Both the position numbers and the translations under genes were made by a program. This document shows positions 1 to 64,000 of a DNA stretch of 64,000 nt, in pieces. The DNA is from a virus, in UHGV virus genome UHGV-0021337. The stretch is one strand, 5' to 3'. The notes beneath the pieces were generated by a model, which saw nothing but the letters and a program-made list of their open reading frames with translations, made no database searches and had not been told where the DNA came from. How positions within the stretch are numbered: the first letter of the stretch is position 1; each line of letters begins with the position of its first letter.

Positions 1-2
1 GA

Positions 3-719
3 GCAGAAGAAAAAGATCCTACTATAACGCAACCTTCTGTTAGTATTTCATTAACTAATGCTGGAGCAAAAGAAGTTGGGTCTTCAATAACTCCCGCTTA
101 CAAAGTCACATTTGGAGCAGGCAAGTACGAGTTTGGTCCTGCAACCGGTGTAACAGCTGAATATGCAGTATCTGACACAGCTTCTCATACAGCAACTACA
201 GCGGAAGGCTCTTTCGATGCATTTACAGTTGAGGATGCTACAAATTACAAAGTATCTGTAACTGCAACATACACGAATGGTGCAACTCCTGTAACAAATC
301 TTCAAACTGAAAAACCCGCTCTTGCAATTAAAGCAGGAAGTAAGAGTGCCACATCCAGCGCGGTAACTGGATTCCGTGGATGGTTCTACGGGTATAAAAC
401 AAACAATACGATTAACCCTGAGACAATGACTTCCGCTCAAGTTAGAGCATTAGGAACTGCAAGAAATGGTAGTTTTGCTACAACTGTAACAACAAATAAG
501 ATGCAACAGATGTTCTTTGCTGCTCCTAAAGGTCTTGTTAAAAACATTCAAGTTGCAAACTCTAAGACAACTGCTCCACAAGTTGTTACAAAGAGAACTG
601 CTGAATTGATGGTTGAAGGGGCTAATAGTTATCAGGCTGTTGCATATGATTTATTCTATGTAAACAATGCTGCACCTGAAGGTGGCAGTACTACATTCAC
701 TGTAACGGTAACGAAATAA
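3..719 (+). CDS. tail fiber / structural protein, C-terminal fragment (5' partial; frame open from the window start)
   Basis: The frame containing ORF 426..719 is open back to nt 3. The sequence is Ala/Thr/Val-rich and beta-strand-like (…TAEYAVSDTASHTATTAEGSFDAF…). It sits immediately upstream of two tail-fiber-like genes. Confidence 0.45.
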   Translation, partial: AEEKDPTITQPSVSISLTNAGAKEVGSSITPAYKVTFGAGKYEFGPATGVTAEYAVSDTASHTATTAEGSFDAFTVEDATNYKVSVTATYTNGATPVTNLQTEKPALAIKAGSKSATSSAVTGFRGWFYGYKTNNTINPETMTSAQVRALGTARNGSFATTVTTNKMQQMFFAAPKGLVKNIQVANSKTTAPQVVTKRTAELMVEGANSYQAVAYDLFYVNNAAPEGGSTTFTVTVTK

Positions 720-735
720 GGAGTAAATTAGCAAT

Positions 736-2640
736 ATGATAACACGTGAAGAATTACTACAAAAATTAGCAAATGACCCTAAATGGGACGTTGGCGTTGC
801 GATTAACCGTACTAACCCGGTACCCACAGATGCTACTGCGGTAGTTGAATCTGTTGAAGCATTAAACGCGTATGCAACTAGCAACCCTATTGCGTATCCC
901 GGCCAAATTGTTACAGTTTTAGGTGAAACTGAAATTGCAGCGTACTTGATTAAAACAGTCGGAGAAAATTCTGCTATCAGTAAACTTGCTGCTTCTACAG
1001 CGTCCGGAGACATTGCAACAGATGTTGAAAATTTGAAAACTCAAGTCGCTAAGATAATTAGTGGTGAACAAGTTGTTGGTGCAGCTACAAAAGCTACTCA
1101 AGACGGAGCTGGAAATGTAATTGCTACTACTTATGCAACTGTCAGCGCGCTTAATGATGTTAAAACAACTGCAGAACAAGGTGTTACTGACGCTGCTGCA
1201 GCTAAATCGGCGGCTGATGCTGCTAAAGAAGTTGCCGACGCAAAAATTGGTGCAGTTTCTCTCGCTTCTGGTACAAACAACGGAACATTAAAACTTACGA
1301 TTGATGGTACAGCGACTGATAACATTGCAGTAACAGGTCTCGGTTCTGCGGCTTACAAAGCAGACACAGCTTTTGACGCTGCAGGTAAAGCAGAAGAACT
1401 TGTTAATGCACACAATAGCTCGAATGCTGCTCATAGTGACATAAGAGAATCAATAACTGCTCTTTCAGAAAAAGTTAGTGGTCGTGCTACTAACTATGTA
1501 TTTGCAAATAAATTAGACGCAGAGTATGTTGCAGCAATTGGTAAAGCTGGTTCATTTGGTATTGGTGATACAATTTACTTTACTGATACTAATATTCCAG
1601 ATGAATGGGTAACAGCAGTTAACGAATCTGCTCCTTTCTATACATTCCAAGAAATTGAAACTGAGAAACCTGACCTTTCTGGTTATGTTAAAGACACTAG
1701 AAAAATCAATGGGAAAGACTTAAAAGCTGATATTACACTTGGTGTTGCAGATATCAGTGGTGCTGCTTCTACAACTGATGTTTCAACTGCTAAAGAAGAA
1801 GTCCTTGGCACAGTAGACACTAAACTCGAAAATTATGTAACAAATACTACTCTTGATGGTAAAGGTTACATTACTAAAGAAGTCAACAACCTTACAAATT
1901 ACACAACAACAACTGAACTTAATACCGCACTTGGTAACAAACAAGATAAGAATCAAACTCTAACAGACATTGCTGCGCTTGAAGGGACAGGTCTTGTAAA
2001 GAAAACAGCTGACGGAGTTGAGCTTGATACAAATAGCTATCTTGTTGAAGCTGATTTAACTAGCGCATTAGAACCTTATGCAAAGAGTGCTGATGTAACG
2101 TCAGAAATAGAAACAGCTGTTGCTGATAAACAAACAGCAGCTCAAGTTAATGCATTGATTGCTGCTGCAACTATTGACGGAAGTAAAGTAAATGGTGCAG
2201 TTGCAAGTGCAACAAATGCTGACACTGCTGCAAAAGTTGCTAATAAACTGACAGTTGGTGATAAGGAATTTGATGGTTCCACAGCAGTAGAAATTACTGC
2301 AGCAGACCTAGGCGCTATTACCGCTATTCCTGAAGCAACTGCGGAAGCCCTTGGTGGCATTAAAGTTGGATTTAATAAAGCAGGCAACAAGCTTCCTGTT
2401 CAGCTCGAAGAAGGAAAAGCATTTGTAGAAATACCTGCTGCGGTTCAATATCAAGCAGGTGACGGTCTTGCATTAGACAGTGCAACACATACGTTCTCTA
2501 TTGCAGAAAACGGTGTTGTTTCTACAATGATTGCGGACAATAGTGTAACTAATGCTAAAATCCAAAATGTAAATGTAATGAAACTTGAACAGGGTGAAGC
2601 TGACATACTAGTTCTAAACGGTGGTAATGCTACTGCTTAA
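736..2640 (+). CDS. tail fiber-like structural protein (Ala-rich, 634 aa)
   Basis: An AAGGAG-like RBS precedes the ATG. The composition is Ala/Thr/Val-rich and low-complexity with Ala-rich coiled-coil-like segments. It shares the motif IDG..LGSAA(Y/F)K(A/S)DT.F with the next gene. A strong terminator hairpin follows at 2649-2690. Confidence 0.55.
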   Translation: MITREELLQKLANDPKWDVGVAINRTNPVPTDATAVVESVEALNAYATSNPIAYPGQIVTVLGETEIAAYLIKTVGENSAISKLAASTASGDIATDVENLKTQVAKIISGEQVVGAATKATQDGAGNVIATTYATVSALNDVKTTAEQGVTDAAAAKSAADAAKEVADAKIGAVSLASGTNNGTLKLTIDGTATDNIAVTGLGSAAYKADTAFDAAGKAEELVNAHNSSNAAHSDIRESITALSEKVSGRATNYVFANKLDAEYVAAIGKAGSFGIGDTIYFTDTNIPDEWVTAVNESAPFYTFQEIETEKPDLSGYVKDTRKINGKDLKADITLGVADISGAASTTDVSTAKEEVLGTVDTKLENYVTNTTLDGKGYITKEVNNLTNYTTTTELNTALGNKQDKNQTLTDIAALEGTGLVKKTADGVELDTNSYLVEADLTSALEPYAKSADVTSEIETAVADKQTAAQVNALIAAATIDGSKVNGAVASATNADTAAKVANKLTVGDKEFDGSTAVEITAADLGAITAIPEATAEALGGIKVGFNKAGNKLPVQLEEGKAFVEIPAAVQYQAGDGLALDSATHTFSIAENGVVSTMIADNSVTNAKIQNVNVMKLEQGEADILVLNGGNATA

Positions 2641-2648
2641 CTTACAGA

Positions 2649-2690
2649 GTAACAAAGAGGGATAAATCCCTCTTTGTTACTTGTATTATT
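2649..2690 (+). terminator. rho-independent terminator
   Basis: Perfect 14-bp stem gtaacaaagaggga / tccctctttgttac with loop taaa, followed by a T-rich tract. Confidence 0.8.
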
Positions 2691-2775
2691 TATAAAAGAG
2701 CTCTATAAAAGATGAATTTAAAACACACTTTAACAGAGTTAAGCATTAGTACAGATAACTATGGAGATACATTAG

Positions 2776-4959
2776 ATGGCTACAAAAACTCTTAAAGCAC
2801 GAATCAAGCTTAAATATGACACGTATGAAAATTGGAGTGCTGCAGATAATCAGTTTAAACTTGAAGCAGGAGAGGTTGCTGTAACAAGTGTACTAAATGT
2901 TGTAGATCCTGTAAATAATCCTCCAACAATTATGTTTAAGGTAGGTGATGGAACAAAAACATACAACCAGTTAGGTTGGGCTTCAGCTCTTGCAGCTGAT
3001 GTGTATGCGTGGGGAAAAGCAGCTAAAGCTCCTGTTGCAGACATTCTTAGTAGCGGAAGTAATGTGCACGTTACTAAAAACGAAAATAACGTTTATACTA
3101 TCGGCGTAGATGAGCAAAGTTTTGTTGATACAAATACATTATATCGTATAAAACTTGATGGTTATACGTTGACGTTAGAAAGTAGTGAAGATGGTAATGC
3201 TTGGACTACACAAGACACTTTAACGTTACCTGATAACAATACAACATATACATTTGACTCTACAGCTACTTCAGGTGCAAGTTTTAACGTAACACCTTCT
3301 GGAGGCAATACTCAAACAGTTTATATCGATGGTTTAGGTAGTGCGGCATTCAAATCAGATACTTATTTTGCAACTGCACAATCGGTCACTGATATCAAAG
3401 GAGACGTAGAGTCCTGTGTCAGCGAATTAGATAAGAAACTAAACAAAGCTACAGGCAAAAGTGTTGTTTATGTGAACGGTGGAAATGGTGCGCCTACAAC
3501 TATAGGGTTTGCAGAAAACACCGCCCCTGCGTCCTCAATGGTTAGAAGAAATACAGACGGAGCAGTCGTTGCTACAAACCTTGCAGCCCCTTTCAATGAT
3601 ATAACGAAGTTAGGTGACAATCTCGGTAAAAGACTTATTTATGTTGGTGGTGACAAGACTATAAACGGTGGTTTAAGCAAAATAACGATTAACTCTAACA
3701 TTTACGACATTGATTTTAACGGTGCAACTATAACCTTAAATTTTGACGAACGTCAACTTGTCGCAAATACTTATGACGGATTGTTGAATGGTCACAGTCA
3801 TTGCGTAATCCGCAATTTGAACTTAAAAGTAGTCATTAAACCTTTTTCTACAAATACTGCAGTAACAGGATATAACGTGCTTGATACGTTTGGCGGTATA
3901 GAGAACTCTCTTATCACTATTAACAGTAATGAAGTCACAGGTGGGACAGTTAACATTACTTTAAGAGGTATCGCAAATGCTGACCATATCAATAACACGA
4001 AAGTAAATTTTAATTGTTATACGCCAAAGGTTACTGCTGTATGTTATTCTTACTGCAATTATTTGTTTTGGTGTAGAGCTGATAAAAACAACAATTATTC
4101 GTTTGCTGAATGTAACTATCTAGTCAACTGTTCAAGTATGACTAATAGTACAACTAAAGTAAGAGAAAAATCTGCATCATACCTGAATTGTAGTGCATTA
4201 CAAAATTGTTCTTATTACATAGTTGCAAGCGACCCTAATGATTCGAGTCATAATCCTGCCTTGACAGCTACATTAAAATACACATCAACTGTTGGAAAAT
4301 CTCCGCTTGATAATATTCAGGAAGTAAATGATGGCAAAACAAAAGCATATGTAAAACCTGCAAATGGAAGTGGTATAACTGCAGTAATCGACGTTGACAC
4401 AGATGCTAATGCAAATACAATTGTTCGTAGGTTAACTGATGGTCGAGTTCGTGGAACAATTGCAAAAGACGCTAATGACCTTACCACTTTATCTCAAGTT
4501 ACTTCTTATACACAAGGCAACCCGACCGAAAATGGCACAGAAGATTTAACAAAGATTAAAATTGCAGATGTTGTTTATAACATACCACAAGGTCAAACAA
4601 TTGATGCATATACTAAAGATGAAACAAACACTTTATTGAATGCAAAGCAAAATACTTTAACCCAACCACAACTTAATGCCGCTAATTCAGGAATTACTGC
4701 AAATAAAGTGTCGATATATGACAACTACGCAAACACCATTAACAACAAGGTAGATAAGGTCACAGGGAAAGGTTTATCTACAAACGATTTTACAACTGCT
4801 GAAAAGACAAAACTTGCTGGAATAGAAACGGGAGCAGAAGTTAATGAGATTGACACGATTACAGCAGGCGAAAACGTAACAGTGTCGAAAAGCGGTAAGA
4901 CTGTGACTATCTCGGCAACAGGCAGTGGGGGTAATTCCTTAAAAGTTACTATATGGTAG
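2776..4959 (+). CDS. tail fiber / receptor-binding protein (727 aa)
   Basis: It shares the LGSAAFKSDTYF motif with the 736..2640 product. A beta-helix-like N/T/G-rich repeat region precedes a Cys-rich segment of roughly 10 Cys in 75 aa (CYTPKVTAVCYSYCNYLFWC…NCSSM…NCSALQNCSYY). The C-terminal KGLSTNDFTTAEKTKL motif is typical of phage fibers. Confidence 0.55.
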   Translation: MATKTLKARIKLKYDTYENWSAADNQFKLEAGEVAVTSVLNVVDPVNNPPTIMFKVGDGTKTYNQLGWASALAADVYAWGKAAKAPVADILSSGSNVHVTKNENNVYTIGVDEQSFVDTNTLYRIKLDGYTLTLESSEDGNAWTTQDTLTLPDNNTTYTFDSTATSGASFNVTPSGGNTQTVYIDGLGSAAFKSDTYFATAQSVTDIKGDVESCVSELDKKLNKATGKSVVYVNGGNGAPTTIGFAENTAPASSMVRRNTDGAVVATNLAAPFNDITKLGDNLGKRLIYVGGDKTINGGLSKITINSNIYDIDFNGATITLNFDERQLVANTYDGLLNGHSHCVIRNLNLKVVIKPFSTNTAVTGYNVLDTFGGIENSLITINSNEVTGGTVNITLRGIANADHINNTKVNFNCYTPKVTAVCYSYCNYLFWCRADKNNNYSFAECNYLVNCSSMTNSTTKVREKSASYLNCSALQNCSYYIVASDPNDSSHNPALTATLKYTSTVGKSPLDNIQEVNDGKTKAYVKPANGSGITAVIDVDTDANANTIVRRLTDGRVRGTIAKDANDLTTLSQVTSYTQGNPTENGTEDLTKIKIADVVYNIPQGQTIDAYTKDETNTLLNAKQNTLTQPQLNAANSGITANKVSIYDNYANTINNKVDKVTGKGLSTNDFTTAEKTKLAGIETGAEVNEIDTITAGENVTVSKSGKTVTISATGSGGNSLKVTIW

Positions 4960-5023
4960 GTGTGAACAATGAATGAAATAACTACTTATAGCAATAGAAC
5001 AATTGTTAAAGGAGAAAAATAAT

Positions 5024-6652
5024 ATGCCTAGTATGCCTATGTTGTATCATTTAGGTAGTATAATACTTTTAGTCGATTTAGTTCCCACAGAGATAGGGTA
5101 TGATTCAAATGATTCTTTTACAAAAGAACAAGTAACTGTTGCAAAAAATAAATTAACCTCTACTACAGCAAGTTTTTCTAATATTACAAATAATGATTAT
5201 GTTGAAGCAAGTTCAGACTACAAAGAACTTTTAACGAAAGCAGGTTGGGAAATCAAATCTGTACAATATCCGAAGATGGCGGGCGAGGGTGGAACCGTTT
5301 ATCATCCTGGCGATACTTTTGACGAGATATCAGGCGCCGATGCGACATACATCACTATCGAAGCGGTGACGCCTGCAACGCCTGAAACTTGGATGCTTAA
5401 TAAACTTGGAACGTCGACATTAGGCAATGAAACTTTCAACGTATCATTTAAGTCAAACAACACTACATATAGTAAAATTGTTTGTGATAGATTTGAAACA
5501 GAGGCATTGTATTATGATAGTACAAAGGCGTGGCAGACAGGAGAATGGCGTAACGAAGCCTATCGCACAATCATATTTGACAGCCCCGTAACCGACACAA
5601 CTCTTTTAACGTGGTTACAAGCAAACGGCACGAAACAAGAAACAGACATTTCAAAAAAACTTACAAAACTAAAATACAAAGTAAGCGACGTATGTCAGTT
5701 GTTCGATAAAGACAAGTATTTCGCTACGAGAACGGCGCACGGCGTGGTTTTTACAAATAACGGCGACGGCAGTTTTACCATAAACGGCACTTGCGATAGC
5801 GACGCGGACGCGGACACCCCGTTGTTTTTACCACCTACGGGATACAGCGTTACATTTGATTTATATTCCATAGAGGGTCATAAGTATTTGCTTATTCCGT
5901 TGCCGCAAGCGTTCAGTTATAGTACGTTGTGTTTTATTTTCGGAAGCCAAGCGACACCTTACTACGAAACTTCCGACACTTATAAGATTTATACTGCTAC
6001 TAAAACGGGAACTTATCCTTGTTATGCAATTTACAGAGTAGGAAAAGGCACGACGATAAATAACCTTACGGTTAAACCTCAACTTTTTGACCTTACAGAA
6101 ATGTACGGGGCGGCCAACGAACCGACTACTCTTGCGGAATTTAGGCAGAAATACCCAAATGATTTATATCCGTATAGTCCGCAATGTTGGTATTCAATTA
6201 ACAAAACAAGATATATAACACCTACAAAAAACTTATTTAATATAAATAACGGTTTTATACGACAAACACGCTGCAATGGTGTTATTGAAAACGGAGTTGC
6301 AACTATAACAGCAACAGCAGTAAATGCAAGTTATTATTTTGCAAAAGTAGATGTAGAAGTAGGAAAAACTTATATTGTAAGTGCTGACTGGACAACTACT
6401 GGCTACTCGTTAGGTTTATTTGTATCTAACGAATCCAGTTATGATACATTTAGTTATGGAAGGATAACTGAGACTACAAGTTCTATCAAAATCGTGGCAA
6501 CTGGAACAGAGTTGTATTTGAAAGGTTATGTTACCTACGATGTGTTGCCTGCGGTAGCAAGGATTAGTAATATTCAAGTGGAAGAAAATTCTGTTAAAAC
6601 CAATTATGTTCCATACGGTTATCTACCACTAAATAAAGGAGTAAAAATATGA
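5024..6652 (+). CDS. putative receptor-binding / distal tail fiber protein
   Basis: ATG at 5024 follows the RBS aaaggagaaaaataat; the track's 5003 start is a TTG. It lies between fiber genes. Its middle portion, about 5280-6200, is markedly CpG-rich compared with its flanks. Confidence 0.4.
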   Translation: MPSMPMLYHLGSIILLVDLVPTEIGYDSNDSFTKEQVTVAKNKLTSTTASFSNITNNDYVEASSDYKELLTKAGWEIKSVQYPKMAGEGGTVYHPGDTFDEISGADATYITIEAVTPATPETWMLNKLGTSTLGNETFNVSFKSNNTTYSKIVCDRFETEALYYDSTKAWQTGEWRNEAYRTIIFDSPVTDTTLLTWLQANGTKQETDISKKLTKLKYKVSDVCQLFDKDKYFATRTAHGVVFTNNGDGSFTINGTCDSDADADTPLFLPPTGYSVTFDLYSIEGHKYLLIPLPQAFSYSTLCFIFGSQATPYYETSDTYKIYTATKTGTYPCYAIYRVGKGTTINNLTVKPQLFDLTEMYGAANEPTTLAEFRQKYPNDLYPYSPQCWYSINKTRYITPTKNLFNINNGFIRQTRCNGVIENGVATITATAVNASYYFAKVDVEVGKTYIVSADWTTTGYSLGLFVSNESSYDTFSYGRITETTSSIKIVATGTELYLKGYVTYDVLPAVARISNIQVEENSVKTNYVPYGYLPLNKGVKI

Positions 6653-7167
6653 GTGAATTTACACAAGTCGATTTACAAATCGGCACAGAAGCACAGTTTG
6701 AGACAAAGAAAGCGGATTTATCCGAAGGCATTCTTGTAGGACTTACAGACCCGATACACGAAAGTGAGTTGGATAGTGCTTTGCAGACGAAGATTGACGG
6801 GATAAAAAAGGTGTATCTACATCGTATACTAATCGAAGGAACAGACAACCCATCACGCATCGCTTGTATAAACATTATAAACACAGAAGTGACTCCTTAT
6901 ACGTTTGATACTTTTAGAGCGGCGTTAGCGACTAGTTGGTCTTATGACCTTCCTTTCAACGGTTTACCTGTTGTATCAACAAGAAAATTTAATGGAGGTC
7001 CTCCTACTTATTATGACATATTTGATGCAATACAAACAACAAATGAATCAAGTTCAATATCTACTATTACTGTCTACTATAAAGAAGCGTATGATACAAA
7101 CATTTCAAATATGTCGACACAAGAATTTACTCCCGGACAATTTACAGATACAGTAATTGAATTATGA
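6649..7167 (+). CDS. hypothetical protein
   Basis: ATGA stop/start overlap with the upstream gene and an RBS aaggag are present. The region is CpG-rich. Confidence 0.45.
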   Translation: MSEFTQVDLQIGTEAQFETKKADLSEGILVGLTDPIHESELDSALQTKIDGIKKVYLHRILIEGTDNPSRIACINIINTEVTPYTFDTFRAALATSWSYDLPFNGLPVVSTRKFNGGPPTYYDIFDAIQTTNESSSISTITVYYKEAYDTNISNMSTQEFTPGQFTDTVIEL

Positions 7168-7181
7168 AAGGAGAAAACTAT

Positions 7182-7640
7182 ATGTATTATTACAAACAAA
7201 CAATTGATGGAAACACTTTTTACTTCACAAGCGAAGAAGCCGTTTCATACGACGGGGCAACGCAAGTAACGAAAGAAGAATACGACGCTTATATGGAAGA
7301 GCAACGCAAAATTGCCGAAGCGTTAAAAAACAAACGTTACTACTACAAGAAAGATAATTCATATCTTAATTTGAAGTCTCCACTCACAAAAGACGGCTAC
7401 GAAGAGATTACCAAAGAAGAGTATGAATTAGCAACAATCAAGACTGTTGAAATTACATACACTAAAGAACAACAATATCCAAAATTAGTAGAAAAATACA
7501 TTAGAGAAAAATATTCTTTATCTGATGAATTAGCAATTTTAAGACAAAGAGATACAAAGTCAGAAGAGTTTACTAATTACTATAACTATGCTGAAGAATG
7601 TAAAGCAAAAGCAAAACAAGAACTTAACATAACAGAATAG
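7182..7640 (+). CDS. hypothetical protein (Tyr/Glu/Lys-rich)
   Basis: The RBS aaaggagaaaactat precedes the ATG at 7182; the track ORF begins at 7164. Confidence 0.4.
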   Translation: MYYYKQTIDGNTFYFTSEEAVSYDGATQVTKEEYDAYMEEQRKIAEALKNKRYYYKKDNSYLNLKSPLTKDGYEEITKEEYELATIKTVEITYTKEQQYPKLVEKYIREKYSLSDELAILRQRDTKSEEFTNYYNYAEECKAKAKQELNITE

Positions 7641-7649
7641 TTTACATCT

Positions 7650-7955
7650 ATGAAAGCTCGTTTAATTATAATCTACATTCTTTCTTTAGTGGATTTAGCT
7701 TTTACGTTATATCTAACACATCGATTTGGTGACATTGAAGCAAATCCTGTTGGAAAACTACTTCTTAAAGACACTTTGTTAGCAATCTTATACAAAGTGT
7801 TTGTAGTTGGTATTGCACTTATTCTGCTGTATCATTACCGCGATAATACATTGTCACAAGTTATGTCGTGGATATTGCTCGTAGTCTTTATTTGTCTAGT
7901 TATATATCACATTATACTTGTAGGCATTGTTCACTATATCCTTTTCATTTCTTAA
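7650..7955 (+). CDS. small integral membrane protein (3 predicted TM helices)
   Basis: Three hydrophobic stretches are visible (IIIYILSLVDLAFTLYL; AILYKVFVVGIALILLY; WILLVVFICLVIYHIILVGIV). Confidence 0.45.
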   Translation: MKARLIIIYILSLVDLAFTLYLTHRFGDIEANPVGKLLLKDTLLAILYKVFVVGIALILLYHYRDNTLSQVMSWILLVVFICLVIYHIILVGIVHYILFIS

Positions 7956-8086
7956 TAACCAGTGCAATCGTTGATTATTTCGAGAATAACTAGTACATAT
8001 ATAAATTATTAACAACTTCCGTAACTCCTGTTTTAACCGGGTTGCACTAAGTTGCACAGGTATTATAACAGGTTATCTACTAATAA

Positions 8087-8121
8087 AACGCTAGCAGTAA
8101 AAATGTTAGCGTTTTCTTTTT
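8087..8121 (+). terminator. rho-independent terminator
   Basis: Stem aacgcta / tagcgtt followed by ttctttttg; part of a terminator-promoter cassette. Confidence 0.55.
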
Positions 8122-8148
8122 GATTGTTCTACTTAAATCCTTTATAAT
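8120..8148 (+). promoter_or_regulatory. sigma-A type promoter (TTGATT-17-TATAAT)
   Basis: ttgatt at 8120-8125, a 17-nt spacer and tataat at 8143-8148, about 30 nt upstream of the strong RBS for the gene at 8178. The same cassette recurs at 16295. Confidence 0.65.
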
Positions 8149-8177
8149 AATAGTATAAATAAGGAAGGTAGTCAAGT

Positions 8178-9365
8178 ATGAAATATCAAGTTTTGAAGAG
8201 TTTGGTTCCTACAATTAAGACTAAGATTGAATCTTATCAGCACAGATTTAGTAGATATAAGTTTGGTCACATTGACTTTACTGTATCCGAACCTTATATA
8301 ATTAGAACTTCTGATAATAGAACTATTCAAGTTGTTGATGTCGATGTTGAAGGAGAGTATAAAATTCCAGGCTGGATATTTGTAGCAAGTCTTGAATGGG
8401 TTCCGGAAGCAGGAACAAACTTAGTTAAACGTGTTGGCAATGATTTACAAATTCCTGAACGCTATCTTAATTCTACCGATTGTGAACATTGTCGCTCAAA
8501 TAGAGACAGAAAGTATACAATTGTTATTTATAACGAGCAAACGAACGAGTTCAAACAAGTAGGCAGACAATGCGTCAAAGATTACATCGGTGCTGATGTT
8601 GAAGATTATCTTTCGTATTTATCTTTATTTGAAAGTATGCAAGAATGGTTCAATAATTTACCGAAAGAAGGAAGAAACAAAGAAGACGCTATTTTCAAAA
8701 CAGATGATATTCTTACACAGACAGTTGAAGAAGTTAACCATGCTGGATATGTAAGTCAGCAAACCATTGCTAACTGGTATGATAGAAATGGATATGATGA
8801 TGCAATGTGTCCGTTAGAAAAAACTTCTTCACAAGTTTACAAAATAATGAATAAAGTTACTGGATATTCAAGTTATGAATTAGTTAGACCTGAGTATGAA
8901 GTTACAGATAAAACGTTAGGTCAAGTTCAAAATATCAAGCACTTTGTAGACGACTTGGTGGATAACAATGAGTATATTCATAACATTAAAGCTCTTTTCA
9001 AAACCGAATACGTTGACAATTCTAAGCTGGGCCTTGTAGTTAGTGCTGTTGGATATTACTTAAGAGAAACGGCTGCAAGAGTTGAAGCAGAAAAAGAAAG
9101 TACTTCTGAATACATAGGAGACATTGGCGATAAGATTGAATTTACTTCAAAACCTGTTGTAGTTAGTAGTTATGAAAACGAGTATGGTGTAAGTGTCCTT
9201 TACAAATTTGTCGACGGTGGTAACGTGATTATGTGGAGAACTGGTAAGCGCCTCGATCCTGATGTTGAATACACGATAAAGGCAACAATAAAAGAACATT
9301 CCGATTTTAGAAATGTTAAACAAACAGTTGTAACCAGAGGTAAAGTTTTAGATGAGCAAGTATAA
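8178..9365 (+). CDS. hypothetical early protein (395 aa)
   Basis: It is the first gene after the strong promoter, with RBS aaggaagg. It contains a CEHC…C Cys/His cluster. No function was recognised. Confidence 0.5.
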   Translation: MKYQVLKSLVPTIKTKIESYQHRFSRYKFGHIDFTVSEPYIIRTSDNRTIQVVDVDVEGEYKIPGWIFVASLEWVPEAGTNLVKRVGNDLQIPERYLNSTDCEHCRSNRDRKYTIVIYNEQTNEFKQVGRQCVKDYIGADVEDYLSYLSLFESMQEWFNNLPKEGRNKEDAIFKTDDILTQTVEEVNHAGYVSQQTIANWYDRNGYDDAMCPLEKTSSQVYKIMNKVTGYSSYELVRPEYEVTDKTLGQVQNIKHFVDDLVDNNEYIHNIKALFKTEYVDNSKLGLVVSAVGYYLRETAARVEAEKESTSEYIGDIGDKIEFTSKPVVVSSYENEYGVSVLYKFVDGGNVIMWRTGKRLDPDVEYTIKATIKEHSDFRNVKQTVVTRGKVLDEQV

Positions 9366-9563
9366 AGTATGGGTTTCTATACCACAAGCAATAGATGTAG
9401 AAGCAGAGTCTGAAGAAAATGCAAAGGAAAAAGTTTTAACTTACTTAGTTAATACAAAGCAAATAAAACCAGCTGATTATATCGAGTTAGAAGTAACTCA
9501 GATAAGATAGTTGATTTATCTATAAACATTAACTATGTCAAAGTATATAAGTTAGAGGATTAT

Positions 9564-9911
9564 ATGAATGACTTTAATAAACTTTGGGAAGAACTAAACA
9601 AACAAGAAAAAGAAGAGTTTATCGACGAAAGTGATTTCAATGCATTTCAATCTTACATATCCGAACCTAGCACAGTTTTGATGGAAATGGCTAATGTAAG
9701 AGGAATGGATGTAAAAGTAGACTCGTACTTACCATTTTCGTTTCATTTTTGTAGTAAAGATGCAGTTGATCAACAACACGGAATAAGAGCAAAGATAATA
9801 TGGAATCCATCAAAAGCTCCGTATAGTGCAGATGGATATATGGAACTGCACGGTAACTATGACTACGTTGTAGGAAGCCATAAATACAAACCCAGTGAAA
9901 AAAGAGATTAA
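9564..9911 (+). CDS. hypothetical protein
   Basis: ORF with RBS gaggattatatg. Confidence 0.4.
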   Translation: MNDFNKLWEELNKQEKEEFIDESDFNAFQSYISEPSTVLMEMANVRGMDVKVDSYLPFSFHFCSKDAVDQQHGIRAKIIWNPSKAPYSADGYMELHGNYDYVVGSHKYKPSEKRD

Positions 9912-10143
9912 AATAGCAAGAGATTTCTTTAAGAAATACAAAGTTCTTTTTGCAGCTGTTTGGGAAAATGTTTTGTATGACGGAGACCTACAAGATTACT
10001 TTAGAGGTAGAGTTGATTTCAAACAACTATTAACACTTTTCGACCTGAAAGGAAAAGATTACTACAACGTGAATCACTGTAAGACAATTCAAGAATTAGA
10101 GACATGTATTCGTAGAAATAAAATTTTCAGTTTGAATGATTAA
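9895..10143 (+). CDS. hypothetical protein
   Basis: Overlaps the upstream ORF; followed by a terminator. Confidence 0.35.
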   Translation: MKKEIKIARDFFKKYKVLFAAVWENVLYDGDLQDYFRGRVDFKQLLTLFDLKGKDYYNVNHCKTIQELETCIRRNKIFSLND

Positions 10144-10171
10144 ACTGCATACTATACAAGTTTATTTTTAA

Positions 10172-10203
10172 GAACCAGGTTATCTACTTGGTTCTTTTTT
10201 AAT
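10172..10203 (+). terminator. rho-independent terminator
   Basis: 9-bp stem gaaccaggt / acttggttc (one G-U pair), loop tatct, then ttttttaatttt. Confidence 0.8.
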
Positions 10204-10247
10204 TTTACTATATAATATAATTGTAAAATAAATAAAGAGGTGCGTAT

Positions 10248-10568
10248 ATGAACAATTATATGAAGAATGATTTAGCTATGTTTCACGATTACATTAGCAA
10301 CTTACAATTAGGTGATGCTATAATTCCTGTGTATCCGAAAGAACTTAGAGGAAAGATAGTTAAGATTTGGAATGGTAGATACCAGGCTATTGCTATAGTG
10401 CCTGAAAGTAGCCCGAATAAGGTTAAACTTTACTCTGCTAATGGGGCTGAAGGTCGTTTTAAGCCTGTTTATTACAAAGACGAACTTTATTCAGAAATGA
10501 CTTCTGAAGAAGCAGCAGAGTGGAAACAGTTTCTCCGTAATTACTCTAAAACATTGAAAAATAAATAA
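10248..10568 (+). CDS. hypothetical protein
   Basis: RBS aaagaggtgcgtat precedes the start. Confidence 0.45.
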   Translation: MNNYMKNDLAMFHDYISNLQLGDAIIPVYPKELRGKIVKIWNGRYQAIAIVPESSPNKVKLYSANGAEGRFKPVYYKDELYSEMTSEEAAEWKQFLRNYSKTLKNK

Positions 10569-10587
10569 TAGATACAGAGGTATAATT

Positions 10588-10815
10588 ATGTCTGAAGTAC
10601 GTTTTATAGAATGGTGTTTTATTCCAGTTCTCTTTATAGCGTCGCTTGGTAGTGGAATCTTTGCACTCATTAACTGGCAGAACGCGAGTGTAGACTGGGC
10701 TTGCCCCATTGTATTTATTCTTGGAGTTGTATCGTTGATACTCGCAGGAATGTTACTTGCTATCTGGATTATACTTTTCGCGATATGCGAGAGTGATGAT
10801 GAGGCATTAAAATGA
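10588..10815 (+). CDS. small membrane protein (2 TM)
   Basis: Two hydrophobic helices; RBS cagaggtataatt. Confidence 0.4.
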   Translation: MSEVRFIEWCFIPVLFIASLGSGIFALINWQNASVDWACPIVFILGVVSLILAGMLLAIWIILFAICESDDEALK

Positions 10816-11183
10816 GTGTGGAAACTGTAGATTTGAAAAACTATAAGCGTTTGACTAAACAAGAAAAGTTAATTGCAATAACTACTCTTAAACCTATTTA
10901 TAGCGGAAAACCTTCGGAAGATGCCTTATATAATAGACTTGCTGAATTAGAAGATAAGATTGAAGATGGAACTTTAGTTGAGTCTTCCGAAGTATTATCT
11001 CAACAGGAACTCAAAGAAATACGACAAGAAGTGATAAAAGAATTTATTCAAGAAATTTGTAAAGAGCTTTGGGATGTAAGAAGAACTCCTGACGGAAAAA
11101 AGATTCATTGCGGTGACATAACTAGTATTGACCTTTGGAGAATTGCAAAAAACAAGTTTGGTATTGAGGTGAAAAATGACTAA
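10812..11183 (+). CDS. hypothetical protein
   Basis: ATGA overlap with the upstream gene. Confidence 0.45.
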   Translation: MSVETVDLKNYKRLTKQEKLIAITTLKPIYSGKPSEDALYNRLAELEDKIEDGTLVESSEVLSQQELKEIRQEVIKEFIQEICKELWDVRRTPDGKKIHCGDITSIDLWRIAKNKFGIEVKND

Positions 11184-11327
11184 TCTTGAAAAGATAAAGA
11201 ATATGAGTCTTGAAGAGTTTGCTGAATACATTTATCGATTAGCAGATTGCAGAGAATGTCCTATCTACTGTACTAGTGGAGATTGTAAGACTGCATGGAA
11301 AGATTATCTAAACAAGGAGACAGATCT

Positions 11328-11579
11328 ATGATATATCTGGGCAATTTATCAGTGGAGCAGATTGAAAGAGAATATGACGTTGTATTCTCTGAAGAAGATA
11401 AACAATGGCTGAATGAACATCATCAAGACAACGCCGACAATATCCGGAAAGACAAGTATCATTTTTTCGATATACCAAGAATTATAGTTGCAGGCAGTGC
11501 TGAATTTGCGAAAGAACTTTACAACAGACTTACTAAATATCAATTTAACGGTCAGTTTAGGATAGGAGTGGAAGAATGA
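11328..11579 (+). CDS. hypothetical protein
   Basis: An ATG at 11328 (MIYLGNLS…) follows aaggagacagatct; the track ORF begins at 11295. Confidence 0.4.
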   Translation: MIYLGNLSVEQIEREYDVVFSEEDKQWLNEHHQDNADNIRKDKYHFFDIPRIIVAGSAEFAKELYNRLTKYQFNGQFRIGVEE

Positions 11580-11998
11580 TAAAGTGTAAATTTTATTCGA
11601 AAAAGATTATTGAAACCATGCTGGCTTTAACGATTGCCGTAATGATGATTTTTACTTTTGGTTGCAGTCAAGCAGAAACAATGAAACACAATATCCAACA
11701 GGAAGCGAACAAGTTCAATGTCTATCGAAAGATTACGTTTGTAAATCTATATACGGGGCAACTTCTTTATAGCGCGGAAGGCTATTTTTCTTTACAGACT
11801 ACATACGAAAACGATTATCAAGGGCAGCAGGAAATAGGTCTTGTATTTAACGTCGCTAAGGACAAGTATAAAATGGACTATTTCAGTATCGCCGAAAACG
11901 TATGCTATGTTATCGAGCAAACCGAAAACACTACAGGCAATCCGTATTACTGGAAAATCGTTTGGTATATAGCAATTCCCGAAAACGTAGGCGGTTAA
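11576..11998 (+). CDS. phage-encoded lipoprotein (signal peptide plus lipobox FTFGC)
   Basis: The N-terminus MIKCKFYSKKIIETMLALTIAVMMIFTFGCSQAE is a classic type II signal peptide with a lipobox Cys. The gene is CpG-rich. Confidence 0.5.
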   Translation: MIKCKFYSKKIIETMLALTIAVMMIFTFGCSQAETMKHNIQQEANKFNVYRKITFVNLYTGQLLYSAEGYFSLQTTYENDYQGQQEIGLVFNVAKDKYKMDYFSIAENVCYVIEQTENTTGNPYYWKIVWYIAIPENVGG

Positions 11999-12017
11999 AG
12001 CAAGGAATATAAAATAA

Positions 12018-12284
12018 ATGATTGAAGTTATTAAAACAGGAAATACTCGTTTTACTATGGAATGTGATAGATGTGGCTACGAGTTTACATATAACTTAAG
12101 TGACTTAAATTGTATGGACCACATAGATTGCCCGTGCTGTGGGAAATCCTTGTATCATATAGGTTATAAAAAGAATAAAAAAGCAGATTCTGGTGACGAG
12201 TTTTTCAAGATTATAAAAGCTATCCAAGAAACAGGAAAAGCAGATTTTTCAAAAATAAGTATTCCCACATATAAAATTTTGTAA
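12018..12284 (+). CDS. zinc-ribbon protein (CxxC…CPCC)
   Basis: CDRCGYEF…CMDHIDCPCCGKS. Confidence 0.45.
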   Translation: MIEVIKTGNTRFTMECDRCGYEFTYNLSDLNCMDHIDCPCCGKSLYHIGYKKNKKADSGDEFFKIIKAIQETGKADFSKISIPTYKIL

Positions 12285-12299
12285 TACGGAGAAGAAACA

Positions 12300-12773
12300 A
12301 TGACGAAAGAACAGCAGATTGAAGAAACAGGAAAGAAAAACGTAGTTAAAGAGTGCGAACAAAATAAAAGTTTATACGATTGTTCGCAAGGTGCTTTTAT
12401 GACTTCTAAAATTGGGGATTTACCTTTAACAGTTGAAGGATTAAGAAAAGCAGTTGACGAGATTACGAGACTTAATAACGTTGAAGCCGAACTGCAAGAA
12501 CTTAATATGAAATATTACAACGAAGCGAAAGATTTAAGGCGAGAATTAGCAAAAGCAGAAGCCGAAAACGAAAAGCGATTAAAGGCTAACGAAGATTTTG
12601 CAACAAAACATTGCCGTATGAAATGTGAAATTGCAAAACTGCGTGTCAAAGAGTTCGCGATAAATTTGAAAAAAGTAATACACGAAAGAGATTATGTCCA
12701 AGGATACGCGGAAATAGGTTTAATCGAAGAAATCGACGAACTACTAAAGGAGTACGAAAGTGGAAATGACTAA
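12300..12773 (+). CDS. coiled-coil hypothetical protein
   Basis: Charged heptad-like sequence; C-terminus EEIDELLKEYESGND. Confidence 0.45.
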   Translation: MTKEQQIEETGKKNVVKECEQNKSLYDCSQGAFMTSKIGDLPLTVEGLRKAVDEITRLNNVEAELQELNMKYYNEAKDLRRELAKAEAENEKRLKANEDFATKHCRMKCEIAKLRVKEFAINLKKVIHERDYVQGYAEIGLIEEIDELLKEYESGND

Positions 12774-13257
12774 TTTATATTTAGAAAGAATTGGGCTCAT
12801 AAGACCAACGATAGTTAAACGCAATAACAATGGAGAAATCGAACGACTTGAGTCAATTGGTCTTGACATAGCAAGTTTGGTCGCTTTTTGGAGGAAGTGC
12901 TTTGATTTGAACGAGCCTCTTTTCGAGAAAATTATTCTTCATTGTAAGTCGAAAGATTTTAATGCAATGGGTCAGCGAACATTGGCGACGCGCCGTAGCG
13001 TAAGAGAATTGCTCGCAGAACAGGGCGTTGAGTGTGTGATAGATGACGAGTGGTTTGAAAATCGTGAAGTTAAAAGCGAAAACGAAAGAATTGCAGTAAA
13101 GAGAGCTATTAAAGAGTTTGCGGGGAAGTTAACAGACTATGTCAATAATAAAGTAATGGAAGATTTTGACGATAGCGAAAGTGTGAAATATTATACCATT
13201 GATTTAGACGAGTTTGAAAGCAAAATCGACGAACTGTTAAAGGACTACGAGAAATGA
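12760..13257 (+). CDS. hypothetical protein, paralog-like C-terminus (…IDELLKDYEK)
   Basis: Shares the C-terminal IDELLK[ED]YE motif with the upstream gene; overlaps it. Confidence 0.45.
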   Translation: MEMTNLYLERIGLIRPTIVKRNNNGEIERLESIGLDIASLVAFWRKCFDLNEPLFEKIILHCKSKDFNAMGQRTLATRRSVRELLAEQGVECVIDDEWFENREVKSENERIAVKRAIKEFAGKLTDYVNNKVMEDFDDSESVKYYTIDLDEFESKIDELLKDYEK

Positions 13258-13394
13258 TTAACCAGAAAATAGTAGGGTGCGAACATATTGCCGATACCAT
13301 TAACGAAATAGGTGAAGATAAAATTTTGAGCATTGTTCCTATACATTCTTATGATGGTAGTTTAATTGTAATTCTTTACAAAGACAAGATATAG
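13254..13394 (+). CDS. possible small ORF (46 aa), translationally coupled
   Basis: ATGA overlap with the upstream stop (MINQKIVGCEHIADTINEIGEDKILSIVPIHSYDGSLIVILYKDKI). It is below the 60-aa threshold of the ORF track. Confidence 0.25.
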   Translation: MINQKIVGCEHIADTINEIGEDKILSIVPIHSYDGSLIVILYKDKI

Positions 13395-13480
13395 GAATTG
13401 TTAAAAACTACTGTTGATAATTCGGTTAATTCTACTCAAACACTTAACTAAAATAAAACACGCACTGTAATTTTGTATAT

Positions 13481-13517
13481 GAATTGATAACGAATTCAAC
13501 GTATCAATTCATTTTAT
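13481..13517 (+). promoter_or_regulatory. 9-bp inverted repeat GAATTGATA-N12-TATCAATTC, then T-rich tract; operator or terminator immediately upstream of nrdH/nrdD
   Basis: Read directly: gaattgata acgaattcaacg tatcaattc attttatt, 20 nt upstream of the nrdH RBS. Confidence 0.4.
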
Positions 13518-13536
13518 TGAATAAGGAGATTACATT

Positions 13537-13740
13537 ATGGATAACTTAATACTATACACAATACATTGTCCCAAATGCATAGTTCTACAAAAGAAACTTG
13601 ATGCAAAAGGACTAAACTACATCACTTGTGAAGACACGAATACTATGCAAAAACTTGGTATTAACATACTTCCTGTTTTGCAAGTTAACAACAAATTTTT
13701 ATCGTTTTCAGAAGCAGTACAATACATAGAACTACAATAA
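13537..13740 (+). CDS. nrdH: glutaredoxin-like protein NrdH (CPKC redox motif)
   Basis: A 67-aa protein with N-terminal CxxC (HCPKC), immediately upstream of nrdD. Confidence 0.6.
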   Translation: MDNLILYTIHCPKCIVLQKKLDAKGLNYITCEDTNTMQKLGINILPVLQVNNKFLSFSEAVQYIELQ

Positions 13741-13759
13741 TAAAACTAGAAGGACTAAT

Positions 13760-15688
13760 ATGAATATTGAACTTAAACTTAACACTGATTTTGAACGTTG
13801 CCTTGACGAACTTAGAAATAAGTACGGCGAAGATTTTGAAAAGATAAATGGTCTTCATCCGAGCCAGCAAGATAGTACCGAATTTTTAGCTATGTTTACA
13901 AATAATGATACGTTAGCTGATACAACTGTTGACCCGAATGCTAATGCTAATCACAGAGACATACATTCTTTTATAACAGAAAAAGGAAAGAGTCAAGATA
14001 AGTTATTTGGATTGAATAAGATATTTATTGAGATAAAGAAGAAGTGGGGTCTTAGAACCGCAAAACAATGGTTTGAAGCTGAATTTAGTAAAGCACTTTA
14101 TTTGAATGACGCTGCTAGCTGTAGTTATATTCCATACTGCTGGGCAAACGACTTAACGCGACTTGCAAAAGAAGGACTATTCTTTTTAACTAACTACAAT
14201 AATCAAGGTCCTAAACATCTTACAACATTTCTGGACGATATTATTGAGTTTGTGTCTTTTCTATCAAATAGGCAAAGTGGAGCTGTAGGACTACCTAACT
14301 TAATTGTTTGGTCATATTATTTCTGGAAAAAGGATTGCGAAACTGGTTACTATATAAAAGATAAAGATTACTATCTTAGACAGTGTTTTCAGAAGCTTAT
14401 ATATAGACTTAATCAGCCTTTCTTGAGACTTGACCAAACTGCGTTCACAAATGTCTCTATATTTGACAGACCTTACATCGAAGCATTATTTGGAGGAGTC
14501 GAATTTCCTGACGGGTCATTTGTTATTGATGAAGTAGAGGAAATAATTGCGTGTGAAAAAGTGTTCATGGAAGTTGTAAGTGAAATAAGAGCCGAATCTA
14601 TGTTTACTTTCCCTGTAATAACTGATAGTTTGCTTGTAGATAAAGATAAACATTTTGTTGACCAGGAATTTGCTAGATGGTGCTCTGACCACAATGTTAA
14701 GTGGCAGGATGCTAACTTCTTTATTAGTGAAGATGTTGGAACACTTAGTAATTGTTGTCGACTTTTAAGTTCAACTAAAAAATTGTCTGGATTCCAGAAT
14801 AGTATTGGTGGTAGTGCATTAAGTATAGGGTCATGTAGAGTTTCAACTATAAATCTTGCTCGTATAGCTTATGAATCCAAACTAAATAAGAAAAAGTATT
14901 TGCAAATTCTTGCCGACCGTGTTACACTAGATTGTAAAGCTCTTTATTCAATGCGCCACATATTAAAACGAAACATAGAAAAAGGTTTGTTGCCTAACTA
15001 TCAAGAAGGAGCTCTTGAATTAGATAAGCAGTATTGCACTGTTGGTATTTTAGGATTATACGAAGTTATGGATATGTTTGGTCTTATCAACACAGACGAA
15101 TTTGGAAATAAGTCCTACACAGACGAAGCGGTTGAATTTGCAAAAGACATATTCAAAACTATAAACGACATCAAAGATAATTTTACGGACGAATTTTCTT
15201 TCAACGTTGAGCAGATACCCGGAGAAAATACTTGTGGAGTTCTTGCAACTGCAGACAATTTATTGTATGAACAAAACAAATACTACATATACGCAAACCA
15301 GTGGCTCCCGTTGCGTGAAAAATGTACACTGCAAGAAAAATGCAGACTTAGTTCTATTTTTGACAATCTTTGTTCAGGTGGAGCAATTGCTCATATAAAC
15401 ATTGAGGGCAGATTCCCAACTAAAGACACTGCTTGGGATATGCTTAATTATATAGCGCAACAAGGAGTTATTTATTCTGCATTCAACACAAAAATAAATG
15501 TATGCAAACATAAACATGCTTTCATAGGTAGTAATACCTGTCCTAGATGCGGTGAGCCGGTTGCAGACAGGTTCACGAGAGTAGTTGGGTTCTATGTTCC
15601 GGTAACAAATTTCCAGAAGATTCGGAAAAAAGAATTCGACGAAAGAAAATGGTACAATGTGCTAAATAGCAAAGATATTATAAATTAA
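13760..15688 (+). CDS. nrdD: anaerobic ribonucleoside-triphosphate reductase (class III RNR)
   Basis: About 640 aa. The C-terminus carries the zinc ribbon CKHKH…CPRCGEP and the glycyl-radical motif TRVVGFYVP. Confidence 0.8.
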   Translation: MNIELKLNTDFERCLDELRNKYGEDFEKINGLHPSQQDSTEFLAMFTNNDTLADTTVDPNANANHRDIHSFITEKGKSQDKLFGLNKIFIEIKKKWGLRTAKQWFEAEFSKALYLNDAASCSYIPYCWANDLTRLAKEGLFFLTNYNNQGPKHLTTFLDDIIEFVSFLSNRQSGAVGLPNLIVWSYYFWKKDCETGYYIKDKDYYLRQCFQKLIYRLNQPFLRLDQTAFTNVSIFDRPYIEALFGGVEFPDGSFVIDEVEEIIACEKVFMEVVSEIRAESMFTFPVITDSLLVDKDKHFVDQEFARWCSDHNVKWQDANFFISEDVGTLSNCCRLLSSTKKLSGFQNSIGGSALSIGSCRVSTINLARIAYESKLNKKKYLQILADRVTLDCKALYSMRHILKRNIEKGLLPNYQEGALELDKQYCTVGILGLYEVMDMFGLINTDEFGNKSYTDEAVEFAKDIFKTINDIKDNFTDEFSFNVEQIPGENTCGVLATADNLLYEQNKYYIYANQWLPLREKCTLQEKCRLSSIFDNLCSGGAIAHINIEGRFPTKDTAWDMLNYIAQQGVIYSAFNTKINVCKHKHAFIGSNTCPRCGEPVADRFTRVVGFYVPVTNFQKIRKKEFDERKWYNVLNSKDIIN

Positions 15689-15776
15689 CGCAAAAAAAAA
15701 TAGGCAAGCTAAAATGCTGCTTGCCTATTTGATTGTTTTACAGGTATTTTATATAATCTATATAAGAGGTAAACTT

Positions 15777-16187
15777 ATGCGATTAACCGAAGTAAGAAAG
15801 GAAGAGGATTTATACTTTGTAGGTCCATTCTGGATAATCGGGAGTTCTTTGTCAGAAATAAACAAAGGTAACTTTAACATTCTTGCTGAAAAATTCTTAG
15901 TTAATTATAGCGGTATACCTATTCAACGAGTGTCTAAATCTGAGTTTACGCATAAAGGAATATGGGAAACACGTTATAGAAAGATATACAACAAAGAGTA
16001 CAACTATTACCCAAGAGGGAGAATAAGTTTCAAGGAAGGAAAGTGGTATCTTAACATACCTGACAAACTAGATAAAAACATTGTTGTACCAAAGATACAA
16101 AAAGAATATGATATAAAAGAATCCTTTGAGAGGATAAAAAGTACAGATCCTACAACAGGCAATCATTACTCATTTGAACTAACGTAA
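15777..16187 (+). CDS. hypothetical protein
   Basis: ATG at 15777 follows ataagaggtaaactt; the track ORF starts at 15714 within a hydrophobic read-through. Confidence 0.4.
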   Translation: MRLTEVRKEEDLYFVGPFWIIGSSLSEINKGNFNILAEKFLVNYSGIPIQRVSKSEFTHKGIWETRYRKIYNKEYNYYPRGRISFKEGKWYLNIPDKLDKNIVVPKIQKEYDIKESFERIKSTDPTTGNHYSFELT

Positions 16188-16264
16188 ATCTTATTGCTCA
16201 ACCGTGTGCTTCCCGGTTGCAACAGGTGTTACATATTCTCTTAATAATTTATATTACATAGATA

Positions 16265-16296
16265 AAGTGACTGTTTAATCCAGTCACTTTCTTTTT
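16265..16296 (+). terminator. rho-independent terminator
   Basis: Perfect 10-bp stem aaagtgactg / cagtcacttt, loop tttaat, then ctttttg. Confidence 0.85.
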
Positions 16297-16323
16297 GATT
16301 GTTATGTATAAATATAATATAAT
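16295..16323 (+). promoter_or_regulatory. sigma-A type promoter (TTGATT-17-TATAAT), second copy of the cassette
   Basis: ttgatt at 16295-16300, 17-nt spacer, tataat at 16318-16323. The identical 15-mer ttctttttgattgtt occurs at 8112-8126. Confidence 0.65.
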
Positions 16324-16347
16324 TATAGTGTAGATAGGAGGTAATAT

Positions 16348-16875
16348 ATGACTAACAAACAACTCATAGCATTTCACAAAAGATTTGCAAATGGTGAACA
16401 ACATATCGTGATTGATAGATTCGGCAAAATTGTTGAGGAAGATAGACGCTATTTCTGGCAACAGAATGCTATTTATAATCAAATAGGTCCGATGGTCGAA
16501 GTATTTTCTAAGCAGTACAGAAATACATTTAATACGGACAAAGAGTTTGAAAACGCTGTATACGGCAAAAACGGACTTGTAGCTCGACTTATTCCTTTGC
16601 AGAGAGCGTATAACGCTATTAAAAATAGAAAATACGAATTTTTGAATAGGTTTGCTACTGGGATACTTGTTGTAGAAGATGGCTCTGTAGACGTTGATGA
16701 ACTACAGGAAGAAGGGCTTGCTCCTGGCAAAGTTATAGTATATCGTCAAGGTAGTGTACCACCCACTTTACTATATGCGTCTTTGCAAGAAATAGAAGGC
16801 TTTGAAAAAGAATTGGTAACTATCCACAAAGAAATGATTGATATATTTGAAGGATTTAAGTGGTTGTATGATTAA
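16348..16875 (+). CDS. hypothetical protein
   Basis: Strong RBS taggaggtaatat. Confidence 0.45.
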   Translation: MTNKQLIAFHKRFANGEQHIVIDRFGKIVEEDRRYFWQQNAIYNQIGPMVEVFSKQYRNTFNTDKEFENAVYGKNGLVARLIPLQRAYNAIKNRKYEFLNRFATGILVVEDGSVDVDELQEEGLAPGKVIVYRQGSVPPTLLYASLQEIEGFEKELVTIHKEMIDIFEGFKWLYD

Positions 16876-17269
16876 AGCTGTTGTGTTTGTAGATGATACT
16901 CTAAATCAGTACTATCGTATTTATAAAGCTCTTGAAAAGATTATGTCTTCTAAGTGTATGCTTGAATATATAGACGCTAAATATGGATATTCCTCGAATC
17001 AAGAAGACATAGACACTGTATTAAGATGCGATTATGACGCTATCGTGATTACAAACTCGCTAATAGTTTTCAATGACTCGAGATTGAAAGTTGCTGTGTC
17101 CGAGAACATGGTGCTTAAGAACTACTATATAGTAGACCGTGAAAACTATGAGTTAAAATCCGTCGATGAACTTACACACAAAGAAGTTCGTGTGACGCAT
17201 AACTTAGAGAGTATGTACATCAATAATGCATTTGAAAATAACAATAAAGGTGGCATAAATAATGACTAA
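16868..17269 (+). CDS. hypothetical protein
   Basis: ATG at 16868 overlaps the upstream stop; the track ORF begins at 16838. Confidence 0.4.
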   Translation: MIKAVVFVDDTLNQYYRIYKALEKIMSSKCMLEYIDAKYGYSSNQEDIDTVLRCDYDAIVITNSLIVFNDSRLKVAVSENMVLKNYYIVDRENYELKSVDELTHKEVRVTHNLESMYINNAFENNNKGGINND

Positions 17270-17465
17270 ATATCCTATCAAAGAAGAATGGAATGATTAT
17301 TATCAAACTCTTGAGAATATCAGATGGTCTGGAATCACTAATATGTGGGGCGCAGCTCCTTATCTTGCAGACTACGAGAATATATCTAAGAGCTTGGCTA
17401 AAGAAGTTCTTCTTAGCTGGATTGATAACTATGATGAACTTTGTGAAAAATTTTCTTGGAGGTAA
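17262..17465 (+). CDS. hypothetical protein
   Basis: RBS aaaggtggcataaataatg. Confidence 0.4.
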   Translation: MTKYPIKEEWNDYYQTLENIRWSGITNMWGAAPYLADYENISKSLAKEVLLSWIDNYDELCEKFSWR

Positions 17466-17762
17466 ATGTATATGACATATAAAGAAATCGTAAACGCAAT
17501 TGACAAATTAAAAGTAAAATATCGAGATGTAGAAATAGCATTGAATTTAGAAGCTGAAATAGATTTCGATTTAACAGATGAAGAATTCAACAAATTATGT
17601 GATTACGCCAAACGTGTATTAGCTAGGACTGACGTAACAGAATATGCGATTGCAAAATGTATCGACGACTTACTGAATGAGGAAGACGAAACTGTAGAAA
17701 GTATTCTTAAAATGGACGTACTTCTCTTTGCAGATAAAGCGGCGCTTTGGATGGATTGGTAA
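17466..17762 (+). CDS. hypothetical protein
   Basis: RBS ttggaggtaaatg. Confidence 0.4.
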   Translation: MYMTYKEIVNAIDKLKVKYRDVEIALNLEAEIDFDLTDEEFNKLCDYAKRVLARTDVTEYAIAKCIDDLLNEEDETVESILKMDVLLFADKAALWMDW

Positions 17763-18061
17763 GTAGTATGACTGATTTAGAACACGACTTAGCCATGAGC
17801 GTTGAATGGGAGAATACTAAATTTGGAGTTGATACTGCTGCCACTGCAGAAAATCTATCTAAAATGGGTTATCAGAAGATTGTTTGGCATGATGTAAGAA
17901 AAGAATTGCCACATAGGTTGATACCAGTTTTAGGTTATAATGCGGCTTACCAAGATTTTGTAGTTGTTTCTTGGGATGGTATAGATTGGGTTGACACTGA
18001 AGAAATTTGTTATAATATAGATTATTGGACTGAATTGCCAAATATCGAAACGGAGAGGTAA
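17747..18061 (+). CDS. small protein with DUF551-like C-terminus (…IDYWTELP…)
   Basis: The C-terminal W..LP motif resembles small phage proteins often found beside methylases. The real start may be the ATG at 17768. Confidence 0.35.
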   Translation: MDGLVSSMTDLEHDLAMSVEWENTKFGVDTAATAENLSKMGYQKIVWHDVRKELPHRLIPVLGYNAAYQDFVVVSWDGIDWVDTEEICYNIDYWTELPNIETER

Positions 18062-18792
18062 TGAATTTATATAATGGTGATTGCTTAGAAATAATGCAAT
18101 CTATAAAAGATAATTCAATAGATCTTATTCTATGTGATCTCCCATACGGTTGTACGTCTTGTGCATGGGATGTAATTATACCTTTTGATAAATTATGGGA
18201 ACAATATAAAAGAATTATCAAACCCAACGGGAATATAGTTTTGTTTTCTTCTGGTTTATTTACCTATAAGTTGATAGAAAGCAATTTAAAAGACTTTAAA
18301 TACAAACTCATCTGGAAGAAAAATGTCCCTACAGGTATGAGTTCAGCTAAATATAGACCTATGAAATATTATGAAGAAATTTGTATATTCAATTTTGGTA
18401 GATCATCAACTTATAATCCTATTATGAAAGATAGGGTTGGAGTAGGTAAAGATTGTTATAATTACGACCACTACTGCAATCCAAATAATCATATCAATAT
18501 GAATAAAGTTAAGAAAAGATATGATCCGGATAAAGTTCAACCTAGTGATGTTCTTGAGTTTAATGTGGTTCCAAATAGAAATGGAAAACTTCATCCAACA
18601 CAGAAACCTGTAGAGTTAGTAGAATATTTGATAAAGACTTATTCAAATGATGGTGATGTGGTTCTTGATAATTGTATGGGAAGTGGTAGCACGGGAGTTG
18701 CTTGCATAAATACTAATAGGGATTTTATTGGTATTGAATTGGATAAAAAATATTTTGATATAGCTAAGGAGAGGCTGAATTATGACAGCTAA
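18061..18792 (+). CDS. DNA methyltransferase, beta-class (N6-adenine or N4-cytosine)
   Basis: Catalytic motif IV variant ILCDLPYG lies upstream of the AdoMet motif I (VLDNCMGSGSTGVACINTNRDFIGIELD). The order IV then I indicates a beta class. No restriction endonuclease gene is adjacent. Confidence 0.8.
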   Translation: MNLYNGDCLEIMQSIKDNSIDLILCDLPYGCTSCAWDVIIPFDKLWEQYKRIIKPNGNIVLFSSGLFTYKLIESNLKDFKYKLIWKKNVPTGMSSAKYRPMKYYEEICIFNFGRSSTYNPIMKDRVGVGKDCYNYDHYCNPNNHINMNKVKKRYDPDKVQPSDVLEFNVVPNRNGKLHPTQKPVELVEYLIKTYSNDGDVVLDNCMGSGSTGVACINTNRDFIGIELDKKYFDIAKERLNYDS

Positions 18793-19084
18793 AGAGGCGC
18801 TAAATAAAATAAATACAGTTGTAGGAACGCTAAGTCCGGTTACAGCAGATCTATGTTGTATTATACATCAAGAATTAGAAAAAGTAATATGCACTAAGTG
18901 CAAAAAATTTGTAGATTATAGTATTGAGTATAAACAAGAAAAAACAACCATTAAAGAAAAAGAAATAACGTATTTTAAGGCAGAAGCGCATTGTAAAGAG
19001 TGTGGAGCAATTGTTTGGGTGGAAGAAATTGAAGAGCAAAATATTCTTGCGCCTATTGATCAATATTGTGTGGATCAAATATGA
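18782..19084 (+). CDS. zinc-ribbon protein (2x CxxC)
   Basis: CTKCKK…CKECGA. Confidence 0.4.
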   Translation: MTAKEALNKINTVVGTLSPVTADLCCIIHQELEKVICTKCKKFVDYSIEYKQEKTTIKEKEITYFKAEAHCKECGAIVWVEEIEEQNILAPIDQYCVDQI

Positions 19085-19120
19085 ACTTACTCCCATTGAT
19101 AGATTTATTAGAGAATTAAA

Positions 19121-19558
19121 ATGGAAAATACAAGTTTAACAACAAAACAACTGTTAGAAAGATGGAAATTACTTATTGAACATAAGAATGATGATTTACC
19201 AGTAGTTCTATTAAAAGATGCTACTATTACTTATTTTGATAATAATATGGCTGAAATTAAAAAAGATGGAAATAAATATTATGGTATGGTTCCTGAAGAT
19301 CTATCAGAAGATGGTAAAACCATAAAAGTTAAAGTTAAATTTGGCACTAATATAGAAGAAGTCATCTACAATAAAAATCTTAATGAGGATCAAAATGGAA
19401 AAAGAACCGATTTTCTTCCAGCTTCTAAAGATCCAAGCGGTCCAAGGGGCTCTGAAGCATCGTCAGTAATGACAGATGGCAATGCAGAAATTTTAGAATA
19501 TAATGATGATAGTATTTTTAAAGTAGGTGAACATACCGTACACATTATTGTAAAGTAA
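19121..19558 (+). CDS. hypothetical protein
   Basis: ORF with RBS. Confidence 0.4.
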   Translation: MENTSLTTKQLLERWKLLIEHKNDDLPVVLLKDATITYFDNNMAEIKKDGNKYYGMVPEDLSEDGKTIKVKVKFGTNIEEVIYNKNLNEDQNGKRTDFLPASKDPSGPRGSEASSVMTDGNAEILEYNDDSIFKVGEHTVHIIVK

Positions 19559-19661
19559 AACAAGATCTTAGCAGATTAAAAATGGAAAATATAAATTTAA
19601 ATTTTATTTGTAATTGATATGATTTATAGTAAAGAAGAAGGCTGTTTAAAGGAGCTAATCA

Positions 19662-20138
19662 GTGAAGATAAAAGGGTTAACTGACGAAGAGTTTTTACAG
19701 TATAAAAAACCGTCTATGTTTATAATAACATCTTTCTGCTCATTCAAATGCGAAAAAGAAGCCCACTGTCCTGGAATGTGTCAAAATAATTCTTTAACGA
19801 CCGCAAAGATTATTGAAGTAGAAGATGAAAAACTTGTTAAAAGGTTTATGGATAATCCTATTACTAATGCAATTGTATTCGGTGGACTAGAGCCGTTTGA
19901 CCAAAAAGAGGAATTATACAATCTAGTAGAATGTTTTAGAAACCACACAGACTGCGACATCGTTATATACACAGGGTATACGGAACCAGAGTTAGTCTAC
20001 GAATTAAGTTACCTGAAACGATTTCCAAACATCATAATCAAATTTGGGAGATATATCCCCAACAAACGTCCTATTTTTGACAAGGTTCTTGGAGTAGAAT
20101 TAGCATCGAATAATCAATACGCAAAAAAGATTTCATAA
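19662..20138 (+). CDS. nrdG: anaerobic RNR activating protein-like radical SAM enzyme
   Basis: GTG start after aaaggagctaatca. The N-terminal Cys cluster is CSFKCEKEAHCPGMC and a GGLEP SAM-binding-like motif is present. The size (158 aa) is typical of phage NrdG. Cys spacing is non-canonical. Confidence 0.5.
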   Translation: MKIKGLTDEEFLQYKKPSMFIITSFCSFKCEKEAHCPGMCQNNSLTTAKIIEVEDEKLVKRFMDNPITNAIVFGGLEPFDQKEELYNLVECFRNHTDCDIVIYTGYTEPELVYELSYLKRFPNIIIKFGRYIPNKRPIFDKVLGVELASNNQYAKKIS

Positions 20139-20169
20139 TCTATAAACAAAAAGTTCATCTCATTCGCTA

Positions 20170-20203
20170 AACTATCTATAAATCATATAGATAGTTTTAT
20201 TAT
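20170..20203 (+). terminator. 11-bp perfect inverted repeat (aactatctata-N5-tatagatagtt) plus T-tract; terminator or operator
   Basis: Read directly; it sits between nrdG and the tail fiber gene. Confidence 0.5.
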
Positions 20204-20232
20204 GATTGAAATTTCAATAAGGAGCGACTACA

Positions 20233-22551
20233 ATGAGCAGAGACTTATTAGCTATAAAGTTGAACTCAATAGAGACACTTATCGGTGCCGAAACAGCCCC
20301 TCCCATCAATGCTACTGATAAGTTAGGCTGGCATCTTGATAACATTAAAAATGCAATTGAATCTGGTGGTACCGGAGGAAGCGTACAGAAAGAATACGTA
20401 GACAGTGAATTAGAAAAGAAGGTCGACAAAGTTACAGAAACTTCAGCAAATCCGCGGCTCTACGGTGTTAAAGAAGATGGAACGCAAACTACTTACTTTG
20501 CAACTCAGACGTCGAATGCAAATACAGTTGTCCAAAGAGACGCGACAGGACGTTCTCAAATAGAAGATGGAATTGCACCTAAGCAGATTATAAATAAGGG
20601 CCAGCTTGATGCTGCAGTAAAAGAACTACCTAAATTAGATGATACAAATACATTTACAGGTCAAAATATATTTACAGCAGAAACAGTTTTTTCAAGTGCG
20701 GTTGAATTTTCAGATACATTAAAACTTAATGACACAGTTTTAACTGCTTATGACACTGTTCATGACACTGTAACAACATATTCGGCTGATGAAATAGTTT
20801 TGCAGTCTGATGGTAATTCAAATAGCTATAACATGAAGTTTCCAAAAGCATCAGGAACATTTGCATTAACAAAATTTTCAACAATATCTTCATTTGAGAC
20901 TTCTGCAGAAGATAAAGAAGATGCTTGGAGCACATCTGACCCGAATGCTGCTATAACGATATATCATGAAGACTCAAATGCTCATGCGGGTATCGCGGTA
21001 CAAAAAGGCTTTGTTGAATTATCACACATATCCGACGGTACAGGGCAAAATCCTTCTGCAGCAAAAATATCAATTGATTCATTGAATAACATAACAATGG
21101 ACGCTGAAGATAGCGAAGGTAATAAAACAACACTTGCGATAACTCCAACTGATGCTAAGATAAATAACAAAGATGTAATAACTTCAATTGGCGGTATATT
21201 TGAGCAGAAGCCAGAGGTAAAAACTAATGGCGAGAACTCACCTGTAGCTGTTATGCAAGACCTTCAAAGTTATGTTCCTATTCAAAGTGAAGAAGGTCTG
21301 TTATATGCTCAAGTTAACAATGAAAAGGGACAAATATCTTTCAGAGTATTTAGAAACGGCGAAGAAACTGATAAACAAAACATCATTATTGCAGAAGATA
21401 GAATAACAACAAATGGTGTAAGTATAGCGACAGAAAATGATTTATTCGGTAAATTAGATAAAGTTTCTGTTCCTAATCAAGTTTATGGAACTGATGAAGA
21501 AGGCAAACAAAAATTATACACAGTAGATGCTGAATTGAGTCTAACATCTACAGATTTAGTTCAAAACAAAGTTATTAGAGAAGCGCTCGACGGTAAATTA
21601 AACGTTGCAGAACAATCAGCCACAAAACGTGTGTATGCAAGAACTGACGCAGGAACAGACACAAACATTAGCTACACATATTCAGCAGAGGCAGACACTA
21701 TAGCATATAGATCTTCTTCAGGTACACTCGCTGTTGAGACGCCTACACAGCCAAAAGATGCTGCAAATAAAGAGTACGTTGACTCAAAAATTCCAGCTGC
21801 TTTGGTTGTTGATTCCGCATTGTCAGATAGTAGCGAAAATGCTATACAAAACAAAGTAGTTAATGAGGCTATGAATAATCGTGTAGTGTGTCAACAATCT
21901 GGAAATCTCTTGAAAGCTTATTGTACATCACCTAATAATGTAAATGACGTATGCGTTGTGTCAAATACAGGGGTGGCTAATTCCATAACAAGATATACCG
22001 GAAGTGGTCAAGTAGTTGTTAACAGCGACCCAACGGAAGGAAATCATGTATGCAATCGAAATTATGTTAATGGATTAGCTACACGATATGGTTCTGGTTT
22101 ACCTACTCAAGGTATTGGAACAACATATAAAACCGGATGTACTTACATTGATACAACTACAGGCGGAGTATATGTATTAACCAAATCAGGAGATGCTTAT
22201 TCGTGGCAACTACAAACAACTTTTGAAAAGCCATCGTGGAAGAATATAAAACCAGAAAATACATCGAAGATATTGTTTACAAAAGTCACGTTAATCACGC
22301 AGGATAGCATAAACTTCCCAGGTATGAATGGAAAATCAGTATTAGTACAAGGATATTCTAGCGACGGGTTTAATTCTGGCACTGTTGTGTGCGATGAATT
22401 ATCAACGGGAGATATAACGTTCTCACCTTCATTCATAGGCAGTATTTCTTCAACAAAAGCTTCTGGTGTAATGATTAAAGGTAGTAATTCTATAGTAGTC
22501 ACTAGCATACCCAATCCAGAAATTACATTTTCATATGAATACTTGTGGTAA
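20233..22551 (+). CDS. tail fiber protein (772 aa)
   Basis: KEYVDSELEKK and KEYVDSKIP motifs and an N-terminal …ANTVVQRDATGR… segment typical of phage fibers. The sequence is S/T/N-rich. Confidence 0.6.
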   Translation: MSRDLLAIKLNSIETLIGAETAPPINATDKLGWHLDNIKNAIESGGTGGSVQKEYVDSELEKKVDKVTETSANPRLYGVKEDGTQTTYFATQTSNANTVVQRDATGRSQIEDGIAPKQIINKGQLDAAVKELPKLDDTNTFTGQNIFTAETVFSSAVEFSDTLKLNDTVLTAYDTVHDTVTTYSADEIVLQSDGNSNSYNMKFPKASGTFALTKFSTISSFETSAEDKEDAWSTSDPNAAITIYHEDSNAHAGIAVQKGFVELSHISDGTGQNPSAAKISIDSLNNITMDAEDSEGNKTTLAITPTDAKINNKDVITSIGGIFEQKPEVKTNGENSPVAVMQDLQSYVPIQSEEGLLYAQVNNEKGQISFRVFRNGEETDKQNIIIAEDRITTNGVSIATENDLFGKLDKVSVPNQVYGTDEEGKQKLYTVDAELSLTSTDLVQNKVIREALDGKLNVAEQSATKRVYARTDAGTDTNISYTYSAEADTIAYRSSSGTLAVETPTQPKDAANKEYVDSKIPAALVVDSALSDSSENAIQNKVVNEAMNNRVVCQQSGNLLKAYCTSPNNVNDVCVVSNTGVANSITRYTGSGQVVVNSDPTEGNHVCNRNYVNGLATRYGSGLPTQGIGTTYKTGCTYIDTTTGGVYVLTKSGDAYSWQLQTTFEKPSWKNIKPENTSKILFTKVTLITQDSINFPGMNGKSVLVQGYSSDGFNSGTVVCDELSTGDITFSPSFIGSISSTKASGVMIKGSNSIVVTSIPNPEITFSYEYLW

Positions 22552-22578
22552 TCCTTGTATAATAATTGCGAGGTATAT

Positions 22579-22761
22579 ATGCGTATAAAGTTAAACAATG
22601 ATAAAGAACTTGTTGCAAAGATAACTGAAAAGCTAAAAGAGAATGATGGATATTGCCCTTGTAGAATACAACGCACTGAAGAAACAAAATGTATGTGTAA
22701 AGATTTCAGAGATAAACAAGATGTAGGTGAATGTCATTGCGGACTGTATATCAAATACTAA
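22579..22761 (+). CDS. small Cys-rich redox protein, ferredoxin-thioredoxin-reductase catalytic-subunit-like (CPC…CMC…CHC)
   Basis: MRIKLNND…GYCPCRIQRTEETKCMCKDFRDKQDVGECHCGLYIKY. Three Cys pairs are spaced as in FTR catalytic chains. The start at 22579 follows gcgaggtatat. Confidence 0.4.
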   Translation: MRIKLNNDKELVAKITEKLKENDGYCPCRIQRTEETKCMCKDFRDKQDVGECHCGLYIKY

Positions 22762-22790
22762 ATAGGTATATAAACTAAATTACAACGTTT

Positions 22791-22835
22791 ATCCGCTGAC
22801 GCATAAATCAAAAATGTTGTCGGCGGATTGTTTTA
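22791..22835 (+). terminator. GC-rich hairpin (atccgctgac…gtcggcggat) followed by tgttttaatt
   Basis: 10-bp stem with one G-U pair and an 18-nt loop; it marks the boundary of the CpG-rich island. Confidence 0.4.
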
Positions 22836-22852
22836 ATTGAAAGAGGTTTAAA

Positions 22853-23899
22853 ATGAATACGAAAACTTTGTTCCAGAAATATCACGAAAGGCTCACGCGC
22901 GAAGGAATTCTTAAATCCGTTCTTTTCTCGTTTATAGCGTCTTTTATACTGCTATTCGTTTCGTCTTTGATTTTTTGGTTTTTCGGTATAAAGAACTTTT
23001 GGATTCCGATAGTTTTAAGCGCGGTATTTTTCGCCGCCGCTTGCCCGATTGTATATTCTAAAAAATTTAAGCCTACCACGAAAGCAATCGCTAAAAGAAT
23101 TGACGAGTTGGGACTCGAAGAAAGACTTCTCACCATGACCGAACTTGAAAACGATACTTCCTTTATCGCCATGAAGCAAAGGGAAGACGCGCTTTCCGCG
23201 TTGAAATCGGTTAATTCCGGTCTTATAAAAATAATCGTTACCGTTCCCGTATGGGTGGCGTTCGGTATCTCGGCGGTATTCGGCGTCGGAATGACTACGG
23301 CTTCCGCTCTTGCCGAAAAAAATATTATTAAAAACGGTATCGCGATAGTTGACCCCGAACCCGACCCGATTTATTACGAACTCGAATACGAAGCGGGCGA
23401 AGGCGGTTTTATAGAAGGCGAAATTTTCCAGACGGTAGTCGAAGGCGAAGACGGTTCTATGGTTATCGCTATAGCCGACGAAGGATATATTTTCGTTGGT
23501 TGGTCGGATATGCTTGAAAAAGGCGAAAAAGCCGAAAGCCCCGAAAGAACGGATCTTGACGTTCACGGAAACGTAAAAGTAACCGCGATATTTATCGAAA
23601 CGGACGAAACCGACGGCAAACCCGACGAAGGTCCCAAAGACGGCGAAGCGGACGACGCGCCCGATAAACCGAGTGACGGAGGGCAGACGGGCGGTAAACC
23701 CTCAGAAGGCAGCGGAGAAGGAGGCGGCGGAGGCGTGTACGAAGCCAACGATAATATTATCGACAATGAAACAGATTACGGCGATTTTTACGACAATGCA
23801 TACGGCGAAGCCATGGATTCTATATCCAAAAACGGCGAACTCAGCGACCTTGAAAAGAAAATTATCAGCGATTACTATAACTCGATCGCTAAAAACTAA
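22853..23899 (+). CDS. membrane protein with Listeria/Bacteroides-type (Flg_new-like) repeat and G/E/D/P/K-rich low-complexity region
   Basis: Three hydrophobic helices are followed by …GGFIEGEIFQTVVEGEDGSMVIAIADEGYIFVGWSD…, a GY.F.GW repeat signature. Low-complexity GKPDEGPKDGEADDAPDKPSDGGQTGGKPSEGSGEGGGGG follows. The gene is about 50% GC and CpG-rich, unlike the genome. Confidence 0.5.
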   Translation: MNTKTLFQKYHERLTREGILKSVLFSFIASFILLFVSSLIFWFFGIKNFWIPIVLSAVFFAAACPIVYSKKFKPTTKAIAKRIDELGLEERLLTMTELENDTSFIAMKQREDALSALKSVNSGLIKIIVTVPVWVAFGISAVFGVGMTTASALAEKNIIKNGIAIVDPEPDPIYYELEYEAGEGGFIEGEIFQTVVEGEDGSMVIAIADEGYIFVGWSDMLEKGEKAESPERTDLDVHGNVKVTAIFIETDETDGKPDEGPKDGEADDAPDKPSDGGQTGGKPSEGSGEGGGGGVYEANDNIIDNETDYGDFYDNAYGEAMDSISKNGELSDLEKKIISDYYNSIAKN

Positions 23900-23906
23900 A
23901 CTAAAT

Positions 23907-23945
23907 AAAGCACACGTTTATTCAACGTGTGCTTTATTTTTTATA
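23907..23945. terminator. bidirectional rho-independent terminator
   Basis: Perfect 12-bp stem aaagcacacgtt / aacgtgtgcttt with loop tattc, an A-run before and a T-run after. It lies between convergent genes. Confidence 0.85.
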
Positions 23946-25084
23946 AAGTTGTAATCATCAAACAAGTATTCTTGCTTTGCATACCAGCTTTGTTTTGTTT
24001 TAACTGCTTGCTCAACAGCTTTACTTATTTTTGAATATGCGGACTCGTAATCGTTTGACCACGCAGCAATATCTGCATCAATCTGCAACATTTTCCACTC
24101 TGAACGATAATGTGAAAATAATTTCCAGTCATTCAGTTCAAAATTCGCACGACACTGTGCATAATCCCAGAAATGTTTAGCTTCATCTATACGACCTTGA
24201 TATATAAGAGCTTGTACAAGGGCAACATATCCATCTAATATTTCAGGATATTTTTCAACTGCTTTTTTGTAACAAGAAATGCTTAATTCTTGTTGATGAA
24301 GTGTTTCGTAAAATTTGCCCATATAGATATATAAGGCAGTACTCATATAATCATCATGAGGTTTTTGATTTACATCTAATTCATAAAGTAATTTGTTACA
24401 GATATTCAATCCTTCAATTGCTTTATTGTTAAACCAGTATTCTCGTATAAGATAGAATAAACTAAAAATTTCGGTCGGATTTTCTTTTAATCTCAATTCT
24501 AACAAAGGAAGATAATCTGTTCTCGGTTTATCAGTAGGAAAATGAAATAGATATATCTTATTCTTATCTAGATATATATCTCCAGAGTAATCATCTCTGG
24601 TTGTAGTTAAGGTTTCGTGAACAGGGAATTGCCATTTCCATCCAAATCTTTGATGACACTTGTTATTCCAAAACCAGCGGTTAACGCAAACTGTGTTGTT
24701 GTCCACAACATTGTCACTGGCAAATCTATACCAGATATGTTTGAAATTAGGCATCTTTTCAACAGCCGATCTAACATCTGTAAAGAATTCAGGTATCACA
24801 ACTTCGTCAATGTCACTACAAAAACACACATCGGCATCTTCAGGTATCATTTTTAGACTGTCATTTCTAGGAACATCAAACCGCCAATCTAAATAACAAA
24901 CACTATTGACTATCAACTTGCCTTGAAATAACTTTTTGACACGCAATAAAAATTTAGTTGCTTTTGACATATTTGTTGTACAGCGAACAACTATATAATC
25001 AGCATAGGAAATTGCTCTTAACCATCGTTTAACAAACTGTAGTGGCTCGTCACCGCATATTGCATAAGCACAAATCTTAACCAT
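23918..25084 (-). CDS. GT-A fold glycosyltransferase (family-2-like, DxD motif) with C-terminal TPR-like repeats
   Basis: N-terminal ICAYAICGDEP…, DxD-like CFCSDIDEVVIPEF, C-terminal TPR consensus (…YIYMGKFYETL…CYKKAVEKYPEILDGYVALVQALIYQGRIDEAKHFW…). This GT2+TPR architecture resembles SunS-type peptide glycosyltransferases. Confidence 0.55.
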   Translation of the reverse strand: MVKICAYAICGDEPLQFVKRWLRAISYADYIVVRCTTNMSKATKFLLRVKKLFQGKLIVNSVCYLDWRFDVPRNDSLKMIPEDADVCFCSDIDEVVIPEFFTDVRSAVEKMPNFKHIWYRFASDNVVDNNTVCVNRWFWNNKCHQRFGWKWQFPVHETLTTTRDDYSGDIYLDKNKIYLFHFPTDKPRTDYLPLLELRLKENPTEIFSLFYLIREYWFNNKAIEGLNICNKLLYELDVNQKPHDDYMSTALYIYMGKFYETLHQQELSISCYKKAVEKYPEILDGYVALVQALIYQGRIDEAKHFWDYAQCRANFELNDWKLFSHYRSEWKMLQIDADIAAWSNDYESAYSKISKAVEQAVKTKQSWYAKQEYLFDDYNFIKNKAHVE

Positions 25085-25556
25085 ATATATGATACTTTAC
25101 AACCTTTGCATCTTTATGACCGTTATTTTTAATCTTTTGAGCTTTTTTATACGCGCCCGAATAAGAATAGTATCCGCAATAACTATCCCAAAGAGCAGTT
25201 TTATCGCGTTCTGCAAAGTCATTGAACGAGGAATATGTTTTACCATACTGCCCTTCGCGTACACAATCACAACCAGGTATTATTGAGCTAGAATACTGTA
25301 CACAATAACGTGTTGCCATCGGTATTCTTACGCTTATAACTTCTGTGTTTTTCCAGACAGTGTCTTTCTTTATGCGCTGCATTGCTTTGTAAGCAGTACT
25401 ATAAGAACTATATCCACAATCAACTATGTTAGATTTTATTTTCTGCTCTTCTTGCGACATAGAGTCATAAGGTACAAAAATTTTGCCTTCTTTTGTAGCT
25501 AAACAACTTTCCTGACCAGGATTAGTACATCTTATATAGTATTTCATATTCAACAC
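25077..25556 (-). CDS. tandem-repeat Cys/Tyr/Ser-rich protein (2 x ~75-aa repeats), co-transcribed with the glycosyltransferase
   Basis: The internal repeat …DCGYSSYSTAYKAMQRIKKD… / …YCGYYSYSGAYKKAQKIKNNGHKD… has conserved Cys positions. It overlaps the GT gene by 8 nt. RBS gaggtg. Confidence 0.45.
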   Translation of the reverse strand: MLNMKYYIRCTNPGQESCLATKEGKIFVPYDSMSQEEQKIKSNIVDCGYSSYSTAYKAMQRIKKDTVWKNTEVISVRIPMATRYCVQYSSSIIPGCDCVREGQYGKTYSSFNDFAERDKTALWDSYCGYYSYSGAYKKAQKIKNNGHKDAKVVKYHIYG

Positions 25557-25678
25557 CTCTTCATTTATTATATACTTATATTATATAATGAAAAAGAAGA
25601 AGAATCAAGTAGTTATATGATAATCTAAATTTGTCTTATTTTTGTAAACTAAATTTATATATCATAGTGAGGAAAATA

Positions 25679-26053
25679 ATGTATCAGATTTCAACTAACA
25701 ACATAATATCTCTTAGTAGAGGTGATTCTTTTATTGTTCCTCTATTCATAAACCTTGGCTCAAGATGTAAGTTAATACGGTATAACTTAAATACGCATAA
25801 ACAGTTTGAACTATACTTAGGTGTTATGGAAGCTAACCAAAAGTTTGAAGATGCTGTTATACGTAAGAAGTGGACCTATGATACAGGGCTTATAAATCAA
25901 TTCGGAGACTTAATGATTACGTTAACTTCCGATGACACTATTTTACTACACCCTGGTAAGTATTACTATCAAATAAAAATGAAATATCAAACAAAAGATG
26001 GAGAAAAAATAACTTCAGTTACTCCATCAACAGAGTTCTGGGTTTTAGATTAA
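25679..26053 (+). CDS. hypothetical protein
   Basis: ATG at 25679 follows gtgaggaaaataatg; the track ORF begins at 25631. Confidence 0.4.
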   Translation: MYQISTNNIISLSRGDSFIVPLFINLGSRCKLIRYNLNTHKQFELYLGVMEANQKFEDAVIRKKWTYDTGLINQFGDLMITLTSDDTILLHPGKYYYQIKMKYQTKDGEKITSVTPSTEFWVLD

Positions 26054-26062
26054 GGAGTTATA

Positions 26063-26611
26063 ATGGACTATATATATGGCAGTATAGATGCGGGCAATAT
26101 CGACTACATTGGATTGTCAAGTGACACAGCTGATGTTTTGGTTGATAATGAAGCTCGAACAATAAAATGTAATGTTCACGACGATGCAGGGTTTGACATT
26201 AGAAAAACTTTGCCAAAAGACGAGCAAGGAAAGTATATTACTGGAGACTACAAATTGACTGTAACAATAATGAATAACGTTCCGACATTTGTTTGGACCC
26301 CAGTTGGAGAAGGTCATGTTTACTATGGCGTAACAGACGCAGATGTTGTGAGTAGTTTTATTGTAACATCTTTGACTGACATAGGCTCAGGTAAACCGAC
26401 GTTTGAACTTGTGTTTGAACCTGTTAAACAAAAATCTGTTTTTGCATACCCTCAAGCGTTAGGCAGACTTTCTAGCATTAGACATAAAGAAACAGGGCTA
26501 GAAGTTTTGTCTGGTTGGGACATAACTACAACACAAGTTAATGATACTCCTTATTATGTGTATTCAACAACAAAAAGTACTGGTAGATACACATATATAT
26601 TCACATTTTAA
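26063..26611 (+). CDS. hypothetical structural protein
   Basis: RBS aaggagttataatg; placed before the collagen-like fiber. Confidence 0.4.
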   Translation: MDYIYGSIDAGNIDYIGLSSDTADVLVDNEARTIKCNVHDDAGFDIRKTLPKDEQGKYITGDYKLTVTIMNNVPTFVWTPVGEGHVYYGVTDADVVSSFIVTSLTDIGSGKPTFELVFEPVKQKSVFAYPQALGRLSSIRHKETGLEVLSGWDITTTQVNDTPYYVYSTTKSTGRYTYIFTF

Positions 26612-26634
26612 CTAAACTCTTAAGGAGATTCTAA

Positions 26635-28677
26635 GTGGCAAGTAATTTTATTGACTTTCAATTTGGATTCAAAGTTCTTGCATCTAACGCTCTAGACTAT
26701 CGTTATGTTGGAGAAACAAAAGAGTTTCTAAACGAATTGATTGATTTAGATGCGGCATATGAAGGTCTTAGAGTATTCATAAAAGACGAAAACGAATACT
26801 ACGCTTACATAAAAAATGCTGATGGTGTTTATCAATTCGTTCTTGATAAAGGACCAGTTGGTCCTACAGGCCCGACAGGTCCTCAAGGCATTCAAGGACC
26901 AACTGGTCCTCAAGGTATCCAAGGCGAACAAGGTCCTGTAGGTTTACAAGGACCTCAAGGACCTAAAGGCGAGCAAGGAGAAAAAGGTCTAATCGGGCCC
27001 AGAGGTCTGCAAGGACCTGCCGGAGATACAGGTCCTAAAGGTGAACAAGGCAGTGTAGGTCCACAAGGACCTCAAGGCGTGGCTGGTAATAACGGTAGAG
27101 ACGGTGTAACCGGACCTAGAGGTTTACAGGGCGACACAGGACCGCAAGGTCCACAAGGAGATACAGGCCCACAAGGACCTCAAGGTCCAAGAGGTGAACG
27201 AGGACTTCAAGGTATTCAGGGTGAGACTGGTAAAGAAGGTCCTGAAGGCCCACAAGGCATTCAAGGCGCTACAGGACCAAAAGGTGCAGATGGTAAAGAT
27301 GGTACAAGCATAAATGTACAAGCTACAAAAGCACAATGCACAAAATCTGGGGACGGATATATAGCCGACGGAACTGACGCTCGACCTGGAATTGTGGGAC
27401 ATCTATACATATTTGTAACAGACACTGAATTCACAGATGCTGGTCAGATTCAAGGTCCTAAAGGCGATACTGGGGCTACTGGTGAACAAGGACCGAGAGG
27501 ACTTCAAGGCGAGCAAGGTGCGTACATAACAAAAATAGAAACAGGAGATGTTCAAACTTCTGCAGATTATACACTTACTCCTGTTACTGTTTCGTATAGT
27601 AATAATCTGCAAGATAACTTTACAATAAGCGCAGCGAATGGGGTTGACGGAATAAGAGGTGCAACAGGCGCGACCGGTGCAACACTTATTCCTCAAGTTA
27701 ATGAAACTACTACTCTATCTCCTGGAGAGGCTGCTACGGTGTCTGTTGATACTATAACAAATCCTTCAAAAGCTATGTTTACGTTTGGCATACCCAAAGG
27801 AGATACAGGACCGCAAGGTCCACAAGGTATTCAAGGACCTAAGGGAGATCAAGGTATTCAAGGAGATACAGGCCCTAAAGGAGACACTGGAAACCCTGCG
27901 TACAATCTGTCATTTCCTGTGTTTAAAGGAAGAGCAGACTCAGTACATGGAATTTATGCCTCAAGTCAACTTCCACAAGTCACTGCAACGGCAAATGCTC
28001 CAAAAGGTGACTTAACACCCGAAGGAAAACAGAACGTATACTTAACGTATGAGTTCGAGAATATAATTGGTAATGGTGTAGAGAAAGTTACTGAGTCCGC
28101 AAACCCTGACGATTTGCTTGGTACAGACTACACGCTTAAATTTTTCGGACCGCTAGATATCAACTCTGAGGATGATCCAAACTACCACGAAGAAATTTTT
28201 GATGACCCTAGTAAGAAGAATATCTATACATACACCCTTCATGTTCGAAACGGTGCAAGTTTGAAAAAAATAACTCCTACAAACTTAATTAACTTTCCTA
28301 CTGACTCTTATGCGTATGTTGTAAACAATACAGTATTAACAGGAGCTACAGAAGAGGGAACTACAGGACCGTCGTTTAATTCTCCTTTAATTGTTTTGAC
28401 CGATGATGTAGGTAAATCATCTATTGCTCTTGATACAACAGGCACAACAAAATCATTAAGCTTTAATTACAATACTGAAAAGTTTAACACAGAAACAGGA
28501 AGGTTGCCCGTAAGTGCAAAAATCACGCTACCTGCTGTTTATGCTACTTCTGGAACAAGCTCTTTAACAGTTCCTGTCGACATAACAGCTAAAAATCAGT
28601 TCTACATACGTAATATGCTAGGTAACTTCCAAAAAATCGATATGAGTCTTGATGACGGCATTCTTGAACTCGACTAA
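26635..28677 (+). CDS. collagen-like repeat tail fiber protein
   Basis: GTG start 9 nt after aaggag. There is a long Gly-X-Y tract ([46 protein letters not shown]…, nt ~26860-27300) plus three shorter G-X-Y blocks. The C-terminus is a non-collagenous globular domain. Confidence 0.7.
26860..27300 (+). repeat. collagen-like (G-X-Y)n coding repeat
   Basis: Roughly 49 consecutive Gly-X-Y triplets, seen directly in the translation. Confidence 0.8.
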
Positions 28678-28699
28678 ATACAGACGAAAAACTTAAATG

Positions 28700-28738
28700 A
28701 GAGCTTACTAGAAGTAGTAAGCTCTTTTATTTTATTAT
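28700..28738 (+). terminator. rho-independent terminator
   Basis: Perfect 10-bp stem agagcttact / agtaagctct, loop agaagt, then tttattttatt. Confidence 0.85.
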
Positions 28739-28837
28739 TTTTAAATTATTATTACTAAATTATTATATAAATCATATTTCGTCGTATTCTTTCATAATAG
28801 AGCAAGAGATATGAAATAATAAGATAAGGAATATCAC

Positions 28838-29272
28838 ATGTCTCCGATAGTCACAATATTACTAACATCAGGCCTAGGAACATTACTAGCACTGATTGTT
28901 ACCAGTATTTATAACTGGGTGAAAGATAAACGACACGTTGGCGGTAAGAAGTTGAGCGCCAGATTTGACGCAATAACTGACAGTTTAGACTCATTGAATA
29001 AAAAAATTGATGACGTTAAAGTGACGGTTGAAAAGTCACAGGAACACGTTACTGAAACAACAGATAAGGCATTGCAAGCATTGTTAAGAAATAAACTTTA
29101 TGAAATTTATGATACGTGGGTGCCTAAAAAATATGCTCCAACAGACGCGAAAGAAAATTTTGAAAACTTATATCAAAGATATCATATATTAGGAAAAAAT
29201 GGTGTAATGGATGAAAAACGAAAAGTGTTCATGCAATTACCAGATATAAAGAAAAAGACGGAGGCTAAATAA
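28838..29272 (+). CDS. N-terminally membrane-anchored protein (1 TM) with coiled-coil C-terminus
   Basis: MSPIVTILLTSGLGTLLALIVTSIY, then charged sequence. Confidence 0.4.
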   Translation: MSPIVTILLTSGLGTLLALIVTSIYNWVKDKRHVGGKKLSARFDAITDSLDSLNKKIDDVKVTVEKSQEHVTETTDKALQALLRNKLYEIYDTWVPKKYAPTDAKENFENLYQRYHILGKNGVMDEKRKVFMQLPDIKKKTEAK

Positions 29273-29601
29273 TGAACTGGTTAGAAACTACACAAGGTAT
29301 TATAACTTTAATTTCGAGTGGTGTTGTGTTGTTAGGCACGCTAATAGGTTTAGGTGTAAACTTATACAAAGCTATAAAAGAACTTGTTAAAAACAAAGAT
29401 TGGGCAAAGATTATTAAAATTGCAGACGCGGCAATGATTGCAGCAGAAGCAGCTGGAAAGTCTGGTACAGATAAAAAGGCAATGGTTATTGAAGCAGTAG
29501 AAGCTGGGTGCAAGGAACTTGGAATAACTGTTGACTTAACACAGTTAAGTACTTATATTGATGAATGTATTGCATTCGCAAATAAGCTTAACAAGAAATA
29601 A
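29272..29601 (+). CDS. holin-like protein (single TM, phiLC3/Dp-1-type architecture)
   Basis: An N-terminal TM helix (GIITLISSGVVLLGTLIGLGV) is followed by a charged amphipathic tail (KKAMVIEAVEAGCKELG). Its position before the terminase is atypical, and no endolysin was seen. Confidence 0.4.
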   Translation: MNWLETTQGIITLISSGVVLLGTLIGLGVNLYKAIKELVKNKDWAKIIKIADAAMIAAEAAGKSGTDKKAMVIEAVEAGCKELGITVDLTQLSTYIDECIAFANKLNKK

Positions 29602-29620
29602 ACTCTCATAAGGATTCTAG

Positions 29621-31681
29621 TTGTCAATGACAAAAGAATTTGAAAAACTAAATATCAAAGGACTAGAAGACCTTAATCAACTCGATGAGAAGTCGCGTAA
29701 ATTAGCCCTTGACATTCTTAAAGAGTATTCGGATACCGGGTACTCTGAAACTATGAATAAAATAGTCTATGATGACTATAAAGAAATTCCTGTTGACATT
29801 GAAACATTCTTACACGACCCAACATATCTTGGTAAGGGTTTAGTTAATCAAGAAGGAAAATTTACCGTGTTTCCTTACTGGGTTGATGTTTTGAAAAAGA
29901 TATTTCCAGATAATGTAACAACCGCTTATAGAACTCTTGTTTTATCAGGAGCTATTGGTCTTGGTAAATCCTTTGTTGCAGTATTATGCATACTATATCA
30001 GCTGTATAGAATGTTATGTTTGAAAGACCCTTATTTACATTATGGGTTACAACCGATTGACAAAATAACATTTTCTGTAATGAACATAACTATGGAAGCA
30101 GCGAAAGGTGTTGCTTGGGACAAATTACAGCAACTTGTTCAATCCAGTCCTTGGTTTATGGCTCATGGAAGAGTTTCTGGTAGGGATACGTTAGAATGGC
30201 AACCATTACCAGGCATTGAACTTATATATGGTTCTCAACCTCGACACGTTATAGGTCGTGCTGTATTTTCTTCTTTTGAGGATGAAATTTCATTTCAGCT
30301 TAATCAAGATGTAGAGAAGCAAAAAGAAAAAGCAACACTTCTAATAAGCTCAATTGATGCTCGTATGCAGTCAAGATTTATGAAAGGTGAATATTTACCT
30401 ACATTGCACATACTTGCATCGTCAAAAAGGACTGACCAGTCATTTCTAGAAAGTTACATCGAGAATAAAAAGAAGAACGAAAGTAAAACTACACTTATAA
30501 TCGATGAACCACAATGGGTAATCAGAACCGACAAAGATAGTCCAAATAAATTCTATGTTGCTGTTGGCAACAAGTTTATGGATTCTGAAGTTCTGCCGTT
30601 AGATGTAAGTGACGCAGACTTAAAAATTTATACAGATAAAGGCTATACGTTACTTCGTGTACCTATGGGATACAGAGAACAATTTGTTGATGATATTGAT
30701 ATCGCATTAACAGACATCGCAGGTATATCAACATCAAATACAATGCGTTATTTATCTGGACCAAGAATACTTGAAGTAAAAGATAGAACTCTGAAAAATC
30801 CGTTTTCAAAAGACATAATAACTGTTGGAGACGGACTTGAAGATAACACACAGTATAGTGATTTCTTCGATATGAATAATGTCGATAAGTCGCTCATGTC
30901 ACACCCGTTGTTTATACATCTAGATATGTCTATATCGGGAGATAAAACTGGTATTGCAGGTGTTTGGATAAAAGGTAAGAAGCCTACAAAAGAAGGACAA
31001 GCTCCATCAAAAGAACTATATTTCCAACTTGCATTCAGCGTAGCAATAAAAGCGCCTAAAGGACATCAGATATCTTTTGAAAAGAATCGTGAGTTTATAC
31101 GCTGGCTGCGAAGTGTAGGATTTAATATAGCAGGAGTATCCAGCGATACATTCCAAAGTGCTCAAATACAGCAACAACTAAAAGCAGAACAGTTTAATTG
31201 CTCTATTATATCCGTTGACCGTGTAGATGCTGAAAGCAGAGTTTGCTTACCTTATCAATATCTGAAGTCAACTATCTATGAACACCGTATAATAATATAT
31301 GACTCTAACTTACTAACTGAAGAGTGGGTAGGACTTGTTCGCGATAATAATGGTCGTGTAGATCATGACCCCAGTGGAATAAATTCGAAAGATACAAGTG
31401 ACGCTGTTTGCGGAGCACTATTCAATGCCTCAAAAAACGCAGAACAGTTTGCATTTGACTTTGGTGAAGACTTAGATGAAATAGTAAGTCATAATGCGAC
31501 AGACGAACGGCAACAAGTAACAATACAACTCGAAGATGAGATGAAGAACTTACTTGACCCTGTTCAAAAATCAAAGAAAGAGCCAGAAAAAAGTCCATTC
31601 AAAGATTTCGGATTTGGAGCTGCTCAACAAACTGGATTCAATCCATATATCTCGCAAGGGATTATGTATTGGGGAGACTAA
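29621..31681 (+). CDS. terL: terminase large subunit
   Basis: Walker A LSGAIGLGKS is present near the N-terminus. The size is 686 aa, the C-terminal half is nuclease-like and acidic, and the portal gene follows immediately. Confidence 0.75.
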   Translation: MSMTKEFEKLNIKGLEDLNQLDEKSRKLALDILKEYSDTGYSETMNKIVYDDYKEIPVDIETFLHDPTYLGKGLVNQEGKFTVFPYWVDVLKKIFPDNVTTAYRTLVLSGAIGLGKSFVAVLCILYQLYRMLCLKDPYLHYGLQPIDKITFSVMNITMEAAKGVAWDKLQQLVQSSPWFMAHGRVSGRDTLEWQPLPGIELIYGSQPRHVIGRAVFSSFEDEISFQLNQDVEKQKEKATLLISSIDARMQSRFMKGEYLPTLHILASSKRTDQSFLESYIENKKKNESKTTLIIDEPQWVIRTDKDSPNKFYVAVGNKFMDSEVLPLDVSDADLKIYTDKGYTLLRVPMGYREQFVDDIDIALTDIAGISTSNTMRYLSGPRILEVKDRTLKNPFSKDIITVGDGLEDNTQYSDFFDMNNVDKSLMSHPLFIHLDMSISGDKTGIAGVWIKGKKPTKEGQAPSKELYFQLAFSVAIKAPKGHQISFEKNREFIRWLRSVGFNIAGVSSDTFQSAQIQQQLKAEQFNCSIISVDRVDAESRVCLPYQYLKSTIYEHRIIIYDSNLLTEEWVGLVRDNNGRVDHDPSGINSKDTSDAVCGALFNASKNAEQFAFDFGEDLDEIVSHNATDERQQVTIQLEDEMKNLLDPVQKSKKEPEKSPFKDFGFGAAQQTGFNPYISQGIMYWGD

Positions 31682-31684
31682 CAC

Positions 31685-33520
31685 ATGGATAATATAAATC
31701 AAACAGACACAGCTTTTGTACAAGATGACTCTGTCTATAATAAGAAAATAGAGGTACAACCTGCTCCAAAACTTGAGATAGGTGCTGATACTGAAAATAA
31801 ATTCTTCGACAATATTATACAAGCTGGACTATCTAACAAACTAGATTTATCCACTTTGGAAAACTTTACAACAGTTTCTCAACGTCGTGATCAACTTTAC
31901 AGTTTGATAGACACTATGTGTCAAGACTCTACAATTGCAGCGATACTTGAAACATACGCAGAAGATGCAACTGAGTATAATGATTCTCAACAAATAGTTT
32001 GGGTTGCCGCAGATGACGACAGCGTTAGAAAGTATGTTGAATATTTGTTGAATAAAATTAACGTAGATAAACATATTTTTGAGTGGGTTATAAATCTTTG
32101 CAAATACGGAGATGTATACTTAAGACTATATCGTAAGTCAGATTATGAAGATGACGCGAAGTTCTTTGATAATTATACAAGTAAAAAATCGTTAAAAGAA
32201 GCAGTTAAAATTCAAGCATATAGCGACGATGATACATATGCTCATTATGTTGAGATGATGCCAAACCCTGCAGAATACTACGAGTTAACAAAACACGGCA
32301 AAACATATGGATACATAAAAGCTCCTGTTATAACTCCTTCTAGTTTTAACACAAACGTAAACAATGTTTTACTGAATAAATTTAGTTACAACTTCAAACA
32401 ACAAGATGTAACAGTTTTTGATGCTACACAATTTGTTCATGCTGCATTGTACGACAATTCTAGCCGCACCCCTGAAGAAGTCAACATTAGTACCGAAGAT
32501 GATTCGAAGAACTATACATATACTGTTAAAAGAGGTCAATCCTTATTTTACAATGTATTTAAGGTGTGGAGAGAATTAAGACTTCTTGAAACTGCAATAC
32601 TATTAAACAGAATAACTAAATCATCTGTTGTTCGTATTGTCCAAGTAGAAGTTGGAGCTATGGATAAGACTATGGTAGGGCCACATCTTATCGGTATTAA
32701 ACAAATGTTTGAACAAAAAGCAGCTCTTGACACCGACAAGAGTATGACCGAATACAACAATCCAGGCCCAACTGAAAATAACGTTTACATTCCAACAAGG
32801 AACGGAGTTGGAGCAATACAAGTTCAGAATGTGGGCGGAGATACTCCAAATATAACAGGGCTTGCAGATTTAGACTACTTTAAGAATAAGTTTTATGGAG
32901 CACTTCGTATCCCTAAACAATTTTTCGGCGAAACCGAAGACGGTGGCGGATTTGATGCAGGAAAATCATTGTCTGTTATATCTTCAAGATATGCTAAGAT
33001 GATTAAACGAATTCAAAACTCAATAATTCAAGCAATAACAGATATGATAAATTTAATGCTTGTTGATGCACAACTTGATTCTTATGTAAATAAATTTACT
33101 ATCAAGATGCTACCTCCGACAACACAAGAAGCACTAGACAGAAGAGACAATACTCGTGAAAAAGTTGGTATTATACAAGATATTATGAATATACTCGGCG
33201 ATGTTGATAATCAAACAGTAAAACTCAAGATACTTAAAACATTGTTGGCTGACACGATTACGGACACAGATGTTGTAAATCTACTTCAGGAAGAAATAGA
33301 CAGAAAAGAACAGGAAGAAGATGAAAGCTTCACTACAACTGAAACAATTGAAGAGACTGAAAATGAAGTTAATCCTGAGCCTGAAAAACGTCGTTCATCT
33401 ATCGATTTAGATAGAGAGTTAGGTCTTACAAATGAACCAGCTGCAGAAGAAATAGAACCTTCTGACGAGATAATACTCCCACAACCAGCGTCATTAGGAC
33501 AAGACTTTACAAACTTGTAA
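31685..33520 (+). CDS. portal protein
   Basis: 611 aa, immediately after terL, with an acidic C-terminal tail. The call is positional and size-based. Confidence 0.55.
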   Translation: MDNINQTDTAFVQDDSVYNKKIEVQPAPKLEIGADTENKFFDNIIQAGLSNKLDLSTLENFTTVSQRRDQLYSLIDTMCQDSTIAAILETYAEDATEYNDSQQIVWVAADDDSVRKYVEYLLNKINVDKHIFEWVINLCKYGDVYLRLYRKSDYEDDAKFFDNYTSKKSLKEAVKIQAYSDDDTYAHYVEMMPNPAEYYELTKHGKTYGYIKAPVITPSSFNTNVNNVLLNKFSYNFKQQDVTVFDATQFVHAALYDNSSRTPEEVNISTEDDSKNYTYTVKRGQSLFYNVFKVWRELRLLETAILLNRITKSSVVRIVQVEVGAMDKTMVGPHLIGIKQMFEQKAALDTDKSMTEYNNPGPTENNVYIPTRNGVGAIQVQNVGGDTPNITGLADLDYFKNKFYGALRIPKQFFGETEDGGGFDAGKSLSVISSRYAKMIKRIQNSIIQAITDMINLMLVDAQLDSYVNKFTIKMLPPTTQEALDRRDNTREKVGIIQDIMNILGDVDNQTVKLKILKTLLADTITDTDVVNLLQEEIDRKEQEEDESFTTTETIEETENEVNPEPEKRRSSIDLDRELGLTNEPAAEEIEPSDEIILPQPASLGQDFTNL

Positions 33521-33673
33521 GCGTAAGTTTAACAGGTTTTATACTAAGGTAAATAATTTATACATGATTAGTTGTTTCGCCTGAGCAACACCTAAGTGCA
33601 AAGGCGAGCAACCTAATTTTATTTAATATTTCAATTTAATTTTTAGCCTGTTATACAGGAAGGAGTTAAAAAC

Positions 33674-34123
33674 ATGGCTTTAACAAAGAATGACTGCTTA
33701 TTACTACTAAGTGAAATTTCTGATAAAGGAATAAACACAGACCAAGTAACTACACAACTTTACGCTCAAAAAGAACTTCCTTTATCAGTTGTAAAATTTA
33801 TAAACGATAATCGCGAGCTAGACTTAACAAAATTCTACAAAAAACTTAGAAAAAGTTACAATGATAAACATTCAAAACTTTACTATAACATTGTAAAAGA
33901 AGTTGATGATACAACTTCAGTATTAACAACTTTAAGCTCGTTACAGCTTCAAATACTGTTATATTCAAAGCAAGCTGATAATATAGAGATGTTTTTGAAA
34001 AATGCTAGACTTTCAGAAATATCATATGTGCTGTTAAACTATGCAAAAACATATGACTTAACTCCGTGTCTCAAAGTGCTCCGGCTCATCAAAGCCGACC
34101 TAAAAGCACTTGAAACACTGTAA
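33674..34123 (+). CDS. hypothetical protein
   Basis: RBS caggaaggagttaaaaacatg. Confidence 0.4.
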   Translation: MALTKNDCLLLLSEISDKGINTDQVTTQLYAQKELPLSVVKFINDNRELDLTKFYKKLRKSYNDKHSKLYYNIVKEVDDTTSVLTTLSSLQLQILLYSKQADNIEMFLKNARLSEISYVLLNYAKTYDLTPCLKVLRLIKADLKALETL

Positions 34124-34203
34124 AAGTAGAAAGATTTTTAGATGTTTCGTCTTTTTGACGAACATATATAATATAACTTACTCATATATGCAATATAGAG
34201 TTA

Positions 34204-34241
34204 ATATGTTATTATATGAGTTTACGAATATAATAACATAT
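34204..34241. repeat. 13-bp perfect inverted repeat atatgttattata-N12-tataataacatat inside an AT-rich non-coding region with nested tatatgag palindromes
   Basis: Read directly in the 34140-34409 gap. Confidence 0.6.
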
Positions 34242-34292
34242 GTTTCTATATAAATATATGAGCTTTATAGCTAAATAATTTATTACATTATT

Positions 34293-34317
34293 ACGCGTAT
34301 GCGTACGCACGTGCGTG
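34293..34317. repeat. 25-nt perfect alternating purine-pyrimidine tract (acgcgtatgcgtacgcacgtgcgtg), Z-DNA-prone GC block in AT-rich DNA
   Basis: Read directly. It contains overlapping ACGCGT, GCGTACGC and CACGTG palindromes. Confidence 0.7.
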
Positions 34318-34499
34318 AGCAAGAAATCTAAACTTCTCGACTTTCTTGAATTTGTTAAGTTACTAGAAGTTTCAAGTACTAAATTACTTATCAATTTAAT
34401 TTAATAGTTTTGTATATGATTATAGCTTCTGGAGTTTTAGGTTATAGGTCTTGGTGGGCCCACCAGTTAGCCAGACTCTATAATCACTCTAGAGGTTGT

Positions 34500-35414
34500 A
34501 TGAATACAGGTGAATTAAAGTATAAATTACTAGAAACAGGTTTGTTTATTGATAATAACTACTTAGACAAGTATGTTCAACATGTGTTAACTCAAAATCA
34601 GCTTGTACATGTTAACTATCAAAGTGAAAAGCATCATATAATTCCACGTTGTTACTTTGTCGAGTTACATAAACCTGTTGATAATTCTTCGGAAAACATT
34701 GTAGATTTAATGCGTTCTGATCATTGTATAGCGCATGTGTTGTTAAGCTTATGTGCAAAATCTTCACGATTACAGCAAGCCAACTATACTGCTGCGTATT
34801 ACACATTGCGAACAAAAGGCAAAACTAAAATGCCGATTGAGGATATCAATAAACTTCAATCTTGGTTGCAAGAACTAAATCTTTCAAAAGCTGTGGACTT
34901 TACAAAGAGTGAACAGTTTAAATTTTTACATACACAACTTAGATGGTATACCGACGGTAAGAGTGAGTTGTATATGTCTATAGATAAAACAGTTCCCGAC
35001 GGTTATTTTCCTGGACGACTCAGAACTAGATTACAAGGTCTAAACAAAGGCACATTCTGGGCCAACGATGGAGTTAAAAACTTTAAAGTTACTTCACTTG
35101 ACAGTTTACCTGAAGGTGTACATGCAGGTATGTTACCAAGTGAATCAAAACACTGCAATTGTGGTCGTTTTGAACGCACACAAGCAACAAGAGATAAGTT
35201 AAGTGCTGCTCGTAAAGCTTATTATGCTAAAAATCCAGGGGTACGAAACGCAGGCAATTTTGTTAAAAGACAAGTCGGAATACTTTCTGGTCGTATCAGT
35301 ATAACTAATGGTGTTAAGAATAAGTTTATATTTAAGGAAGACCTTCCTAAGTGGGAATCAATAGGCTGGTACTGTGGATCAACTCAGGTGTGGCATAAAC
35401 GTAAAGGGAAATAA
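34500..35414 (+). CDS. free-standing HNH homing endonuclease
   Basis: HNH motif …EKHHIIPRCYFVELHKPVDNSSENIVDLMRSDHCIAH… of HNH_3 type, with a Cys/basic C-terminal DNA-binding region. It is inserted between portal and scaffold genes. ATG at 34500 follows tctagaggttgt; the track ORF begins at 34410. Confidence 0.7.
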   Translation: MNTGELKYKLLETGLFIDNNYLDKYVQHVLTQNQLVHVNYQSEKHHIIPRCYFVELHKPVDNSSENIVDLMRSDHCIAHVLLSLCAKSSRLQQANYTAAYYTLRTKGKTKMPIEDINKLQSWLQELNLSKAVDFTKSEQFKFLHTQLRWYTDGKSELYMSIDKTVPDGYFPGRLRTRLQGLNKGTFWANDGVKNFKVTSLDSLPEGVHAGMLPSESKHCNCGRFERTQATRDKLSAARKAYYAKNPGVRNAGNFVKRQVGILSGRISITNGVKNKFIFKEDLPKWESIGWYCGSTQVWHKRKGK

Positions 35415-35416
35415 AC

Positions 35417-36907
35417 ATGAGTGATGTTAGTTTTTCATACAAGTCTTTAAGCGAAGAAGAGAAAAAGTCTCGTAATATTCTTGGTAGACTCTCTGGTGTG
35501 CTTGCAGACTTTAAACATCCCACACGAAATGGGCGCTTATATTCAGAAGCGCTTTGGGATAAAACTCTAAATAGTGACTTATTTAAGGAGCAGATAAAAA
35601 ATCGCTGCGTCTTAGGAGAACTAGGTCACCCAGAAAATAGAGATGAGATAGACATAGAAAAAGTAGCTATTTGTTTATCTGAAACACCTACTAAGATGTC
35701 AGACGGCACAATTCAGGGGATATTTGATATTCTTGATACCCCGAATGGACGCATTCTTAAAACATTGTGTGACTACGGATGCAATATTGGGATTTCTAGC
35801 CGCGGGAACGGTGACGTTGAAACAAACGTGATGGGCGAGGAAGTCGTAGATCCTGACACCTACGACTTAAAGTGCTGGGATGCCGTATTGTTACCAGCCG
35901 TTAAAGCTGCAAGAATGCGTGTGGTCGAATCATTAGAAAATAAAAAGTCATTAAAACAAGCATTAACTGAAGCCTTAAATGATGCTGATGAAGATGCTCG
36001 TAAAGTAATGACTGATACATTAAACAACTTAAAAATTGATATTGAAGAGTCCGAAGCCGAAGAAACAGTTGACGATGTCAAAGTTGAAATGGTAAAAGAA
36101 CTTCAAGAATCGATTAAGGCAAAACAATCTTTAGAAACTGAAAATAGACACTTACAAGAAAAGTTGTCAGTTTGCTATGCAAAAGAAACCAGCCTTGAAG
36201 AAGAATTACAAAGATTTAAATCTACTGTAGTTTCATTGTCTGACAGTGCAAAGAAAGTTAAACCTTTACAAACAAAAGTTGAAGCTTTAACTGAAGCATT
36301 AAATGCAAAAGATGAAGTTATCAACAAGATGAATGTAAGAATTCAAAAACTAACTGAAAGTTTGAAAGCTTCAGAAAGTCAACAAACAAGATTAACTGAA
36401 AATTTATCTGCTAAATCAAAAGAGGCTGATAAACGCTTGAATGAAAGTCTTGCTAAAAACAAAACTTTAATAGAGCAAGTTAAGAAATTTGAAGAAGAAA
36501 AAGCACAACTTAAAGAAAGTTTAGAAAACTTACGCAAAGACGCATCGTTGAAAGCAAATGAGTACAAAGCGTCACTTGAAAAAACTTCTAAATTAGTAGA
36601 ACACTATAAACAAGTTGCTAACAATGTTTCCGATTACTACATAAAATCGAGAGCAGCTGCGTTAGGTATTTCTGCACAAGAAATAAAAAATAGACTTGCT
36701 GAAAGTTACACTTATGAAGATGTTAATAAAGTGTGCGATGATATTCGTGATTATCAACTAAATGTGTCGAAACTACCTTTCGACTTAAAACGTTCAAAAG
36801 TGAAAGTTACTGAGTCAAAAGAAACTCTAGCTCCTCTAAAACAAAATCTCGACGACGAAGTCGACGAACAACTTTTAGGGTTAGCAAACTCAATGATTAA
36901 AAAATAA
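35417..36907 (+). CDS. scaffolding protein, possibly a prohead-protease/scaffold fusion
   Basis: An N-terminal ~170-aa globular domain with GELGHPENRDE and GISSRGNGD (candidate His/Ser) is followed by ~300 aa of coiled coil (heptad-rich E/K/L). It sits directly upstream of the major capsid gene. Confidence 0.5.
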   Translation: MSDVSFSYKSLSEEEKKSRNILGRLSGVLADFKHPTRNGRLYSEALWDKTLNSDLFKEQIKNRCVLGELGHPENRDEIDIEKVAICLSETPTKMSDGTIQGIFDILDTPNGRILKTLCDYGCNIGISSRGNGDVETNVMGEEVVDPDTYDLKCWDAVLLPAVKAARMRVVESLENKKSLKQALTEALNDADEDARKVMTDTLNNLKIDIEESEAEETVDDVKVEMVKELQESIKAKQSLETENRHLQEKLSVCYAKETSLEEELQRFKSTVVSLSDSAKKVKPLQTKVEALTEALNAKDEVINKMNVRIQKLTESLKASESQQTRLTENLSAKSKEADKRLNESLAKNKTLIEQVKKFEEEKAQLKESLENLRKDASLKANEYKASLEKTSKLVEHYKQVANNVSDYYIKSRAAALGISAQEIKNRLAESYTYEDVNKVCDDIRDYQLNVSKLPFDLKRSKVKVTESKETLAPLKQNLDDEVDEQLLGLANSMIKK

Positions 36908-36928
36908 TTAAGAAGGAAAAATACACTT

Positions 36929-38332
36929 ATGGCAACATTGCTTGAAAATTATGCTAAGAAATTAGCGATTTCTGAATCTGTTTATGCCAATGCACATAGC
37001 GGTGCTAAACTTTCTGACACAAAGAAAATAGCAATTGCTACTGTACTTGACAACACATCCAAATTCCTCAACGAAGCTTTTACTAACTCCGTTGGTACTC
37101 AAAGAGCAGATATGGGATTATTTAAACGTTTCTGCTTGAACCTGACTACTGTCACGATGCCAAACCTTATTGCGTCTGACCTTGTTATCGTTCATCCAAT
37201 GACCTCTATGGCCGGATACATTGCATATGTTCAGTATGTAAAAGGAACTAACAAAGGTGAAAGCAAACAAGGCGACCTTATCGCTGATCCTTTCAAACTT
37301 GGAAAAGTTGATGCGAACTATACTGCGGCTAGAGTAGTTGAAACATTCAAAGGTGACGCAACTACTAAAGACTTCACCGTTGCGTGGACTCCTGTTTTTG
37401 ACAAGAAAGATGCTAACGGTAAATACGTTGAACTTAAAGTTTTTGTAAACGGTGTTCAAGAAGCTGATGCTGATATCACAGTTGACAGCGCTACTGGTAA
37501 AATTACACTTAAAAATGCTCCTGGAACAGACGTTGAAGTTCGTATTGCTTATGTTTATGACAACATCGTTATTCCTCAGAACGACCTCCCCATTCTTAAC
37601 GCACAGATGACTTCTATGCCTCTTTTAGCTAAAGCTCGTAGAATCGCTGTTTACTACAGCCAGATCGCTGCTTTCCAAGCTAAACAGGATTATGGATTTG
37701 ATCTTGGTGATCAACTTGCAGAAAAAGCAGTTGCAGAACTTGCTTATGAAATTGATACTGAAATCACAAATCTTCTTATCGAAAATGCAGACGCTGATAC
37801 AACGTTGAGATGGAATAAAGCTCTTCCCACTGGTGTTTCTAAAGCAGAACATTATGCAGGTTTCGGTGAAATAGTTGAAGATGCTGCAAAAGTTATCTAC
37901 AAAAGAACTCAGAAACACATGCCTACTTACATGCTTATCTCTCCTGAAATTAAACCTGTGTTGAAATTTGTTCCTGGATTTACTGCTGCTTCTGTAACAA
38001 CTGTTAATGGTCCTTACTATGCAGGAACGCTTGATGGTTTGAAAGTATTCGTAACTCCTAACATTGAAGATAATAAATTTGTTCTCGGTGTTAATGGAAA
38101 CGATATGATGACCAGCGCAGCTGTTTATGCTCCTTATATGGCCATCGTTCCTACTCAACTTCTACAGTACGCTGACGGCGGAACAAGCCAGGGCTTCAGC
38201 ACAATGTACGATTTGAAAATCCTTAACAAAGACCTTCTTGTTAAAGGCGAAATCTACACTGACGTAACTGAAATCGTTTCCAACGTAGTTGGGTCGAGAG
38301 AAGTTGCTAAAGGCGACAACGGTCAAGTTTAA
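36929..38332 (+). CDS. major capsid protein (with Ig-like insertion)
   Basis: 467 aa, following the scaffold and followed by a strong terminator. There is an internal BIG2/Ig-like segment (…TVAWTPVFDKKDANGKYVELKVFVNGVQEADADITVDSATGKITLKNAPGTDVEV…). The highest-expression signals in the window are here (RBS aagaaggaaaaatacactt, terminator). Confidence 0.65.
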   Translation: MATLLENYAKKLAISESVYANAHSGAKLSDTKKIAIATVLDNTSKFLNEAFTNSVGTQRADMGLFKRFCLNLTTVTMPNLIASDLVIVHPMTSMAGYIAYVQYVKGTNKGESKQGDLIADPFKLGKVDANYTAARVVETFKGDATTKDFTVAWTPVFDKKDANGKYVELKVFVNGVQEADADITVDSATGKITLKNAPGTDVEVRIAYVYDNIVIPQNDLPILNAQMTSMPLLAKARRIAVYYSQIAAFQAKQDYGFDLGDQLAEKAVAELAYEIDTEITNLLIENADADTTLRWNKALPTGVSKAEHYAGFGEIVEDAAKVIYKRTQKHMPTYMLISPEIKPVLKFVPGFTAASVTTVNGPYYAGTLDGLKVFVTPNIEDNKFVLGVNGNDMMTSAAVYAPYMAIVPTQLLQYADGGTSQGFSTMYDLKILNKDLLVKGEIYTDVTEIVSNVVGSREVAKGDNGQV

Positions 38333-38352
38333 TCTTTAAACTAACTAAATCA

Positions 38353-38386
38353 AAGAGCAAGTAAAATTTACTTGCTCTTTTTTGGT
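38353..38386 (+). terminator. rho-independent terminator after the capsid gene
   Basis: Perfect 11-bp stem aagagcaagta / tacttgctctt, loop aaatt, then ttttgg. Confidence 0.85.
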
Positions 38387-38393
38387 TATTTCT

Positions 38394-38421
38394 TGTATTC
38401 TTAGTATAATTCTTGTATAAT
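38394..38421 (+). promoter_or_regulatory. sigma-A type promoter (TTGTAT-16-TATAAT)
   Basis: ttgtat at 38394-38399 and tataat at 38416-38421, upstream of the gene at 38459. Confidence 0.5.
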
Positions 38422-38458
38422 AACTAACCACGACCTCTAAATTGAAGGAGAATATAAA

Positions 38459-38734
38459 ATGAAACCTTTTGTTGTTTATATCAAACCAAATAAGAATGAT
38501 AACATAACACTAACCAAAGAAGAATTTGAACAGTATATTCAAGCAGCTTATGATAAAGGCTATGCAGACGGAGAGGCTGTTGGAGGTGTGACAATTACAC
38601 CTTCGCCTGTAACACCTTTAACTAATCCAGGAACTCCTTTGAACCCCTGGTATAGTACTCCTATTACTTGTGATACTGCTCATCCTAAAACTTGCGAGTT
38701 AAACAAAAGCACTGGCGTCACACTTCATTCATAG
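38459..38734 (+). CDS. hypothetical protein
   Basis: RBS gaaggagaatataaaatg. Confidence 0.35.
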   Translation: MKPFVVYIKPNKNDNITLTKEEFEQYIQAAYDKGYADGEAVGGVTITPSPVTPLTNPGTPLNPWYSTPITCDTAHPKTCELNKSTGVTLHS

Positions 38735-38871
38735 ATAATTCATAAAACTTTAGTTACATTCAACTAAATTATTTATATCAAGTGTGGTAAAGAGTCTTTA
38801 TGACTTTTACATAGCGCTTAAGAGACTAGTCACACCTCCGCTAGTCTCTTGAGTTGCAGATTAAGGAACTT

Positions 38872-39597
38872 ATGGATTTTAAGTCAATTATTGAAGAAGT
38901 AAAATCAAACGTTACCGGCGGTGGTATACTAGAGTGTGAGCTAACCGACGAACAGTTTGGAAAAATTATAGATGCTTCATTTCGCGAAATACAGAGGTAT
39001 ATTGATGATACGCGTCTATTAACTTTACCTTATTCAAAATGTATTGACCTATCTGATAAATCCATATCCGCTGTAGTTCGAGTATACAGAGCAGTTGGAT
39101 ATCTTGCAGGAGATTCTGACACAGTAAGTAACGGAGGTTTCCCTGCTGACCCGATGTATATGGCTCAATGGCAGCTTTTCTCAGGCCCAAGTTCTTTGTA
39201 TAATGTTGACAATTTTGCTATGAATTATGGAGCTTGGAACACTGCGTTGCAAATAAAAAATACTGTTTCGACAGATCTCATATTCAGATATGAAAGATAT
39301 AACTCGAAACTTTATATAAATTGTCCTTATGACGTTCCAGAAAAAATAACAATCGAGTATATACCTCGGTATAACAATGTTGAAGAAATTGTTTCGGACT
39401 TCTGGATTGATAATCTACTTCGTCTATCTATTGCACAAACAAAGATTGCTTTAGGTAGATTAAGAACAAGGTTTACACAAGACAACGCATTGTGGCAGCA
39501 AGATGGTGAAACAATACTTGCCGAAGGACAAGAAGAATTGAAAGAAATACGGGAAAAATTAGATGCAGCAAGCCAGCTGTGCTACCCGGTTGATTAA
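38872..39597 (+). CDS. hypothetical structural protein
   Basis: ATG at 38872 follows aaggaactt; the track ORF begins at 38854. Confidence 0.4.
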   Translation: MDFKSIIEEVKSNVTGGGILECELTDEQFGKIIDASFREIQRYIDDTRLLTLPYSKCIDLSDKSISAVVRVYRAVGYLAGDSDTVSNGGFPADPMYMAQWQLFSGPSSLYNVDNFAMNYGAWNTALQIKNTVSTDLIFRYERYNSKLYINCPYDVPEKITIEYIPRYNNVEEIVSDFWIDNLLRLSIAQTKIALGRLRTRFTQDNALWQQDGETILAEGQEELKEIREKLDAASQLCYPVD

Positions 39598-39623
39598 AAC
39601 TAATTGCAATTAGGAGATATTAA

Positions 39624-41354
39624 ATGAGCATTATTCTTAATGAGGCATTTAGACAACTTGAAGCTATGGATCAGGATGTTTTTGATGCTGATAAGGAAGG
39701 ATTAAAAAAGCTTGATGCATTCCTGGACAATGATGAAGCAACCGATGTTTCGGTAGTTATCGACCCAGATGCAGAAAACGAAGATGAGTTGAAAGATTCT
39801 TACATAGGCAAAATACTTTGTCGTTGTGTGGTTTGTCAGTCAGATATAATGAAAGACGAAGATGACCTGCACGAAGACGAGGACTGTCCTGATGTAGTTA
39901 ATTGTGGTGAAGAGTGTCCTATGTGTCAATCTGTTGACGGTTATAAAATTATAGGACGAATTGCCCCTTACGAACTGCAGGATAAAGTAGAAGCTGACTT
40001 AGTAGAAGACTTACATGAAGGCGAAGATAAGAAAGAGCTTGATGATTACTACGACGATGTTGTAAACGCAATGATGGATACGTATTCCTACCTAACCAAA
40101 AACAAAGATGCTCTTATGTTTGCAGTAGATCCTGCTGTGTCTTGGTATGAAGATGATTATATGGATTTTACAGGCGAGTATCCCGACAATCCCGAAGACT
40201 CTATCATGGTGTCGAAAGATGATTTTAACAAATTCTTGAGACATTGGGTCAAACAATCTAAATGGGAAGAAATTCTTGCTGATGGTGTTAATGCGTACTT
40301 TGATGAAAATCCTGATGTCCTTAGAGAAGCTAAAGACGTCACTAAAGGCGAAAAGTCCATTGCAGCTGTTCTAAACAACGCTGAAAATAAAGCTAAAATG
40401 GAAGCGGCTGGTAGCGACGTAGAAAAGTTGAAAAGTGCTGTTTTAGACATACTTGAAGCTGATGAACTTAAAGGTAATAAAGCAATTGAAGACGCTAAAA
40501 GAATTCTTACTAATGCTGAAGGCTTTAAGTTTTTAACAACTCTTACAACTTATATGACTGGCAATAAGATTATAAGCAATAAGAGATATAACAAAAAAGA
40601 TGTTAAAGAAGCGTTTGCAGCTGCAGATTTAGCGGAATATCAAAGATGGGTTGACTTCGACATGAAGAAATATGGACGTATTTCCGATATTACAAAAAGC
40701 AAACTTGATAAAGCAGGCTTAGAAGTTGTTAAAGATGATCATGGAGACTACGAAGTTATCGCAAAAGAGGATGATGGAAAAGTTATAAATGAATCTGTAG
40801 ACAGCGTTGAAGTTAAAGCTGACGGTCAGAAAGTTGAAGTAAAACAAGAAGACGATAAAACTACAGTTGAAGTAAGCAAAGAATGTGAGAAGTGCGAAAA
40901 CGCTGAAACTATTGCTCCTATCGACGAAGTAGAAGAAAAAGAAATTGAAGCTAAACTCGACGCTAACGATGATGAGTTAGACATTGACGAGTTCAGCGAA
41001 GAAGACTTTGACGAATTAGGTGAATCTTATCTTAAACGTGTTTATGAAAATGTAGATGCGTATAAAACTACAAAAGGTTCTGTAAACGGAAATAAGATAA
41101 TGCTCGAAGGCGTTATAACATTCAAGTCTGGAAAGAAAGCAAAAACAAATTTCATGTTTGAATCTGCGAACAAAACAAAATCCGGAAAACTTAAATTCCT
41201 CGGTGAAAATAAACAGTTTGCAAAGAATAAAGCGTTTACTTTAACTGGACATAAAGACGGCAAAAAGTTGTTTATCGAAAGTTTTAACTACAAATATGCG
41301 ATAAAAGACGCAGACGGTAAATCGAAACAACTTTACGGAACTGTTAAGAAATAA
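39624..41354 (+). CDS. hyper-acidic protein with Cys4 zinc ribbon and Lys-rich C-terminus (576 aa)
   Basis: The N-terminal ~450 aa is extremely D/E-rich, with CRCVVCQS…CPDVVNCGEECPMCQS. The C-terminal ~110 aa is K-rich. It lies in the head/neck module. Confidence 0.45.
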   Translation: MSIILNEAFRQLEAMDQDVFDADKEGLKKLDAFLDNDEATDVSVVIDPDAENEDELKDSYIGKILCRCVVCQSDIMKDEDDLHEDEDCPDVVNCGEECPMCQSVDGYKIIGRIAPYELQDKVEADLVEDLHEGEDKKELDDYYDDVVNAMMDTYSYLTKNKDALMFAVDPAVSWYEDDYMDFTGEYPDNPEDSIMVSKDDFNKFLRHWVKQSKWEEILADGVNAYFDENPDVLREAKDVTKGEKSIAAVLNNAENKAKMEAAGSDVEKLKSAVLDILEADELKGNKAIEDAKRILTNAEGFKFLTTLTTYMTGNKIISNKRYNKKDVKEAFAAADLAEYQRWVDFDMKKYGRISDITKSKLDKAGLEVVKDDHGDYEVIAKEDDGKVINESVDSVEVKADGQKVEVKQEDDKTTVEVSKECEKCENAETIAPIDEVEEKEIEAKLDANDDELDIDEFSEEDFDELGESYLKRVYENVDAYKTTKGSVNGNKIMLEGVITFKSGKKAKTNFMFESANKTKSGKLKFLGENKQFAKNKAFTLTGHKDGKKLFIESFNYKYAIKDADGKSKQLYGTVKK

Positions 41355-41379
41355 TAACTGATAGTGGAGGACGCCGTTA

Positions 41380-43590
41380 ATGAGTAAGTTATATGAAGAT
41401 AACAGAGCTCAGTTGATGGCGGCGAGCCGTTCAGCTCAAAAAGAGAACGACGGAAAAACACGCTATCAAAAAAGACTAAACTCTAGTATAGCGAGTTCTA
41501 ATCGAGAGTACAACCAAATCGACATGAACTCGTTATTCAAGAATAATATTTTAACTGTTAATATTCCCGTCAGAGGAGAAACGGATAACTATATTGTTAC
41601 TTTTTCCTTTGGCGGATTTTTAGATAAACTACACGACGAGCTTGAGCGTAATAACGAACAACTTCAACTAAGAGTTGTTATAAGAGCTGTTGTTGATTGT
41701 TTCAATTCAGACAATGTTTACATACGATGTAATTGTTTACATCCTGATACAGAAATCTTGCTTCTAGACGGGACCAAGGCTCGTGTCGAAGACTTGTGTA
41801 CTCGTTTTAACAGTGGTGAGCAGTTATTTGTCTACTCTACTGACGATAAAGGAGATTTTAAGCCAGGCGTTGTTCGCAATGTTTGGAAATCGGGAAGCTC
41901 TTCTGAGCTTGTCAAAGTTACTCTTGATAGCGGAGACATCATTCAGACAACTCCAGACCATAGATTTATGCTGCGTGATGGCTCATATATTGCCGCCAAA
42001 GACCTAAAAGAACATCAGTCACTGATGCCAATGTATTTTTCAGACTACAACGGTTACCAAACTGTTAAATTTAATAGTACTGGAAAATATCACTCAGTGT
42101 ATAAACAAGTTGCATCAGAGTTACTGGCTGATAAAATTACTGCTGCAGAGATTCGTGAAGCATCAGCCGATAAACACGGACCTTACAAAGTAGCAATTCA
42201 TCATAAAGATTTTAATAAGCGTAACAACACTCCAACTAATCTAGAGCCGCTTACTTGGGAAGAACACTGGATGTATCATGCGTCCTTAGGGTTCAATTCA
42301 TTCCCTAAAGAGACGCAAGATAAGATTAGAACTAGAGCTTCAGAATGGATGCAATGGTTAAACGCACATCCAACTGAAAAGATGTTAGAGCTAAGAAAAG
42401 AATACTGCGAGCGCGGTCGTTTAATGAATTACTTACCTGAACGGCAAGAACAGCAACGACACGTGATGAGTAAAGCAATAACAACGTACTGGCAAACGAT
42501 GTCAGACGAAGAGCGTGAGCGTCAGTCAAAAGCTAGGTCCGAGCGTTCTAAAGCTGCTGCGGAACGGGGATGTCTTAAAACCGAGAAGTTTCACACAGCT
42601 GCACTTAAACGGGGTAAAGATATGCACACAACTGAGCGCGAAAAGCTAATTGTAGCAGGTGTACGTAGATATTGGAACTCTCTTAAGGGTGAAGCTCGAG
42701 AGGCACGTGTTGCTATCTGTAGGAAAAATATTCAGAAATCTATCGACGCACGTCGAGGAACTCCTCTTACGCAAGAACACAAGGATAAAATACGTGCTAG
42801 TCGAGAACGTGAAACTCCTGAACAGCTTGCAGTTCGCGTGCAAAAATGTAACGAAACTAAAATACTTACTGTACTAAATTATCTGATAGATAACAAGCTA
42901 GAATTGACTTTGGACAACTACAACCAAATCAAAAAACGCGAATTCAACTCGTATCCCTCGATTGATAAACGATTTGAATCTATTGATGATGCTGTTAGCT
43001 ATTTCCAACTTAATCACAAAGTTGCAAAAGTTGAGTTCGTGCATCTAACTGACCCCATTGACGTTTATGATATAGATGTTGATACGTGGCACAACTTTAC
43101 AACAGCTGCAGGGGTTGTTCTGCATAATTGCGAGGACTTCCACTATCGTTTTTCCTATTGGGCCACAAAAACTGACATAATAACAGGTCCTAAGGAAAAT
43201 ATACCTTCGGATATAACAAACCCGAGCAACACCTTGGGCAAAGGCTGTAAGCATATAATGCTCTGTCTTTCTAATACCAGATGGTGTATAAAAGTAGCCG
43301 CTGTAATTAAAAACTACATTGAGTACATGGAAAGACATTTACAGTCAATGTATGCAAAAGTTATCTATCCTGCAATTTATAAACGCGATTATGAAGAGCC
43401 TATACAACAGTCAATGTTTGATACAGATGAATTAGAAACTAGTAGCGAAGTAATTGACACTGCAAGTAAAGAGGCTCGCAAGAAAGGTCAATTCCAAACT
43501 GGCAATCCGTATAGATTTACTAAACAACCAGATAAAGACCAAATATCCATTGACGACATCGAAGTTGAGGACGAGGTAAGTGAAGAATGA
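41380..43590 (+). CDS. intein-containing protein of unknown function (extein ~272 aa after splicing)
   Basis: The N-extein ends …IRCN, the intein runs from CLHPDTEILLLDG… to …VVLHN, and the C-extein starts CEDFHYRF…. The RBS is strong (ggaggacgccgttaatg). Confidence 0.6.
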   Translation: MSKLYEDNRAQLMAASRSAQKENDGKTRYQKRLNSSIASSNREYNQIDMNSLFKNNILTVNIPVRGETDNYIVTFSFGGFLDKLHDELERNNEQLQLRVVIRAVVDCFNSDNVYIRCNCLHPDTEILLLDGTKARVEDLCTRFNSGEQLFVYSTDDKGDFKPGVVRNVWKSGSSSELVKVTLDSGDIIQTTPDHRFMLRDGSYIAAKDLKEHQSLMPMYFSDYNGYQTVKFNSTGKYHSVYKQVASELLADKITAAEIREASADKHGPYKVAIHHKDFNKRNNTPTNLEPLTWEEHWMYHASLGFNSFPKETQDKIRTRASEWMQWLNAHPTEKMLELRKEYCERGRLMNYLPERQEQQRHVMSKAITTYWQTMSDEERERQSKARSERSKAAAERGCLKTEKFHTAALKRGKDMHTTEREKLIVAGVRRYWNSLKGEAREARVAICRKNIQKSIDARRGTPLTQEHKDKIRASRERETPEQLAVRVQKCNETKILTVLNYLIDNKLELTLDNYNQIKKREFNSYPSIDKRFESIDDAVSYFQLNHKVAKVEFVHLTDPIDVYDIDVDTWHNFTTAAGVVLHNCEDFHYRFSYWATKTDIITGPKENIPSDITNPSNTLGKGCKHIMLCLSNTRWCIKVAAVIKNYIEYMERHLQSMYAKVIYPAIYKRDYEEPIQQSMFDTDELETSSEVIDTASKEARKKGQFQTGNPYRFTKQPDKDQISIDDIEVEDEVSEE
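41734..43128 (+). mobile_element. intein (Hint domain) carrying an HNH endonuclease domain, ~465 aa
   Basis: Block A is Cys1 in CLHPDTEILLLDG. Block B is TPDH in GDIIQTTPDHRFMLRDGSYIAAKDL. Blocks F/G are VYDIDVDTWHNFTTAAGVVLHN followed by the +1 Cys. The internal HNH motif is AIHHKDFNKRNNTPTNLEPLTWEEHWMYH. Confidence 0.7.
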
Positions 43591-44078
43591 AAGATATAGG
43601 TATTCTTTACAACGAACAAAATCTTAAACTACAAAGAATTTACTTTAACCAGATGCTTCGTATGATTGGTATAAAAGTACTTCATTACGCTCCTTTACCG
43701 GGTAAAAGATACACAACATATGCAGAAATAAAAACAGCCTTCGAGGAACCAGTTGTTACTGGATGCGTATTTGAAGAACATCCTACTCAAAAAACAATGA
43801 AGAAGTTAGGCTGGGATTCTGAAAGACAAGAAGATGCTTCTTTGATAAGTGTGCCTTATGACTTAGCTCATGTTCAAGCAGGCTCTCTATTTGCTTTACC
43901 AAGCGGTATTGATAATTCAGAAGCGAGACTATTTAGAGTTGTAGAGATGAGCACTATAATGCTATATCCTGCATCGATAACGTGTAAACTAGTTCCAGAA
44001 TGGGCAAATACAGCTCGAGAATCACAGATTGTTAATTTTAAGACACAAGATTTTAACTTGTTAAGAGAGGAAGAATGA
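43587..44078 (+). CDS. hypothetical protein (neck / head-tail joining region by position)
   Basis: ATGA overlap with the upstream gene. Confidence 0.4.
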   Translation: MKDIGILYNEQNLKLQRIYFNQMLRMIGIKVLHYAPLPGKRYTTYAEIKTAFEEPVVTGCVFEEHPTQKTMKKLGWDSERQEDASLISVPYDLAHVQAGSLFALPSGIDNSEARLFRVVEMSTIMLYPASITCKLVPEWANTARESQIVNFKTQDFNLLREEE

Positions 44079-44833
44079 TTCTAGTAGAAAAGAATTTATT
44101 GTCTGCAAAAGAGACTGATGAACTCTTAACAAAACGTGGCTCAGATAAAACTAAATATCTTGCCTCGAAAGCAAAAGAAAAGTTTGGAAATGATCCCGAC
44201 TATGACGTTTATTCAGACGTTTTAGTCGATAGCTTAGAACAGTATGGTACCGACACAGCACAAAACAAATTTTTACAATACATTGTTACTAAGAGTGCTA
44301 CCCCATTCAATATGCAAAAAAGTCAGCCCTACTTGATTTATAACATTCTAAACAACGCTGAGGCAAATGTTACGACAGGAGCGGCTGCAAAAAGTTCTTG
44401 GTTATATAATCCTAACGCATATAATGGTAGTGATTTTAAGTTGAAAGCTTTAGCGTTTTTGTCTAGTAAAGATGCTGAAAATTATGGTGACCTAAAAACT
44501 AAACCAACGCAGAAAATACTCAATACTACTGATGATAGTGAGATTGAGACATTGCTTAGTAATTGGCAGACTAAAGATGGTGAGTCAAACTCCCGAGTCA
44601 CATATCGCAGAGCTTCTTCAAAAAATTCAGGAACAAATTATTTTAGTAAAGATTCTAAAAAAGTTGCTGCAGACAAAGCTCAAAAACTCAATCTTATAAA
44701 AGACACATATTCTTCGAGCTCTGCAGATATTGCGTCTGCAATTGATAAAGTATATAGACCAGGCATCACAGATGCAGACCTACTTACTGGTGTATCGAGG
44801 ATTTTAGGACAGAATGCTCTTGCTACTAAGTAA
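44075..44833 (+). CDS. hypothetical protein (neck region)
   Basis: Overlapping start. Confidence 0.4.
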   Translation: MILVEKNLLSAKETDELLTKRGSDKTKYLASKAKEKFGNDPDYDVYSDVLVDSLEQYGTDTAQNKFLQYIVTKSATPFNMQKSQPYLIYNILNNAEANVTTGAAAKSSWLYNPNAYNGSDFKLKALAFLSSKDAENYGDLKTKPTQKILNTTDDSEIETLLSNWQTKDGESNSRVTYRRASSKNSGTNYFSKDSKKVAADKAQKLNLIKDTYSSSSADIASAIDKVYRPGITDADLLTGVSRILGQNALATK

Positions 44834-45224
44834 CCCGCAGAATCAAGATTTAACTGATTTATGTGATGATATAATAACTAAATTAAGTATAAGAGCTAAA
44901 GATAATATCTGGTATACACCTGGCTTAACTAGTTTGTGGGACAACTATTTAATTGAGTTGTATCAACCTGCTGAAGTTAGTCCAACTGTTGTGCAAATCT
45001 TCGAAGGATACTTCAATAATCTAATTTATGAGCAACAAGGAACTGACTATATAGTAAGAGTTGATCCAAACGCTAGATTAGAAGGTATTGAAGCTACAAT
45101 TCAAGAGTTAGCAAATATAATAAATTATGGCACTTTAGATATGCCTAGTTATCCGATATTTGATAAGTTATTTGACGCAGAAGCAGAAGAACTAACTAGC
45201 GAACAAGAGCAGGAGGATGAATAA
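44814..45224 (+). CDS. hypothetical protein (neck region)
   Basis: Overlapping ORF; the start is uncertain. Confidence 0.35.
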   Translation: MLLLLSNPQNQDLTDLCDDIITKLSIRAKDNIWYTPGLTSLWDNYLIELYQPAEVSPTVVQIFEGYFNNLIYEQQGTDYIVRVDPNARLEGIEATIQELANIINYGTLDMPSYPIFDKLFDAEAEELTSEQEQEDE

Positions 45225-45874
45225 TGTCCGTAGGACTTTATGATAAAGCTCTTACTGACAAGATAAAAAGATGGGTTGTTGACCCAAATCTTGTTGTTCT
45301 TGGACCAGATGAGAGTGAACAACTATTTCGTTGGAAAGCTGATATAACTAACGATAGACCTATTGAATTACCTTTAATTTCAATACGTCGTGATTCAGAC
45401 ATAACAATAAATTTAACTGCTAAACGAAAGATGAGTTATCAAGGTAAGACCTTTTCAAGCAACGGAAAGACTTCCGACCATTTGAACGGTATACCAATGA
45501 CACTCAGTTATCAAATTGATGTATATACTCGCTATAGAGCTGAAGCTGACGAATATCTAAGAAATTTTGTATATAATATTGTAAATCATCCAAAGATGAC
45601 TATCGACATTCCGTACAATGATTCTAATAAACAGCAAGATTCTTTCATAGCACTAGAAGGGACTGTTACAGATACTTCTGATATTCCAGAACGGTTAATA
45701 GTCGGGCAGTTTACTAGGTACACAATTCCGATAAAGATAATTGATGCTTATCTATTTTCATATAACTTCAAAGATATTCCAAAAGTTGTATGTACAGGAA
45801 TTCAAGCAAACAAAGACTTGTCAAATAAGTCTCCAGACTTTAGTAATAGTGACGAGTTTTATAATATATCATAA
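45224..45874 (+). CDS. hypothetical protein (possible tail terminator / completion protein by position)
   Basis: ATGA overlap; it immediately precedes the sheath gene. Confidence 0.4.
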   Translation: MSVGLYDKALTDKIKRWVVDPNLVVLGPDESEQLFRWKADITNDRPIELPLISIRRDSDITINLTAKRKMSYQGKTFSSNGKTSDHLNGIPMTLSYQIDVYTRYRAEADEYLRNFVYNIVNHPKMTIDIPYNDSNKQQDSFIALEGTVTDTSDIPERLIVGQFTRYTIPIKIIDAYLFSYNFKDIPKVVCTGIQANKDLSNKSPDFSNSDEFYNIS

Positions 45875-45894
45875 ATAATAAGGAGAGGTAGTAG

Positions 45895-47241
45895 ATGCCT
45901 AAGATTACAATATATGAATCTGACTTGACAGGCTCTCAATACACAGGAGACGAGATTGTCGTATTTCTCCCTGGTAACTGTATAATTGCAGACGGTAAAG
46001 CAGATAAGAATGGTTGTATACTAATTCCCGAAAAATCAATTTTATCAAACTACATTTATTCAGATTATGTGCAACTGATTACAAATGTGTTGACTGCTAA
46101 AGAAATATTTGTGAAAACAGATTACACAGTTTCTACAGATGATGACAGCAATACTGTACTTACATTTAGTCTCGCAGGAACATATACATCTGCACTAGAC
46201 GCGTTGAACGCTACAAGCATACCTGAAAATGCATACCAAGCTAATGACCAAAAAAAGACAATAACAATTACTAAATATGCTTCCGATGACAGCTATTTAT
46301 TCGCAGAAATGTTGACAAATAAAGGATTCCAAGTGTTATACTATTCTGGCGCTATAAATACTGCACTCTTTGAAAATACTTGGTTCAAAGATAAAAATGA
46401 ATATAACATCAAGTATCTAACAACAGGTATGAACGGTTCACTTCCTGTAGATAAGGGCACAGCATTATATGCGTTGCTCATTTCAATATGCAATAGCAGA
46501 ATGGACTGTGTCGCGTTGATTGACACTTTGAAGCCAACAAAAAATTACACATATGACGACTTGAAAAAAGCTGTTCAAAATGTTAACGATGAAGAAGGAC
46601 GTGCTGCATTATTTGCAGATTGGGGATACATAGACGCATTAAATAACAAGATGATGCCTGGTTCTTATTTCTATCTTAGTGCATTAGGCGATTCTGTCAA
46701 CGCAGGAAAGAAGTGGGATTCTATAGCAGGTGTTAAACGTGGTGTATTGACGAGTTATGTTAAACCTGTAGCTCTTAATCTTTCGAAATACGATTTAGAT
46801 AACAACGTTATGGATTTAACCGCAGAAGGCAACCGTAGTTATAATGGTATTGTTAACATTAGACCTTATGGTTGGACAATCTGGGGGGACAGAACTCTTC
46901 GTCTAAATAATTCTGGCACAGGTTTGAAAGCAACTTCGTTTTTAAGCATAAGAGTTCTTGTTTGCGACATAGCAAAAAGAGCATACCAATCTGCTATAAA
47001 CAATACTTTTGAAAGCAACAACGATGTAACTTGGATGAATTATAAAACTTCCATTACACAGTTGCTTGACAAGATGGTTGCCGATTATAAGTTAGCTGAT
47101 TATAAGATAGTTAAACTTCCTTCAGACCGTGTTGCTCAAATAAAATGTAAAATAAGACTTGTTCCTATTGAACCTGTTGAAGATTTCGACATATACATCA
47201 ACCTCGAAAACGCTACTGCGAACATTGAGGAACAGGGTTAA
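45895..47241 (+). CDS. contractile tail sheath protein
   Basis: 448 aa. The C-terminal conserved sheath signature reads …NIRPYGWTIWGDRTLR…. A tube-like gene follows. RBS aaggagaggtagtag. Confidence 0.7.
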   Translation: MPKITIYESDLTGSQYTGDEIVVFLPGNCIIADGKADKNGCILIPEKSILSNYIYSDYVQLITNVLTAKEIFVKTDYTVSTDDDSNTVLTFSLAGTYTSALDALNATSIPENAYQANDQKKTITITKYASDDSYLFAEMLTNKGFQVLYYSGAINTALFENTWFKDKNEYNIKYLTTGMNGSLPVDKGTALYALLISICNSRMDCVALIDTLKPTKNYTYDDLKKAVQNVNDEEGRAALFADWGYIDALNNKMMPGSYFYLSALGDSVNAGKKWDSIAGVKRGVLTSYVKPVALNLSKYDLDNNVMDLTAEGNRSYNGIVNIRPYGWTIWGDRTLRLNNSGTGLKATSFLSIRVLVCDIAKRAYQSAINNTFESNNDVTWMNYKTSITQLLDKMVADYKLADYKIVKLPSDRVAQIKCKIRLVPIEPVEDFDIYINLENATANIEEQG

Positions 47242-47252
47242 GGAGAATATAG

Positions 47253-47846
47253 ATGTCAGCAGTTGAAAGTTTACAAAAAGGTGCTTACCACATTGCTAAC
47301 AACAAGATAGAATACAATCCTCAAAGGAAAAGTAATTTTACGCTTATTGTTAATGGGCTAGAAGGGCTTAAGAGAGTAGGTTCTGCACATGACGATTCTG
47401 CAAATGTAATAACAGATGCTCAAAATCAAATTATTCTTGCATTAAAATCTTCAGATGTTCCGAAAGTTGCAATTGGTAAGTCAGAAATAAAACGTGGTAA
47501 CTCAACAATAAAATTTGCAGGTAAGCCTACATTTGACGATATAACATTTACTGTTTATGATTATATGGGCTCGAATGTTAAAGATACCTTACTTGCGTGG
47601 CAAAATCTTGCATACAATACACGTTACGATTATATAGGTAATGCAGCAAATTACAAGAAAACTTGTCAGTTAATTGAATACACTCCAGATGCGACAATGG
47701 TTAGATATTGGGACATAACTGGAGCGTGGTTAAGCAACGTCGAAGCAGATGGCTTTGAAGTTGACGATGAAGGAACCGTAACCGTTAAGGCAACACTCGT
47801 ATTTGATTGGGCTGAAATGCATATGCCAGATGAATTTGAAGGCTAA
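47253..47846 (+). CDS. tail tube protein
   Basis: 197 aa, immediately after the sheath, with a beta-rich small protein profile. RBS aaggagaatatag. A terminator follows. Confidence 0.55.
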   Translation: MSAVESLQKGAYHIANNKIEYNPQRKSNFTLIVNGLEGLKRVGSAHDDSANVITDAQNQIILALKSSDVPKVAIGKSEIKRGNSTIKFAGKPTFDDITFTVYDYMGSNVKDTLLAWQNLAYNTRYDYIGNAANYKKTCQLIEYTPDATMVRYWDITGAWLSNVEADGFEVDDEGTVTVKATLVFDWAEMHMPDEFEG

Positions 47847-47868
47847 TATTTAAATATATGTTAAAGCA

Positions 47869-47903
47869 AGAGCTATTGCAAAAGCGATAGCTCTTTTTTG
47901 TTT
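47869..47903 (+). terminator. rho-independent terminator
   Basis: 12-bp stem aagagctattgc / gcgatagctctt (one G-U pair), loop aaaa, then ttttgtttt. Confidence 0.85.
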
Positions 47904-47932
47904 TATCTTGTATATATTTATATGGAGGAATT

Positions 47933-48694
47933 ATGAACGAATCTGTAATTCAAGAAACCTTTACGTTGCCGTCTCACGGGCGCATCTACAATTGTTCTGT
48001 TAATGAAAACATAACGCTTAGGTCCATGACTACGGAAGATGAATTACGTAGGTTGTCGCCTAGCACAAAGCCGTATAAAACTATTTGTGATTTAATAGAT
48101 AGTTGTATGGCTCAATCTTGTGGTATTTCAAGCTACGATATGTGCATGGGAGATTATCAATATCTTTTGTATAGACTTCGTACTGTAACTTATGGTCCTG
48201 AGTATCCGAACATTTCATATTGCCCTTATTGTGGAAATGAAAACAAAAGCGTGCATAATCTTGACGAAATGCCTGTAAAAGAGTGGACAGACTCTTGCAC
48301 TACTTCGCTTGAAGTTACTCTGCCAGTGTCAGGAAAGACTGTTAAATTACGTTATCTTACTCCCAGAGATATGGACGATATTGAGCAACAAAAGTTCGAG
48401 TTTATGAAAACAAATCCTGAATGTAAACTCGATATGACAATGTTGTTTAACTTAAAGAAAAGCATAGAACTAATTGATAATATGCACTATGATTATGCAA
48501 AATTAGATTATTTTTTGAAAAAACTTCCAATGAGAGACACTAATATTTTATTACAGTCTATCACTAAATTAAATGATGGGATAGGAGTTAACACTTCATT
48601 CACTGAAAAGTGTGATAATCCTGCGTGTGAGTTAGAATATCAGACATCCTTTCGCATCACACAAGAATTTTTTAGACCCACAATACAATTCTGA
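47933..48694 (+). CDS. tail assembly chaperone (gpG/gpE/XkdN-like, by position), 0-frame product
   Basis: It lies between the tube and the tape measure. The +1 frame is open from 48636 to 48902 and ends 1 nt before the tape measure ATG. Confidence 0.5.
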   Translation: MNESVIQETFTLPSHGRIYNCSVNENITLRSMTTEDELRRLSPSTKPYKTICDLIDSCMAQSCGISSYDMCMGDYQYLLYRLRTVTYGPEYPNISYCPYCGNENKSVHNLDEMPVKEWTDSCTTSLEVTLPVSGKTVKLRYLTPRDMDDIEQQKFEFMKTNPECKLDMTMLFNLKKSIELIDNMHYDYAKLDYFLKKLPMRDTNILLQSITKLNDGIGVNTSFTEKCDNPACELEYQTSFRITQEFFRPTIQF

Positions 48695-48902
48695 TGGAAC
48701 ACTATATGCTCCTGTCAGATTTAAGCAGATAACATTAGAACGTTTTTACATAACAAAAAACTCTAACATAAGTTTTTATGACACTGGGAAAATGACCCCT
48801 GAAGAAAGAAAACTTGTACTAGGTTGGATTAAAGACCAACTTGATGCTCAACAAAAAGCAATAGAAGAAGCAAAACAAAAGTCTCGTAAGTAGAGGAATT
48901 AG
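48636..48902 (+). other. +1 frame extension of the tail chaperone (putative programmed frameshift product G-T); T-run slip site gaa-ttt-ttt-aga at 48665-48676
   Basis: Frame +1 relative to 47933..48694 is open for 89 codons and overlaps the last 19 codons of the 0 frame. It contains …FYDTGKMTPEERKLVLGWIKDQLDAQQKAIEEAKQKSRK*. The -1 frame closes after 14 codons. Confidence 0.45.
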
Positions 48903-50864
48903 ATGGCAAAAACACTCATTGGGAAAGTTAGTGGATTAGGCTCAACCGACCCCGCTTCTGCAAAACGTGTAGCAGAGCAAGTAAATGCATATAACAAAAA
49001 ACTTCGCTTAGAGACTGAAAAAGCTGTTCAAGCTCTTCGTCAGAAATATGATACTAAATTAGCTAATGCAGATGATAAGACTCGTATAAAACTCGAGAAA
49101 AAACGTGAAAACGAGATAATAAAACGTCGACAAGCTGCAGAAGATGAGCTTGCTGCATATCAACTTCTTCTTTCTTATCAGAATCAAGAAGATGTTAAAA
49201 AGCGTAGAAGAGACATGGATAAAGAGCTAGCGAAGTATCAAGCAGCTGATTTTTCAAAGGGTCTCAGTGCAAATGTTGATGCTCAGCTAAAAAATATCGG
49301 ATATAATGCTGCAGAAGTTGGAAAACAAGCATTTAATGCTATTGCAGGAAGTGTTGAAAAATATTTAGATGTTTATGTTAAATACTATTCTGCAATAAAT
49401 ACACGGCTTCAAAATACCGGACTTACATATAATAAAATAAATGACTTATTCAAAGGTCAGTCTGCAGCTAACCCGTACTTAAAATACGAAAGCTTACTAG
49501 AAAATTTGAACACACTTGTTGAGCTTGGTATTGCAGATAACGTAACACAAAGAGCGTTCTTTGGGTCTATATCAGGCAAAATCGCTACAACGTTCAAAGT
49601 AGCTGAAGCTTCTATGCTCGAAATAATTCGTATACAGCAAAAAGATACAACTGCTGCTCGTTTAGGTATGGAAGCAAATTTAACACGTTTGTTCAATGCT
49701 TACTTTCACGACACTTCATACTTAAATCAAGTATATGACACAGTTCAATCTGCGTTAATTGATACAAGCGCAATGTTTCCTTCAACAGAAGCGTCAGTCG
49801 AGTTTGAATATATAATTCAAAAATGGTTAGGTTCTCTTGGTTCAGTGGGGGTCAAAGAATCTACGCTAACTTCAATTGCACAAGGGATAAATGCACTCGC
49901 AACAGGTGATGTTGATTATTTATCCAGTAACGCTGCAATGCAAAATTTGTTAGTTATGTCTGCTTCCAGAGTTGGAAAGAACTATGGAGAGTTACTTTCA
50001 AAAGGGCTTTCCTCGTCCGATGCTAATTTGTTAATGAAGGGTGTAATTGAGTATATTCAAACAATTCTTCAGTCAAATAACAATGTTGTTAAAAAACAGT
50101 ATGCGTCGTTATTTGGTGTAACAATATCTGACTTAGCAGCATTCTCGAACTTAACAAACGATACAATCAACAATCTATACAACACAGTTCTTTCTTACGA
50201 CGGCACATTAAAAGAAGTTACTGAACAACTTAAGCAAGTAGGTTCTAGAACACACATCTCAGAAATGATTGATAATGTGCTAGAAAATACTTTGATGGGC
50301 ATAGGAACAGGAGTTGCAAACAACTCAATTATGTATGCCACATACAAAGCTGCTGATATGTTAGAGAAGATTACTGGAGGTATTCAACTTCCAACTATTG
50401 GTGCGTTCGGGAACTTCGTCGACTTAAACATGTCACTTGAAGGTATGATAAAAGGCGGAATTCTGGGTATATCAGCCGTAGGAAGTCTTGTTAGTGCTGT
50501 TAGTAACATGATTACTGGAGGATTCCTTGACCCTGAAAAATACAGATTAGAATCATCGGGAGAAGGATTTACAACCTGGAGTAAGCCTGGGGAACTAATT
50601 CAAACAACCTCTGCAACAACTGTTGTGTCGAATGTTAGCGAAACAGGTATGTCTCAAAGTTTAGTTCAACAACAAAAACAAACAGGCGAATCAGTAACAG
50701 GAACGCAACAAGAAACTGATATTGAAAAAGAATACTATCAACCATATAAAACTTCTTTAGAAAGTATAATTGATTTATTGAAAGGAACATTATCCGTCAG
50801 CGTAACAAATGCTGTTCAAATCAGTAACATTTCACAGCCAGGAAGCCCTGGATTAGGACAATAG
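48903..50864 (+). CDS. tail tape measure protein
   Basis: 653 aa. The N-terminus is coiled-coil (…RLETEKAVQALRQKYDTKLANADDKTRIKLEKKRENEIIKRRQAAEDELAAYQ…) and the middle is Gly-rich and hydrophobic (…GGILGISAVGSLVSAVSNMITGG…). It lies downstream of the chaperone pair. Confidence 0.55.
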   Translation: MAKTLIGKVSGLGSTDPASAKRVAEQVNAYNKKLRLETEKAVQALRQKYDTKLANADDKTRIKLEKKRENEIIKRRQAAEDELAAYQLLLSYQNQEDVKKRRRDMDKELAKYQAADFSKGLSANVDAQLKNIGYNAAEVGKQAFNAIAGSVEKYLDVYVKYYSAINTRLQNTGLTYNKINDLFKGQSAANPYLKYESLLENLNTLVELGIADNVTQRAFFGSISGKIATTFKVAEASMLEIIRIQQKDTTAARLGMEANLTRLFNAYFHDTSYLNQVYDTVQSALIDTSAMFPSTEASVEFEYIIQKWLGSLGSVGVKESTLTSIAQGINALATGDVDYLSSNAAMQNLLVMSASRVGKNYGELLSKGLSSSDANLLMKGVIEYIQTILQSNNNVVKKQYASLFGVTISDLAAFSNLTNDTINNLYNTVLSYDGTLKEVTEQLKQVGSRTHISEMIDNVLENTLMGIGTGVANNSIMYATYKAADMLEKITGGIQLPTIGAFGNFVDLNMSLEGMIKGGILGISAVGSLVSAVSNMITGGFLDPEKYRLESSGEGFTTWSKPGELIQTTSATTVVSNVSETGMSQSLVQQQKQTGESVTGTQQETDIEKEYYQPYKTSLESIIDLLKGTLSVSVTNAVQISNISQPGSPGLGQ

Positions 50865-50865
50865 T

Positions 50866-52050
50866 ATGCAAGCTTTTGACACTAATACATTAGAATATCA
50901 ATATATCCAAGCATTGTTGTACGATACATATATACCTACAATACCTGTATTTTCTTCTGCTCCAAATTCGGACACACTTAGAAGTTTGTATAGTAGTAAT
51001 GTTAGGTCAATAATAGTTTCAAATTCAATTTTAAGAATAACTGAAGAAATACCAAACAAACAATACGCTTTAACTACATTGCATCCTTATACATTTGGAA
51101 AATTTTATAAAGGATTTACAACAAACTTTATAAATAAGCAAAATTACTATAACACCGCATTACACGAGGCGTTAGGAAACTATCTTAGATTTTATAACGA
51201 TTACTACAACATTGACTTGTTGCCTCTGTATAATTGTTTCTCAAACAGATATGTTGATAGTTTTTCGTTGCCTATAAGTTATAATGATTCACTCAACACG
51301 TTTGAAGGAGCTGCAGCAAAAGCTGCTACAAGAACACTTGCAGTGCCTGTTAAAAACAATAAAAGTTATCAGATAGCTATTGAAAGTTCTGGCACCGCAC
51401 TAAATGCTCAACTTGCGTATTTCAATGGTTCAAAATTAGTAAGTTGTAACTCTACATCTGTTTTGCCTTCATACGTTATAGCATCGTCCTTCGATAACCC
51501 CGATGTTATAGATGTTAATATTGAAGGACTTGACTATACATTTGAAAAGTACTTATATCTATTCATAGAGATACCTACTGAAAATACCTCTTCTATTGTT
51601 ATTCTAGAACGGTACTCTAAAAATGATTTGTGTTTGAATCCAACATTGCTTAGGACAAACCTCTACTCTCAAAGAGCATTTAGTGATAAACTTATGCAGT
51701 ATTTAACAAGTAATGCTATAACTCCTGTTTTTAATACACAAACAAGTATTGCAGCATTACAGGATATTATGAGTTCTAAACAATTTGGAGAGATATATAA
51801 GGACCCTGAAGGGCATCCCAGAATTTTGTCAAACTTTAATCGAGGAACTTTTAACACCGGTTATGATAGTATGCATTCCTTCATTTACAATACGTTTAGA
51901 ACTGTAAACATTACTTATCCTGGTAGCGTTGATCCTGAACCGATTCGAGATTTCATGGGATATATTGATAGCGATGTTGAGCAGTTAATACTCGACGCAA
52001 AGTCAATGCCACTTTGCAAAAGTAAGATAATTAGCACTACAGGATATTAA
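50866..52050 (+). CDS. tail protein (distal tail / baseplate hub region)
   Basis: Positional call; starts 2 nt after the tape measure stop. Confidence 0.4.
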   Translation: MQAFDTNTLEYQYIQALLYDTYIPTIPVFSSAPNSDTLRSLYSSNVRSIIVSNSILRITEEIPNKQYALTTLHPYTFGKFYKGFTTNFINKQNYYNTALHEALGNYLRFYNDYYNIDLLPLYNCFSNRYVDSFSLPISYNDSLNTFEGAAAKAATRTLAVPVKNNKSYQIAIESSGTALNAQLAYFNGSKLVSCNSTSVLPSYVIASSFDNPDVIDVNIEGLDYTFEKYLYLFIEIPTENTSSIVILERYSKNDLCLNPTLLRTNLYSQRAFSDKLMQYLTSNAITPVFNTQTSIAALQDIMSSKQFGEIYKDPEGHPRILSNFNRGTFNTGYDSMHSFIYNTFRTVNITYPGSVDPEPIRDFMGYIDSDVEQLILDAKSMPLCKSKIISTTGY

Positions 52051-52052
52051 AC

Positions 52053-52649
52053 ATGGCAACTAAACAATTTGATTTAATTCAAAATTACATATACATATAT
52101 CAATTAGATAAGTACTGTATCATTCCTTCTTATCCAGAGCAGTTAACTGACACGCTTGGGTCAACTTTTGCACAAACAAACGCATTAGCAAGAACAGCTC
52201 CTATATATTCGTATTCTTATTCAGGACCTAGAACAGTTCAGATAACTCTCCAGTTGCATAGAGATATGCTAAATGATGTTAACAGAACAAACTTGGATTT
52301 TTCTGACAAAGTAATTGCACTTGATGATGATTATGTTGATACACTTATCAAATATCTTCAAGCAATGGCATTACCTTCTTATAAAGCACAGGAAGTCTCT
52401 TCAAAGACTGTAAATCCTCCACTGGTCGCTATCAGGTTTGGCAATACATTATTTGTAAAGGGAATTGTTAGTGGTGATGTTCAAGTTACGTGGTCAGGGG
52501 GCTTAACACGAAATAATAAGTACCAAGAAGCTAATGTCACATTCAGAGTTTTAGAAACCGACCCTCAAGACGCAGATTCAATTGCAAAGTGGGGTAGTTT
52601 CCGAGGACTTGAAACAGCTTTAACAAAAGGATTGCATAGGAAAGCGTAA
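52053..52649 (+). CDS. tail protein
   Basis: Positional call. Confidence 0.4.
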   Translation: MATKQFDLIQNYIYIYQLDKYCIIPSYPEQLTDTLGSTFAQTNALARTAPIYSYSYSGPRTVQITLQLHRDMLNDVNRTNLDFSDKVIALDDDYVDTLIKYLQAMALPSYKAQEVSSKTVNPPLVAIRFGNTLFVKGIVSGDVQVTWSGGLTRNNKYQEANVTFRVLETDPQDADSIAKWGSFRGLETALTKGLHRKA

Positions 52650-52966
52650 TGGAAACAGCTATTGATAAAACATATAAAAAGTATGATTATGTATCTAGAT
52701 ATGAAGCATTTCCATACTACTACAACAAACTCGACGAAAGGTATTTCTACGGAATTACTTCGTGGTTGGACACAACTGCTGGATATGCTCTTTACACAGT
52801 TCGACCTGGTGATACTTATGACAGTATTGCTCTTGATTATTATGGAAGCCCTACTTTCTACTGGGCGATTTGTGACTTCAATAGAATTCTTGATTCTTTT
52901 TCAATTCCAGAAGTAGGCACAAAATTGAAACTTCCTGCGCTTAACGGACTGTCATTTGAGGAGTAA
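52649..52966 (+). CDS. LysM-domain tail protein (P2 gpX / XkdP-like)
   Basis: LysM signature YTVRPGDTYDSIALDYYGSPTFYWAICDFNRILDSFSIPEVGTKLKLP. TAATG overlap with the upstream gene. Confidence 0.65.
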   Translation: METAIDKTYKKYDYVSRYEAFPYYYNKLDERYFYGITSWLDTTAGYALYTVRPGDTYDSIALDYYGSPTFYWAICDFNRILDSFSIPEVGTKLKLPALNGLSFEE

Positions 52967-52968
52967 TT

Positions 52969-54231
52969 GTGGCTGAATTATTATCTACAACTTCAAGAGT
53001 ACAAGTACCTTACATTGTTGTTACAATAGGGAACTATACATTTGGTTTATATGCTAAAACAAAAACAACAGTAGAAGTCGACAGAAAGTACTATACAGCA
53101 ATTAAAACAACATATCCAAATTATATGAAATCTCTTGTTGTTAAGAAAGTCAACGGTACGCTTAATTCATATACTTTGACTATGGAGTATGGTATAACTC
53201 AAGCTGACGATCCAAATATGTTTGAAAAGGTTTTTGGGTCTGTATCAAAGTCAAGAAAGATCACGTTTACTTATGGAGACTGTGCAACTCCGTCGTATAT
53301 GTACCGAAATGAAGAAGCACTTATAACAAATATAACATCTTCTTTAGACACAGCTAATGCAAAAATTACATACACGATACAAGCCGTCAGCTCGGCATTG
53401 AAAGCATCGGCCGGACTATTTAATTTTCCGTCTTACGCTAGTCGTAAACCTAGTGACGTTATTATCGAATTATTAAAGAATAAACAGTATGGATTGCAAG
53501 AAATATTCTATGGTATGCACGATGTATCAAGAGTGCTAAGTAAAGGCGTTATACTGCGTGATGATAAAGCAGTTTCTATTCCTGCACGTAGCAGTATAAC
53601 ACCTTGGGATTACATAGGATACCTTGTTACATGTATGGTGTGCAACACAGACTCTACAACAGGGATGAAAAATACTCGTTATACTCTTACAGTTCATGAT
53701 GATGTTTCCGAGTTTTTGGACGGACCTTATTTTCAAATAAACAGACTTACAACATCGCTTCAAAAATTGACATCAGTCGATTACTACACAATAAATGTTG
53801 GGTATCCTGATAAAGATTTTGTCTCGAGTTTTTCTGTAACTGACGACCAGTCATACGCACTTCTATATAACTATTCTGGTTCTATACAACAATCAAATTA
53901 TGTGTATAGAATCGGTGATGATGGCAACGCAACTGAAATATTTTCTCCTACATTGACAAATTCAAAATCTCTGTATAAAACAACTGAAGCTGATAGAACT
54001 TGGTGGACAGATTTAACACAGTTTCCAATCAAAGCAACTATGACGATTCGAGGGCTTCTTAGAGCTATACTACTTATGTCTTACATAAAAGTAAATGTAT
54101 ACTATTATGGTAAAAAACACATCTCAAGTGGTGTATATGTAGTTACGCAGCAAGAAGACACTATAAATCAGCAAGGGTATTTTACAACACTTTCGTTACT
54201 AAGAGTTGGAGGAGACACTGATGGTAACTAG
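52969..54231 (+). CDS. tail/baseplate protein (gpD / XkdQ-like by position)
   Basis: GTG start after gaggagtaatt. 420 aa, following the LysM protein as in PBSX/P2 modules. Confidence 0.4.
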   Translation: MAELLSTTSRVQVPYIVVTIGNYTFGLYAKTKTTVEVDRKYYTAIKTTYPNYMKSLVVKKVNGTLNSYTLTMEYGITQADDPNMFEKVFGSVSKSRKITFTYGDCATPSYMYRNEEALITNITSSLDTANAKITYTIQAVSSALKASAGLFNFPSYASRKPSDVIIELLKNKQYGLQEIFYGMHDVSRVLSKGVILRDDKAVSIPARSSITPWDYIGYLVTCMVCNTDSTTGMKNTRYTLTVHDDVSEFLDGPYFQINRLTTSLQKLTSVDYYTINVGYPDKDFVSSFSVTDDQSYALLYNYSGSIQQSNYVYRIGDDGNATEIFSPTLTNSKSLYKTTEADRTWWTDLTQFPIKATMTIRGLLRAILLMSYIKVNVYYYGKKHISSGVYVVTQQEDTINQQGYFTTLSLLRVGGDTDGN

Positions 54232-54634
54232 AGCATTTATTGAAGAAGTCGACTATGCTAACGCTAAACTTCGTGTTCGAATACCAACTTTGAATGGTGT
54301 TGAAGAAAGTACTACATCTACTCCTACTGACCAGTTGGAATGGGCTTCCATCATTCAAATTCCTGGGGTGGACATAACATATGAAGTTGGAGATGTAGTT
54401 GTTGTAAGTTTCGAAGATAATGACTTGAGCTCACCTATTGTTTTAGGTTTTTTGAAGCTTGTTGAGAATAGTACAAAAAATCTACAAAATAGATTATTTC
54501 TAACAGCTGCAAATCTAACTGTTACAAATAACGTTACTTTACCAACAAACATAGTTTTTAATAGCCCCACAACTGGAACACAAGCATTATCTTTTGAAGA
54601 TTTGTGGGATTCTATACATAAGGAGACAAAATGA
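54221..54634 (+). CDS. small baseplate protein (XkdR-like by position)
   Basis: ATG at 54221 follows ggaggagacactg; the track ORF begins at a TTG at 54206. Confidence 0.4.
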   Translation: MVTRAFIEEVDYANAKLRVRIPTLNGVEESTTSTPTDQLEWASIIQIPGVDITYEVGDVVVVSFEDNDLSSPIVLGFLKLVENSTKNLQNRLFLTAANLTVTNNVTLPTNIVFNSPTTGTQALSFEDLWDSIHKETK

Positions 54635-55002
54635 ACGCAGTTCAGTTTCCAAATATGATATCTAATAATCAAACAAACATTGTGTACGATTACAACGCAA
54701 CGTTACAAAATTTAACTGCATTGATATTATCTTCTAAGAAGACGTTGTTCGGTGACCCTTATTTCGGAACAAACATAAAAAAACTTATATATGATAGAAA
54801 TAGTGCTGTGCTAAGAGACATCGTTATTGATGACATTTTCACAGCAATAACAATGTTTATGCCTCAAATAAGAGTTGAACGTAGAAATATAACAGTAGAG
54901 TCGTCAGGCTCTTCTTTGTATATAAATATAAAAGCTCAAAATTTGTTAGATTACAGTTTTGACGATTACACAATAAATATGTTAAACATAGAGGAGTTAT
55001 AA
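54631..55002 (+). CDS. baseplate wedge protein, gp25 / GPW-like
   Basis: 123 aa, ending …IFTAITMFMPQIRVERRNITVE…, consistent with the GPW_gp25 family. It sits immediately before a baseplate-J-like gene. Confidence 0.5.
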   Translation: MNAVQFPNMISNNQTNIVYDYNATLQNLTALILSSKKTLFGDPYFGTNIKKLIYDRNSAVLRDIVIDDIFTAITMFMPQIRVERRNITVESSGSSLYINIKAQNLLDYSFDDYTINMLNIEEL

Positions 55003-58000
55003 TGACCTCGAACGAAAAATCTCTTGCAAACATATCATTTATAAATAAAGATTTTGAGTCTTTATGGACCGAGTTACTTGCATTAGTACCTAAATTAACA
55101 CGTAAGTGGGATCCGAGTCAAGCGAACGAATCAGACCCACTTGCAGTATTACTTAAACTTATTGCAATAGCTCAAGATAAAGCAAACTACAACATCGATA
55201 AAAACATACTTGAGCTATATCCATTGTCTTTGACACAACAATCTTCTGCATTTAATGTGTATGATGCTCTTGGGTACACTGTTGGGTGGTATAGAAGCGG
55301 CTCAGGACAAGTTTTATTGAAATATGTCGGCTCACTTGAAGCACCTCAAGGAGTTACAGTACCAAGATTTAGTCAAGTTAGTAATAACGATAGCTCTTTA
55401 GTTTATACTATAGTTAGTGACGATATTACATTTGCGGATAAGTCAGCTGCAGAAGATAGCAGAATTATTTCTACATTAGTTGACATACTACAAGGACGTT
55501 GTACCGACTTCTTAATAAACGGAGAATCAATCATTACTAGCAATAACCTCGACGCGAATAACCGACTTTATTTCATTGAGCCAAATATTGCTCAAAACGG
55601 CGTGTTTATTAAGTCAGCTGATAATACGACTTCTTGGAAAAAGGATGATGATTGGAAGAAAGTTTCAAACCTGTCTCAAGTTGCAAGTAACACAAAATGC
55701 TATCAATTTGGTGTAGACCCTAGAACTAGTTCTTGCTATATTCAGTTTCCTGATGATATTGGGTCTTTGATTGGCGCTGGGTTGAAGATAAAGTATATTG
55801 TATCTGACGGGGAAAGTGGTAATGCACTTAGCAGAACCATAACACAATTTTACAATAACTTGAAATTATCTTACATAAATAATGAAGGAAATGTTGACCA
55901 AGCAACTGCAAATGATATATTTTCCGTGTCTAATTCAAACGCTATTCTTGATGGTAAAAATCCAGACAACTTAGATACAACATATGATGATTATAAAAGA
56001 ACTACAAATATTGTTAACACACTTGTTACATTACTAGACTACAAGGAATATCTAAGAGACTATATACAGGATAATAGGAATATTGTTTCGAATGTTCAGG
56101 TTGCCGATAGAACTAACGATTTGTATTCTTCATATGCAGTTAAAACACTAGATGAAAATCATCAGTTCTCAACAGAGACACATTCTGCAACAGGTAATGA
56201 ATTATCCGCATACGACCTCAGACTTTATCCACTTGCAAGTTCTTCAGATACTACTACAAAGTTAGGATATGACAATTCTTTCCAGTATCTCGATAACAAC
56301 GAAGAACTGGTTACTGCATTAGATACTGCAAAAACTATAAATCACAACTTTCAAGACCTGGGTTACCCGATAATACTTACTTACGACCTAGCGGGGCAAA
56401 TATATCTCGATTCCAGAGTCACTGCTCAAGAAGCTCGTGAAATACGCGCTAATGTTTTATCTGCACTATATCAATCATTTAGCGCATATAACGTGGATTT
56501 TGGTGCAGAACCGGACTACAAGAAATTAGTTGATACAATTACAAATGCTGACAAGAGAATTCAATATGTAGCTTTACAACCTATTAGTGATTATACACAA
56601 ACATCAAAAGATAACGACCCTATCGAACAAATTGATGTTATTGAAAGGTCTGTATTAGCTGGAAAGACCCCGTGGGCAGTACTTCGCGATAAAGATAATA
56701 CGACAACTATCTCAGACGCTTACAAAGATACAGTCAATATTGCTATGGGACAAGACGCTAAAGCTAACATCGTACTGAATAATAAAGTTGCATCATATCT
56801 ACAAGCAGGTGTTGTGTTAACAGCAGTACAGGGAACAACTACAACATTAGAAGTTGGCCCAAATGAACACATTAGTTTTTTAACACCTCAATATAAAGAG
56901 GACATAACTTACACTAACTACTTATACTACAAAGTGCAGTTAAGTAACGAAATTCCTGCTAACACTCCATATATATTGCAACCAGGAGAGGAAATAACAT
57001 TTTACGAAACAACACAGGATTACGACGCTAACAATATTTATGCTAAAATCTCTGCCGGAACTATTGTCAAATCAAACATATCTCTTGAAACAGATACATC
57101 TAATTATCTTACACTTAATGCAAAGAATACAATTTCTACATTGAGTCCTGTCGAAGCATCTGATTGGGAACCTGGCGACTCTTTCTACTGCAGCTCAGAA
57201 AGTGTGTATAATCGAGTAATGGTTCCTCAAACATATTTTATACTACAATCTGGTGAGTATATTATATATTTGAAAGCATCAGGTGACTTCATAGTTTATG
57301 GCGAAGGAACCGCTGTTGCAACAAGCAATACACTAGACCCTAATGATTTTACTGAGTATCGTTCTGCTTCTAGTACTAACTTAGCATACTATCAAGAATC
57401 AGGTGATATATCCTCCTTGATGTCGTATTTCATACTTATCCAATACGAAAAAGACAAACTAATCTTTGGCGCAAATACAATACTTACATTCGGAGAAGGA
57501 TACAAATTTATTTTTGGAAAGTCAAGTGACGAACCTCTTGATAATTTCTGGGATACGAAATTCACGTCAAAAACGTTACAAACTATGTCGCCAGAATATG
57601 GATTCTATCGTATTACTTCTGCTGACTTACAAGGAACTACATCAAGAAACAATGTCTACTATTCGAAAGATGGTAACAACTGGACTGCTCTTCCAACCGT
57701 TCTTTCATCTCAGACGTCAGGAGCTACGGGATGGAGATTTATTGTGTACTTGTCTCTTGCAGTTTCTCCAAAATCTGAACAAACATTCTATACGTTCTGG
57801 TCTAAAGATTCTACACAAGCGGACGGAACATATAAACAAGACAACACGTATGTTAAACACGTACAGTTACTAGGATACAAAAACCTTGCTAAAACATTAG
57901 TGTCAACATATGATAATACAACAAACATTCCTACTAGCACTTACACATTATCCGCAAGTAAGACCTTACTCAGTAGTGCTACTAGCATACCTGTCGACGA

Positions 58001-58523
58001 AGAAGTTGAATTGTATTCATTTATAATAGCTAATGATAAAGCTTATAACATACGTGACTCTTTTGTGTCAGTAGACGGATTAGGAACATTAAAAACTCCA
58101 AATATACGGAATGTGTACTACATATTGCCTGCAATCAAACGTGGTTCTTCCTCAGTCTCTTACTATTTATATAAACCAGGTAAAACGATAGTTACTACAA
58201 ATATTGATAAAATATCTAGTTTAGTGGCAATATCCACACGCGATGGTAGTAATTTAACTCACTATTACGACGGAGCTGCAAATAAATATCAAACATTAGA
58301 CACACTCTTTTCAACTGCAGGCGCTGATTTTGTTGAGCTCCAGTTAAACGCACGGTATGATGAATTGTTCTCTCCTGCATATATACCGTCCGAAACAGAA
58401 GAGATATTAAACCCTGCTCTTTTTACAACATTTTTCAATAAAAATCACGTGTTCAATAGATATGTAATATCAAAGATAGGAAATACAGATTCCCTTATTA
58501 TAAGTTCCTTGTCAGTACAGTGA
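55002..58523 (+). CDS. large baseplate protein (baseplate J / gp6-like N-terminus with long C-terminal extension, 1173 aa)
   Basis: Its position after the gp25-like gene and the ATGA coupling support the call. The size suggests a fused distal domain. Confidence 0.45.
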   Translation: MTSNEKSLANISFINKDFESLWTELLALVPKLTRKWDPSQANESDPLAVLLKLIAIAQDKANYNIDKNILELYPLSLTQQSSAFNVYDALGYTVGWYRSGSGQVLLKYVGSLEAPQGVTVPRFSQVSNNDSSLVYTIVSDDITFADKSAAEDSRIISTLVDILQGRCTDFLINGESIITSNNLDANNRLYFIEPNIAQNGVFIKSADNTTSWKKDDDWKKVSNLSQVASNTKCYQFGVDPRTSSCYIQFPDDIGSLIGAGLKIKYIVSDGESGNALSRTITQFYNNLKLSYINNEGNVDQATANDIFSVSNSNAILDGKNPDNLDTTYDDYKRTTNIVNTLVTLLDYKEYLRDYIQDNRNIVSNVQVADRTNDLYSSYAVKTLDENHQFSTETHSATGNELSAYDLRLYPLASSSDTTTKLGYDNSFQYLDNNEELVTALDTAKTINHNFQDLGYPIILTYDLAGQIYLDSRVTAQEAREIRANVLSALYQSFSAYNVDFGAEPDYKKLVDTITNADKRIQYVALQPISDYTQTSKDNDPIEQIDVIERSVLAGKTPWAVLRDKDNTTTISDAYKDTVNIAMGQDAKANIVLNNKVASYLQAGVVLTAVQGTTTTLEVGPNEHISFLTPQYKEDITYTNYLYYKVQLSNEIPANTPYILQPGEEITFYETTQDYDANNIYAKISAGTIVKSNISLETDTSNYLTLNAKNTISTLSPVEASDWEPGDSFYCSSESVYNRVMVPQTYFILQSGEYIIYLKASGDFIVYGEGTAVATSNTLDPNDFTEYRSASSTNLAYYQESGDISSLMSYFILIQYEKDKLIFGANTILTFGEGYKFIFGKSSDEPLDNFWDTKFTSKTLQTMSPEYGFYRITSADLQGTTSRNNVYYSKDGNNWTALPTVLSSQTSGATGWRFIVYLSLAVSPKSEQTFYTFWSKDSTQADGTYKQDNTYVKHVQLLGYKNLAKTLVSTYDNTTNIPTSTYTLSASKTLLSSATSIPVDEEVELYSFIIANDKAYNIRDSFVSVDGLGTLKTPNIRNVYYILPAIKRGSSSVSYYLYKPGKTIVTTNIDKISSLVAISTRDGSNLTHYYDGAANKYQTLDTLFSTAGADFVELQLNARYDELFSPAYIPSETEEILNPALFTTFFNKNHVFNRYVISKIGNTDSLIISSLSVQ

Positions 58524-58530
58524 GGTATAT

Positions 58531-59043
58531 ATGTTTACTACAACACAAAATGTTCCTGCAATATATGTAGAAAAGTCTAGAGATTTTCAACTTCTTTGTA
58601 ACATTGTTGACGTTTTTGTTAATTCAGTTACAGGAAACGCTAATAAAATGCAACTACAAAATTCAGCACAATTCTGTGATGAACGTATGTTGCCATTACT
58701 TGCTACATATGTTGGATTCTTCACACAAGAATATCTACCTGCAGCTGTGCAAAGGAACATTATCTCCGTTTTTCCATTTATCATAAAGAATAAAGGAAAT
58801 AAACAAAGTATAGATGTAGCTGCAAAAGCTGCTTTACGAGTTTATCCTCTTATAAATAGTATTACTACTAACATCAAGAACGACACTTACACTGTGTTCA
58901 TACTCTGCAATTGTCAGAACTGGTTTGATATTGATGAACGGTATATTCGAGAAGTTATGAAATACACGTTGCCTACAGGTTATCTGCTTGCACTTATTCA
59001 AAAAGTTGGAGCGGAAGAGCGGGTACGCTACATAACATTGTAA
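58531..59043 (+). CDS. tail protein I-like (P2 gpI / XkdU-like)
   Basis: 170 aa. …RNIISVFPFIIKNKGNKQSIDVAAKAAL… resembles the R..I..a…KGT..al signature of the gpI family. It follows the J-like gene. Confidence 0.4.
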   Translation: MFTTTQNVPAIYVEKSRDFQLLCNIVDVFVNSVTGNANKMQLQNSAQFCDERMLPLLATYVGFFTQEYLPAAVQRNIISVFPFIIKNKGNKQSIDVAAKAALRVYPLINSITTNIKNDTYTVFILCNCQNWFDIDERYIREVMKYTLPTGYLLALIQKVGAEERVRYITL

Positions 59044-59073
59044 ATAAACTCAGAAACATATTGTATAACATGT

Positions 59074-59484
59074 ATGAATCTATTAGATAGCACCGTACAT
59101 AATGACACTGTTGTGTGCAGGTTTATGCGAAATACGTACAAAGAGGATGAATTTTCAAGAGTTGTCAATGACCTGCTACAAGTACCAAGCTTTGTAATCA
59201 AGCTAACATCTTTTGAGATACATTTTAATTATTGTAGCAAATATTTTGTACTACCGTTATCTTTATTTGATAAGTTTAGTTCTGTGTATGTTAGTCAAGC
59301 TTATAGCCGCGATGACATGGCAGCAAACAAGAACGATGTAGAAACACTAGTTATTGCACAAAAACATAAACCTAAATCGTTGCATCTACTAGAAAAAGTT
59401 AACAATAAATGGTGTGTACCATTACATAGTCAAATACGAATTACAAAGTCAAAAGATATCGTATTAGATGACGGCGAATTATAA
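59074..59484 (+). CDS. hypothetical protein
   Basis: ORF followed by a terminator. Confidence 0.4.
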   Translation: MNLLDSTVHNDTVVCRFMRNTYKEDEFSRVVNDLLQVPSFVIKLTSFEIHFNYCSKYFVLPLSLFDKFSSVYVSQAYSRDDMAANKNDVETLVIAQKHKPKSLHLLEKVNNKWCVPLHSQIRITKSKDIVLDDGEL

Positions 59485-59512
59485 GAGCAGATTTACTGCT
59501 CTTATTTTTTTG
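59483..59512 (+). terminator. rho-independent terminator
   Basis: Stem aagagcag / ctgctctt, loop attta, then atttttttg. Confidence 0.85.
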
Positions 59513-59544
59513 ATTCTTTACACTTTGTATATTATAATGTAAGT

Positions 59545-60288
59545 ATGAACGAAAACAACATTGAACTTTATTTAGGTAACTGGAAAGAACGATTTAAAAC
59601 AATTCCCGACAAATCTATTGATTTGATTTATACCGACCCACCGTATGATATAGGCATATTTAGACCAGGTTCAGGTGGCAGCGTTAACAACATAATGAAG
59701 TTAGATAAGACGTTGTTGCCTATAAATCAAATAACCGAAACAAAATACAATCTAACAGAATTCTGCGACGAAGCAGTTCGAGTTATGAAAGATATCAATA
59801 TTTATATATGGTGTAACAAGCCTCAGATAATTCATTACTTCAATTACTTTGTTAACGAGTTAGGATGCAAGTATGATATTCTATTCTGGAATAAAACAAA
59901 TGCTCTACCGACATATTCAAATAAATACTTAACGGATTGTGAGTATCTATTAGTTTTTCGTAAAGGGAAAGCAGCGTTACATCCAGAATGTTATGAAGAT
60001 GCAAAAACTGTTTTTCAAAGTCCTATAAATCGAGAAAACAAGATTTATAAACACCCTAACATAAAACCTCTTGAATTAGTTCTACGTGGTATTAAAAATT
60101 CATCAAAGGAAGGCGATATAGTTCTAGACCCATTCATGGGAAGTGGAACCACTGGCGTTGCATGTAAACAAACCGGCAGGAAATTCATTGGATGTGAGAT
60201 AAATCCAGAATTCTTTGAAACAGCACAGCAACGAATACTTGGAACTGAGTATCAAGTTACGTCTACCAAAGGAGGTTTGTGGGATTGA
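59545..60288 (+). CDS. DNA methyltransferase, beta-class (DPPY), second copy
   Basis: DLIYTDPPYD is followed by VLDPFMGSGTTGVACKQTGRKFIGCEINPEFF. It shows clear paralogy with the 18061..18792 product. Confidence 0.8.
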   Translation: MNENNIELYLGNWKERFKTIPDKSIDLIYTDPPYDIGIFRPGSGGSVNNIMKLDKTLLPINQITETKYNLTEFCDEAVRVMKDINIYIWCNKPQIIHYFNYFVNELGCKYDILFWNKTNALPTYSNKYLTDCEYLLVFRKGKAALHPECYEDAKTVFQSPINRENKIYKHPNIKPLELVLRGIKNSSKEGDIVLDPFMGSGTTGVACKQTGRKFIGCEINPEFFETAQQRILGTEYQVTSTKGGLWD

Positions 60289-61349
60289 AGATTGTTTTTT
60301 ATAGCGATGTACATTTTAGTACTTACTCAAGTATTTTTCGCAAACGTGGAAAAACATATTCTGCAAGACTTGAGAGTTGCATAAACAGCGTCGGATGGGC
60401 AGAAGACTACGCAGAGCGGATAGGAGCCGATTTAATTGTAATAGGTGGAGACTTTTTTGATAAAAGTGATTTAAGCGCCGAAGAATTAACTGCGTTGAAA
60501 GAGGTCTATTTCAGTCAAAAAATAAACCACACTGTACTTGTAGGAAATCATGAGATGAAAACTAGAAACAGGTCTCTTACAAGCGCACATCTATTTCAAA
60601 CCCTACACGGTACGTTTGATGTTTTTGATACTCCTGTTGTCTGGAAAGGTCTTGAAATTAACAAAAATTTTAACTATGTTTTTCTACCTTATATAAATGA
60701 AGAAGAAAGGCACGCATTTGTTGAGTATCTTCCAAACAATGATTTACCTTCAATTGTATTCAGTCACAACGACATTGCAGGAATCCAACTAGGTCAGTTT
60801 ACCTCAAAAGAAGGATTTGAAATAAAAGATGTTGAACAATCTTCTGCATTATTCATAAACGGACATCTTCATAACGGAACTTTCCTAAATCAAAAGCATA
60901 CTATTTGTAACGTAGGTAATCTAACAGGAAAAGATTTCGGAGAAAACGGATTTCAGTTTAAGCATCAACTTGCAGTAATTGACACTGATACAATGAGCGT
61001 TGAGTTAGTAGATAATCCTTATGCAGCATATTTCTATAAATTTGAATTTCATAAAAGTATATCCGAAAGTGAAATACAGAATATTTGTAGTTCTCTTGCT
61101 CCTATTTCGTGTATTACATGTAAAGTAGAAATCGACGATGTACAAGTAGTAAAATCCGCACTAGACAATTTACCTTGGGTAGTGGACTATCGCCTGATTG
61201 CGACTAAAGCACAAGGCGAGCAACCCGAAAGTGACAATGTTGTTGACACATTTGCATCAATTGACCACATAGCAGCATTCAAGACTTATATTAAGTCACA
61301 AATCGGTAACTCTGAGTTATTAGAAAAGGAGTTACAAGAATTAGTATGA
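60279..61349 (+). CDS. sbcD: SbcD/Mre11-like metallophosphoesterase nuclease
   Basis: Calcineurin-like motifs are present: IVFYSDVHF, GGDFFDK and VLVGNHE. It is coupled to a downstream SMC-like ATPase. Confidence 0.8.
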   Translation: MGLKIVFYSDVHFSTYSSIFRKRGKTYSARLESCINSVGWAEDYAERIGADLIVIGGDFFDKSDLSAEELTALKEVYFSQKINHTVLVGNHEMKTRNRSLTSAHLFQTLHGTFDVFDTPVVWKGLEINKNFNYVFLPYINEEERHAFVEYLPNNDLPSIVFSHNDIAGIQLGQFTSKEGFEIKDVEQSSALFINGHLHNGTFLNQKHTICNVGNLTGKDFGENGFQFKHQLAVIDTDTMSVELVDNPYAAYFYKFEFHKSISESEIQNICSSLAPISCITCKVEIDDVQVVKSALDNLPWVVDYRLIATKAQGEQPESDNVVDTFASIDHIAAFKTYIKSQIGNSELLEKELQELV

Positions 61350-63214
61350 AATTACAATTTACACGTATACAGATACACAATTTTATGTCATTTAGTGACG
61401 CCGACATTAGCTTATCCGACCGAGGCTACGTTTTAGTCCGAGGTGAAAACAATAACCCTGTAGATAATGCACAAAGCAACGGTGCAGGAAAAACAACGAT
61501 ATTTCACGCATTATCTTGGTGTTTAACGGGACTAACGCTTTCTGGGATTAAAAGCAATGTAGCAAACATAAAGCTCGACGATGGATGCTGGGTAAGAGTT
61601 GAATTCAGGAATGAAGGACATATATATAGTATTCTTAGGTCAAAAGATTCATCCGAGTATAAGACTGATTTGAAAATTTTTATCGATAACGAAGATAAAT
61701 CAGGCAAGGGAATACGTGATTCCGAAAAACTACTTGAACAATACTTGCCAGACTTAACTTATCAGCTTCTAGGGTCAGTCATTCTTCTTGGTCAAGGGCT
61801 ACCTCAACGTTTTACAAACAACACACCTTCGGGTCGTAAGGAAGTTTTAGAGAAACTATCTAAATCTGACTTTATGATTGAAGACTTAAAGTCAAAATTA
61901 ACATCACGTAAATCCACATTACAGAATGATTTACGACAAGTTGAAGATGCTATACTAACAAAAACTGCAACTATAACCACAAAAGAACAATTCAAGCAAC
62001 AGTTAGAAGCTTCAAATGCTACACTTGATTCTTCCGTAATAGCGGCAGAAGTAGAAGCAGTACAAAAAAGCCAAAAAGAATTGTCTGAAAAGATTTCTTA
62101 TTATGACGAACAATTTTCAGAATGTGGTGTTAAAGACCAAGAGCTGCTTAATCAAAAAGATGCTGCGTATTCTGATTACTTGTCTGAGTTGCTAGGGCTA
62201 CAACATCGTTATGACCCTCAAATTGACGCTGCTCAAAAAGAATTTCAATCCGCTCAGATTTTATACGCTACACAGAGTGCAGAGTTAACACGACTCAAAT
62301 CAATAAAAGATGTTTGCCCTACTTGTGGTCAACATATACCTGGTGTTAGCCGTCCTGACACTTCCGAGCTAGAAGTTATTGTTAACAATCTGTCGCGAGA
62401 AGTTCAACAGATTTCTGACAAATTATCTACGCTAAAAGACGCTCTCAATAAAGAAAAATCAAGCATTACCTCTAGTTATGATACCAAAGCTCGTGAGTTA
62501 ACTATGTTACGCTCTCAGCTCCAGTTTAAGTGCACTGACATTAGAGGAACTCGAGAATTACTTCAATCTCAGTACTCCATTGGAGCAACACGTTTAACAT
62601 CCTTGCAAGGACAACTAGCATCTTTGAACGAAACAAAGATTAAAAATGAAACAACAATACGCACTATAGCTCAAGAAATTGAAGATCTACATTCTGAAAT
62701 CTTGTATAACAATACGAAAAAAGAAGAGTTAACAACACGATTGAGTTTAGTTACAAAAATGTTAACTATTGCAACAAGAGATTTCCGAGGATTCCTACTA
62801 ACTAATGTTATTGACTACATTGACTCTTGTGCAAAAAACTATTGTCAACAGATATTTGAAACTGATAAACTTAATTTTTACCTCGATAGTAACAATTTAG
62901 ACATAACGTATGACGGTAAACTATATGAAGGATTATCAACAGGTGAAAAACAAAAAGTCGACGTAATAATACAACTATCGTTGCGTGATATGCTCTGCAA
63001 GTATATGAATTTCAATTGCAACATTCTTGCTCTTGATGAGGTGTTTGATGGCCTTGATAGCGTGGGGTGCGAAAGAATTGTTAATTTAATAAACAACATA
63101 ACTGACATTGAGAGCATCTTTATCATAACGCATCATTGTAACGATATTGAGTTAAGTTATGATGATGAAATCGTTGTTGTTAAAAATAAAGATGGAATAA
63201 GTGAGATTAAATAG
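61346..63214 (+). CDS. sbcC: SbcC/Rad50-like ATPase with CxxC zinc hook
   Basis: Walker A SNGAGKTTIF, long coiled coils, a central CPTCGQ hook, and Walker B/D-loop ILALDEVFDGLD at the C-terminus. Confidence 0.8.
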   Translation: MKLQFTRIQIHNFMSFSDADISLSDRGYVLVRGENNNPVDNAQSNGAGKTTIFHALSWCLTGLTLSGIKSNVANIKLDDGCWVRVEFRNEGHIYSILRSKDSSEYKTDLKIFIDNEDKSGKGIRDSEKLLEQYLPDLTYQLLGSVILLGQGLPQRFTNNTPSGRKEVLEKLSKSDFMIEDLKSKLTSRKSTLQNDLRQVEDAILTKTATITTKEQFKQQLEASNATLDSSVIAAEVEAVQKSQKELSEKISYYDEQFSECGVKDQELLNQKDAAYSDYLSELLGLQHRYDPQIDAAQKEFQSAQILYATQSAELTRLKSIKDVCPTCGQHIPGVSRPDTSELEVIVNNLSREVQQISDKLSTLKDALNKEKSSITSSYDTKARELTMLRSQLQFKCTDIRGTRELLQSQYSIGATRLTSLQGQLASLNETKIKNETTIRTIAQEIEDLHSEILYNNTKKEELTTRLSLVTKMLTIATRDFRGFLLTNVIDYIDSCAKNYCQQIFETDKLNFYLDSNNLDITYDGKLYEGLSTGEKQKVDVIIQLSLRDMLCKYMNFNCNILALDEVFDGLDSVGCERIVNLINNITDIESIFIITHHCNDIELSYDDEIVVVKNKDGISEIK

Positions 63215-64000
63215 TGCAAACATTTTTTAAGCCAAAAGACAAACGTTGGGTTGACTTAGCAATTTGGTGCGACCAAAATGCTTACAAGACAGATTGTGAC
63301 AATAATACTTTATATCAATATCTATATCTTTTGTTTTGGATGTTGTCACATAAGTGGAACTACTTCCACAAAGAATCTGACTATGACGAATTTTGTCTTC
63401 TTGGTGCTCAAACAGTTTATATGCGATTGAAAAATCCTAAACAATTTGACGGAAGTGGTAAGCTACAACCAGTTAAGTCAGTATTGAATTACATAAAGAA
63501 TGTTATATACCCCATATCTGTAACATTTCAAATGCAATCCTTTGCCCAAGGATTTACAATTGAAGATGATTACAATGCGGCATTACGAGCTCAACATATG
63601 CTTAATGAAAAAGCTCGTCACTATAGCGATGACACAATGCGCATGGAATTTGAGCATTGTTTATCTTGTATAACAAATACGATAAAAACATTAGTAAAAG
63701 AACTTCCATATCGTAATGACAAACTAACAACTCACAATATTTATATAAGTTGTTTACTTACAATACTAAACTATTTGAAACTCGACAAAATTAAACTTGC
63801 CCGTCTTAATTATCGAGATAATAAAGGTATGAACAACGAATGGGTAATAAATGAGTTGTATAGAGACACACGATATCAGAAAGCACTCTTATTCCATCTA
63901 CCAGACTCTATGAGCAACTATGTGTCTGTTATTGTTAATAGAGCACTTGCTCTTATGTCAGCTGATTTGATTGGTGTTATTGGAAGTTATCAACCCTCTG
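63214..64000 (+). CDS. hypothetical protein (3' partial, runs off the window)
   Basis: A GTG at 63214 overlaps the sbcC stop and the frame is open to nt 64000. No motif was recognised. Confidence 0.35.
   Translation, partial: MQTFFKPKDKRWVDLAIWCDQNAYKTDCDNNTLYQYLYLLFWMLSHKWNYFHKESDYDEFCLLGAQTVYMRLKNPKQFDGSGKLQPVKSVLNYIKNVIYPISVTFQMQSFAQGFTIEDDYNAALRAQHMLNEKARHYSDDTMRMEFEHCLSCITNTIKTLVKELPYRNDKLTTHNIYISCLLTILNYLKLDKIKLARLNYRDNKGMNNEWVINELYRDTRYQKALLFHLPDSMSNYVSVIVNRALALMSADLIGVIGSYQPS

What the first reader, a model, noticed from the sequence alone, without database searches (positions are those of the whole stretch)
34140..34500. AT-rich non-coding region before the free-standing HNH gene with nested palindromes and a perfect 25-nt alternating purine-pyrimidine GC tract
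A 270-bp gap between the 33674..34123 gene and the HNH endonuclease is about 85% AT. It contains a 13-bp perfect inverted repeat (atatgttattata N12 tataataacatat, 34204-34241) nested among three tatatgag / ctcatata copies. It also contains a striking island, acgcgtatgcgtacgcacgtgcgtg (34293-34317), that is perfectly (RY)n and Z-DNA-prone, with overlapping ACGCGT, GCGTACGC and CACGTG palindromes. Such a structure next to a homing endonuclease could be the remnant of a homing/insertion junction. It could also be a replication or packaging-related structured site, or the HNH gene's regulatory region. It is unlike every other intergenic region in the window.
Basis: seen in the sequence. Interest (0 to 1): 0.55.

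Follow-up and report, generated by a model that had tools for sequence, protein, structure and literature searches.

The report
Conserved hairpin and purine-pyrimidine tract, phage head-gene control region
The odd AT-rich gap in front of the HNH gene is not a scar left by that mobile gene: it is an older control region in front of the phage's head genes, and one part of it, a GC-rich alternating purine-pyrimidine tract, has kept its alternation but not its sequence across related gut phages.

Summary
The described features are real and beyond chance. There is a 14-bp perfect inverted repeat nested in a three-tier hairpin of about 32 bp (34181-34262), and a 26-nt perfect alternating purine-pyrimidine (RY) tract (34292-34317). 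About 0.0007 RY runs of that length are expected in the window.

The homing-junction reading is refuted. Every HNH-less relative that could be fetched (149-aa neighbour gene 64-98% identical) keeps the same gap. The HNH cassette starts only at 34403/34404, 86 nt downstream of the RY tract, and it arrived with a foreign 5' part of the protease gene.

The gap is the region upstream of the protease/scaffold/capsid genes. A family-wide promoter-like box (ACTAAATTA, 34378) lies about 60 nt before the start codon in HNH-less relatives.

Two parts are specific to one clade and always occur together:
- A covarying hairpin with a conserved GA...GA apical loop, always more stable on the sense strand. 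It is probably an RNA element.
- The RY tract (19-28 nt). It differs between lineages only by transitions and even-length indels, is no better a hairpin than RY-preserving shuffles, and is the most Z-DNA-prone site in the 64 kb.

The function of these two parts is inferred, not shown.

The parts
33674..34123 (+). 149-aa gene of unknown function downstream of the portal gene. It was used as the anchor for finding relatives.
   Evidence: ORF. No Pfam or PHROG match. 517 homologues found.
34142..34165 (+). H1: a short hairpin just after the stop codon (TGTTTCGTC-TTTTT-GACGAACA), with no U-run after it.
   Evidence: Fold. A hairpin of different sequence sits at the same place in L060, L064, L001 and L067. 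The scan found no terminator-like site.
34181..34262 (+). H2: a three-tier long hairpin. Outer tier CTCATATAT/ATATATGAG, middle tier ATATAGAG/UUUCUAUA, inner tier 14 bp at 34204-34217/34228-34241. The apical loop GAGTTTACGA (34218-34227) fits the consensus GA-R-Y...R-Y-GA.
   Evidence: Covariation of the inner helix: 92.6% of cells paired, 12 of 15 pairs changed on both sides, 0 of 500 shuffles as high. The sense strand is more stable in 9 of 9 lineages. The covariance model finds a single copy in the window.
34292..34317 (.). GC-rich alternating purine-pyrimidine tract TACGCGTATGCGTACGCACGTGCGTG.
   Evidence: chance; present in all lineages of at least 64% identity, absent from about 80 at 63% or below; transitions only; not selected as a hairpin; most Z-prone site in the window.
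34320..34348 (.). Sequence-conserved inverted box CAAGAAA ... TTTCTTG(AAT), lying between the RY tract and the promoter-like box. It is a candidate protein-binding site.
   Evidence: Read from the spacers aligned: AAGAAA ... TT(T/C)TTGAA recurs in the window, L060, L064, L001 and L067. It was not tested further.
34378..34395 (+). Promoter-like box ACTAAATTACTTATCAAT, a candidate late promoter of the head operon.
   Evidence: ACTAAATTW occurs 12 times in the window against 5.2 +/- 2.0 expected; 0 of 100 shuffles reach 12. Copies lie upstream of genes at 22774, 25648, 28754 and 38763. CTAAATT is present in 47 of 72 distinct protease-upstream regions of relatives. It lies 58-63 nt before the ATG in HNH-less close relatives.
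34404..35416 (+). HNH homing-endonuclease cassette: a leader hairpin (34410-34509, which pairs with the GAGG at 34492-34495) and the ORF 34500-35414.
   Evidence: Left junction. PHROG homing endonuclease / HNH matches, E = 2e-14 and 6e-9. Fold. Identical cassette in L073-75.
35417..35850 (+). 5' part of the protease/scaffold gene, about 150 codons, of foreign ancestry. It is the probable co-conversion tract that came in with the HNH. The right end is approximate.
   Evidence: Sliding identity to L060 is 42-62% over the first ~150 aa and mostly 75-95% afterwards (one dip to 62%). The N-terminus is closer to L078, at 65%.

Best explanation
The gap is an old, composite cis-acting control region between the portal/149-aa genes and the protease-scaffold-capsid operon. 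The HNH gene is a recent passenger in its 5' UTR.

Proposed working (steps marked shown or inferred):
1. Transcripts of the upstream genes run into the gap, because no terminator-like site is found there (shown only as absence in a consensus scan). There they fold into H1 and the ~30-bp hairpin H2, whose apex carries a conserved GA...GA motif around a covarying R-Y pair.
   - Shown: the structure, its covariation and its sense-strand bias.
   - Inferred: that it acts as RNA, either as a processing or stability site of the RNase III type or as a protein-binding hairpin, separating the fate of the upstream message from that of the head-gene message.
2. A single-element promoter-like box, (A/G)CTAAATT, about 60 nt before the start codon, drives the head genes.
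   - Shown: conservation and placement.
   - Inferred: promoter activity and late timing.
3. Between hairpin and promoter, usually 60 nt upstream of the box, lies a 19-28-nt GC-rich RY tract. Its alternation is what is preserved, not its sequence or its hairpin potential (shown).
   - Inferred: heavy transcription of the head operon drives negative supercoils upstream. The tract is the cheapest place to flip to left-handed Z-DNA (estimated threshold sigma about -0.043, taking up about 5 turns). It would then act as a torsional buffer or insulator, or as a shape-read protein site.
4. The HNH cassette inserted after 34403 and replaced about 35 nt of 5' UTR (shown). Its own ribosome-binding site is predicted to be paired in a leader hairpin (inferred).
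For: - Ancestral, not HNH-derived. All HNH-less relatives at 64-91% identity of the 149-aa protein that span the site keep a 267-362-bp gap with the same blocks.
- Junction. Homology with L060 is exact through ...ACTAAATTACTTATCAATTTAAT and then stops. The protease N-terminus is mosaic.
- H2 hairpin. It is present in 9 of 9 lineages with 25-35 pairs even where the sequence cannot be aligned. The apical loop fits GA-R-Y-N-R-Y-GA in all lineages. The sense strand is more stable in 9 of 9 and over the whole gap in all 9 sequences folded. G-U pairs number about 12 on the sense strand against 4 on the antisense strand in distinct lineages.
- RY tract. It is present in every lineage of at least 64% identity and in none of about 80 distinct loci at 63% or below. 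It is the only run longer than 15 nt in those loci.
- RY substitutions. Alignable tracts differ only by transitions (window vs L064: 5 ts, 0 tv). The single difference in the whole 376-nt gap between the window and the L073-75 assemblies is A>G at 34309, inside the tract. Flanking spacer and third codon positions have ts:tv of about 1:1. Length differences are multiples of 2.
- RY tract as a structure. It is not more stable or more palindromic than RY-preserving shuffles in 7 of 9 sequences.
- Z-DNA propensity. It has the lowest B-Z threshold in the 64 kb, using the published energies (PMC3024258, Table 1).
- Spacing. RY end to box is 60, 60, 62, 60, 60, 45 and 66 nt. Box to ATG is 58-63 nt.
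- Promoter-like box..
Against: - There are no expression data, so no transcription start, RNA end or processing site is known. The phage is uncultivated.
- In L078 the RY tract lies before the hairpin and 188 nt from the box. A fixed promoter-proximal position is therefore not obligatory.
- The G-U strand asymmetry is modest. It would equally fit a hairpin in sense-strand single-stranded DNA.
- The torsional-buffer model does not explain the conserved hairpin loop. The RNA model does not explain the RY tract. The account therefore needs two mechanisms.
- The module occurs once in 64 kb and not at the other ACTAAATTA boxes. This fits a unique site, such as an origin, as well as it fits a special promoter.
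- The B-Z threshold of about -0.043 is above typical unconstrained supercoiling, so Z formation would need transcription-driven stress.
Confidence: 0.45

Rival explanations
1. H2, with or without the RY tract, is a free-standing small non-coding RNA gene or a protein-binding RNA operator. For example, it could be a site for a phage translational repressor or an antitermination-type factor, rather than a processing or stability element of the read-through message.
For: - Conserved apical loop with a covarying stem.
- Sense-strand bias.
- The block ATATAACTTACTCATATATG just 5' of the stem is identical in the window and L001.
Against: - No sigma-70-like promoter on the + strand inside the gap and no terminator.
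- No Rfam family matches.
- There is only one copy, so it is not a repeated operator.
Confidence: 0.15
2. The module is a DNA-level site for replication initiation, a lytic origin. The AT-rich hairpin region would be the unwinding or cruciform element and the GC-rich RY tract an initiator or topoisomerase landmark.
For: - Unique in 64 kb.
- 80% AT over 34124-34292.
- Structure-prone and next to a strongly transcribed unit.
- Clade-specific co-occurrence of its two parts in either order.
Against: - No iterons: direct repeats are two-copy, 75% matches.
- No GC-skew inflection at 34 kb.
- The hairpin shows a sense-strand bias.
- No initiator gene is adjacent. The neighbours are portal, protease and capsid genes.
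Confidence: 0.12
3. The RY tract is a neutral, self-renewing dinucleotide microsatellite, (CG/CA/TG/TA)n kept alternating by slippage. It has no function, and only the hairpin and the promoter matter.
For: - Length changes are in steps of 2 nt.
- Its position can shift (L078).
Against: - It is not a repeat of one unit.
- Transversions are as common as transitions in the neighbouring spacer and at third codon positions, yet none is seen in any tract.
- It is kept in all lineages down to 64% protein identity, where the flanks can no longer be aligned.
- Z-forming tracts are reported to be deletion hot spots in bacteria (cited in PMC13174585), so persistence argues for selection.
Confidence: 0.08
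4. The site is a packaging start (pac) or a physical genome end.
For: - It lies 2.5 kb downstream of the large terminase gene.
- Several short contigs stop inside the gap (L062, L063, L066, L077).
- One 124-kb contig (L029) ends 45 nt after the stop codon of the homologous gene.
Against: - Contigs of 62, 93, 129 and 143 kb run through it in mid-contig.
- Breaks are expected at AT-rich hairpins, and where strains with and without insertions coexist.
- The portal is T4-type, which, from general knowledge, usually goes with headful packaging without a fixed site.
Confidence: 0.04
5. The palindromes and the RY tract are the scar or target of HNH homing.
For: They lie close to the HNH gene. The locus is an insertion hot spot in the family.
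Against: - They are present in all HNH-less relatives.
- The junction lies 86 nt downstream.
- The co-converted DNA lies on the other side, in the protease gene.
Confidence: 0.03

Closest known systems
Z-DNA-forming (CG)n or (CA)n tracts upstream of active promoters (twin-domain supercoiling; Rahmouni and Wells 1989, from memory; energetics in PMC3024258)
   Same: An uninterrupted RY alternation rich in CG and CA/TG steps, placed upstream of a presumably strong promoter. It has the lowest computed B-Z cost in the region.
   Different: The known cases are engineered inserts in plasmids or eukaryotic promoters. Here it is a natural phage tract of mixed steps, 19-28 nt long, with comparative evidence that the alternation itself is kept. 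Z formation was not demonstrated.
Intercistronic RNase III processing hairpins of phage T7 (R1.1 type) and of Bacillus phage SP82 (own knowledge)
   Same: A long imperfect hairpin of 25-35 bp between genes on the sense strand, with no U-run, in a Firmicutes-type phage.
   Different: No cleavage data exist. The apex carries a conserved GA...GA motif that is not a described RNase III feature. No Rfam model matches.
T4 late promoters (a single -10-like element, TATAAATA; own knowledge)
   Same: A short AT-rich box with no -35 partner, recurring before structural genes and conserved across a phage family that has a T4-type portal, prohead protease and Gp23-type capsid protein.
   Different: The consensus is (A/G)CTAAATT(A/T), not TATAAATA. 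The box-to-ATG distance is about 60 nt. Neither a sigma factor nor transcription starts are known.
Free-standing homing endonucleases of T4-like phages (Seg and Mob proteins, I-TevI), with co-conversion of flanks and hairpin-masked ribosome-binding sites (own knowledge)
   Same: - An HNH gene sits between two conserved genes in one strain only.
- The left junction is sharp and the downstream flank is foreign.
- The RBS is predicted to be paired in a leader hairpin.
- A 39%-identical homologue lies at the same locus in a distant relative.
   Different: The cleavage site and the homing itself are untested. The candidate promoter lies upstream of the masking hairpin, so the T4 trick of a late start inside the hairpin does not obviously apply.
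phi29 late promoter A3 with the activator p4 bound to an upstream inverted repeat (own knowledge)
   Same: A late promoter without a -35 element, preceded by a sequence-conserved inverted repeat (CAAGAAA ... TTTCTTG, 34320-34348).
   Different: The motifs are unrelated and no activator has been identified. This is an analogy only.

Membership tests
Homing-endonuclease insertion junction or scar | The sequence is absent from alleles that lack the endonuclease. | tested here: not met
   The hairpin, the RY tract and the promoter box are present in all HNH-less relatives examined: L060/61, L064/65, L001, L072, L067-70, L071 and L078.
Homing-endonuclease insertion junction or scar | The break in homology coincides with the feature. 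| tested here: not met
   Homology with L060 ends at 34403/34404, 86 nt downstream of the RY tract.
Z-DNA-forming sequence | Uninterrupted purine-pyrimidine alternation of at least 8-12 bp, rich in CG and CA/TG steps. | tested here: met
   26 nt with 6 CG, 4 CA/TG and 3 TA steps. Relatives have 19-28 nt.
Z-DNA-forming sequence | Lowest B-Z transition cost in its topological neighbourhood. | tested here: met
   A two-state estimate with the energies of PMC3024258 gives a threshold sigma of about -0.043. The next sites in 64 kb are at -0.049 or worse and are much shorter.
Z-DNA-forming sequence | It adopts the left-handed form under physiological or transcription-driven supercoiling. | not testable with these tools
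   This needs topoisomer gels, chemical probing or Z-specific antibody.
Intrinsic (rho-independent) terminator | A GC-rich hairpin followed by a U-run. | tested here: not met
   There are 0 terminator-like sites in 33400-35600. H1 and H2 are followed by ATATA... and GCTTTATAGC.
RNase III-type intercistronic processing hairpin | A sense-strand duplex of about 20 bp or more between cistrons. | tested here: met
   Prediction gives 25-35 pairs in 9 of 9 lineages, with the sense strand more stable and covariation.
RNase III-type intercistronic processing hairpin | Cleavage by RNase III. | not testable with these tools
   This needs in-vitro cleavage or mapping of RNA ends.
Any curated RNA family (Rfam 15) | A match at or near the gathering score. 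| tested here: not met
   The best matches in 33000-36000 have E values above 1 and scores far below the gathering scores.
Phage replication origin | Iterons or repeated initiator sites. | tested here: not met
   There are only two-copy direct repeats at 75% identity.
Phage replication origin | An AT-rich unwinding element, and uniqueness in the genome. | tested here: inconclusive
   The region 34124-34292 is 80% AT and occurs once in 64 kb. Neither point is specific to origins.
Phage replication origin | A turn in the strand-composition skew. | tested here: not met
   Cumulative GC skew rises smoothly through 34 kb.
pac/cos site or genome terminus | Genome or contig ends, or read starts, map to it. 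| tested here: inconclusive
   Long contigs traverse it. Several short contigs and one 124-kb contig end in or near it. Read-level data are not available.
Sigma-70-type promoter | -35 and -10 hexamers 16-18 nt apart. | tested here: not met
   There is no + strand candidate between 34124 and 34499.
T4-type late promoter | A single conserved AT-rich box upstream of late genes. | tested here: met
   The box is enriched in the window and sits before structural genes. It is present in 47 of 72 related upstream regions.
T4-type late promoter | The consensus TATAAATA, read by a gp55-type sigma factor. | tested here: not met
   The conserved box is CTAAATT. The TATAAATA at 34249-34256 lies inside the H2 stem and is not kept in L001. 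The sigma factor was not searched for.
Miniature inverted-repeat mobile element | Several copies in the genome. | tested here: not met
   The 17-mer of the left end and the hairpin model each hit only this site in 64 kb.

The most novel reading that the evidence does not exclude
The RY tract is a genuine, selected B-to-Z switch. With the neighbouring cruciform-capable hairpin it would form a two-part, supercoil-responsive module that insulates or tunes the most heavily transcribed promoter of the phage. As far as I know, that would be the first natural case in a bacterial virus where evolution can be seen preserving Z-forming potential itself: only transitions, only even-length indels, sequence free to drift.
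Probability: 0.2. Interest if true: 0.75.

Novelty: new variant of a known kind. Interest (0 to 1): 0.42.

Why it matters
- **Functional non-B DNA in a bacterial virus.** Conserved non-coding elements are usually recognised by conserved sequence or by covarying base pairs. Here a third signature appears: a physical property of the duplex, strict purine-pyrimidine alternation with GC content, is kept while the letters change. If it reflects Z-DNA or a related shape-dependent function, it gives a natural and compact test case for whether left-handed DNA does anything in prokaryotic systems. That question has stayed largely at the level of engineered plasmids.
- **Homing endonucleases.** The case is a clean worked example of how a homing endonuclease settles into the 5' UTR of an essential, highly expressed operon and drags in a foreign gene start.
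- **Annotation.** It supplies a candidate late-promoter box for a large family of uncultivated gut and rumen phages.

Tried and rejected
- DNA similarity to deposited phages: no match with megablast or blastn. The closest isolates by capsid protein are Bacillus and Listeria phages at about 31-32% identity.
- tRNA/tmRNA scan: none. Rfam: nothing credible.
- Exact 17-mer TAACTTACTCATATATG in IMG/VR: eight other hits, all unrelated coding sequence.
- Protease protein as a probe in IMG/VR: no relatives by the word filter.
- The 149-aa protein alone in GTDB genomes: nothing. As an alignment it found six phage-sized contigs binned with Clostridia, Lachnospiraceae, Acholeplasmatales, Firmicutes and one Methanobrevibacter MAG, all distant and without the RY tract. 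This is weak host evidence.
- RY tract as an RNA hairpin or selected palindrome: rejected. Its MFE and longest palindrome are within the range of RY-preserving shuffles for 7 of 9 sequences, and it shows no consistent strand bias.
- RY tract as a cluster or decoy of restriction sites: rejected. ACGCGT is not unusual in the window (4 against 7 expected), and the 4-mers avoided genome-wide (GATC, CATG) are not in the tract.
- Sigma-70 promoter or terminator in the gap: none.
- MITE-like element: single copy.
Full report
**Setting**

- The window is part of an uncultivated phage of about 143 kb. It has no nucleotide match among deposited phages.
- The genes around the finding are:
  - large terminase, 29621-31681;
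  - T4-type portal, 31685-33520 (Pfam Portal_T4, E = 2e-41);
  - a 149-aa gene of unknown function, 33674-34123;
  - the HNH gene;
  - a prohead protease/scaffold gene, 35417-36907 (Peptidase_S77);
  - the major capsid gene, 36929-38332. Its homologue in relatives hits Pfam Gp23.
- The phage also carries anaerobic ribonucleotide reductase genes.
- Relatives come from gut and rumen metagenomes.
- The HNH ORF matches PHROG homing endonuclease / HNH families. Its likely start is ATG 34500, with GAGG at 34492-34495. The non-coding gap is therefore 34124-34499, 376 bp.

**The observation**

- The perfect inverted repeat has 14-nt arms (34204-34217 and 34228-34241) and a 10-nt loop.
- The three TATATGAG/CTCATATA copies and a TATAGAG/TTTCTATA pair nest around it. 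Together they make one three-tier hairpin of about 32 pairs, 34181-34262.
- The segment 34130-34330 folds 6.4 standard deviations better than dinucleotide shuffles.
- The alternating purine-pyrimidine (RY) run is 26 nt long (34292-34317). The next longest in the window is 15 nt. About 0.0007 runs of this length are expected, and simulated sequences reach 21 nt at most.
- AT content is 71% for the gap and 80% for its first 170 nt, not 85%.

**Relatives without the HNH gene**

- The 149-aa protein was the probe. Relatives came from IMG/VR, JGI/ENA/Logan metagenomes and GTDB.
- Only three further assemblies of essentially the same phage (L073-75) carry the HNH.
- All other close relatives go straight from a 267-362-bp gap into the protease gene. 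These are L060/61 (91%), L064/65 (83%), L001 and L072 (83%), L067-70 (77%), L071 (75%) and L078 (64%).
- Their gaps align with the window block by block:
  - a hairpin after the stop codon;
  - the block TAAYTTACTCRTATAT;
  - the long hairpin;
  - ATATATGAGC;
  - an RY tract;
  - an AAGAAA...TTYTTGAA box;
  - ACTAAATTA.

**Where the HNH cassette really sits**

- Identity between the window and L060 is perfect through GTACTAAATTACTTATCAATTTAAT and stops at 34403/34404.
- On the other side, the first ~150 residues of the window's protease are only 42-62% identical to L060. The rest is mostly 75-95% identical, with one dip to 62%. The N-terminus resembles the distant L078 more, at 65%.
- The cassette therefore replaced about 35 nt of 5' UTR and arrived with a foreign start of the protease gene. 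This is the co-conversion pattern expected of homing (inference from established knowledge of T4 Seg/Mob endonucleases).
- A 39%-identical HNH lies at the same locus in a distant relative, L076.
- Many relatives carry other small genes here, so the spot is an insertion hot spot.
- In the window the HNH ribosome-binding site is predicted to be paired inside a leader hairpin, 34410-34509.

**The promoter-like box**

- ACTAAATTW occurs 12 times in the window against 5.2 expected.
- Ten of the twelve copies are on the + strand. Several lie just upstream of genes, at 22774, 25648, 28754, 34378 and 38763.
- In relatives, CTAAATT is present in 47 of 72 distinct 200-nt regions upstream of the protease gene. 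About 3 would be expected by chance from base composition (my estimate). It mostly lies 45-108 nt before the ATG.
- In the HNH-less close relatives the distance to the ATG is 58-63 nt.
- No sigma-70-type promoter and no terminator-like site were found in the gap.
- I read the box as the family's late-type promoter. This is an analogy with single-element late promoters such as T4's. Its activity is inferred.

**The long hairpin (H2)**

- All nine lineages have a 25-35-pair hairpin at this place, even where the sequences cannot be aligned (L067, L071, L078).
- For the inner helix plus apex:
  - 92.6% of cells pair;
  - 12 of 15 pairs show changes on both sides;
  - no shuffle out of 500 reaches the observed covariation;
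  - slid controls collapse.
- The apical loop fits GA-R-Y-(3-5 nt)-R-Y-GA in every lineage, and the R-Y positions covary between G-C and A-U.
- From general RNA knowledge, 5'-GA/3'-AG can form tandem sheared pairs. The complementary strand would offer only U/C mismatches.
- The sense strand folds more stably than the antisense strand in 9 of 9 lineages. The differences are large where G-U pairs are used: L064, -38.2 against -21.7; L067, -31.7 against -20.5.
- This leans towards a structure in the sense transcript. A hairpin in sense-strand single-stranded DNA cannot be excluded.
- A covariance model built from it finds one copy in the window. Among 100 further loci it finds only L063 and L066, which are clade members.

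**The RY tract**

- Every lineage with at least 64% identity in the 149-aa protein has exactly one tract of 19-28 nt. It is 44-71% GC in an AT-rich setting.
- None of about 80 distinct loci at 63% identity or below has one. Background runs in all loci are 17 nt or shorter.
- The sequences differ: for example, CGCGTATGCGCATACGCG in L060, ACACGTACACATACGTACATACGCGTA in L067 and GCATGTGCGCACATGCGTATGTACA in L071.
- Where the tracts can be aligned, all differences are transitions (window vs L064: 5 to 0), and length differences are even. The adjacent 60-nt spacer and third codon positions show transitions and transversions in about equal numbers.
- The only difference in the whole gap between the window and the three sister assemblies is A>G at 34309, inside the tract.
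- The tracts are not better hairpins or palindromes than shuffles that keep the alternation and composition. L060 and L071 are exceptions for palindrome length. They show no consistent strand bias.
- What is preserved is therefore the alternation itself, which points to the DNA duplex rather than to RNA pairing.
- With the published B-Z energies (PMC3024258, Table 1), a two-state estimate makes this the most Z-susceptible site in the 64 kb. The threshold is sigma about -0.043 in a 5-kb domain, with about 5 turns absorbed. The next sites are at -0.049 or worse and are 8-16 bp long.
- The tract ends 60, 60, 62, 60, 60, 45 and 66 nt before the promoter-like box in seven sequences. In L078 it lies before the hairpin, 188 nt away.

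**Interpretation**

- Shown:
  - the gap is ancestral;
  - it holds a family-wide promoter-like box;
  - it holds a clade-specific pair of elements, the hairpin with conserved apex and the RY tract, that always occur together.
- Inferred:
  - the hairpin acts in the read-through message, as a processing, stability or protein-binding site;
  - the RY tract acts as a duplex element that responds to the negative supercoiling generated behind polymerases leaving the head-gene promoter (twin-domain model, own knowledge), or is read by shape.
- This two-layer account is my best reading, at about 0.45.
- Its weak points:
  - there are no expression data;
  - the order of the two elements is swapped in L078;
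  - the module occurs once in 64 kb.
- Rivals:
  - an independent small RNA or RNA operator (0.15);
  - a replication origin (0.12; no iterons, no skew turn);
  - a neutral dinucleotide microsatellite (0.08; argued against and by persistence to 64% identity);
  - a packaging site or terminus (0.04; long contigs traverse it);
  - an HNH scar or target (0.03).

**Comparison with known systems, and novelty**

- The parts resemble known kinds:
  - intercistronic RNase III-type hairpins;
  - single-box late promoters;
  - Z-forming tracts upstream of promoters;
  - free-standing homing endonucleases with co-conversion.
- None of the membership tests that could be run places the hairpin or the RY tract in a described family (Rfam).
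- I found no description of a phage element conserved as an RY alternation in two literature searches.
- I rate it a new variant of a known kind: a phage intergenic control region with an unusual, property-conserved DNA element.
- Interest is moderate. The comparative signature is clean and unusual, but the function is unproven and the phage is uncultivated.

Noticed in passing
L159 2736-3000 (relative at 63% identity; contig k141_506696, 149.7 kb): The protease gene is interrupted by an in-frame TGA. The TGA aligns with a tryptophan of the window's protease (window ...YSEALWDKT, L159 ...YDDIL*EKVF). This suggests TGA is read as Trp in that phage or its host. A related contig is binned with an Acholeplasmatales MAG (L162).
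   Followed up: no
window, whole 64 kb: GATC (43 observed against 175 expected, ratio 0.25) and CATG (65 against 169, ratio 0.38) are strongly under-represented. GTAC is at 0.63. This looks like restriction-site avoidance.
   Followed up: no
window 22774, 25648, 28754, 38763 (also 42873, 44877, 48563 and 49053 inside ORFs): Further copies of the ACTAAATTW box lie on the + strand, several just upstream of structural or lysis-region genes. They are candidate late promoters of this phage family.
   Followed up: partly
L001 670-4029: The large terminase ORF of this relative is 1119 aa, against 686 aa in the window. That suggests an intein or another insertion in the terminase gene.
   Followed up: no
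L076 1636-1875; also L051 and L052 gaps: Some relatives carry a small ribosomal-protein-S21-like gene (Pfam Ribosomal_S21) between the 149-aa gene and the protease gene. Others carry a lysine-rich small ORF (L080, L159) or unrelated genes of 200-340 aa. The locus is an insertion hot spot.
   Followed up: partly
L062, L063, L066, L077, L029 and several of L016-L054: Many metagenome contigs end inside or just after this gap. They include a 124-kb contig that stops 45 nt after the stop codon of the 149-aa homologue. The cause is probably assembly breaks at AT-rich hairpins or at strain variation, but it was not tested against read data.
   Followed up: partly
window 35417-35850: The first ~150 codons of the protease/scaffold gene are mosaic. 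They are far more divergent from the nearest relative than the rest of the gene, and closer to a distant lineage.
   Followed up: yes
L003, L027, L036 gaps (distant relatives): A different conserved box, GTTTGTCAACTA, sits where the window's clade has the RY tract and AAGAAA box. It is surrounded by TATATA-rich hairpins.
   Followed up: no
window 8100-8177, 16290-16347, 38359-38420: Canonical hairpin-plus-U terminators are followed by good TTGAyT-N17-TATAAT promoters in the early and middle regions. The phage therefore also uses host-type signals, which contrasts with the gap studied here.
   Followed up: no

Follow-up and report, generated by a model that had tools for sequence, protein, structure and literature searches.

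The window analysed here, a stretch of 64,000 nucleotides from the virus genome UHGV-0021337, which belongs to an uncultivated gut phage, contains within its head-to-tail module a 736-aa reading frame, unbroken by any stop codon, in which an intein separates two extein segments (Table 1). The intein starts with CLHPDTEILLLDG at residue 119, carries TPDH at residues 191–194 of the precursor and ends in ...VYDIDVDTWHNFTTAAGVVLHN at residue 583, after which the C-extein opens with CEDFHYRF from residue 584, the +1 position. The HNH stretch, AIHHKDFNKRNNTPTNLEPLTWEEHWMYH, occupies residues 272–300. These intein boundaries are exactly those given in a preliminary description of the locus (nt 41734–43128, 465 aa), and the length of the spliced extein, put there at about 272 aa, is 271 aa. 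The identical 736-aa protein is encoded on four metagenome contigs, one of them a scaffold of 144,491 bp.

The gene order runs from a gp13-like neck gene through an acidic 576-aa gene, the intein gene and four unannotated genes to the sheath and tube genes, and from the gp13-like neck to the sheath it is syntenic among the window and the records of Bacillus phage SP-15 and Listeria phage LIS04. The extein had been placed between the acidic protein and the neck genes: the acidic gene does adjoin it, but the neck gene lies upstream. The preliminary description had also pointed to a second, separate HNH gene about 7 kb upstream, and this ORF is supported by PHROG families. It was not detected by an HMM of the present intein family and thus belongs to a different HNH lineage.

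Table 1. Features of the intein gene and of neighbouring genes (nucleotide positions in the window, residue numbers in the precursor)
Feature	Position (nt)	Strand	Description
T4 gp13-like neck/adaptor gene	38854..39597		upstream of the acidic gene
Free-standing HNH gene	34410..35414		ORF ~7 kb upstream; phrog_655 'homing endonuclease' E 2.7e-14; phrog_12434 'HNH endonuclease' E 6.8e-9
Precursor ORF	41380..43590	+	736 aa, 85.6 kDa; order N-extein, intein, C-extein
N-extein	41380..41733	+	aa 1-118; C-terminal end ...VYIRC117-N118; the SWIM CxC opens with C117
Intein	41734..43128	+	aa 119-583; 465 aa = 1395 nt, 54.1 kDa, pI 8.7
N-terminal Hint splicing half	41734..42090	+	block A Cys119; block B T191-P-D-H194, nt 41950-41961
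HNH nuclease motif	42175..42285	+	H274 H275...N283...N287...H296...H300; predicted strand-strand-helix
Helical array	42292..43002	+	~10 helices, from the HNH motif to the C-terminal splicing half
C-terminal Hint splicing half	43012..43128	+	blocks F and G; last residues H582-N583
C-extein and stop codon	43129..43590	+	aa 584-736; +1 Cys584 at nt 43129-43131 is the second CxC Cys
C623 and H625	43246-43254	+	C-extein residues that fill out CxC...CxH

Splicing domain and embedded endonuclease

The insertion was recognised by three curated intein profiles: Pfam Intein_splicing (PF14890) over residues 127–583 with 62.6 bits (cut-off 35.8, E 4.8e-17), TIGR01445 intein_Nterm over residues 119–197 with 55.8 bits (cut-off 24.5) and TIGR01443 intein_Cterm over residues 561–584 with 22.0 bits (cut-off 15.6). 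Because these scores exceed the cut-offs, a chance resemblance to an intein is excluded. Solved DnaE inteins were matched by intein residues 4–95 and 428–464 in a sequence comparison. The precursor was modeled with a pLDDT of 81.7, its N-terminal Hint half being beta-rich, and all 38 Foldseek matches in the PDB at E<=1e-3 were inteins or other Hint-fold proteins (hedgehog autoprocessing and bacterial intein-like domains), including RecA, DnaE and DnaB inteins with E-values down to 8e-7. Residues C119, T191, H194, H582, N583 and C584 are invariant in 79 homologues. Among the intein-bearing proteins, TxxH is found in 139 of 139 and the terminal His-Asn in 138 of 139, and Cys1, His-Asn and the +1 Cys occur together in every one of the 109 fully aligned inteins. 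The Hint organisation proposed in the preliminary description was upheld by the profile search of the claimed region as well as by the sequence and fold matches, and the four splicing signatures named there (Cys1, TPDH, terminal His-Asn and +1 Cys) are all present, Cys1, His-Asn and the +1 Cys being near-invariant in homologues. As judged from its sequence, the insertion is a class-1 intein of the Hint superfamily and is predicted to splice.

The endonuclease had been described as HNH rather than LAGLIDADG, and this assignment stands: HNH_3 (PF13392) matched 20 of 20 homologous segments (best E 6.4e-8), and no LAGLIDADG family came up in the Pfam search, even with the limit relaxed to E<=1. 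The copy in the window scores only borderline with HNH_3, for which the gathering cut-off is 24.8 bits: its 128-aa segment taken alone reached 24.9 bits and the whole ORF 21.9 bits (residues 266–296). PHROG HNH endonuclease families were matched at 1.2e-6 and 4.4e-5. H274, H275, K280, N283, N287, L288, H296 and H300 are invariant in the 79 homologues, and the HNH residues do not vary among the 128 inteins that are 300 aa or longer. The structure model places strands at residues 271–275 and 288–292 and a helix at 293–302. A search of PDB sequences with a profile of the HNH region retrieved no solved HNH structure, the sole match (E 0.08) being spurious.

The helical array, modeled as helices across residues 310–541, is the length-variable region of the intein, which ranges from 302 to 495 aa with the HNH motif retained throughout. 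No Pfam family was found in it, and it is presumed to be the DNA-binding part of the endonuclease. NUMOD3-like repeats were considered and dropped, as no Pfam NUMOD matched at E<=1 and self-BLAST revealed no internal repeat; any resemblance of the array to NUMOD-type modules would be putative and gained no support from Pfam.

A SWIM-type host protein and its empty sites

The extein had been presented as matching no canonical intein host protein. It is indeed an unusual host, but not a featureless one, since a SWIM-type CxC...CxH is recognisable. The CxCxnCxH signature reads C117-x-C584 (C117-x-C119 in spliced numbering)...C623-K-H625, and none of its Cys and His residues varies among 94 homologues without the intein and 79 that carry it; K624 is likewise invariant in the homologues. 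Pfam SWIM (PF04434) matched 24 of the 94 intein-less homologues, with a best E-value of 7.3e-6, and matches in BFVD include SWIM-type proteins from large phages. Culturable relatives include Bacillus phage SP-15, with gp038, Listeria phage LIS04, with gp65, and Bacillus phage HSE3. By its signature the extein is best read as a divergent SWIM-type zinc finger with predicted zinc binding. Because the intein splits CxC, the +1 residue Cys584 is a predicted zinc ligand. The precursor still possesses a CxC, C117-N118-C119, which uses Cys1 of the intein.

Intein-less homologues with a length of exactly 271 aa reach 93% and 88% identity, and their alignment with the precursor contains one gap of 465 columns, which bears out the precise insertion suggested earlier, as opposed to contiguous conserved sequence. 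In DNA alignments, loci L004 and L005, which lack the intein, match the window up to position 41735 and resume at 43125. The intein-less junction, which in L004 reads AATTCAGACAACGTGTATGTTCGATGTACT/TGCGATGACTTCAAATACAGG (the slash marking the junction), was observed in L004, L005 and L006 and is a candidate target of the endonuclease.

The family of the host protein comprises 741 representatives. Of the best 150, 98 are extended at the N-terminus by 100 aa or more, the window protein being without such an extension, and ART-PolyVal was found in four of the ten extensions tested. Since relatives fuse effector domains of this kind to the N-terminus, the host protein is probably a virion-associated module, as domain fusions and gene context suggest. 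Contig P0264 reads TGA as Trp, also at one conserved Trp; for P0287, an ART-PolyVal fusion in the standard genetic code, an origin in stop-codon recoding was discarded. The possibility that the acidic 576-aa protein corresponds to the N-terminal extensions of the relatives was rejected for want of similarity. This acidic protein gave one weak match, which lay in the C-terminal portion of a relative without an N-terminal extension.

Our collection numbers 139 proteins that carry an intein at one of three adjacent positions, mini-inteins without HNH included, and the three positions lie within a span of five residues of the zinc-finger motif. Homologous precursors fall into hundreds of clusters, which derive from independent samples, and within the same host gene intein identities are as low as 34%. 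A terminase-like gene in a different phage also carries an intein of this family (hmmsearch 2.9e-52). No match was obtained among 50,697 phage records with a megablast of nt 41000–44000. None of the sequenced isolates is close, and the nearest major capsid proteins, about 32% identical, are those of Bacillus phages HSE3 and SP-15 and Listeria phage LIS04. Family members carry no protein names in databases, and a full-text literature search on inteins in SWIM proteins, or on SWIM zinc fingers in phage virions, returned nothing relevant. This intein-host pairing is a large, previously undescribed metagenomic family, in which the host protein and the insertion site are new; HNH inteins as a kind have been known since 1997.

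Mobility, proposed mechanism and rival readings

Between the window and locus L007, DNA identity is 88.4% in the intein and 70.3% and 66.0% in the exteins. At third codon positions the same two lineages share 76% identity in the intein, 41–48% in the exteins and 38–52% in five neighbouring genes. The intein is thus much younger than its host gene, and since it is far less diverged, these values indicate that it recently moved horizontally between two phage lineages, although its younger age could reflect ordinary recombination of co-infecting phages and not endonuclease-driven homing. Base composition was considered as a sign of foreign origin and proved uninformative, because GC3 is the same in intein (0.335) and exteins (0.33–0.35) despite the higher overall GC of the intein (0.41 versus 0.36). 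Empty sites, full HNH inteins and HNH-less mini-inteins of 140–151 aa coexist in the family.

Taken as a whole, the 85.6-kDa precursor very probably holds a class-1 intein that would both splice and home, set in a 271-aa SWIM-type protein of the head-neck-tail module. Splicing would begin with an N-S acyl shift at Cys119, after which the peptide would be transesterified onto Cys584, Asn583 would cyclise with the aid of His582 and an S-N shift would link ...RCN to CEDF..., rebuilding the CxC...CxH zinc site and freeing the 54-kDa intein. The ligated extein would have a mass of 31.5 kDa. The free intein would act as a homing endonuclease, with the HNH catalytic motif and the helical DNA-binding array lodged inside the Hint fold. 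During co-infection it would nick or cut an intein-less allele near ...CGATGTAMT/TGCGANGAYTTC..., and recombinational repair would copy the intein into the cut allele.

The intein might instead be competent for splicing but immobile or domesticated, descending vertically and perhaps working as a post-translational switch by which the zinc site would form later. Its location exactly on a predicted zinc ligand would suit such a role, zinc and redox state modulate splicing in other inteins (PMC7765530), and the low identities reached by inteins in the same gene speak for an old pairing of intein and extein. We nevertheless regard an immobile intein as unlikely, given the invariance of the HNH residues in the longer inteins, the youth of the intein relative to the host gene between two lineages, the absence of any intein from relatives whose exteins are 88–93% identical, and the coexistence of HNH-less mini-inteins, as a homing cycle predicts.

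A Hint-like or bacterial-intein-like insertion that does not splice, and is either kept in the mature protein or just cleaves, would accord with Pretoxin HINT, a profile that was matched weakly and below its threshold (16 bits for a cut-off of 27.7). It appears very improbable, because the full class-1 set (Cys1, TxxH, His-Asn and +1 Cys) is conserved, true inteins are the best structural matches, and the invariant zinc-binding motif is split in such a way that exact splicing alone would restore it. The window stems from a metagenome assembly, and such a precursor might be mimicked if the contig were chimeric or two genes were read through; with the identical protein on four contigs, hundreds of homologous precursor clusters from independent samples and a continuous frame free of stop codons, an artefact of assembly or annotation is scarcely credible.

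Relation to known systems and significance

The intein proposed here, which would splice and home, shares with the class-1 endonuclease inteins (PI-SceI/VMA, PI-PfuI and Mtu RecA, with the mini-intein cores of DnaE, DnaB and RecA) a Hint fold split by an endonuclease, Cys1, block-B TxxH, the terminal His-Asn and the +1 Cys, and its insertion site, like theirs, is a functional motif conserved in the host protein. It differs in carrying HNH and a helical array where they carry LAGLIDADG, and in residing in a SWIM-type zinc finger of a phage structural module, whereas their hosts are enzymes of replication, repair or nucleotide metabolism. Free-standing phage HNH_3 homing endonucleases (PF13392), of which I-HmuI is an example, have the same HH...N...N...H and predicted strand-strand-helix; in the window this domain is instead embedded in an intein.

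H-N-H is one of several homing endonuclease gene families, LAGLIDADG being the commonest in inteins (PMC7765530), and the first HNH-type intein was recognised by Dalgaard et al. in 1997 (cited through PMC3384342 and PMC5050341). The preliminary description, which called an HNH-type intein unusual, was right in that such inteins are uncommon, but they are not new. In the HNH-type inteins as these sources cite them, HNH likewise lies between the splicing blocks, and extein and insertion site differ from ours. The inteins of mycobacteriophages are clustered in conserved motifs, sporadically distributed and horizontally transferred (Kelley et al. 2016, PMC5050341); their hosts are mostly nucleic-acid-binding enzymes, the TerL1-a and TerL1-b insertion sites are one residue apart in the P-loop, and the TerL inteins used in cleavage assays are LAGLIDADG, as intein endonucleases generally are according to that paper. 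The window family resembles them in being phage-borne, in its sporadic distribution and horizontal transfer and in occupying adjacent sites in a conserved motif, and differs in its HNH endonuclease, its three sites within five residues and its occurrence in gut phages of probable Bacillota.

MuF-type virion anchors (Iyer et al. 2017, PMC5512222) are likewise encoded among late genes as a conserved module fused to variable effectors that include ART-PolyVal. Their conserved module is N-terminal, whereas that of the extein is C-terminal and its presence in virions is putative; a Pfam comparison detected no sequence similarity of the extein to MuF. A speculative and rather doubtful extension of our proposal is that the intein is no mere passenger and that zinc or a disulfide at the junction, where CxC now includes Cys1, gates splicing and so conditions the maturation of a virion anchor or a carrier of injected effectors, the extein family being an unrecognised MuF-like packaging anchor for polyvalent proteins. 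If so, redox or metal conditions in the infected cell would decide whether this anchor or effector carrier matures.

A new host protein and a new site are added to those in which inteins are known: a zinc finger of a phage structural module, where the +1 nucleophile is at the same time a predicted metal ligand. In metagenomes of gut phages, this single family of HNH inteins constitutes a large natural series of empty sites, inteins of 302–495 aa, mini-inteins of 140–151 aa, three insertion sites within five residues and a terminase-like copy. This series permits study of how inteins shift between sites and hosts, serves as a test case for whether inteins at metal sites splice conditionally, and could be a source of new Cys-dependent mini-inteins and of a modular HNH nuclease, for use in the engineering of proteins and genomes. 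The uncharacterised SWIM-type module, fused to ART-PolyVal in relatives, is in turn a candidate anchor for delivery by the virion.

Intein, insertion point and endonuclease

The ORF at 41380..43590 on the plus strand stays open in frame over 736 codons, and all intein motifs quoted in the preliminary description could be located in its translation, in agreement with curated profiles. The Pfam Intein_splicing family matches aa 127-583 (62.6 bits, gathering score 35.8, E 4.8e-17), TIGR01445 (intein N-terminal) aa 119-197 (55.8 bits, cut-off 24.5) and TIGR01443 (intein C-terminal) aa 561-584 (22.0 bits, cut-off 15.6), while residues 4-95 and 428-464 of the intein match DnaE inteins of solved structure at the sequence level. 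The precursor was modeled by AlphaFold with a mean pLDDT of 81.7, and all 38 matches of this model to the PDB by Foldseek at E<=1e-3 were inteins or other Hint-fold domains (hedgehog autoprocessing and bacterial intein-like). The proposed 465-aa intein was recovered at the expected position (table), but conceptual splicing leaves an extein of 271 aa instead of about 272.

Using this spliced extein as query we retrieved 296 relatives, the best of which are exactly 271 aa long and share 93% and 88% identity with it. In the alignment with intein-less relatives, a single 465-column gap separates the "x" of an invariant C-x-C from its second Cys. The predicted insertion is also seen in DNA: L004 and L005, two human gut metagenome loci that lack the intein, align with the window as far as 41735 and again from 43125.

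The region between the splicing halves contains AIHHKDFNKRNNTPTNLEPLTWEEHWMYH. Pfam HNH_3 matches the isolated 128-aa segment with 24.9 bits (cut-off 24.8) and the whole ORF slightly below the cut-off, with 21.9 bits; all 20 homologous segments searched match this family (best E 6.4e-8). PHROG families annotated as HNH endonuclease are matched at 1.2e-6 and 4.4e-5, residues H274, H275, K280, N283, N287, L288, H296 and H300 are invariant in 79 intein-bearing homologues, and the motif is modeled as strand-strand-helix. No Pfam LAGLIDADG family matches the ORF even at E<=1, in line with the earlier assignment to the HNH type. The observation made in the preliminary description and its interpretation, a predicted HNH intein, both stand. 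The helical array next to the HNH motif, where the length variation of homologous inteins (302-495 aa) is located, has no Pfam family match and no internal repeat by self-comparison; its position suggests a possible role in DNA binding.

Genomic setting

The gene lies within a T4-like morphogenesis block, and distant intein-less homologues of the extein occupy the same genomic place in the records of Bacillus phage SP-15 and Listeria phage LIS04.

Features of the intein gene and of the surrounding block
Feature	Position	Strand	Remark
Terminase-like gene	29621		first in block order
Portal gene	31685		after terminase-like gene
Free-standing HNH gene	34410-35414	+	between portal and prohead protease
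Prohead protease gene	35417		after free-standing HNH gene
Major capsid protein gene	36929		after prohead protease
gp13-like adaptor gene	38854		after major capsid protein
Acidic 576-aa protein gene	39624-41354	+	after adaptor; directly before intein gene
Intein	41734-43128	+	465 aa; starts CLHPDTE at aa 119, ends ...VVLHN at aa 583
Helical array	aa 310-541		about ten helices, C-terminal of HNH motif (predicted model)
Four genes of unknown function			after intein gene, before sheath
Sheath gene	45895-47241	+	after the four genes
Tube gene	47253		after sheath

The separate upstream HNH gene noticed previously, for a homing endonuclease, is present, with matches to phrog_655 (2.7e-14) and phrog_12434 (6.8e-9) and none to Pfam or NCBIfam; an HMM search detected no relation to the HNH of the intein. 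In the SP-15 record (L001, 1046-3563), the annotation joins the major capsid gene from two pieces with an endonuclease gene in between, a further mobile element within this structural module.

The acidic protein (24% Asp+Glu) carries Cys-rich motifs, CRCVVCQS ... CPDVVNCGEECPMCQS, has no Pfam or PHROG family match and measures 540, 478 and 364 aa in relatives. The tail sheath protein is 448 aa long, compared with 337-378 aa for its positional counterparts in the related loci L004, L006 and L007, and DNA similarity is lost between window positions ~46030 and ~46320, suggesting an extra inserted domain.

Insertion sites and mobility of the intein family

The best 120 relatives of the intein (34-100% identical) all reside in the same extein family. 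In 139 intein-bearing proteins there are three insertion sites (slash), all within five residues of the CxC motif: site a (..C-x/C-[PED]-D..; 113 members, including the window), site b (..CxC-x-D-[FWY]/C-Y-R..; 23) and site c (..CxC/C-D-F..; 3), with metagenomic homologues P0161, P0171, P0172, P0175, P0187 and P0250 among the examples. The +1 Cys of sites b and c stands where intein-less proteins have a non-Cys residue; in an approximate neighbour-joining tree most inteins of site b fall together, suggesting a shift of site. Every one of the 128 inteins with 300 aa or more keeps the HNH motif; it is absent from 11 shorter ones, eight of them mini-inteins of 140-151 aa.

Compared with L007, a related intein-bearing locus, DNA identity is 88.4% in the intein and 70.3% and 66.0% in the exteins. 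At third codon positions the intein retains 76% identity, compared with 41-48% for the exteins and 38-52% for five genes nearby. In one of the two lineages at least, the intein is therefore of much more recent date than the gene that hosts it, as would be expected after horizontal transfer. In addition, a 1051-aa terminase-like gene adjoining a T4-type portal gene on the contig of a related metagenomic phage (L010, 5756-8911, plus strand) contains an intein that belongs to this HNH family (hmmsearch E 2.9e-52) and has a +1 Ser; the family has therefore passed from one host gene to another.

The SWIM-type extein and its possible role

Residues C117, C119, C158 and H160 of the spliced extein are invariant and form the CxC...CxH pattern that characterizes SWIM zinc fingers. 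The intein therefore interrupts the CxC pair, and the Cys that is its +1 nucleophile is predicted to bind zinc. Of 94 intein-less homologues, 24 match Pfam SWIM (best E 7.3e-6); the window's own copy does not. BFVD matches include large-phage proteins named "SWIM-type domain-containing". None of the family members has a name in the databases.

Searching 1.84 billion cluster representatives with a profile yielded 741 family members. Of the best 150, 28 have 100 aa or more inserted at the intein site, and 98 carry a long and variable N-terminal extension of at least 100 aa. ART-PolyVal (ADP-ribosyltransferase) was found in four of ten extensions tested; family representatives P0264, P0260, P0287 and P0312, and L010 871-4266, are examples of this architecture. 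One ART-PolyVal fusion is encoded with the standard genetic code and another on a contig reading TGA as Trp. The gene for P0264 (L009, 75-3008) has seven in-frame TGA codons read as Trp, one of which falls on a Trp conserved in the SWIM module. This points to a recoded stop codon, code 4-like, in this phage.

Intein endonucleases are usually of the LAGLIDADG type (PMC5050341, PMC7765530), an intein with HNH was identified as early as 1997 according to citations in PMC3384342 and PMC5050341, and mycobacteriophage terminases offer a precedent for adjacent intein sites within a conserved motif (PMC5050341). We found no paper connecting inteins with SWIM proteins. HNH inteins as such being already known, the novelty here lies in the extein, the insertion site and a large family that had not been described. 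A control of splicing by the metal or redox state at the interrupted zinc site, within a protein family delivered by virions, seems to us improbable. ART-PolyVal fusions occur in relatives, and for phage proteins that carry such domains and are encoded among the late genes, packaging and injection are predicted (PMC5512222); from this we infer that the extein is a module associated with the virion. The SWIM-type module may serve as a carrier or anchor for injected effectors.
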